NCBI RefSeq assembly: GCF_050749885.1
Contig: NZ_JBOIUB010000011.1
Location: 22,118-62,117, forward strand
Source of the DNA: Zooshikella sp. RANM57
GTDB taxonomy: Bacteria > Pseudomonadota > Gammaproteobacteria > Pseudomonadales > Zooshikellaceae
Reading direction: 5' to 3'
Length of the DNA: 40,000 bases
Part shown: positions 1 to 40,000 of the stretch, piece by piece
How the letters are laid out: each line of letters starts with the position of its first letter
How positions within the stretch are numbered: position 1 is the first letter of the stretch
Made by a program: the position numbers and the translations under genes
The notes under the pieces: generated by a model
Databases searched by the model: none
Seen by the model: only the letters and a program-made list of their open reading frames with translations
Told to the model about the DNA's origin: nothing

Positions 1-105
1 TCACGAAAAATATCTCAAAAACAAATTACACTACAAAATCGATATTAGTTTAGAACAAAAAATAATAAAACTAGATAAGGTAAAAGAAAGAAAAGAACAT
101 GGTTT

Positions 106-465
106 TTGATTGCTATGGCATATAAGCTAAATAAATACACAGTACTAACGCTAATAACGATACATGTGCTTACTGGTTGTAGCACTGGACCAACAGGTGT
201 ACTTGAAAAATCAATACGCACTTTTGATAAAGAAGAAGGTATTGTTACTCTTTCGGGTAAAATGCCTAAAGAGTTTAAGAAAGTTGTTTTCAAAAATAGT
301 TTTCTAACCAAAAGTTCAGCATGTTTGAAAAGTAGCGATATTAAAAACAATGGCTATGATGATTACCGAGAGATTTGGTATGACTACACTCCCAAAATAG
401 ACAGTAGTGGTCAATTTTACATCTCTATTTTAATAAAATTTAATTTATTATCCGAAACTGCGTAG
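106..465 (+). CDS. hypothetical lipoprotein
   Basis: The N-terminus MAYKLNKYTVLTLITIHVLTG|C shows a signal peptide with lipobox LTGC. The track start at 106 is TTG; the ATG at 115 is more likely. No family recognised. Confidence 0.45.
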   Translation: MIAMAYKLNKYTVLTLITIHVLTGCSTGPTGVLEKSIRTFDKEEGIVTLSGKMPKEFKKVVFKNSFLTKSSACLKSSDIKNNGYDDYREIWYDYTPKIDSSGQFYISILIKFNLLSETA

Positions 466-491
466 CACCAATTCTGAAGGAATAATATTTA

Positions 492-1196
492 ATGACAAAA
501 GCTAAATTCTCAAATTTGCTCATTTTTTTTGTGAAATTAGTCGTTATTTCTGGCTGTACATTGCAACACTATAAGTCCAACCTTACAGGACTTGCTATCA
601 CTCCACCTACAGAATCATACTGCATACCTCGTCAAGAGCTAGATAGCAGCTATTTTGATACAGACAAAATAGATATCAATAATTCAAATACACATGATAG
701 AAATGTATATGCTATAGTTGCTTTTTCAGAAAAGTTAGAATCTATACTCGGCAATAGTGGCCCTTTTCCTGTTGTCAACACTTCTTACAATGGCATTAAG
801 AGAAGTCATGGCTTCCCATTCATTTTTTTATACTCGATAATTACTGAAGATGGAAAAAGGGTTTACATAAATAATCCTAATGACACCTATAAAATGAGCA
901 ACATATCATTTTATGAATATATGGTACCTATACCGCTACTTGATGAAATTAACACTCAACATATAAATAAATACACATTCAACATAAGCAATAAGTACCA
1001 AGGTTTTCTAGTGTATAAAAAAGAAACTGATTTTATAAGCATTAATTCTTATGACATAAAATACCTATTAAACCATGGCAGTTTTTTAAAGCATAACGAA
1101 AGCAACAAGCCTATATATAAGCCTAACTGCAGAAATGTTGTTCCATTTCCACATTTCTTTCTAGATGAAGATACGGGCATGGAAGGAGTATTATAG
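492..1196 (+). CDS. hypothetical lipoprotein
   Basis: AAGGA lies ~10 nt upstream of the ATG. The N-terminus ...FFVKLVVISG|CT has a lipobox. The ORF is Asn/Tyr/Ile-rich and very AT-rich. No family recognised. Confidence 0.5.
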   Translation: MTKAKFSNLLIFFVKLVVISGCTLQHYKSNLTGLAITPPTESYCIPRQELDSSYFDTDKIDINNSNTHDRNVYAIVAFSEKLESILGNSGPFPVVNTSYNGIKRSHGFPFIFLYSIITEDGKRVYINNPNDTYKMSNISFYEYMVPIPLLDEINTQHINKYTFNISNKYQGFLVYKKETDFISINSYDIKYLLNHGSFLKHNESNKPIYKPNCRNVVPFPHFFLDEDTGMEGVL

Positions 1197-1491
1197 GTTA
1201 ATATTTATGTTACTCATATACACGTTATTTACTTTATTTTTTTCTTGCTTATCCCTAATTTTTTATACCCATCCACCAGGTATGAGTCATACAGGTATTA
1301 AGCTATTTTTTCCTCTTATTCTGTTGACGGTGAACGTTTTCGTGCTTGTAGCTGTTAAGCTTGCATCATTAGAATTAAAACCTGATAGCGCCACTTTTCA
1401 TAAGTTTTATTGGGTATGGTGGATAGGTACAATTACTTACTTATTCATTCTTTATGATCAACAAGAAGACATTAAGTATATCTTCATGTAG
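1165..1491 (+). CDS. hypothetical small integral membrane protein
   Basis: Several hydrophobic helices (LLIYTLFTLFFSCLSLIFY, LFFPLILLTVNVFVLVAV, WVWWIGTITYLFILY). The start is uncertain: ATG 1165 overlaps the upstream gene, and ATG 1207 is an alternative. Confidence 0.4.
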   Translation: MKIRAWKEYYRLIFMLLIYTLFTLFFSCLSLIFYTHPPGMSHTGIKLFFPLILLTVNVFVLVAVKLASLELKPDSATFHKFYWVWWIGTITYLFILYDQQEDIKYIFM

Positions 1492-1840
1492 TTAATAGTC
1501 TAATTAGTAACAACATCATATACTTTACTTTTTATTTTAAGCACCGTTTCTAAAATGAATTGCTTGGGTATGTTGCCGAACACCAAAAGCTAAAAACCTG
1601 ATTCTTCCTCTTCATTCTGATACACAGGCTATGAATGACCTGTCTACATACCTATTAACGTTATGTGCTACAGATAACTGACTCAGTTAAGGCATAACTT
1701 ACCGACTAGAGTTATGCTCAGTAGCCATAATATCTACACCTTGTTGTCAAAACCCTAATGGTTATTTTTTGTTACTAAATTCTCAATTTAATTTTTTTCC
1801 TGATGACTCCCTACTTTTATTAGGGATAATGTTGCCTGTA

Positions 1841-1863
1841 ATTTGAAATGTTAGATTTCAAAT
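1841..1863. promoter_or_regulatory. perfect 9-bp inverted repeat ATTTGAAAT-N5-ATTTCAAAT abutting the leader-peptide SD
   Basis: Read directly from the sequence. It ends 1 nt before the AGGTGA Shine-Dalgarno of the tnaC-like ORF. It could be an operator or a 5'-leader hairpin. Confidence 0.3.
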
Positions 1864-1873
1864 AGGTGATAAT

Positions 1874-1948
1874 ATGAATCAGTACAATAATTCTAGTATC
1901 TGGTATATTCACGATTACAAAATTGCCTTCTTCTTTCCTTGTAAGTAA
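1874..1948 (+). CDS. tnaC: TnaC-like tryptophanase operon leader peptide (24 aa: MNQYNNSSIWYIHDYKIAFFFPCK)
   Basis: AGGTGA SD lies 4 nt upstream. The ORF has W10-x3-D14-x7-P22, the same spacing as E. coli TnaC W12/D16/P24. The local match is WYIHDYKI versus E. coli WFNIDNKI. It sits 272 nt upstream of tnaA and is followed by a C-rich, G-poor tract. Confidence 0.6.
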   Translation: MNQYNNSSIWYIHDYKIAFFFPCK

Positions 1949-2220
1949 TCCCTCCTGACCTTACATATATTGTTTTTAATTCCTTCATTAACTAATTTTC
2001 TTCTTCGTTTCTGAGAAGCAGATTGGCTGATAATTTCATATTCAACAAAGTTATTAAAGACAATATTTATATAAATTTAATTGCAATTAAATCCAGAAAT
2101 AGTTTTGGATAGGATTTTTTTGACTTTTAAAAATTAGTTTGTGGTAACGATTACTAATCCGAATGTTATGGAAAAGATAATTTAGTTACTGCTTAACTCT
2201 TTTATACTAGGAATAACTTC

Positions 2221-3642
2221 GTGGATAATTTTAAACACCTTCCTGAACCCTTTCGTATTCGTGTTATTGAACCCGTAAAACGTACTACTCAAGCATATCG
2301 AGAACAGGCTATTTTACAGGCTGGTATGAATCCCTTTCTGTTAGATAGCAAAGATGTTTTCATTGATTTACTGACTGACAGTGGTACAGGTGCAATAACC
2401 CAGGAAATGCAGGCCGCTATGTTTTTAGGTGATGAAGCCTATAGTGGTAGCCGCAGCTACTATGCGCTCGCTGATTCAGTAAAAGATATTTTTGGTTACG
2501 AGTACACGATTCCTACACATCAGGGCCGTGGTGCAGAGCAAATTTATATCCCAGTATTAATTAAGAAACGAGAAAAAGAAAAGGGTTTAGATCGCGCTAA
2601 AATGGTGGCGATTTCAAACTATTTTTTCGATACTACTCAGGGTCATACCCAGCTAAATTCTTGTGTTGCCAGAAACGCTTATACCAAAGAAGCATTTGAT
2701 ACTTCAGTCAATGCTGATTTTAAAGGTAATTTTGATCTGGAGAAACTTGAACATGCAATTCTTGAAGCAGGTCCTGAGAATGTGCCATACATTGTTAGCA
2801 CCATCACTTGCAACTCTGCTGGAGGACAACCTGTTTCGATTGCTAATCTCAAAGCGGTATATGAGATAGCACAACGTTACGATATTCCCGTTGTTATGGA
2901 CTCAGCCCGTTTTGCTGAAAACGCTTATTTTATTCAACAACGCGAACCCGGTTATCAAGACTGGACTATTGAAGCGATCACTTTTGAAAGCTACAAATAC
3001 GCTGATGCGTTAGCCATGTCCGCTAAAAAAGATGCCATGGTACAAATGGGCGGTTTGCTTTGCTTTAAAGATGATTCTCTGCTGGATGTGTATAACGAGT
3101 GCCGTACTTTATGTGTTGTTCAAGAAGGCTTCCCAACTTACGGCGGGTTGGAAGGCGGCGCAATGGAACGTTTAGCGGTTGGTTTGTATGATGGTATGCG
3201 TCAAGAATGGCTTGCCTATCGAATCAGGCAAGTACAGTATCTTGTTAATGGTTTAGAAGCCATTGGGGTTATTTGTCAACAAGCAGGTGGCCACGCTGCC
3301 TTTGTCGATGCCGGTAAACTTTTACCTCATATCCCATCTGACCAGTTTCCAGCCCATGCATTAGCGTGTGAGCTATATAAAGTGGCAGGCATTCGAGCCG
3401 TTGAAATTGGCTCATTATTACTTGGTCGTGATCCAGTGACAGGTAAGCAGCACCCATGCCCAGCAGAGTTACTTCGTTTAACCATTCCCCGTGCAACTTA
3501 TACACAAACGCATATGGATTTTATTATTGAGGCCTTTGAAAAAGTAAAAGAAAACGCAGCAAAGGTTAAAGGTTTAGATTTTACCTATGAGCCTGAAGTT
3601 CTGCGTCATTTCACTGCGCGCCTGAAAGAAGTTGAGGATTAA
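2221..3642 (+). CDS. tnaA: tryptophanase (tryptophan indole-lyase)
   Basis: 473 aa with a GTG start. Long stretches are identical to E. coli TnaA as I recall it ([52 protein letters not shown] with the PLP lysine, [22 protein letters not shown]). Confidence 0.97.
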
Positions 3643-3656
3643 ATTCAATGATAAAT

Positions 3657-3681
3657 GCAGCCTATTTAGGCTGCGTATTTT
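3657..3681 (+). terminator. hairpin GCAGCCT-ATTT-AGGCTGC followed by GTATTTT, between tnaA and the permease gene
   Basis: 7-bp GC-rich stem plus a T-rich tail, 15 nt after the tnaA stop. Probably a partial terminator or mRNA stabiliser inside the operon. Confidence 0.4.
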
Positions 3682-3755
3682 AAAGCCTCTCATACCTTAG
3701 AAAAATATCGACAAAAAATTAAATACTTAATTATAAAGATAAAGAGAATATAATA

Positions 3756-4970
3756 ATGAATACTAAGCCCTCCCTACTCGGTGGGTCCTGCATCATCGCA
3801 AGTGTCTGTGTAGGCGCTGGCATGTTAGGACTACCCAGTGCTGGCGCAGGTGCATGGACAATTTGGTCTTTGCTTGCCATCACTTTAACCATGATTGTTA
3901 TGACTATCTCTAGCTGGATGTTACTTGAAGCATTCAAGCATTATGATTTAAAAGTCTCATTTAATACCGTAACAAAAAACATGTTGGGAGATAAAATCAA
4001 CATGTTCAATAATTTAGCCGTGTATTTTGTGGGTGGCATTTTGCTTTATGCCTACATCACTTCTTCAGGCTTGATTTTGCAAGAAATACTCAATATTAAT
4101 AGCAAAATCGCTTCAGTTTTATTTGTTATTCTATTTTCGAGTTTTGTATGGCACTCTACACGCGCGGTTGACCGTATTTCAGTCGTTCTTATCGCTTTTA
4201 TGGTACTCAGCTTTATATTTGGTGTGTCTGGACTTACCTTAAGTGTAGATATGTCTGTTTTGTTTGATACCATTAATCAAGAAGCTGAATATGCGCCTTA
4301 TGCGCTCGCCATGTTTCCCGTCGCGCTCACTTCATTTGGTTACCACCACTCCGTCGCGTCCATGCGTGCCTATTATGGAGAGGAGCGACGAGCCAAGTAT
4401 GCCATATTTGGAGGAACTATAATTGCACTTGGGCTTTATTTTCTTTGGATATTCTGTATTTTTGGTAACTTACCACGAAGTGACTTCAGTCCTATTATTG
4501 AGCAAGGTGGAAATGTTGATGCTTTGCTTGGCGCATTAGGTTCCGTGATCGAATCAGAAAAAGTAGCTAAAGCAATTAACGCATTTTCCATGGCCGCTAT
4601 TCTGTCATCATTTATTGGTGTGGGTTTGGGTGTATTTGACTTTTTAGCTGATTGCTTTAAATTTGAAGATTGCAAACGCGGTCGAACAAAAACATGGTTT
4701 GTAACATTTATACCTCCTTTGATTTTGTCTCTGTTATTTCCTTTTGGTTTCGTAACAGCAATTGGTTATGCGGGAGGTATTGCAACCATTTGGACATGTA
4801 TTATACCCGCACTGCTGGCGAAAAAGTCACGCACTATGAAATCAGGTAATGAAGGATTTATCGTCTCAGGAGGCTCTTTCATTCTCACATTCGTTTTTTT
4901 ATTTGGTGTATTTATCGCTGCATTCCATTTTTTGGCAATGGCAGGCATGTTACCCATTTTTACAGGCTAA
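3756..4970 (+). CDS. tnaB: aromatic amino acid (tryptophan) permease, TnaB/Mtr/TyrP (HAAAP) family
   Basis: 404 aa with ~11 TM helices. Alignable with E. coli TnaB/Mtr (e.g. FGYHHSV, GNLPRSDF..IIEQGGNVD, GVGLGVFDFLAD). Positioned directly after tnaA. Confidence 0.8.
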   Translation: MNTKPSLLGGSCIIASVCVGAGMLGLPSAGAGAWTIWSLLAITLTMIVMTISSWMLLEAFKHYDLKVSFNTVTKNMLGDKINMFNNLAVYFVGGILLYAYITSSGLILQEILNINSKIASVLFVILFSSFVWHSTRAVDRISVVLIAFMVLSFIFGVSGLTLSVDMSVLFDTINQEAEYAPYALAMFPVALTSFGYHHSVASMRAYYGEERRAKYAIFGGTIIALGLYFLWIFCIFGNLPRSDFSPIIEQGGNVDALLGALGSVIESEKVAKAINAFSMAAILSSFIGVGLGVFDFLADCFKFEDCKRGRTKTWFVTFIPPLILSLLFPFGFVTAIGYAGGIATIWTCIIPALLAKKSRTMKSGNEGFIVSGGSFILTFVFLFGVFIAAFHFLAMAGMLPIFTG

Positions 4971-5012
4971 CCCGAAAAATGATTCGCGAATAATATAAAT
5001 GAGGAATATTAA

Positions 5013-5393
5013 ATGACAGCAATTAAAACATCTCAAGCTCCAGAAGCGATTGGCCCTTATGTACAAGGTGTCAGTTTTGCCAATATGGTGATTACCTCAG
5101 GACAATTACCTTTAGATCCAATAACCAAAAAAATGTCCGATGATGTGGCCGAGCAAACAACCCAATCGTTAAATAATGCATTAGCGATTATTAAAGAAGC
5201 GGGCTTGAATGCGGGCAATATCATGAAAACAACCGTCTTTGTGAAAGACTTGAACGAATTTTCATTGATTAATGCAGCCTACGAAGCTTTCTTTCAAGCA
5301 CATAATGCATCATTTCCTGCTCGCTCATGTATAGAAGTGGCACGGTTACCGATGGATGCTAAAGTTGAAATTGAAGTGATCGCCGTACGTTAG
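5013..5393 (+). CDS. ridA: RidA/YjgF-family reactive enamine/imine deaminase
   Basis: 126 aa with a GAGGA RBS. Close match to E. coli RidA (APEAIGPYVQGV, ITSGQLP, KTTVFVKDLNEF, FPARSCIEVARLP, EIEVIAVR). Confidence 0.9.
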   Translation: MTAIKTSQAPEAIGPYVQGVSFANMVITSGQLPLDPITKKMSDDVAEQTTQSLNNALAIIKEAGLNAGNIMKTTVFVKDLNEFSLINAAYEAFFQAHNASFPARSCIEVARLPMDAKVEIEVIAVR

Positions 5394-5409
5394 GTTCTAA
5401 CAACGTTTA

Positions 5410-5450
5410 TAAGGGCACCTCTAAAATGCTTTTTTTTAGAAGTGCCCTTA
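5410..5450. repeat. palindromic repeat element copy A (TAAGGGCACCTCTAAAA-TGCTTTT-TTTTAGAAGTGCCCTTA)
   Basis: 16-bp arms with 1 mismatch, 17 nt after the ridA stop. It may double as a terminator. It belongs to the same family as copies at 13419, 15855, 20866 and 22678. Confidence 0.7.
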
Positions 5451-5813
5451 AATTTATTTATTTTATATACCTACTAAAACACCTTTACTACCTGTATAAC
5501 AACTACGTATTTTCTACTTATATTTTTGTTTATCATTCATACGTAAATCATAGCATATTCACTCATACACCCAATAAATCCAGGTTAACTCTTATAATCG
5601 CATGAATTCGACTATCATTAACTTTAGACTTTAGTATAATACCCATCTATTCAGCTATTGTATTATAATAAAAACCATGATTCTCATTAAACCCTGAAAA
5701 TGCTGCAATGTAAGTATTACACACACTTTTAAACGTATTTATTTGTATAAATTATATCCATTACTTTTATAAATAGTGTACTTACAATCTTCGCATGTCA
5801 TTTTAAGCTAACC

Positions 5814-6572
5814 TTGCTGGGGCCTGTTAACACTATTCGTGATATGAACAAGATACTTGAACAAGCAGAGAAACTTAAACAAATTAAGTCAATAGAAGCA
5901 CTAACACTGCATTGCAATGAAATTATGGATAGCCTGGATATTGATTATTATATCTTTCGCTATTACCCGCCATTACAATTGACAGAAGATGACATGCTTT
6001 CTTTTGGCAACTATCCAGAACAATGGATTGACTATTACGATATTAATGAATTGGTTAAAATTGATCCAATCCATCTTCATTGTAAAAGCCACAGTACTCC
6101 TATATTTTGGCAAGAAGCTAAGAAAATTAAGCAATTCAATGCAAGTGAACACCGCCAAGTTATGACGTTAGCAGAAAGCGCTGGCCTTAAAGATGGTATA
6201 ACAATACCTGTTCATGGCCTGCGCAGAGGGGTTGCTTTTCTAAGTACTGCTTTTCATAGAACGATATCCATTGAGAAGGAAATTCGCAATATCGCTAATA
6301 TTCAATGGATTACACCATTTATCTATGAAGCCGTTAATCGGATAGAATTAAGTAATTCACAAAATAAAACGGTGCTTTCAAAGCGAGAAAAAGAATGCCT
6401 AGCGTGGGCCAGTAGTGGTAAAACATCATGGGAGATCTCTCAAATATTAGGGGTTTCTGAAAGAACCGTTAACTTTCATTTAACAAATGCAACACAAAAA
6501 ACCAATTCATCGAATAGAATACAAGCAATAGCACGCTCAATTATCCACGGAATTATTGAACCAATGTACTAA
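5814..6572 (+). CDS. luxR: LuxR-family AHL-responsive transcriptional regulator
   Basis: The autoinducer-binding domain hallmarks are present (W..Y......DP...........W: EQWIDYYDINELVKIDP...IFW). The C-terminal GerE HTH is present (LSKREKECLAWASSGKTSWEISQILGVSERTVNFHL). The track start is TTG; the ATG at 5844 is an alternative. Confidence 0.9.
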   Translation: MLGPVNTIRDMNKILEQAEKLKQIKSIEALTLHCNEIMDSLDIDYYIFRYYPPLQLTEDDMLSFGNYPEQWIDYYDINELVKIDPIHLHCKSHSTPIFWQEAKKIKQFNASEHRQVMTLAESAGLKDGITIPVHGLRRGVAFLSTAFHRTISIEKEIRNIANIQWITPFIYEAVNRIELSNSQNKTVLSKREKECLAWASSGKTSWEISQILGVSERTVNFHLTNATQKTNSSNRIQAIARSIIHGIIEPMY

Positions 6573-6801
6573 TTTCAGTATATCTAATACACACATCATT
6601 CAACGGCTACATTAAATATCTCTTAAGTATTTTACTTGCTCATTGCTGGCCGTTTGTCACTCAGATCTTCATCACCTATATCAATACCTGTCAAGCTCGC
6701 AGTATCAGCGAGTCAACGCTTTGTTATTCATTTTTGTCTGACAAAACCGATATCACAAGTAACAGTAACCTGGCTTTATCCTCACAAAATTTTTTTCCAA
6801 A

Positions 6802-6821
6802 ACCTGTCATTTTAGCTAGTT
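6802..6821 (+). promoter_or_regulatory. candidate lux-box-like site ACCTGTCATTTTAGCTAGTT upstream of the dioxygenase operon
   Basis: The left half, ACCTGT, equals the V. fischeri lux-box half-site. The pattern is CTG-N10-TAG. The centre lies ~44 nt upstream of the TSS predicted from TATAAT at 6843-6848. The 8-mer ACCTGTCA also occurs at 6686-6693. Dyad symmetry is weak. Confidence 0.3.
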
Positions 6822-6896
6822 ATGTAGCTCCGTATCTCTCCCTATAATTTAAACCACAAAATCACCATCCTAATAAAGAAACACGGTATAACAATA

Positions 6897-7814
6897 ATGA
6901 GTACTTTACTTGAAAATAATAAGTTATCTTCGCTCTTTGATTACTTTGGAACGACTATTTTTAGCCACAATAACGAAGATATAAACCAGCTCCCTTACCA
7001 ATTGCTCATAAAGTCATTGGCAACATCCGGCGTCGTCTTACTTCGGAATTTTGACGTCAATGTGCATACTTTTAGTACATTTATAGAAAATAATTCTGAT
7101 TACGTCACTTTCGACCCTGCTCGAAAACCCACGACAAAAAGTACAGCAGAGATACAAGCAGGTGATGTAGAAATGGGTTTACATATGGAAAATGGAAACC
7201 TTCCATTCTCCCCAGAACTTCAGTGGTTTTATTGTGGGAAGGCTGCCAAAGAAGGTTCAGAAACTACATTCTGTGACGGTTTGACGGTATGGCAAAAACT
7301 ATCACCCATGACCCAGAAGAAATTTTTAAATAAAAAAGTTAAATACTCGCGCGATATTCCTTGGGAAAATGTCAAACGTTATTTATCACTTGAGTTACAA
7401 CAGCCTGTAGATAGAATTACTGACGAGCACCTTGAATATGTTAATGCAATTATTCCTGGCCAAACCTACACGCGTATAAATGATGAATCAATTCATTCTG
7501 AATATGTTGTTTCAGCCGTAATTGATAATGTATTTAATACTGGCCCTTGTTTTTGTAATTCACTAATGAGTCCTAGTGTGAATTATCGGCCTCCTAAAAT
7601 GACCTGGGAAGATGATACTGAAATCTCTGAGTTTGTATGGACTGAGATTAAAGATATTTGCGAAGAATATACACGTGATCATAAATGGCAAGATAATGAT
7701 GTTATTATCGTTGATAACACACGGGTTATGCATGGTCGCAGGAAAGTACTAGATCCTTTACGCAAAATGTTTGGTGCACAAAGCTACCTGGTGGGAGGTA
7801 ACAATGTTAAGTAA
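6897..7814 (+). CDS. TauD/TfdA-family Fe(II)/2-oxoglutarate-dependent dioxygenase
   Basis: 305 aa with the facial triad H-x-E (GLHMENG) and a distal His in DNTRVMHGRR. The overall layout is typical of the clavaminate-synthase-like/TauD family. Confidence 0.75.
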   Translation: MSTLLENNKLSSLFDYFGTTIFSHNNEDINQLPYQLLIKSLATSGVVLLRNFDVNVHTFSTFIENNSDYVTFDPARKPTTKSTAEIQAGDVEMGLHMENGNLPFSPELQWFYCGKAAKEGSETTFCDGLTVWQKLSPMTQKKFLNKKVKYSRDIPWENVKRYLSLELQQPVDRITDEHLEYVNAIIPGQTYTRINDESIHSEYVVSAVIDNVFNTGPCFCNSLMSPSVNYRPPKMTWEDDTEISEFVWTEIKDICEEYTRDHKWQDNDVIIVDNTRVMHGRRKVLDPLRKMFGAQSYLVGGNNVK

Positions 7815-9294
7815 ACGTATTCTGAAGTATTTAAATGAAACACCCGATCGTGTTTTCGCAAAAGACATTAATGGCACTGAATATACGCTTGATCAATTAC
7901 GGAATGATATCAATCTAGTAAAAAATAATTTGGCCGCGCATAATTTATCATTAAACGGCAAAATTGTGGGTATCGCCATGCGCTCAAGCTATGAATGGAT
8001 CGTAACACATTTTGCGACCATGGAGCTTGGTACTATTTTACTGCCTGTTCCCCTAGAATTTGCTGATGAGCAAATTGCCAGTTTAATGACCAAGGCCACC
8101 GCTGTTTTTGTGGCCGATGAACAGCAACATAAGCGAATTAACGCGATATTACCTGATAAACTGTGTATTAATGCAAAAGGTGAGCCTTTAAATAAAAATA
8201 AATTAGGTGATATGGTTGAGATACCTGCGGGATTACTTTCGATTATTCATACATCAGGTACGACGTCTAAACCCAAAGGGGTCATGATTCGAGATGAAGC
8301 ATTGAATATTCTTGTTAATAGTTTATTCAAGCGTGTGCCTGCTCAGCCACTGCATTATCTTTCAATTGTGCCAATGAGTCTTTTAATTGAACAAGTATTG
8401 GGTATTTACTTACCATTACTGTCTGGAGGCACCATTACTTTTATGCCAAAAGCCATGACTGAATATGGCGCAGGTATAGGAGAGCCAATTGATTACCTCA
8501 ATTTAATAAAACAGGCTACACCAAACTTTATTTATTTACCGCCTAAGTTACTTGAGGAAACGAATAGGGTTTTAGAAGAAAGTGCTGATAAAACAACTTT
8601 ATTCGGGTCAGCTATCGACTTTGACAAACTACATATTATCACTGGAGGTGCAAAAATAAGCCCAGAAATCATTCAGTCTCTCGATAATCATAATATTAAC
8701 GTTTTTGAAGCCTATGGATTAAGTGAAAACAGTTCAGTCATATCAATTAACGGCCCTAATGAGCGAAAAATTGGTTCCGTTGGAAAGCTATTAGATGGCA
8801 TTGTACCAAAGTTTGTTGATGGTGAACTGCTTGTCAAAACACCTACACTCTGTGCTGGTTACTACAACGCTGATGACACAGCTTGCGATTTATCTGATGG
8901 TTATCTCCATACAGGTGATATTGCTGAAATACGGGATGGTTATCTCTATATTACTGGGCGTAAAAAACATGTAATTATTTTGTCTAACTCACGGAATTTA
9001 TCACCTGAGTGGGTTGAGTCCATTTACAAACAAAGCTTACTTATTGATGATATGATTGTTATCGGAGAAGCCCAAGCCTATCCAACAGCCATTATTTTAT
9101 CAAAAGCAGATAAACATGCTATTCATAATGAATTGCATAAGTATCATGATCAAATAGCTAAATTCGCTCAAATCAATCACTTTGAGCTTATAAATGACGT
9201 TGATGCATTTAGAGGCCAATATTATACCGTCTCAGGTAAGCCAAAACGTAGCGAAATTGATCAATCATTCTCAACCAGTTTATACAGGAATTAG
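7804..9294 (+). CDS. AMP-dependent synthetase/ligase (acyl-CoA ligase-like adenylating enzyme)
   Basis: Adenylation core motifs are present: IIHTSGTTSKPKGV, YGLSE, HTGDIAE, GRKK and SGKPKR. The start is set at ATG 7804, which has a GGGAGG RBS and overlaps the dioxygenase stop by 11 nt. The track start at 7771 has no RBS. Confidence 0.9.
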   Translation: MLSKRILKYLNETPDRVFAKDINGTEYTLDQLRNDINLVKNNLAAHNLSLNGKIVGIAMRSSYEWIVTHFATMELGTILLPVPLEFADEQIASLMTKATAVFVADEQQHKRINAILPDKLCINAKGEPLNKNKLGDMVEIPAGLLSIIHTSGTTSKPKGVMIRDEALNILVNSLFKRVPAQPLHYLSIVPMSLLIEQVLGIYLPLLSGGTITFMPKAMTEYGAGIGEPIDYLNLIKQATPNFIYLPPKLLEETNRVLEESADKTTLFGSAIDFDKLHIITGGAKISPEIIQSLDNHNINVFEAYGLSENSSVISINGPNERKIGSVGKLLDGIVPKFVDGELLVKTPTLCAGYYNADDTACDLSDGYLHTGDIAEIRDGYLYITGRKKHVIILSNSRNLSPEWVESIYKQSLLIDDMIVIGEAQAYPTAIILSKADKHAIHNELHKYHDQIAKFAQINHFELINDVDAFRGQYYTVSGKPKRSEIDQSFSTSLYRN

Positions 9295-9296
9295 TC

Positions 9297-16316: not shown

Positions 16317-17918
16317 ATGAAGATTTATCGCTTAAATAAACCAGTTAGACCAGACGCACCTTCTGCACAACATCAAATGCAAAAAGCTAAGCAAGTGTCA
16401 ATTAGACAACGTTTTATACCTCAAGCATTGCTCACATTAAGTATTATCAGTGCCAGTACTGTAATGTGCACCCTGAATGCTCAAGCAGATTCAACCCAAA
16501 CCAAGCAGCTTGAATACTTTCCTATACAACAGTTGATCTATTCACCAGATGAAATGGATCAGTTCAACTTAGCAATCTATCTAGCACAACATGCCCCTCA
16601 TCTTAGCCAATATGCCGAGGTGATCTCCCATTGGAGTGGATATACCAGTATAAGTCCAAAAGTCCTACTGGCTTTAATGGAGCAACAATCAGGCATTATC
16701 TCCAACCCATCCCCTTCAGCTGAAGACCTACAATCCCCCTTTGGCAAACTTTCAGTGAAAATAGGCTTTGAGTTACAGGTTGAAATTATTGCGAAGCGAC
16801 TCGCCAAGCTGCATTATCACCCAAAAGATTCATCCACAAATTTAAATACTCAAGCAGCAGAGACTTTACAGCTTAACCAAGCCCAAACAGTCAATCAATT
16901 ATTTACGACTGGTGTTGCGAATGGAGAATTAACTGCTACAAATAACGCATCAAATTTAAAACACTTTATTTCAACCTACAATCAATTGTTTCCAAACGAG
17001 CTTGGCAACAATCAGTTAGCATTGACTGCACAAAGTTACGAGCAAACGCCCCCAGACACTATGCTTCAATTGCCATTTCCTGTGGGTGAATACTGGCACA
17101 TAGGTGGTGCTCATACGAACACTGGCAGTGGTGATCGTCCTCTATCATCACTGGATTTTAATAATGGAGGATACTGGGGAAGTGATACGTCGAATCAATG
17201 GGTCTCAGCCGCCGCATCAGGGGTAGCTAAAGTTCACTCGTCCTGCTCACTTGAAATAACGCATAATAATGGTTGGTCAACTCATTATTATCATTTATCC
17301 AATATTCAAGTACAGACAGGTGATAAAGTCTCAATTAATCAGCCTATTGCTAATTATGCCGGCAATCAGTCACAAGCACTTTGTAATGGAGGACACTCTA
17401 CAGGCCCTCATCAACACTTTAGTTTGAAATTACAAGGCCGTTATGTGCACCTCAATGATGTATCCCTCTCTGGTTATAAAATCCATACTGGGCGTAGCAG
17501 TTATGACAGTAATTGTAGCTTCTTTTGGCTGACAAAAGATGGTGATAAACACTGCTCAGGTCGTATTTATAACCCTGGAGTTAATAGCAACAATGATCCT
17601 GGAGGAGAAACACCTTTACCACCAAGTTCACCTCAACCCCCTACCGATCCACAACCTCCAACTAGTCCAGACTGGCCTCAGTTACCATTACCACCAAACA
17701 ACACAGGTCCAGACTTACGTGGGCTACCGGGTATGATTTGTAATATTGTGGCAACCTCAATTTGTGCAGGCACTAGTCCAGCAATAACGGCTCCACAAAA
17801 CAACCTATTTCCTGCATCAGAGCAGGAGCGGGAACAACAGCAACTCACGAACCCGAATATAGATTTTTGTCAGCTTGCAAAGTCTCTTTGTAGTATTATT
17901 GACAGCCAGTTTCCTTGA
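16317..17918 (+). CDS. secreted M23A peptidase, LasA (staphylolysin)-like, with extra Pro-rich linker and Cys-containing C-terminal tail
   Basis: The catalytic region aligns closely to P. aeruginosa LasA as I recall it (GGAHTNTGSG, GWSTHYYHLS, LCNGGHSTGPHQHFSL, YNPG). An AGGTGA RBS precedes the start. An alternative start at ATG 16377 would give a classical signal peptide. Confidence 0.88.
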   Translation: MKIYRLNKPVRPDAPSAQHQMQKAKQVSIRQRFIPQALLTLSIISASTVMCTLNAQADSTQTKQLEYFPIQQLIYSPDEMDQFNLAIYLAQHAPHLSQYAEVISHWSGYTSISPKVLLALMEQQSGIISNPSPSAEDLQSPFGKLSVKIGFELQVEIIAKRLAKLHYHPKDSSTNLNTQAAETLQLNQAQTVNQLFTTGVANGELTATNNASNLKHFISTYNQLFPNELGNNQLALTAQSYEQTPPDTMLQLPFPVGEYWHIGGAHTNTGSGDRPLSSLDFNNGGYWGSDTSNQWVSAAASGVAKVHSSCSLEITHNNGWSTHYYHLSNIQVQTGDKVSINQPIANYAGNQSQALCNGGHSTGPHQHFSLKLQGRYVHLNDVSLSGYKIHTGRSSYDSNCSFFWLTKDGDKHCSGRIYNPGVNSNNDPGGETPLPPSSPQPPTDPQPPTSPDWPQLPLPPNNTGPDLRGLPGMICNIVATSICAGTSPAITAPQNNLFPASEQEREQQQLTNPNIDFCQLAKSLCSIIDSQFP

Positions 17919-17950
17919 TATTCTCAAAGGTATGGCAACCACTGAAAAAG

Positions 17951-17978
17951 AAACTGCCGCAAATGCGGCAGTTTTTTC
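17951..17978. terminator. bidirectional rho-independent terminator AAACTGCCGC-AAAT-GCGGCAGTTTTTT
   Basis: A perfect 8-10-bp stem flanked by an A-run and a T-run. It lies between the convergent M23 gene (stop 17918) and the ceramidase gene (stop 18001). Confidence 0.85.
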
Positions 17979-18000
17979 TTTGATAGATCAGATACTCCGT

Positions 18001-19998
18001 TCATTTAAGTCCAACATAAAATGTTTTACTGACGCCACTGTATGGTTTTACTTTACCTGTAATGGGTTGCCGAAAAGCACCTACATGTCGAATACGGTAA
18101 AGCCCATCTGTTGTATTATCAGGTATTTGCCAGCGAATGATGACATTGGATGATCCCCAAATAGGATCAACCCGGCGCCACTGTAAACTTGTGCTCCAAT
18201 CATTGTCTGTGGCAACGGTCTTCCACTGACCTTGATAAAATTGTTCAACATACAGATAGCTTTTACCTATCCTTAGATCATTACGTAAATGTCCAGACCA
18301 AAATGTGACAACCACTTCATCACCTGTCTTATATTCACTTTGCGCATCACGCTCTACCATACCAATTTGTTTACTTAATGGTGCTTGATCATGGATAACA
18401 GGTAGATCAAAACTCATCTGATGCTTGCTTAAATCACGAGGCTTAGGCTCCTGCTTATAAGCATTCTGTAATTTATTTATATCATGTAAACTTTGTGCTA
18501 ATTCACTCACCGCTTGTCGATAAGCAGCTAATGTCCAAGGACCAAAATGAGTCGATCCTCCTTCATAATGTTGTGCATTATATTCTTCAAATGTTGTGAT
18601 ATAACCTGAATACGCATTACTGTATCCTGCCATTACAGTTACCCTTGCGTCAGGGTAATACTTTGTTAATGTTTGCAGAATCCTACGACCAGCCATCACG
18701 GTAAATTCCCCAGGTAAAGCCACCACAACAAACTGTCCCAATTGAATTAAGCTTATGGGAAGTATTTCCGGACTCCATGGAAATGGCTTTGCATTACCTT
18801 GTGCTAATAAAATAGGTTTAGGTGCATGACAGGTCTTTTGTTGCGCTGTTGGTTGAGTTAACAACCCAGTAATGATCTGCCAAAAAGGATTTTCTTGTAA
18901 TTGACCTTCATGAAAAAAATCCAAACCCCGCCCATCCTCAGTACCAGCCGCAAATGCATACCCCAATGCTGCAGTACAGGTCTTCTCCATTTTTCCTGAG
19001 GTAAATTCTCTCCGTACACTCTGCTTACTCATATCAATATATAAGTGACGATATTGCAGGTTACCATTAATTTTTTGGCCTGATTGTAATACAAGATCAC
19101 GTGCTTTTTTAAATTGTAACTCACCAATGCGTTTTGTACTTTTCTCAGCTGTGTTTCCAGGTCCTGAGCCATCTAAGTTAATATTTGGTGTCATATCACC
19201 TGCATTTGATTGAGCAAAAGCCGAGACAATATTTATGCCCCATACGTCTTTGGCGTACTTTTCAAATAAATAGGCTGCATAACCTTTATTATCAGGATTT
19301 ATAAGCTTATTTTCTTTTGGCATAGACACACCATGTGTTGGAAACCAACTTAACACCCCAACCAGTTGCCCTTTTTGTTTAAAACTAAGCACAACCATTC
19401 TTGTATCTTCTGCCGGGTAGTCTCCTGCATCCTTGTTCTGTAAGTAAGCCTGTAAAGAACGGTTACGATTAGCACCGTCTAAATGCCCCTGATTTGTAAA
19501 TATTTCACCCGGCTGAAGATTTTGATGTGCTTCAAAAATAGCATTGACAATGCCTTTAACAATTACGTCAAAATTTTGTTTAATAAACCCTTTTGTCGTA
19601 ATGTTATACAATGCATAGTGTGAAAAACCTCCGGGGCCTGAATGAGTATGAGTAGCACTAATAACTACATTACGGTGATTATAATAACCTGGTAATACTT
19701 TATTTAAACGAGCAATTACTGCTTGCTTAACGGCCTGAAAAGCCATTCCAGTATCAATAACAACGTAAACCACTCTATCTTTGGTAATTTGATCTTTTAT
19801 AATGAATACTCGAGCCCACAGTCGACTTTTAATTCCCTCTGCCACTTGATTTAAGTCAGCATATCCCATAAATAATACTTCAGCCGCAGGTCCCGTAATA
19901 TCAGCCTTACCGATACCAATATCAAACCTTGCGTAAAGTGATAAAGAAAACATATAAAGAAAAATCAATAGTCCCATATTTATAATTTTTATTTTCAT
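18001..19998 (-). CDS. secreted neutral/alkaline ceramidase
   Basis: 665 aa with a signal peptide. The N-terminal block GYADLNQVAEGIKSRLWARVFII and the HTHSGPGG motif are typical of the bacterial neutral ceramidase family. The size matches the P. aeruginosa enzyme. Confidence 0.85.
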   Translation of the reverse strand: MKIKIINMGLLIFLYMFSLSLYARFDIGIGKADITGPAAEVLFMGYADLNQVAEGIKSRLWARVFIIKDQITKDRVVYVVIDTGMAFQAVKQAVIARLNKVLPGYYNHRNVVISATHTHSGPGGFSHYALYNITTKGFIKQNFDVIVKGIVNAIFEAHQNLQPGEIFTNQGHLDGANRNRSLQAYLQNKDAGDYPAEDTRMVVLSFKQKGQLVGVLSWFPTHGVSMPKENKLINPDNKGYAAYLFEKYAKDVWGINIVSAFAQSNAGDMTPNINLDGSGPGNTAEKSTKRIGELQFKKARDLVLQSGQKINGNLQYRHLYIDMSKQSVRREFTSGKMEKTCTAALGYAFAAGTEDGRGLDFFHEGQLQENPFWQIITGLLTQPTAQQKTCHAPKPILLAQGNAKPFPWSPEILPISLIQLGQFVVVALPGEFTVMAGRRILQTLTKYYPDARVTVMAGYSNAYSGYITTFEEYNAQHYEGGSTHFGPWTLAAYRQAVSELAQSLHDINKLQNAYKQEPKPRDLSKHQMSFDLPVIHDQAPLSKQIGMVERDAQSEYKTGDEVVVTFWSGHLRNDLRIGKSYLYVEQFYQGQWKTVATDNDWSTSLQWRRVDPIWGSSNVIIRWQIPDNTTDGLYRIRHVGAFRQPITGKVKPYSGVSKTFYVGLK

Positions 19999-20865
19999 TT
20001 TATTTTGTCTATCCTTGGCAAACTTGTTATTATTTTATCAGTGGTGCTAAATATTCCCTATGAACAGGGCATATATGAACCGTCATATAAACTACACCCT
20101 TTCGTTAACATACTGCTTTTCAGTCATAGCAAAATTATTTGCCAACACGTATCAACTTGTATCGACATATAATAATTGCGACAACCACTTTGTTACACCT
20201 AATGATTAAATATAGACAATGAAGCAAGTAATAAAAAAATATAAACTATTTGTAACAAATCTTATTTATCAACACTACAATCAGTAGCATTCATCATTTT
20301 AGGTTTTACACAGTAAAACCCTCTGGTTTTATTGATTACCAGCATAAGTATAAAAAGTCATTTTCAAGCATAAAAGTCAAAAAATAAACTTATATTCTCG
20401 CCAATTACATTTTTTTACTTTGTTACAATTAACCAAAAGATAAAGTCTATGCTAATCAGTTAGCGTACTTCTTTATACTCAATAAAGGTCTATCTAAATT
20501 AATACCCATTCTAAATGCTGCAAATTAGCGCACCCTGCACCAACAAATTGCTCTTTTTTTAATAGGCGTTCTCTTACAAAAAAATATCCTATTGTTTTTA
20601 AACGTTTTTTTGCTAAATATATATGGCAAGACTTATGCATTTTATAATTTTGTATTGCCATACAAAGCAAAAATATAATATATTTTTAGTGTGGGATAAA
20701 AAAACAAACAAAAAGCTAGCAGTGAGCCAGAAGTAAAGGTATACACATTTTGTATTCGCTATGTAGAACATATAGGATGTATCGGGTGTATACAGATTAC
20801 TAGCATAACAAAAGTGCTAATATGCAAAAACTTTTGTTTATATCAGTAGCTTACGCAGTAATAAA

Positions 20866-20900
20866 TAAGGGTGCCTATAAGTATTTTCAGGTGAAACAGC
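20866..20900. repeat. degenerate or solo copy D of the repeat family (TAAGGGTGCCTATAAGTATTTTCAGGTGAAACAGC)
   Basis: It shares the TAAGGG..CCT.TAA start and the TTTTCAG(G)TG segment with the copy at 22678. It lies ~110 nt upstream of the first S8 protease ATG. Confidence 0.45.
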
Positions 20901-21009
20901 ACGTACAAATTGTATGTTTATCACCTCTTACTCAATCGCCAAAATAACCCACGCTACAACTTAAATAACAATTATTTTTAGTAAGAATCCTTAAACAGGG
21001 AGTGTATCT

Positions 21010-22455
21010 ATGCCATCGTCGAGACTGTTAAGTCTTTTTTCTGCAGCCACCATAGCTTTAAGCCTGACTAACACTTATGCTGCAACTAACATTTCAAGCA
21101 CTCAAAAAACTGACCGTATAATCATAAAGTTTAAAAAGAATGAATCTGCCTCTTCCAGCAGCAGTAATAATTCGAGTAGTACTCACGCGCAAATGCTAAG
21201 AATGGGTTTTAAACCGCTTCATAAAACTGTTTCTGGTGCACAGGTTTATAACTTGGGAGAACTTATTGATGTATCCAAAGTAAACGAGTTTACGGAGCAA
21301 CTTGCTAATACGACAAGTGACGTTGAGTATGCAGAACCTGACTACATAATGACCGCATTAAATACTCCAGATGATCCAATGTACAATCAGCAGTGGGCTT
21401 ATTTTGACACTAAAGGTGGTATAAATGCTGAAGAAGCATGGGATATGACAACGGGTAAAATGCCTTCTGGTGAGTCAGTTGTTGTCGCCGTTATCGATAC
21501 AGGTGTTCGCCCTCATGGAGACTTAAAAGAAAATCTACTACAAGGCTATGATTTCATTTCTGATGCCTGGGCTGCAAACGATGATAATGGACGTGACAGC
21601 AATGCATATGATACTGGCGATGCCATTAAAGCAGGAGAGTGTGGCACTGATGGTAATGGTAACCCCTATCCATCTTATGATCAAAGCAGTTCATGGCACG
21701 GAACGCATGTTGCTGGAACAATAGCCGCTGTTGGTAATAACTCATTTGGCGTTTCCGGTGTTGCCTGGAATGCAAAGGTACTTCCAGTTCGGGTATTAGG
21801 AAAATGTGGTGGTTATACCTCTGATATTACCGATGGCATGATGTGGGCAGCAGGTATTGATGTTGATGACGTCCCTCGCAACACGCATCCTGCTCAAGTC
21901 ATTAATTTAAGTCTTGGCGGTTACTCTAAGTGCAGTAGAACATATCAAAATGCAATCAGCGCCATACGCGCTAGAGGAACAACTATTGTTGTCGCCGCAG
22001 GAAACAGCGATGATAACGCTAGAGACTACACCCCTGCTAGCTGTGATGGAGTTGTTACTGTAGCGGCTACTAACAAAAAAGGATTCCGTGCCAATTACTC
22101 CAATTACGGCTCAGTAGTAGACGTTGCTGCTCCAGGTGGTGAAACCTCATGGATGTCAAAAACAGGTGGCATTTTATCGACATTAAATGCTGGCGACTCT
22201 GAACCAGGTGAAGATAACTATGATTATTATCAAGGCACCAGCATGGCTGCACCTCATGTAGCAGGCACGGCTGCACTGTTATATGCAATTAATCCTGATT
22301 TATCGCCTAGTGCAGTAGAGCGAATTCTGAAATCAACTGCACGTGAATTTCCAGGATGCTATACACGTGGTTGTAACAATATTTGTACAGAAGACACTTG
22401 TGGTACAGGTATCATTGATGCAGGTGAAGCTGTAAAGAAAGCAAAATACTATTAA
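21010..22455 (+). CDS. secreted S8 subtilisin-family serine protease (paralog 1) with N-terminal propeptide
   Basis: A signal peptide is present. The catalytic triad blocks are VAVIDTGV (Asp), HGTHVAGTIAA (His) and GTSMAAPHVAG (Ser). The IIKFK segment is an I9-like propeptide. Confidence 0.92.
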   Translation: MPSSRLLSLFSAATIALSLTNTYAATNISSTQKTDRIIIKFKKNESASSSSSNNSSSTHAQMLRMGFKPLHKTVSGAQVYNLGELIDVSKVNEFTEQLANTTSDVEYAEPDYIMTALNTPDDPMYNQQWAYFDTKGGINAEEAWDMTTGKMPSGESVVVAVIDTGVRPHGDLKENLLQGYDFISDAWAANDDNGRDSNAYDTGDAIKAGECGTDGNGNPYPSYDQSSSWHGTHVAGTIAAVGNNSFGVSGVAWNAKVLPVRVLGKCGGYTSDITDGMMWAAGIDVDDVPRNTHPAQVINLSLGGYSKCSRTYQNAISAIRARGTTIVVAAGNSDDNARDYTPASCDGVVTVAATNKKGFRANYSNYGSVVDVAAPGGETSWMSKTGGILSTLNAGDSEPGEDNYDYYQGTSMAAPHVAGTAALLYAINPDLSPSAVERILKSTAREFPGCYTRGCNNICTEDTCGTGIIDAGEAVKKAKYY

Positions 22456-22465
22456 TGTATAAATC

Positions 22466-22487
22466 GGAGGCTTTATCAAAAGCCTCC
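22466..22487 (+). terminator. hairpin GGAGGCTT-TATCAA-AAGCCTCC after S8 paralog 1
   Basis: A perfect 8-bp stem 11 nt after the stop codon. The T-tail is weak (AATATT). Confidence 0.5.
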
Positions 22488-22677
22488 AATATTAACAGCG
22501 ATTCCATGCTTCAGATAATTTAGCCGTGTAAATAGAATAGTTTTTATACCTACAACTCATAGTGTCATCATACTGTACTAATAATGCACCCTTATAACAG
22601 GGTTTCACTATGAAGTTAAACTACTCATATTTCGTTAAAGTTTGACATATATGTATTTCTGACAAACATTTAATACA

Positions 22678-22824
22678 TAAGGGCTCCTCTAAAAATGCAC
22701 TTTTTCAGTGGAAGCTGTGTCAGCGCTATACTCGGATCCTCATGTATTTCTTATACACTGCGATCCTCCGTGCAGTGCTTCCTTGCTCTCACAAAAAAAA
22801 TCACTATTTTTAGAAGTACCCATA
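22678..22824. repeat. long (MITE-like, ~147 bp) copy C of the repeat family: ends TAAGGGCTCCTCTAAAAA ... TTTTTAGAAGTACCCATA
   Basis: The terminal inverted repeats match the arms of copies A and B but are separated by ~110 bp of internal sequence. A further right-end fragment (ATGCACCCTTA) lies at 22584-22594. Confidence 0.55.
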
Positions 22825-23030
22825 ATGCAAAAAAATGTATTATGCATACCTTTTTCAGTAAAAGCATCGTTACCAGAACATATTGAAACTAACGATTCTA
22901 CGTATTATGCAGTAACAGCCAAAATCAAACTCAGCATGTATTAATAATAAAAATGGACTCTCACACTAACGAGTCTAAATTCATTTATTTGGATTAAGAG
23001 TAAGGAAAACTCGGCTAGTTTTTGTGGGTA

Positions 23031-23062
23031 AAACTAAATCTGGCTTTAGGCCAGTTTAGTTT
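23031..23062 (+). other. strong hairpin AAACTAAATCTGGC-TTTAG-GCCAGTTTAGTTT in the leader of S8 paralog 2
   Basis: 13-14-bp arms with one bulge, 57 nt upstream of the ATG at 23119. There is no T-tract. The function is unknown; it could be a 5'-UTR structure or a processing or binding site. Confidence 0.4.
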
Positions 23063-23118
23063 ACATTAAAGCATACCAAGGAAATTCAGCCAATTAATCA
23101 GCATGGAGTGCCGATGAC

Positions 23119-24669
23119 ATGATAAAAAAAAATATTTTTCCACCGCTTGGGATTATATCTATTGTTGTACTGTCCAGTACAGTAAACCCAACTATTGCCA
23201 ACACACCCTTTTCTTCTTACGCGAAAAAAGTCACTCCTTCCCTGATGGCGGAAAATATTACAGCATCAACTAACCGTATAATCATCAAATTTAAAACCCC
23301 AAAAAACAATAAAAAAAATACGTCACCTGCCGTAACCAACAAAGTTCAGATAGAGTCTGCACTATCTATGCTCAGGGGTTTTCAGGCAAAACCTTTACGA
23401 CACACATCAAATGGCGCTCAAGTCTATAGCCTGGGTGAAACACTTGATATCGATACAGTTGAAGCACTTGCCAACCAAATCAGTAACGATAGTCGGATTG
23501 AGTATGCAGAACCAGACTACATACTGACGAAGCAGGAAACACCTAATGATGCACGTTACAGCGAACAATGGAATTACTATGACACTCAAGGAGGAATTAA
23601 CCTTCCTGAAGCCTGGAACATAACCAAAGGCAACTCAAAAACCACCGTCGCCATTATAGACACAGGATTAGTTAAACACCCTGATATTGAAACTAAGCGA
23701 ATTTTACCTGGCTATGACTTTATCTCAGATGCATGGACTGCTAATGATGGAGATGGCCGAGATGATAACCCATTAGATACAGGGGATGCGATCAATGCAG
23801 GTGAATGTGGACGTAATAGCCAAGGCAATCCTGTGCCAGCAAAAGACCAACCAAGTTCATGGCATGGTACCCATGTCGCGGGCATCATCGCAGCCTCAGG
23901 AAATAATCAACAAGGTATTGTTGGCATAGCTTGGAAATCCAGTATTTTACCAATAAGAGTGTTAGGTAAATGTGGCGGTTATACGTCAGATATTGCTGAT
24001 GGTATCCGCTGGGCTGCAGGTTTAAATGTGCTAGATGTACCTGATAACCAATACCCAGCTCATGTCATTAATATGAGCTTAGGCGGCAAACATGCTTGCA
24101 GCAGAACGTATCAAAACGCTATTAATGATGCTATCTCTCAAGGCACATCGGTTATTGTCGCAGCAGGAAATAGTGCTGACGACGCAAGTCAATACACGCC
24201 AGCAAACTGCAAAGGTGTTATTTCCATTGCTGCAACAAACCGAAAAGGTGATATGTCATATTATTCAAACTATGGACAGTCAGTTGATGTTGCTGCACCA
24301 GGGGGAGAAACACGTATCGTTATTAATGGTCATGTACAACAACAAACGTATAATGGCATTTTATCTACGATTGAAGGCGGCTATGCTTTCTACCAGGGTA
24401 CCAGTATGGCTGCGCCTCATGTCGCGGGTTTGGCTGCATTAATGTATTCAGTTAATCCAAAATTAACCCCTGCAGAAACCAAGCAAATTTTGAAAGAAAC
24501 AGCAAAGCCATTCTCTGCTAATGCACCGCTTTGTAAAAAGTATGACTGTGGTGCTGGAATCATAGATGCGGGTGCTGCCGTTAAAAAAGTCAAATCTATA
24601 ATGGATGAGGATACAACAACGCCTGAAACAGAGGATGATACCTGTTCTTGGCTTGATTGGTCTTGTTAG
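23119..24669 (+). CDS. secreted S8 subtilisin-family serine protease (paralog 2) with acidic C-terminal tail ending C-x6-C
   Basis: A signal peptide is present. The triad blocks are VAIIDTGL, HGTHVAGIIAA and GTSMAAPHVAG. It is colinear with paralog 1 and carries an extra tail, SIMDEDTTTPETEDDTCSWLDWSC. Confidence 0.92.
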   Translation: MIKKNIFPPLGIISIVVLSSTVNPTIANTPFSSYAKKVTPSLMAENITASTNRIIIKFKTPKNNKKNTSPAVTNKVQIESALSMLRGFQAKPLRHTSNGAQVYSLGETLDIDTVEALANQISNDSRIEYAEPDYILTKQETPNDARYSEQWNYYDTQGGINLPEAWNITKGNSKTTVAIIDTGLVKHPDIETKRILPGYDFISDAWTANDGDGRDDNPLDTGDAINAGECGRNSQGNPVPAKDQPSSWHGTHVAGIIAASGNNQQGIVGIAWKSSILPIRVLGKCGGYTSDIADGIRWAAGLNVLDVPDNQYPAHVINMSLGGKHACSRTYQNAINDAISQGTSVIVAAGNSADDASQYTPANCKGVISIAATNRKGDMSYYSNYGQSVDVAAPGGETRIVINGHVQQQTYNGILSTIEGGYAFYQGTSMAAPHVAGLAALMYSVNPKLTPAETKQILKETAKPFSANAPLCKKYDCGAGIIDAGAAVKKVKSIMDEDTTTPETEDDTCSWLDWSC

Positions 24670-24695
24670 CCTATTAGATAAAAAAGTGTATGAAT

Positions 24696-24737
24696 TTGAT
24701 GATAGCGAAGGTACAAAGTACTTGTCGCTATCATCAA
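24696..24737. terminator. 13-bp perfect inverted repeat TTGATGATAGCGA...TCGCTATCATCAA (plus inner GTAC/GTAC) between convergent genes
   Basis: Read directly from the sequence. It lies between the S8 paralog 2 stop (24669) and the ACAD stop (24813). There is no clear T-tract. Confidence 0.5.
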
Positions 24738-24812
24738 TGAGGCAGTTTGTTATATACGTATAATGAAGAACGCTAACAACAAACTCTACCATTTATTCGC
24801 GAAGGGCAGCGT

Positions 24813-26597
24813 TTAAAACTGCTTTTCTTCAAGTGAAAATAAATCTTCACTTCCTGCCATAATACATTGCTCAAGCCCGTAAATACGTGGCAGTAGACGG
24901 TTAAAATAGTAACGTGCGGTCTTCAGCTTGGCATCATAAAAAGCGTTATCCTGATCAGACTTTTGAGTGATAACAGCCACCACTTTTAGCCACATATACG
25001 CAAGGGCTACATACCCAAACAGGTGTAAATACTCAACGGAAGCGGCACCAATTTCATTTGGGTTATTTTTTGCCTTATCTATCACCCAAGCCGTTACTTT
25101 TTCAAGTGTAACTATTGCATTTTGCAAAGGCTGCAAAAACTCATGCATGACATCAGTCTGCTGTTGTTCAATGAGATCTCTAATTTCAGCAATAAACTCA
25201 TCAACATACTGACCACCATTAGCAACGACTTTCCGCGCAACAAGATCAAGTGCTTGTATTCCATTTGTGCCTTCATATATTTGTGCTATACGCACATCTC
25301 GAACAAGCTGCTCCTGTCCCCACTCTGAGATATAACCATGACCACCAAGTACTTGCTGACCTAAAACACACGCATCTAATCCCATATCCGTAAAAAATGC
25401 TTTCGCCACAGGCGTCATTAATGCAACAAAATCTTTTGCTTTTTTCTGCTCTGTTTTATCCTGGCTATATTTTGCGGTGTCTAACTGTAAGGCAACATAC
25501 GTCGAAAAGATCCGCGCACCTTCAGTCAAAGCCTTCATGTTAAGCAACATTCGTCGTACATCAGGATGAACTAACAATGGATCAGCATATTTATCTGCAT
25601 ATTTTACACCTTCAGGAGATCGCCCTTGTAATCGATCTTTAGCGTAGTTTGCAGCAATTTGATAGGACGCTTCAGCACAACCAATACCTTGAATACCAAT
25701 TGATAGCCGCTCATAGTTCATCATGGTGAACATGTACATTAAGCCTTTGTTTGCTTCACCCACCAGAAATCCACGAGAGTCATCAAAGTTAAGGACACAA
25801 GTGGCAGAAGCCTTAATGCCCATTTTATGTTCAACAGAACCACAATTAACCTGGTTAAACTCACCTAGCGAACCATCTTCATTCACCCAAATTTTGGGAA
25901 CAATAAACATTGATATGCCTCTTGAACCTTCAGGGGCATCAGGTAGTTTTGCTAACACTAAATGAATGATATTTTCGGTCAGGTCATGCTCGCCACCTGT
26001 AATAAATATTTTGCTCCCTGTAATCGAGTACGTTCCATCCGCATTAGGCTCAGCTTTAGTTCGAATAATACCCAGGTCAGAACCAGCATGTGCCTCAGTT
26101 AGGCACATTGAACCCGCCCACTCACCTGAATACATCTTGGGTAAAAACTGTTGTTTAAGCTTATTATCTGCATGTGAGTCTATGGCTAAACAAGCACCGA
26201 CGGTTAACACCAAATATAAAGCGAGTGAGTTATTTGCCCCATAAAGCATTTCCTCAAAATGGACAGACAACATCTTTGGCATTCCCATTCCACCAAATTC
26301 AGGATTACCAGTAATGCCTAACCACCCTCCTTCAGCAATGGTTTGATATGCTTCTTTAAAACCTTTTGGTGTTACAACCTGACCATCTTGCCAGGCTACA
26401 CCTTGGCTATCACCAGACTGGTTAAGTGGAGCCAGTAATCCACCCGCTATCTTATTGCCTTCTTCCAAAATGGCTTCAGCAATATCACTATCAACCTGCT
26501 CCTTTAACGCAGGCCAAGAATGCCACTTCTCCTGACATTTAAAGACATCATTTAGCAAAAAACGAATATCATTTAAGGGTGCATTATATTCAGCCAT
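24813..26597 (-). CDS. long-form (~600 aa) acyl-CoA dehydrogenase, FadE1/FadE2-like (paralog 1)
   Basis: 594 aa with an ACAD core (CLTEAHAGSDLG, IFITGGEHD, GGHGYISEWG.EQ..RD.RI..IYEGTNGIQ) plus the N- and C-terminal extensions typical of this subfamily. Confidence 0.9.
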   Translation of the reverse strand: MAEYNAPLNDIRFLLNDVFKCQEKWHSWPALKEQVDSDIAEAILEEGNKIAGGLLAPLNQSGDSQGVAWQDGQVVTPKGFKEAYQTIAEGGWLGITGNPEFGGMGMPKMLSVHFEEMLYGANNSLALYLVLTVGACLAIDSHADNKLKQQFLPKMYSGEWAGSMCLTEAHAGSDLGIIRTKAEPNADGTYSITGSKIFITGGEHDLTENIIHLVLAKLPDAPEGSRGISMFIVPKIWVNEDGSLGEFNQVNCGSVEHKMGIKASATCVLNFDDSRGFLVGEANKGLMYMFTMMNYERLSIGIQGIGCAEASYQIAANYAKDRLQGRSPEGVKYADKYADPLLVHPDVRRMLLNMKALTEGARIFSTYVALQLDTAKYSQDKTEQKKAKDFVALMTPVAKAFFTDMGLDACVLGQQVLGGHGYISEWGQEQLVRDVRIAQIYEGTNGIQALDLVARKVVANGGQYVDEFIAEIRDLIEQQQTDVMHEFLQPLQNAIVTLEKVTAWVIDKAKNNPNEIGAASVEYLHLFGYVALAYMWLKVVAVITQKSDQDNAFYDAKLKTARYYFNRLLPRIYGLEQCIMAGSEDLFSLEEKQF

Positions 26598-27016
26598 GAT
26601 GGCACCTCAGCAAAGTTTATAATTGAATATTTTTTATGTAGGCTTCTACGGTTCACCTGAATATGAACCACTATACATTTTATGTAGTGTTTTATTGATG
26701 CTTAACATCAAATAATAATTAGAGAAAAACTCTAATCCCACACAACTAACAATCCTTTAAATACTAATATCTCACTTTATAACTATCATACCTTATAAAC
26801 ATTTTTATTGTATCTGTCACAATATGACTATTAAGTATTATTAATAGCTCGAATACCTTACGAGAAACCATCTACGCCCCCCTGCTATATCGGTAAAAAT
26901 TTGCATGATATTTATCAATATACTTTTAACAATTTTCCAATACAGTATCGTTTACGAAACAGAGTCAATACTCAACAATAATCATACCGTTACGTTATTT
27001 CATGGAGGAATAAAAC

Positions 27017-27463
27017 ATGAGTATGGTTCCGTGGAATCCCTTCAGTGAACTTGAAACTCTTCTGGATCGATATCAACGTCTATCAGGTAAATCGACCCAA
27101 AGTCCCGGTGGCCGAGAAGCAATGAAAGTGAATGATTGGTCACCTGCGGTTGATATTAGTGAAACCGCTGAAGAATACCTTATTAAAGCAGAGTTACCTG
27201 AAATCAAAAAAGAAGACGTTAAAGTCGCTGTCGAAGAAGGTGTATTAACAATTCAAGGTGAGAGAAGATACGAGTCAGAGGATAAAAACCGTAAACATCA
27301 CCGTGTTGAACGTTTTTATGGCAGTTTTGCTCGCAGCTTTCACCTTCCAGAAGATACTGACACAAATGCTATTCGTGCTGAGTTTACTGATGGTATGCTC
27401 AACTTACATTTACCCAAAATGGAAAAACCCACTTCGCGCTCAGTAGAAATTGATATTAACTAA
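27017..27463 (+). CDS. Hsp20/alpha-crystallin small heat-shock protein (IbpA-like)
   Basis: 148 aa with a GGAGGA RBS. The alpha-crystallin domain blocks are WSPAVDISET.EEYLIKAELPE, GVLTIQGER and FARSFHLPEDTD...A.F.DGMLNLHLPK. Confidence 0.92.
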   Translation: MSMVPWNPFSELETLLDRYQRLSGKSTQSPGGREAMKVNDWSPAVDISETAEEYLIKAELPEIKKEDVKVAVEEGVLTIQGERRYESEDKNRKHHRVERFYGSFARSFHLPEDTDTNAIRAEFTDGMLNLHLPKMEKPTSRSVEIDIN

Positions 27464-27474
27464 TCGCTAACCTT

Positions 27475-27519
27475 GTCGGGAGCTTGTCAAGCAAGAGCTC
27501 CCGACATCAATATTTTTTT
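27475..27519 (+). terminator. rho-independent terminator GTCGGGAGC...GCTCCCGAC followed by a T-run
   Basis: A 9-bp GC-rich stem (extendable) begins 12 nt after the hsp20 stop. T7 lies at 27513-27519. Confidence 0.75.
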
Positions 27520-27674
27520 CAAAATCTTAATTCAGAACCACCCGCTTGCTTTATCGTTATCAGATTAACGATTAATTCCGTTCACCATTATTCCCTGACA
27601 TTCTTTGTAAAACCAAGATTTATGAATTATTTTTAACTGTTAATTTACAGAAAAAATAGCAAAAATTAAATCTT

Positions 27675-27917
27675 ATGCATTTATGGCTTCTTATTGTCAT
27701 TCACAGCTTTAATATTCTACTTGAAAGCCAAACTGAGCAGCATGACTTTGTTTGTCAGCGTCTCTATAAAAGCCAAGTAATCAAAAAGCAGCTCGTTTCA
27801 GTTATCTGGCTCATTGCCTCTTTCTTTATTATTAACTGTCCTCTGTTGCCAATGGTCATCATCATTGCTCTAAGTGCGACATTCTTAGGCTTTATGATTT
27901 TGGATGAAACCAAATAA
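27675..27917 (+). CDS. possible small membrane protein (80 aa)
   Basis: The ORF has two hydrophobic segments (LVSVIWLIASFFII, LLPMVIIIALSATFLGFMIL). There is no convincing RBS and no recognised family, so it may be non-coding. Confidence 0.25.
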   Translation: MHLWLLIVIHSFNILLESQTEQHDFVCQRLYKSQVIKKQLVSVIWLIASFFIINCPLLPMVIIIALSATFLGFMILDETK

Positions 27918-27929
27918 AAGGATACCTAT

Positions 27930-27955
27930 AAAAAAAAGCCCGCTTAAAGCGGGCC
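27930..27955 (-). terminator. rho-independent terminator (minus strand: GCCCGC-TTTAA-GCGGGC followed by T8)
   Basis: On the plus strand this reads AAAAAAAAGCCCGCTTAAAGCGGGC. It lies ~80 nt downstream of the ACAD paralog 2 stop on the minus strand. Confidence 0.75.
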
Positions 27956-28034
27956 AGGTAAAGGAGCTGTATGAAAATTACCAAACCAGAAACAATACAC
28001 TTCACTTTGAATTTATAGCCTATAAATCGAAAAT

Positions 28035-29837
28035 TTACTCTACACCAAACTCATCTTCAGCCATTTCCATTAAGTTATCCGCACCTGACAATAAGGCTGC
28101 TTTGTGCATTTGGGTACGAGGCAAAATCCGCTTAAAGTAAAAACGTGCTGTTTTGACTTTGGCGGTGTAATAACTTTCTTCTGTGGTTCCAGCGTTTAAC
28201 TTTTCCAAAGCCACTCTTGCCATATCCGCCCAGAAATAAGCCAAACAGGCGTAACCTGAATACATTAAATAATCAACGGCTGCCGCCCCTACTTCATCCC
28301 GGTTTTGCATCGCCGCCATACCTACTTTCAGAGTGATATCCCCCCACTCCTTATTAAGTTCGGCCAAGGGCTCAACAAATTCCTGTAAAGCTTCTACATC
28401 TGTATTAGCTTGACAGAATTTATGGACAACTTTAGTAAAACGCTTCAAAGCTTCACCTTGAGTCATCAGCACTTTACGTCCAAGCAGGTCCAGCGCCTGA
28501 ATACCGGTTGTTCCTTCATATAACAAGGCAATTCGACAATCACGAACATTTTGTTCCATGCCCCATTCACGGATATAGCCATGACCACCATAAACTTGAA
28601 GACCTAAGTTAGCCGCTTCAAAACCAACTTCTGTCATAAACGCTTTCGCTATAGGGGTGATAAAAGAAAGCAGCTGCTCTGCGTCATTTCGTGCTTCTGT
28701 ATCAGGTGAAAGCTTAGCAATATCAACTAATTTCGCGGCATAATAAGCAAGTGCTCGATTACCTTCCGCAAATGATTTAATCGTCATAATCATACGACGA
28801 ATGTCAGGGTGAACGATGATGGGATCAGCAGGTTTATCAGGTGCTTTAGGACCAGATAAAGAACGCATTTGCAGACGGTCTTTGGCATAAGTTAAAGCAC
28901 CCTGAAATGCTACTTCAGTATGCGCCAAACCTTGTAGACCTGTTCCCAAACGAGCAGTATTCATAAAGGTAAACATGCAGTTTAAACCTTTATTCGCAGG
29001 ACCAATCAGATAACCAGTAGCTTCATCAAAATTCATAACACAGGTTGAGTTTCCATGAATACCCATTTTGTGTTCTAAAGAGCCACATTGCACTGCATTA
29101 CGCTCACCTGGCTCACCTTGTCCATTAGGTAACCACTTAGGCACGATAAACAATGAAATGCCTTTGGTACCGGCAGGTGCATCAGGTAAACGTGCAAGAA
29201 CGATATGAACAATATTATCGGCTAAATCATGCTCACCCGCTGAAATAAATATTTTGGTACCAGAAATACGATAGGAGCCGTCGGCATTAGGATCCGCTTT
29301 ACAACGAAGTAAACCAAGATCTGAACCACAGTGAGGCTCAGTTAGGCACATGGTTCCTGTCCACTCGCCAGAAATCAGCTTAGTCAAATACACTTGCTTT
29401 TGGTCTTCTGTACCATGTGCAGAAAGCGTATTCATTGCTCCATGGCTTAAGCCAGGATACATGCCCCATGACCAATTAGCCTCACCGACCATTTCACTCA
29501 GAACCAGACCCAAGGACTCTGGTAAACCTTGACCACCATACTCTGGCTCATGAGCTAATGAAGGCCAACCACCTTCTACATATTGCTTATAGGCTTCTTT
29601 GAATCCAGAAGGCGTAGTTACGCCATCCGTAGACCACTTACAACCTTCTTCATCTCCAGTAAGATTTAAGGGGGCTAGAACTTGCTCACAAAACTTTGCC
29701 CCTTCTTCTAAGATGGCATTGACCATATCAGGTGTTGCTTCTTCACACCCTGGCATCGTTGCGTAATGCTCTGGATAATTCAACACTTCATCTCTAACGA
29801 AGCGAATATCGCGCAAAGGTGCTTTAAATTCTGGCAT
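28035..29837 (-). CDS. long-form (~600 aa) acyl-CoA dehydrogenase, FadE1/FadE2-like (paralog 2)
   Basis: 600 aa and colinear with paralog 1 (MPEFKAPLRDIRF, CLTEPHCGSDLG, IFISAGEHD, GGHGYIREWG.EQ..RD.RI..LYEGTTGIQ). Confidence 0.9.
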   Translation of the reverse strand: MPEFKAPLRDIRFVRDEVLNYPEHYATMPGCEEATPDMVNAILEEGAKFCEQVLAPLNLTGDEEGCKWSTDGVTTPSGFKEAYKQYVEGGWPSLAHEPEYGGQGLPESLGLVLSEMVGEANWSWGMYPGLSHGAMNTLSAHGTEDQKQVYLTKLISGEWTGTMCLTEPHCGSDLGLLRCKADPNADGSYRISGTKIFISAGEHDLADNIVHIVLARLPDAPAGTKGISLFIVPKWLPNGQGEPGERNAVQCGSLEHKMGIHGNSTCVMNFDEATGYLIGPANKGLNCMFTFMNTARLGTGLQGLAHTEVAFQGALTYAKDRLQMRSLSGPKAPDKPADPIIVHPDIRRMIMTIKSFAEGNRALAYYAAKLVDIAKLSPDTEARNDAEQLLSFITPIAKAFMTEVGFEAANLGLQVYGGHGYIREWGMEQNVRDCRIALLYEGTTGIQALDLLGRKVLMTQGEALKRFTKVVHKFCQANTDVEALQEFVEPLAELNKEWGDITLKVGMAAMQNRDEVGAAAVDYLMYSGYACLAYFWADMARVALEKLNAGTTEESYYTAKVKTARFYFKRILPRTQMHKAALLSGADNLMEMAEDEFGVE

Positions 29838-29980
29838 AGTGCTAACCCCTCACTCTGGTTTACTTCTTGTTTTTATTTGTTTTTACAAATTGATGTGCTG
29901 CTTTGTCTGTCCTGATTATTGCAACAAACTATATGCTCAGGAGGCTTTAACTGGTTGAAAATCGTACATTTAAAATAATA

Positions 29981-29993
29981 AAACAGTTGTTTG
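29981..29993. promoter_or_regulatory. near-palindrome AAACAGTTGTTTG resembling the PsrA-type operator (G/C)AAAC-N2-4-GTTT(G/C)
   Basis: It lies ~145 nt upstream of the ACAD paralog 2 start on the minus strand. In Pseudomonas, PsrA controls fadE-like genes. This is a sequence match only. Confidence 0.25.
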
Positions 29994-30266
29994 AAACATA
30001 CGTTGGCTGGTTTCAGTTGTCAAGTTTAGGCAGCTCATATTTCCTGGTGTACTCATAAACAGTTTAGCTACACTTTCAAACTGTCGTTCGAATGAAATGT
30101 CATAGCGTCAAATTGCTTTAGAAAAAACTTATATAAAATAACTTAGCTTTTTCAAACGAGGATTAGAGAGGGGATAAAAAAGCGTTTTATAAAGAGACTT
30201 AAACAGAATTAGCCATAATCATGTTACAAAACACAAAAATTTTTTATGTACAATAAACAACCTTAA

Positions 30267-31118
30267 TCAGGTAGATAAATCGATTCCCTTATCCACTTGA
30301 CTCTTAATTAAGCCAAGCTCAATAAATTGCTCATAGACGGATAAATTTCGCCGATTTCTTTCCGCAAGCTGTGCCCTATTTGCGTCATCATCACTCTCTT
30401 CTTTTTTATCTTCTTCCTTCTCCTTATTTTCTTCTTTTACTAAAGTGCTTCTCTGCTCTTGGTTTGTTGTGAGCTGCTTTTCCTGGGTTGAAGCAAGCGC
30501 TTGTCTTGCCTGAAGTTCCAACTGTGAGGCTTTGGCCGCTACAATTCTATCCTGCGCTGAAGGTTCAGCAGGGGCTAAAGCGGCTCGGCGGATTTGCTGA
30601 GCTTTAGCAATCGTTGCTTCAGGGCTGCCAGGTACGGGCGAAATATCAATCGATACTTCTCCAGAAACAGCATAAGGCACTCCGTTAGGTCCTCTAATGA
30701 ACTGAAATTGTGCTGCGCCCGCAAACTGGCCTCCTACAGCCTGATGAGCTTGCTCATGCGCTTTAACTTCCTGGTCACGCTGGGCTAACTGTTGAATTTC
30801 TTGCTGTTCCTGCTGCTGCTCTTGTTGAGAAGTATCCTGAGAGTTTGGCTGGTCTTGCTGTTGATCTTGATTAACTCGCAAGTTTCTAGCTTGAAGGGCT
30901 TGATCTCGATCCAGGGATTGTTGCTCTGCTACATTGGGCTGATTTTGGGTCGCAGTTCGGGGAGCAGTAGAATTAAGTTCTTCTACAGGCAAGAAAACAG
31001 AAGTTTGTACTCTTTCCTTTTCGATACTCTCTGCTGTCTTCACGGGTGCAATGACAGGTGGAGTTATGTTGTTTATCGAAAAGCTATTGTTTACCTGCAT
31101 GCTTAAACTCCCTGACAA
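30267..31118 (-). CDS. SprA-related family protein (putative HExxH metalloprotease-like), Gln-rich
   Basis: 283 aa with an AHEQAH (HExxH) motif followed by GGQFAG...Y..GEV.ID..PV.G.PEATI.KA..I..AALAP..PS.QD. This pattern matches the uncharacterised 'SprA-related' family as I recall it. A long poly-Q/E low-complexity segment precedes it. Confidence 0.6.
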   Translation of the reverse strand: MSGSLSMQVNNSFSINNITPPVIAPVKTAESIEKERVQTSVFLPVEELNSTAPRTATQNQPNVAEQQSLDRDQALQARNLRVNQDQQQDQPNSQDTSQQEQQQEQQEIQQLAQRDQEVKAHEQAHQAVGGQFAGAAQFQFIRGPNGVPYAVSGEVSIDISPVPGSPEATIAKAQQIRRAALAPAEPSAQDRIVAAKASQLELQARQALASTQEKQLTTNQEQRSTLVKEENKEKEEDKKEESDDDANRAQLAERNRRNLSVYEQFIELGLIKSQVDKGIDLST

Positions 31119-31137
31119 GTCAGTAATGAGTTAAAGC

Positions 31138-31374
31138 TCAGGCCGTTATATCAAGCAGTGTTCCTAGCATTTCATCCGCTACATTAACCACTTTTGCTGA
31201 AGCTTCAAACAAATGCTGACCTTCTTTAAGCTCAACAATGGATGTTGCTAGATCACCACTACCTTCACTAACAGCCGTTCCTGAAGCAATATCCTGTGCT
31301 GCTTCAGCCACTGTCGACCGTCCTCGGTTCATCCCTGATAGGCCTGTATAAAGTAGTGAATTATTAACCTCCAT
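31138..31374 (-). CDS. small hypothetical protein (78 aa), co-oriented and 19 nt upstream of the SprA-related gene
   Basis: The N-terminus SLLYTGLSGMNRGRSTVAEAAQDIAS faintly resembles the flagellar rod/hook N-terminal consensus (..SGL.....L.....NIAN). No firm family assignment. Confidence 0.45.
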   Translation of the reverse strand: MEVNNSLLYTGLSGMNRGRSTVAEAAQDIASGTAVSEGSGDLATSIVELKEGQHLFEASAKVVNVADEMLGTLLDITA

Positions 31375-31563
31375 CTTACTACCCTTTTATAAGTTCAAAA
31401 AATACCGACTCATAAAACGCTCTATCATTTAGATATAGCTACAACCCTATTAAAACATGACACACTTCACATTCAAAAAACTGATTCTACATAAAAAGCG
31501 ATCAGTCATTACTAATTGAATTAATAACCCTCACCTGCTTTTTTAATGTCTACTGAAACAGAC

Positions 31564-32286
31564 TTAAACAATCCCAGTCAATGACAGGTATTGTGCAGCA
31601 AGCATGGTTAGGGGAGCAGATATTGCTGTTGTAGGATGGGATGACTGTATTGCTTTGGACGCCCCCAAATAAGGAACAACACCCAGACAAGGTGTATTGA
31701 GTATCCTTTTTAAGGTATCTACATTTTCTTGAAAGCGAGACATATCAGGGTCAATAGTATTGGCAACCCAACCAGCCAACCTTAAGCAATCTGACTGAAT
31801 AGCTTCTGCTGTCAGCAAGGCATGATTCAAACAGCCAAGTTTCATCCCTACCACTAGTATGACCGGAATATTCAAGAGCTTAACCACATCTGCCAGCGTT
31901 TCACTGTCATTGAGTGGAACACGCCACCCCCCTGCACCTTCAATAAGCGTAAGATCAGTAGAAGGTTTAATGAGACGCTGGCACATACTGGCAATGTCAT
32001 TTGCAGTGAGGGATATCTTCTCTTCTAATGCGGCAATATGCGGCGCAATCGCGGATTGAAGTGCAATAGGGTTTACCTCAGGGTAGCTACGAGGTTCATT
32101 CATACATTGCTTTAATAGAATGGCATCTTCATTTTGCCAACCCTCTGCTGTCAACTGGCAACCTGCAGCAATCGGTTTGATTGCTGCAGTGGCAAGACCG
32201 TCAAAGCCAGCTCGCTCAAGTAAAGCACAACTAATGAATGTTTTACCTACTTCAGTGTCTGTACCTGCAATAAAAAAAACTGACAT
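31564..32286 (-). CDS. bioD: dethiobiotin synthase
   Basis: The N-terminal P-loop is FFIAGTDTEVGKT and an EGAGG motif is present. It is the last gene of the bio cluster. Confidence 0.9.
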   Translation of the reverse strand: MSVFFIAGTDTEVGKTFISCALLERAGFDGLATAAIKPIAAGCQLTAEGWQNEDAILLKQCMNEPRSYPEVNPIALQSAIAPHIAALEEKISLTANDIASMCQRLIKPSTDLTLIEGAGGWRVPLNDSETLADVVKLLNIPVILVVGMKLGCLNHALLTAEAIQSDCLRLAGWVANTIDPDMSRFQENVDTLKRILNTPCLGVVPYLGASKAIQSSHPTTAISAPLTMLAAQYLSLTGIV

Positions 32287-32304
32287 AACGCCCCAATACT
32301 TCTA

Positions 32305-33093
32305 CTACTTTTTCTTAAGAACACCGTATATAACCTGATAAGTCGCTGGTAAGTTTCCTTCTTCATCACGATACCGTTCATAGGCTTGCCGCAAACGCCT
32401 TAAACGTCTAAATGTTGTCAAACCACTTGAAGGTGCCTCTAGGACTGTATTTGCACCCAGACTTTTCAACTCACGTGTTAGCTGTGACAATTCTTGATAA
32501 TGCATGGTACAAGGCTGGCGTTCGAGCATTAGCTGCTCTAATCCACTCTGATGAATGGCTTTTTCATGAGCAAGAACACCAGGGTAATGATTGACATGGT
32601 TATAACTATCAACTTGTGACCAAGCTTCCCTTAATTCACTCAGCGTACCTGCTCCCAGTGTTGTGAATACAAAATACCCTCCAGGCCTTAACACCCGACT
32701 TATCTCTTTAAATACCACTGCAGGACTACTACACCACTGGATCGCCAGGCTGGAAAAAACCAGGTCTAATGATTGACTTCGAATAGGGAGCTGCTCAGCA
32801 TCACCACTTACCCAGGTTGCACCTAACTTTTGATAACGTTGACGGGCAAACTTCAACATTCCCATCGCAATATCACACGCCAACACATGGCTCGTCTCAT
32901 AAGCACGTGCAAGCTTCGTTGTAAAATAGCCAGTGCCACACCCCAAATCGAGCATTGCTCTTGGCTCCATATGCGTGGGGAGAAACGACATTAATCGATT
33001 CCCAACCAACCGTTGCAACTTAGCAACACTATCATACTGTTGTGCTGCACGACTGAACGAACGGGCGACTTTCTCTTTATCAACAAGAATCAC
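32305..33093 (-). CDS. bioC: malonyl-[ACP] O-methyltransferase
   Basis: The SAM-binding motif is LDLGCGTGYFT. The start is GTG. It sits between bioH and bioD. Confidence 0.85.
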   Translation of the reverse strand: MILVDKEKVARSFSRAAQQYDSVAKLQRLVGNRLMSFLPTHMEPRAMLDLGCGTGYFTTKLARAYETSHVLACDIAMGMLKFARQRYQKLGATWVSGDAEQLPIRSQSLDLVFSSLAIQWCSSPAVVFKEISRVLRPGGYFVFTTLGAGTLSELREAWSQVDSYNHVNHYPGVLAHEKAIHQSGLEQLMLERQPCTMHYQELSQLTRELKSLGANTVLEAPSSGLTTFRRLRRLRQAYERYRDEEGNLPATYQVIYGVLKKK

Positions 33094-33114
33094 TCAAATA
33101 CCACTAAGCTAAAG

Positions 33115-33867
33115 TTAGGATTGTTGGGAATTTAGAAAGGTATGAATCAGGGATGCAACATACTCAGGCTGATCCCAAAATATAAGGTGACAACCATCTA
33201 ATGTTTCAACCTGGTGATGAGGAAACCTATCCTGCACATGACTGCTTACTCGGTGTGGAACCAGTGAATCGCGCTTTGCAAATATGTGCAGCGCTGAACA
33301 GGATACTTTTTGCAGAAAACTTCTGGCATCAGAGTCGCCCAAAAGTCGTAAAGAGCTGATATAAATCTCATGTTTGTCTGGTCTACCTTTTGCTTGAGCT
33401 GATAAGCCACGTAGCAACGCACGTAGTTGATCGCTACCCAGACAATTAAGACGCAGGAAGCGTTGAAAAGTTGCTGAAAAATCGTCTTCAATCCCTTCTA
33501 AAAACATCCCAAAAACCTCAGGGTCCATTCCTGGCCAGTCAGCTCTTGCGACAAAACATGGATTACTCGCCAATGTTATCAGTTGCGAAACCCGCTGTGG
33601 GTATTTGGCGGCTAAACCACTCGCCAACGCACCACCAAACGACCAACCAATTAATGTACAGGGCTGATCAGGCAACAGTAATGCAAGATGACTTTGCAAA
33701 GTTTGCCAGTCCCAAGAGTCAGTAAAATCATTCTCCAAGCCTGACAGGCTATGACAACTAACGGAATAGCCTAAGTGGGTTAAGACTTCAGCCAATGGGT
33801 TTAACACACGTTGAGGCATCCCCCAACCCCCCAGTAGCATAATAGGAGAAGTATTCACTTTACTCAT
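33115..33867 (-). CDS. bioH: pimeloyl-[ACP] methyl ester esterase (alpha/beta hydrolase)
   Basis: The nucleophile elbow is GWSFGG. The 250-aa size fits, and its position in a bioBFHCD arrangement supports the call. Its start overlaps the bioF stop by 4 nt. Confidence 0.8.
   Translation of the reverse strand: MSKVNTSPIMLLGGWGMPQRVLNPLAEVLTHLGYSVSCHSLSGLENDFTDSWDWQTLQSHLALLLPDQPCTLIGWSFGGALASGLAAKYPQRVSQLITLASNPCFVARADWPGMDPEVFGMFLEGIEDDFSATFQRFLRLNCLGSDQLRALLRGLSAQAKGRPDKHEIYISSLRLLGDSDARSFLQKVSCSALHIFAKRDSLVPHRVSSHVQDRFPHHQVETLDGCHLIFWDQPEYVASLIHTFLNSQQS

Positions 33868-40000: not shown

Follow-up and report, generated by a model that had tools for sequence, protein, structure and literature searches.

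A probable TnaC leader of the tryptophanase operon in Zooshikella: family membership, a likely Vibrionaceae-like origin and a proposed tryptophan arrest

The 24-codon open reading frame at positions 1874-1948 of the window (the whole 40,000-nt stretch of DNA analysed here) is very probably tnaC, the regulatory leader of a tnaC-tnaA-permease-ridA operon that most likely has a Vibrionaceae-like origin and would act through tryptophan-dependent ribosome arrest and Rho. There is nothing new in its identity: judged by its family match, this is a TnaC leader of the ordinary kind and one that is already catalogued, and importance beyond correct annotation is small. What is added here is descriptive, namely a conserved 5′ hairpin, a CRP-like site, codons after the arrest proline as the rule, and variant leaders. 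The leader and the genes that it precedes are laid out as follows.

1864-1869, + strand: Shine-Dalgarno sequence of tnaC, AGGTGA, 4 nt 5′ of the ATG; AGGTG or AGGT is kept in related leaders
1874-1948, + strand: tnaC, 24-codon leader peptide gene with a TAA stop (TIGR02616; the only above-cutoff match in the genome)
2209-2212, + strand: Shine-Dalgarno sequence of tnaA, AGGA, 8 nt 5′ of the GTG, kept in all three Zooshikella species
2221-3642, + strand: tnaA, tryptophanase, 473 aa (TIGR02617, 971 bits against a cutoff of 825.8; PF01212 match)
3756-4970, + strand: aromatic amino acid (Trp) permease gene in the tnaB position (PF03222, E 6e-129; TIGR00837, 431 bits)
5013-5393, + strand: RidA-family gene appended to the operon (PF01042, E 8e-40)

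Much of this had been proposed by a sequence-only reading, which saw a TnaC-like leader in the frame, with its AGGTGA, the pattern W-x3-D-x7-P (W10, D14 and P22), Cys-Lys after the Pro and a spacer of 272 nt before tnaA (1949-2220); all of these are present in the sequence, and the assignment is supported by the family model, by position in a tnaC-tnaA-permease series and by conservation. The key residues of the peptide are W10, D14, K16, I17, F21 and P22, followed by Cys-Lys-TAA. Alignment to the TnaC family, which the same reading had suggested as a check, gave a match to the curated NCBIfam model TIGR02616 (tnaC_leader, equivalog) of 33 bits (E 4e-8) against a cutoff of 23.55 bits, running over model positions 1-22 of 22. 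When all six frames of the 6.2-Mb genome were searched with this model, tnaC (30.7 bits) was the sole match above cutoff. The context, too, is that by which a TnaC leader is recognized, with tnaC, tnaA and the permease gene in order on one strand and tnaC having its own Shine-Dalgarno sequence; the start codon of tnaA is the GTG at 2221, and the match of the 3756-4970 product to the Trp permease model PRK10483 is under cutoff. The exact peptide sequence is already in NCBI's protein collection.

Other searches of the leader were empty. A Pfam scan of the 24-aa peptide returned no family at E up to 1; the relevant Pfam model is presumably PF08053, whose presence in the library copy scanned is unconfirmed, and short Pfam models derived from enteric leaders tend to miss those of the Vibrio type. 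Scanning positions 1-6000 against Rfam at E up to 1 gave nothing relevant (one chance miRNA match at 0.48), and phmmer of the peptide against PDB chains, in which an alignment with E. coli TnaC was sought, gave none at E up to 10, the peptide being too short for it.

Conservation carries the case for a translated product. Frames with W-x3-D-x7-P were sought in the 900 nt 5′ of tnaA at 80 related loci and in the window (81 in all), and such a leader was found at 51 of the 81, lying 145-482 nt before tnaA. Both other Zooshikella species have it 5′ of tnaA, and it recurs with little change in Vibrio, Photobacterium, Grimontia and Aeromonas; Z. harenae has the identical peptide, and that of Z. ganghwensis differs at 5 residues, with 3 synonymous changes besides. 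Among the 42 distinct DNA versions of the core, W, D and P are invariant, as the search pattern itself dictates, and outside that pattern Lys at D+2 and Phe directly before Pro are likewise invariant in all 42, with Ile or Leu at D+3 in 41. Mean entropy over these 42 core sequences is 0.44, 0.46 and 1.06 at the first, second and third codon positions, the third thus being about 2.4 times the first and second, and at the invariant K, F, D and P the codon varies synonymously. Invariant residues combined with synonymous variation imply purifying selection on the translated peptide: as far as this comparison reaches, it is the peptide sequence, beyond the RNA alone, that is under selection.

Leaders of other kinds occur as well. 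In the Vibrio splendidus/chagasii group, W-x3-D is kept and Ser takes the place of the arrest Pro (...AWYTLDHQLSFHLSSE-stop), as at L036:2565-2654 (V. chagasii) and 16 more loci (for example L023, L025, L027, L030, L039, L044, L049, L051, L053, L055 and L069). This type scores 19.2 bits with TIGR02616, under the cutoff, and is a Pro-less TnaC relative. A third type (...LAWYTHDYQISILPSFAHA) has its Pro at D+7, one residue nearer the Asp, with 5-6 codons after it, and is seen at L047:2645-2746 (V. anguillarum) and at L020, L031, L034, L045, L052, L057, L059, L060, L062, L064, L070 and L071. The L047 leader, the sole one of its type searched, gave no TIGR02616 match at E up to 10, and leaders of this type are therefore probably unannotated.

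Upstream of the leader, the region has a putative activator site, a predicted promoter and an inverted repeat that adjoins the Shine-Dalgarno sequence.

1770-1785, + strand: CRP-like dyad TGTTA-N6-TCTCA, agreeing with TGTGA-N6-TCACA at 8 of 10 positions, 96.5 nt before the ATG
1803-1830, + strand: sigma-70-like promoter, ATGACT, 16-nt spacer, GATAAT (9 of 12 matches)
1841-1863, + strand: perfect 9-bp inverted repeat with a 5-nt loop, a predicted mRNA 5′ hairpin adjoining the tnaC Shine-Dalgarno sequence

The promoter score (9 of 12) is by itself not above shuffle expectation; the -10 element GATAAT (1825-1830) is conserved in both other Zooshikella species, and transcription would start at about 1837-1840. 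A second promoter reading, TTGAAA (1845-1850) with GATAAT (1868-1873), would start transcription inside tnaC, and was rejected on its -10, which is not kept (GAAAGT in Z. harenae, GATGGT in Z. ganghwensis). The CRP-like dyad is centred about -60 to -62 from the predicted start, a class I activator position. The motif recurs 94.5-102 nt 5′ of the tnaC start codon, as TGTTA-N6-TCTCA in Z. harenae, several Vibrio and a Photobacterium, and with TCCCA as its right half in the two Aeromonas loci. Catabolite control is known for the E. coli tna operon (PMC8429421), and CRP binding at 1770-1785, predicted from the motif, would fit control of that type.

The working of the leader may be envisioned by analogy with the characterised systems. 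In E. coli, W12, D16, K18, I19 and P24 form a Trp-binding state of the ribosome, and the Rho/rut logic has been described (PMC3902921, PMC8429421); in P. vulgaris (W20, D24, L27, P32), Trp blocks peptide transfer from tRNA-Pro to Lys-tRNA at K33 (PMC3902921). The Zooshikella counterparts of the five E. coli residues are W10, D14, K16, I17 and P22, and from this likeness we infer Trp binding, arrest, an arrest position at Pro22 and a role of Rho in Zooshikella. Transcription would set out from about 1837-1840 at a catabolite-activated promoter, and a ribosome would translate tnaC. At high free L-tryptophan, the nascent peptide and the exit tunnel would jointly bind Trp through W10, D14, K16 and I17, with F21-P22 at the peptidyl-transferase centre, and the ribosome would then stall, its P site occupied by peptidyl-tRNA-Pro. 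Because the Pro is followed by a Cys codon and no stop, what is blocked would be the next peptide bond, in the manner of P. vulgaris, rather than release. The stalled ribosome would mask the final codons together with the beginning of the unstructured, G-poor tract 3′ of the stop; Rho could then not load, and RNA polymerase could pass the 272-nt spacer into tnaA. At low Trp the ribosome would finish and depart, Rho would load, and transcription would be halted in the spacer.

The likeness to Proteus vulgaris had been remarked in the sequence-only reading and is apt. Sense codons after the Pro are no peculiarity of this locus, since 49 of the 51 leaders have them: 46 carry one or two such codons and 3 carry five or seven, while the other 2 end with the Pro. 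A layout like that of Proteus, in which the frame runs on past the arrest Pro, is the common form, and that of E. coli the exception.

Downstream of the leader, the spacer holds a candidate Rho-loading site and a small hairpin.

1949-2011, + strand: G-poor, pyrimidine-rich, unstructured tract, a putative rut site (composition, fold and conservation)
2091-2121, + strand: small hairpin (2091-2110), then 4 nt, then U7 (2115-2121); -6.9 kcal/mol, z-score -0.9

The tract had been called strongly C-rich and G-poor. That count, 16 C against 3 G, is exact for the 63 nt after the tnaC stop (A12 C16 G3 T32); the better description is G-poor and T-rich with more C than G, C making up 25% of it and 21% of the window. 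Of the 63-nt segments on the same strand, 2.5% have at least 13 more C than G. By C/G ratio over 78 nt, the segment starting at the stop lies at the 86th percentile, and the strongest skew, at the 99th percentile, belongs to the segment starting at 1930, inside tnaC. There are 13 YC dimers in 80 nt at the tract, and the minimum free energy of the 63 nt is 0 kcal/mol. C outnumbers G in the same place at 44 of the 51 related loci, or for 21 of 25 when distinct peptides are counted, and in most of the 51 a pyrimidine tract (TCCCT..., TTCCT..., CTCTC...) lies directly 3′ of the leader stop. Among the three Zooshikella species the first 35 nt or so past the stop are conserved and the rest of the spacer is not. 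The genome has rho (717 bits), and a terminator scan called no intrinsic terminator in the tnaC-tnaA spacer. Taken together, the tract would fit a rut site partly covered by a ribosome at Pro22, in a scheme of Rho-dependent attenuation.

Elsewhere the spacer varies. In Z. harenae it measures 397 nt, against 272 nt here, with a G+C-rich insertion of about 125 nt (L001:488-614) that belongs to a dispersed, MITE-like repeat family; one copy lies at 14753-14875 of the window, and the window's genome has at least 47 full or partial matches, the best 19 of them at 84-96% identity. That a mobile repeat sits inside this spacer implies that it is not tightly constrained. In many Vibrionaceae leaders the pyrimidine tract is immediately followed by a conserved hairpin rich in G+C (GCGCAC...GTGCGC type), which the Zooshikella leaders are without; it falls within the first 40 nt after the tnaC stop at L004, L005, L008-L013, L015, L018, L022, L050, L056, L061 and L066.

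Several other readings of these elements have to be weighed. The frame is short and lacks a Pfam match, as would a chance or decayed frame without function, a reading to which we give next to no credence: the frame is the sole above-cutoff TIGR02616 match in its genome, its peptide is identical in Z. harenae and kept through 3 synonymous changes in Z. ganghwensis, and its critical residues are invariant over 42 distinct DNA sequences that vary mostly in third positions. Less lopsided is the case of the inverted repeat at 1841-1863, whose perfect 9-bp pairing next to the Shine-Dalgarno sequence had been pointed out before and is indeed there, the arms ATTTGAAAT (1841-1849) and ATTTCAAAT (1855-1863) being perfect reverse complements (-6.6 kcal/mol, z-score -1.6 as RNA). 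Sixteen leaders, from Zooshikella, Vibrio (V. cholerae, V. mimicus and V. metoecus among them), Grimontia and Enterovibrio, have the same helix, TTTGAAAT-N5/6-(A)TTTCAAAT, with AGGTG or AGGT on its 3′ side. Its pairing is kept in 93.8% of cells across these 16 and in 19-65% if the partner columns are shifted by 1-3; on this conservation the repeat is no chance feature. It might be a DNA operator for a dimeric regulator just 3′ of the transcription start and not an RNA hairpin, which would suit half-sites (TTTGAAAT / ATTTCAAA) that are highly conserved around a varying centre, as in protein-binding palindromes, and a covariation test that, over the 16 leaders, did not rise above shuffles. The latter result is put down to a helix sequence that is too conserved, and the helix itself has many G-U pairs: the outer pair is G-U in 13 of 16 and the inner one U-G in 8, substitutions under which an RNA helix survives and a DNA palindrome does not, and three Grimontia leaders show one compensatory UA-to-CG pair. 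Where this helix would lie, other Vibrio leaders (L005, L008 and L011) form hairpins of another sequence, a point in favour of RNA, and no regulator is known for such a site; an operator is on the unlikely side. As RNA, the helix would lie at the very 5′ end of the mRNA, given the conserved -10 at 1825-1830 and a start at about 1837-1840, and is read here as a 5′-terminal stem-loop that would stabilise the mRNA or position the Shine-Dalgarno sequence. If regulatory, it could set the rate of tnaC translation or mRNA half-life, or serve as a factor site; that this undescribed, Vibrio-type hairpin is a regulatory element in its own right, tuning the Trp threshold of the attenuator beside TnaC and Rho, seems to us unlikely.

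With the frame read as tnaC and the repeat as a 5′ stem-loop, the output of the arrest is what remains to be weighed. Trp arrest could be real and yet act through something other than Rho antitermination, be it pausing or intrinsic termination at 2091-2121, mRNA stability, or refolding that frees the tnaA start. The spacer does offer material for this: the block GGAT-(1-2 nt)-GGAT-(1 nt)-TTTTTGAC is kept in Z. ganghwensis, with another stem sequence, and occurs together with the hairpin, which with its U7 may be a pause point or a weak terminator; the post-stop pyrimidine tract (UCCCUCCU) resembles an anti-Shine-Dalgarno sequence. Yet the hairpin is weak, its U-run stands 4 nt away and it escaped the terminator scan, and both characterised systems, E. 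coli and P. vulgaris, use Rho. A non-Rho output in place of antitermination is thus quite improbable, while a weak hairpin with U7 in the spacer leaves room for a Rho-independent contribution. A direct translational switch was also considered; the fold of the whole leader does not pair the post-stop tract with the tnaA Shine-Dalgarno sequence, 253 nt further on, and so does not support it.

The same operon bears on how such control regions travel. The host had been judged non-enteric from the DNA alone, and rightly so: the genome is that of a Zooshikella, a genus usually placed in the order Oceanospirillales. TnaA shares 97% identity with its counterpart in Zooshikella harenae and 92% with the one in Z. 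ganghwensis, and outside the genus it is 88-91% identical to the proteins of Photobacterium, Vibrio, Grimontia and Aeromonas. Of 41 genomes searched within the genus, its family and its order, only the three of Zooshikella had a tnaA above cutoff. This distribution, along with some 90% identity to Vibrionaceae proteins, points to acquisition by Zooshikella, and the operon, with its leader and promoter region, most likely came from a Vibrionaceae-like source. Activator site, promoter, 5′ hairpin, leader peptide and G-poor tract, the entire region of TnaC control, would then move with tnaA between gammaproteobacterial orders.

For Zooshikella the prediction is that free tryptophan induces indole production, under catabolite control as well. 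A literature search on indole production in Zooshikella yielded nothing usable. A quorum-sensing locus of the acyl-homoserine-lactone type directly downstream may give this prediction some relevance. The RidA-family gene (5013-5393) is followed by a LuxR-type regulator gene (5814-6572), and the RidA-family product plausibly disposes of 2-aminoacrylate released by tryptophanase. The same genome has a second tryptophanase-like gene (G000:C6:47127-48497; L085:1492-2877; 461 aa) that scores 728.7 bits with TIGR02617, under the cutoff of 825.8, and is without a TnaC-like leader; one other Zooshikella has it intact, and in the third two stops interrupt the copy. The 342-aa gene 5′ of it we take, by eye, to be holA.

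Among known leaders, that of Vibrio cholerae is a close counterpart. A V. cholerae study lists a "tryptophan leader peptide tnaC", and a short transcript of the tnaC region was detected (PMC3136459). NCBI and UniRef give the exact V. cholerae peptide the name "tryptophanase leader peptide"; it has 23 aa, about the length of the Zooshikella peptide, and lies upstream of VCA0161 tnaA. Common to the two are an N-terminal side ...NNSSIW and a DYKIAFFFP core, an AGGTGA Shine-Dalgarno sequence with a TTTGAAAT-N5-ATTTCAAAT hairpin before it, a TGTTA-N6-TCTCA site some 95 nt upstream and, past the TAA stop, the pyrimidine tract TCCCT, and both pass TIGR02616 (45.3 bits in V. cholerae, 33 bits in Zooshikella). 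They differ in what follows the Pro (one codon, Ala, in V. cholerae; two, Cys-Lys, in Zooshikella), in the residues between W and D (FTL against YIH) and in spacer length (472 nt against 272 nt), and the G+C-rich hairpin past the pyrimidine tract of many Vibrio loci is absent in Zooshikella.

With P. vulgaris TnaC (W20, D24, L27, P32, then Lys codons), Zooshikella shares the W-x3-D-x7-P spacing and the sense codons after Pro, so that arrest would be expected at elongation, with the next aminoacyl-tRNA, and not at release. Phe also precedes Pro in the P. vulgaris peptide. The Zooshikella peptide is shorter on its N-terminal side (24 codons, with W at 10 against 20), the A-site codon at arrest would be Cys where P. 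vulgaris has Lys, and the residue at D+3 is I in place of L.

E. coli TnaC (24 aa; W12, D16, K18, I19, P24-UGA) has the same length and the same relative positions of W, D, K, I and P, and both systems run in the order tnaC-tnaA-permease, with a spacer of some hundreds of nt and, past the stop, a tract poor in G, at which Rho loads in E. coli (PMC8429421). In E. coli, Pro is the last codon and RF2-mediated release is blocked, whereas in Zooshikella codons follow the Pro; the residue before Pro is Arg in the former and Phe (F21) in the latter. Unlike that of E. coli, the Zooshikella operon has ridA appended and resides in a marine host.

Follow-up and report, generated by a model that had tools for sequence, protein, structure and literature searches.

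The spacers upstream of luxR and of several secreted-hydrolase genes of Zooshikella sp. RANM57 share a palindromic repeat, which raises the question of what this repeat is and whether it regulates the genes that it precedes. A sequence-only reading of the locus had offered two answers, namely a REP/MITE-type selfish element accumulating in long AT-rich spacers, or a shared operator (or domesticated repeat) co-regulating a QS/exoenzyme regulon. Here, the stretch of 40,000 nucleotides containing these genes (the window) was analysed together with the 6.2-Mb Zooshikella genome (G000) and related genomes. The repeats are very probably copies of a non-autonomous DNA transposon, or MITE: the element is small and non-coding, it has terminal inverted repeats and a target duplication of fixed length, and its dispersed copies differ in presence or absence between genomes.

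The repeat family in the window

The existence of a family above the level of chance was borne out at both scales, as the 17-nt arm with up to three mismatches was matched eight times in the window (0.15 expected from shuffles), while the 15-nt core with up to two mismatches was found 123 times genome-wide, compared with 19 times in a genome simulated by an order-3 Markov model. A window-only profile search at maximum sensitivity returned A, B and C as the only significant copies (Table 1). These three had been described at 5410-5450, 15855-15896 and 22678-22824, respectively, and they are present as described, except that the flanking TAA/TTA letters, which had been counted into the palindrome, really belong to a 4-bp direct duplication of the target. 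Copy A has the ridA stop codon 19 nt away on one side and the luxR start 366 nt away on the other. Copy B lies in the divergent spacer between the M50 (minus strand) and M23 (plus strand) peptidase genes, and copy C in the spacer of two S8 protease genes, 225 nt past the S8-1 stop and 297 nt ahead of the S8-2 start. The gene names assigned beforehand were found to be correct with Pfam.

Table 1. Positions of the repeat copies, their left target-site duplications and two weaker candidates in the window
Feature	Position	Strand	Details
Copy A, short hairpin form, 35 bp	5413..5447	.	Short-form HMM E = 3.5e-12 in the window
Copy A, left target-site duplication ATAA	5409..5412	.	Partner TTAA at 5448-5451, 3/4 positions identical
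Copy B, short hairpin form, 36 bp	15858..15893	.	HMM E = 2.9e-13
Copy B, left target-site duplication TTAA	15854..15857	.	Partner TTAT at 15894-15897, 3/4 positions identical
Copy C, long form, 141 bp, structured central hairpin	22681..22821	+	Long-form HMM E = 3e-49
Copy C, left target-site duplication ATAA	22677..22680	.	Partner ATAA at 22822-22825
E, possible relic solo arm	13418..13433	+	3 mismatches to the 17-nt arm; profile E = 0.1
D, not supported as a copy	20866..20900	.	Absent from both HMM lists even at E <= 200

The remaining candidates fared less well. Sequence E, proposed as a copy at 13419-13433, is a marginal solo arm, possibly a relic, located 65 nt upstream of the chitinase start; its partner arm was not found. 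Candidate D is at chance level, as are the smaller fragments reported at 22584-22594 (where 22578-22594 scores E = 69), 16268-16285 and 11361-11395, the last two being unlisted even at E <= 200. The statement that the family marks essentially every secreted-hydrolase gene was thus too broad, because only A, B and C are significant in the window profile search: the ridA/luxR, M50/M23 and S8/S8 spacers hold copies, whereas the same search finds none at the ceramidase/S8-1 spacer or before luxI, and the copy claimed before the chitinase gene is a relic arm at most.

The element proper carries GGGCACCTCTAAAAA at one end and TTTTTAGAGGTGCCC at the other. Its two main size classes are a short hairpin form of 35-36 bp and a long form of about 140 bp, and a form of about 205 bp also occurs; none of these contains an ORF, and every paired copy has terminal inverted repeats with outer arms of 15-19 nt. 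In the short form, the two ends are joined around a 5-6-nt loop to give a 35-36-bp hairpin, the RNA of copy A folding at -21.4 kcal/mol (z = -5.5). This form has target duplications of its own and symmetric changes in its arms; it is best explained as the product of an internal deletion between A/T runs of the long form, after which it may have been mobile in its own right.

Folding of the two strands of copy C gave -39.9 and -54.2 kcal/mol. The middle of the long form is a conserved hairpin of about 60 nt which covaries across taxa, with compensatory changes across several bacterial families and two T.G wobble pairs that vary little or not at all. Such covariation indicates some structural constraint beyond the binding of a protein at the element ends. 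No Rfam family was matched at the gathering score, and the element searched alone gave only a chance-level match (E = 3.1).

Target duplications, empty sites and genomic placement

Of 28 pairs of 4-bp flanks, 15 are perfect direct repeats and a further 10 agree at three of four positions, the consensus being TTAA; among them are the non-palindromic flanks TCAA, ATAA, AAAA, TTTT and TTAT. Target-site duplications of TA or TAA had been proposed as a feature to look for; duplications are indeed present, but they are 4 bp long with a TTAA consensus.

A sister species (G002) lacks all three copies: its sites orthologous to those of A, B and C are unoccupied, and its syntenic 40 kb, in which the same genes follow in the same order, contains no copy. 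Copy C is absent exactly, together with one copy of its 4-bp target, both in this species, which has a single ATAA, and in G001, which has a diverged ATAT; at the site of copy B, G002 has a single TGAT. Moreover, three species share a conserved block shortly ahead of S8-2, and copy C splits this block. A, B and C were inserted in this lineage once it had separated from the sister species.

Across the genome, 63 loci were recovered on 14 contigs (nhmmer E <= 0.01), comprising 13 long, 9 long-partial and 19 short copies and 22 arms. Intergenic DNA receives copies approximately according to its length, and positions shortly behind stop codons are modestly over-represented. Tandem, convergent and divergent spacers hold 36, 11 and 16 loci, against 35.5, 8.1 and 19.4 expected per intergenic base (p = 0.44), and the median host spacer measures 436 bp, compared with a base-weighted median of 411 bp. 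For 16 loci, a gene 3' end is no more than 30 nt away (10.2 expected, P = 0.009), and no excess was seen at gene 5' ends. The long form shows no bias in orientation relative to flanking genes, with 9 of 16 co-oriented in the Zooshikella genome, and no significant one in other taxa (18 co-oriented vs 13 anti-oriented). The position of A, B and C near luxR and hydrolase genes is explained by the long AT-rich spacers of those genes.

The long form is also found in the same genus, in the sister genus and in several other families of marine Gammaproteobacteria, and many of the copies in other taxa abut stop codons, while the 36-bp short form seems restricted to the Zooshikella family. Taxa with recent expansions include a Marinagarivorans bin and Porticoccaceae. 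In some metagenome bins, the element breaks assemblies. A plasmid collection gave no match. The literature search returned no description of the arm sequence or of a Zooshikella MITE, and the element is apparently an undescribed MITE family with a TTAA-like 4-bp target.

Alternative explanations and mobilisation

According to the operator reading, a regulator binds the palindrome and thereby co-regulates luxR and the secreted hydrolases. Three copies do lie within 17.4 kb in spacers preceding luxR, M23/M50 and S8-2, and the window holds 3 loci where 0.45 are expected (nominal P = 0.011); clustering as strong as this arises somewhere in the genome in 14% of simulations. We consider a shared operator very improbable, given that the sister species retains the genes and their order with no copy at the sites of A, B and C, and that the 63 dispersed loci fit random insertion per intergenic base. 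The refutation test set beforehand for this reading goes against it, as the genome-wide scatter lacks any bias towards promoter-bearing spacers, signal-peptide proteins or paralogues of the window hydrolases. Promoter-bearing divergent spacers have no excess, and 11 loci lie in convergent spacers, which have no promoter. Loci are not enriched upstream of signal-peptide-like proteins (19/67 vs 26% expected, p = 0.39) or of hydrolase paralogues, a copy preceding one of six S8, none of three GH19 and one of three M23 genes. Within the window, the ceramidase/S8-1 and luxI spacers are empty, the copies stand at varying distances from the start codons that follow (366, 423/226 and 297 nt), and a stop codon precedes copy A by 19 nt. 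A likeness to the lux box, which is a 20-bp dyad, was considered and rejected, since both the length and the half-site spacing differ from those of a 35-36-bp hairpin with 15-nt arms. With no support for a common repeat-borne operator, any co-regulation of the QS locus and the exoenzymes would have to involve other sites, lux-box-like ones for example.

Equally remote is a REP/REPIN-type palindrome spread by a RAYT (Y1) transposase, although the short form is an intergenic hairpin of suitable size, often near gene 3' ends, and the genome holds one intact Y1_Tnp gene (C5:336624-336980). Single-strand insertion by Y1/HUH enzymes is not expected to leave target duplications and exact empty sites, both of which are present here; furthermore, the long form has classic terminal inverted repeats, and no repeat arm occurs within 2.5 kb of either Y1_Tnp match. 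Of the selfish element first envisaged, the MITE part therefore stands on inverted repeats, target duplications, empty sites and random placement, and the REP part does not.

A further proposal adds to the MITE reading instead of replacing it: single copies may have been co-opted, copy A as a terminator or 3'-stabiliser of tnaA-tnaB-ridA and copy C as a structured S8-2 mRNA leader. The stable fold of copy A, 19 nt behind the ridA stop, is followed by a U-rich stretch, loci are enriched near 3' ends here and often abut stop codons elsewhere, copy C sits within the conserved block ahead of S8-2, and the central hairpin of the long form covaries. Nevertheless, co-option seems unlikely, as a consensus terminator scan reports none at A, B or C, the long form is not oriented with respect to genes, and proximity to stop codons could be explained by preference for a TTAA/TAA-rich target alone. 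Intrinsic terminators have a G+C-rich stem with a T run directly behind it; copy A, with its stable stem and loosely U-rich tail, may exert a weak terminator effect. Side effects on neighbouring genes are conceivable, for example termination or stabilisation of a transcript by the hairpin of copy A behind ridA.

Insertion of the MITE duplicates 4 bp of an AT-rich target with the consensus TTAA, which suggests that a DDE-type transposase, presumably supplied in trans, cuts the target in a staggered way. Ends of the IS5 group begin with GG. Both the TTAA-type duplication of 4 bp and the GG at the ends of the element lead us to infer mobilisation by an IS5-group-like enzyme; a TTAA direct repeat is also produced by ISKpn26, an IS5-like element (PMC10569121).

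The Zooshikella genome, 78 fetched loci and two complete sister-genus genomes (G003 and G005) yielded no autonomous element with the same ends, which lowers the certainty on the mechanism and not on the MITE class. Many accepted bacterial MITE families likewise have no known parent. No transposase gene occurs within or beside any copy, and none of the 9 PF01609 and 2 Y1_Tnp matches in the genome has a matching arm within 2.5 kb. Repeats of at least 500 bp identified by genome self-BLAST all have ends unrelated to the element, arm pairs 0.6-4 kb apart include none with matching 4-bp flanks, and all-against-all BLAST of the 78 fetched loci yielded only MITE variants of 262-270 bp. Two candidates were discarded. 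An arm-like repeated word in G005, CGGTACCTCTAAAAA, belongs to the coding sequence of an IS4-like element of 1.27 kb, the ends of which start with TCACTGCTGTCCCA, and it represents chance similarity; a composite unit stretching from arm E as far as B's right arm, enclosing the chitinase and M50 genes, has differing flanks (TTTA vs TTAT).

The long form might also be more than a pair of passive transposase-binding ends. The maintenance of its hairpin by compensatory changes and T.G pairs suggests that selection acts on a single-stranded module, either RNA or ssDNA, an idea that we put forward tentatively and hold to be rather doubtful. If true, the module could serve as a hairpin in some unusual step of transposition, or it could be an RNA element, spread by transposition, that acts on flanking transcripts, and the 36-bp derivative would be among the smallest self-contained mobile hairpins known. 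In practical terms, the MITE family is useful as an annotation item, strain markers could be drawn from the presence or absence of its copies in close species, and single insertions, such as those after ridA and in the conserved block ahead of S8-2, provide natural experiments on how neighbouring genes are expressed.

Comparison with known repeat systems

The 4-bp TTAA-type direct repeat is shared with the IS5 group (IS5 and ISKpn26; PMC10569121 for the latter), whereas the IS5-like element of 1003 bp present in the Zooshikella genome has ends unrelated to those of the MITE. To REP/REPIN sequences, the family is similar in the 35-36-bp intergenic hairpin of its short form, often just after genes, and it is set apart by target duplications, a long form with inverted repeats and the lack of a link to a Y1 transposase. 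ERIC/IRU sequences of Enterobacteriaceae and Vibrionaceae are likewise imperfect intergenic palindromes of about 130-140 bp which cross families and keep their hairpin by compensatory changes; however, the element has no match (blastn E <= 0.01) among 5,426 complete, ERIC-carrying E. coli genomes, and the Zooshikella family shows clear 4-bp duplications and empty sites.

A further parallel is with the Correia elements (CREE/NEMIS) of Neisseria. These are non-coding intergenic sequences of 100-160 bp with terminal inverted repeats and target duplications, they exist in full-length and internally deleted classes, their transcripts fold into a long hairpin, and they lack a transposase. Their target duplication is TA and they are known only from Neisseria, whereas the Zooshikella family has a 4-bp TTAA-like duplication, other ends and a minimal hairpin of 36 bp, and extends over several families of marine Gammaproteobacteria.

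Anatomy of the repeat family

The palindromic copies A, B and C lie exactly where the sequence-only reading had placed them, and their inverted arms were recovered by a repeat finder (I4, I6). The family to which they belong is real, and its abundance goes far beyond what shuffling or simulation yields: matches to the 17-nt arm (at most 3 mismatches) numbered 8 in the window against 0.15 expected from dinucleotide shuffles, and the 15-nt core GGGCACCTCTAAAAA (at most 2 mismatches) occurred 123 times across the genome under study (G000, Zooshikella sp. RANM57; 6.21 Mb, 97 contigs, 40.2% G+C; the window occupies C11:22118-62117) versus 19 times in an order-3 Markov simulated genome. Profile HMMs trained on 7 long and 16 short copies, and searched against the window only at maximum sensitivity, matched copies A, B and C alone at significance. 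The genes of the window had been identified correctly (tnaA, Trp permease, RidA, LuxR, LuxI, GH19 chitinase, M50, M23, neutral ceramidase and two S8 subtilases), but the accompanying claim that essentially all hydrolase genes are preceded by a copy did not hold, the window containing three copies and one marginal relic arm.

Coordinates of element copies, proposed matches and associated features (G001, G002, other genomes of the genus, G002 being the sister species; G003, G005, sister-genus genomes; C, contigs; L, fetched loci)
Feature	Position	Length	Context or result
Copy A	window 5413..5447		ridA/luxR spacer
Copy B	window 15858..15893		M50/M23 spacer
Copy C	window 22681..22821		S8-1/S8-2 spacer
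Proposed match D	window 20866-20900		no HMM match in window at E <= 200
Proposed match E	window 13419-13433		HMM E = 0.1 (window-only search)
Proposed fragment	window 22578-22594		HMM E = 69 (window-only search)
Proposed fragment	window 16268-16285		no HMM match in window at E <= 200
Proposed fragment	window 11361-11395		no HMM match in window at E <= 200
Left flank of copy C	window 22630-22680		near-identical in G000, G002 and G001
Right flank of copy C	window 22822-22870		near-identical in G000 and G002
Copy A site compared	window 5394-5470; L011 (G002:C201:3838-4016)		ridA/luxR spacer
Second local cluster	G000 C5:7031-15451		three element loci or fragments within 9 kb
205-bp subfamily	G000 C4:83406-83613; C1:602307-602510; C5:15247-15451		also on several G002 contigs
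Variant-arm pairs (examples)	G003:C1 1150852-1150895; 2253067-2253330; 2377398-2377534	44; 264; 137 bp	arm GGGCACCTCTAATAA
IS4-like element	L111:3217-4490 and L112 (G005:C1, about 397816-399089)	1.27 kb	382-aa open frame

In G000, nhmmer (E <= 0.01) detected 63 loci in total, comprising a long form of ~140 bp (13 full copies with ~90% identity to one another, copy C included), a short form of 35-37 bp (19 copies, among them A and B), variants of ~205 bp with a central insert of ~60 bp, deletion derivatives of 45-88 bp, and 22 solo arms or fragments. The extra bases of the 205-bp subfamily, found in both Zooshikella species, fall between model positions 57 and 61.

The element proper starts with GGG and ends with CCC; the TAA/TTA outside these ends, previously counted in the palindrome, belongs to the host. 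The target-site duplications that had been proposed as a check are present and 4 bp long: among 28 paired copies of G000, the four bases flanking each end form a perfect direct repeat in 15 and agree at 3 of 4 positions in 10, with the consensus T-T-A-A. Since 7 or 8 of the perfect flanks are non-palindromic (TCAA twice, ATAA three times, AAAA, TTTT, TTAT), they are direct and not inverted repeats.

The short form consists of the left end through the loop word TGCAC, joined to the right end; in a few short copies and in the sister genus, that loop word gives way to the right-end word (TCACTA or TTACTA). Because both junctions lie inside A5/T5 runs, a slippage deletion between these runs would be its simplest origin. 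The two arms of short copies have changed symmetrically far beyond the expectation of independent mutation (7 pair-keeping double changes versus 0.58). For the long form, a 45-sequence MAFFT alignment, drawn from taxa matched by a right-half pattern and biased by that pattern, gave a consensus hairpin of 26 pairs with 97.3% of cells paired, against only 30-51% in slid controls. Changes on both sides were seen at 11 pairs, one of these showed three pair types (AU 19, CG 15, GC 9; cell counts which overstate independent events, many rows coming from one bin), and two T.G wobble pairs were invariant or nearly so. The observed covariation was reached by none of 500 shuffles and, despite row redundancy and collection bias, several pairs have changed in more than one lineage.

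Empty sites and surroundings of the copies

Gene order in G002 is the same as in the window, with 75-90% identity. HMM searches recovered no element copies from the syntenic 40 kb of G002 or 20 kb of G001, the sole hit being a 16-nt arm-like match elsewhere. Where G000 has copy C, two alignment pieces of G002 abut with a 5-base overlap, skipping query positions 782-921. Base-level alignment shows that the element and one 4-bp target copy are missing in both relatives: the two ATAA words flanking 141 bp in G000 correspond to a single ATAA in G002 and a diverged ATAT in G001. G002 lacks copy B too, with a single TGAT where G000 has TTAA and TTAT around 36 bp. Copy A is also missing there, and ~130 bp of unrelated sequence occupies its place; this spacer has therefore been remodelled beyond simple insertion.

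Copy A, 19 nt after ridA, folds into a stable hairpin (-21.4 kcal/mol, z = -5.5) and has a tail loosely rich in U; a consensus terminator scan did not flag it. Copy C lies within a block just upstream of S8-2 which is nearly identical in three species and is split by the element in G000 only. Its flanks, conserved much more than the rest of the spacer and containing TTGACA-like words, probably represent a conserved promoter or regulatory block of this second S8 protease, and copy C, because it sits inside the block, may have altered the S8-2 leader or promoter.

Genomic placement and the nature of the element

Crude ORF calls of at least 80 aa (5,137 genes, 83% coding) reproduced the window's genes and placed 58 of the 63 loci fully in intergenic DNA. 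The two ends of another contig, C21 (50,791 bp), share an identical 127 bp, which marks it as a putative circular replicon of about 50.7 kb (plasmid or phage) with a k-mer overlap left by assembly.

A shared operator linking quorum sensing and exoenzymes had been offered beside a selfish element. The window does hold 3 loci against 0.45 expected (nominal P = 0.011), but as many triplets within 20 kb, or more, arose in 14% of simulations in which 63 loci were dropped randomly into intergenic DNA; the second local cluster is comparable to that of the window. Tandem, convergent and divergent spacers host 36, 11 and 16 loci, versus 35.5, 8.1 and 19.4 expected per intergenic base (p = 0.44), and the median length of host spacers is 436 bp, the base-weighted median being 411 bp. 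By a crude predictor, signal-peptide-like products are encoded by 19 of 67 genes with a copy on their 5' side, compared with 26% expected after weighting by intergenic length (p = 0.39), and by 20 of 57 with a copy on their 3' side. Among paralogues in G000, an upstream copy is present for 1/6 S8, 0/3 GH19 and 1/3 M23 genes. Position within spacers gave only one signal, a modest excess close to gene 3' ends (16 loci within 30 nt versus 10.2 expected, P = 0.009), with none at 5' ends. Long copies lie in either orientation to their neighbouring genes without preference, both in tandem spacers of G000 (9/16 co-oriented) and in fetched loci of other taxa (18 co- and 13 anti-oriented).

One ground named for dropping the regulatory reading was that copies scattered through the genome lack bias toward these gene classes, and the spacer-class, signal-peptide and paralogue results reveal no such bias, so that a repeat-borne operator is not supported. 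A REP/RAYT identity is contradicted by the target duplications and by the absence of RAYT association. By structure and behaviour, the element is a MITE.

Distribution, mobilisation and known relatives

Matches to the long form number dozens in each of the two other genomes of the genus; it also occurs in 3/3 sister-genus genomes and, at 80-87% identity, in 4 of 35 further families sampled in the order. In a species-level genome collection, 78 stretches match exactly a 25-nt pattern taken from the right half of this form; they come from Zooshikella harenae, a Marinagarivorans bin, Porticoccaceae, Cellvibrionaceae, Candidatus Reddybacter and other marine gammaproteobacterial bins. In other taxa, a stop codon directly adjoins about 20 of 55 copies, which fits a TTAA/TAA-rich target in G+C-richer genomes. 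By exact core pattern, the short form was found only in the Zooshikella family (8 in G000; 1, 3, 1, 0 and 2 in five relatives). In G003:C1 the variant arm is far commoner than the AAAAA arm; the lengths of its paired copies (44, 137 and 264 bp) suggest a sister MITE lineage sharing these outer ends.

Mobilisation in trans by a DDE transposase, through cut-and-paste or copy-in, is suggested by the terminal inverted repeats, the 4-bp duplication of constant length and the exactness of the empty sites. Ends of the IS5 group start with GG. The GG-starting ends of the element and its 4-bp duplications, like the TTAA of ISKpn26, make this group our best guess for the partner transposase. ISKpn26, an IS5-group element, has the 4-bp duplication TTAA (PMC10569121). 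A search for the partner around PF01609 and Y1_Tnp genes of G000, among all its long repeats, from arms paired at IS-scale distances and in the fetched loci found none. A lead in G005 turned out to be a chance similarity within the coding region of an IS4-like element; this element, whose ends begin TCACTGCTGTCCCA, is unrelated to the MITE. This insertion sequence looks recently active, because the fetched occurrences (7/9 of those of an internal marker word) are 99.8-100% identical. The best place to search for the partner is the Marinagarivorans bin (DATBNJ01 contigs, L031-L106), where the long element lies on more than 45 contigs, often exactly at the contig end, in what looks like a large recent expansion fragmenting the assembly; variants of 262-270 bp also occur there.

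The element was found neither in Rfam nor in a plasmid collection, and literature searches with its sequence and with the genus name brought up no description. Having no match in 5,426 E. coli genomes, it is not ERIC in sequence, but in structure and behaviour it resembles the Correia and ERIC-type elements.
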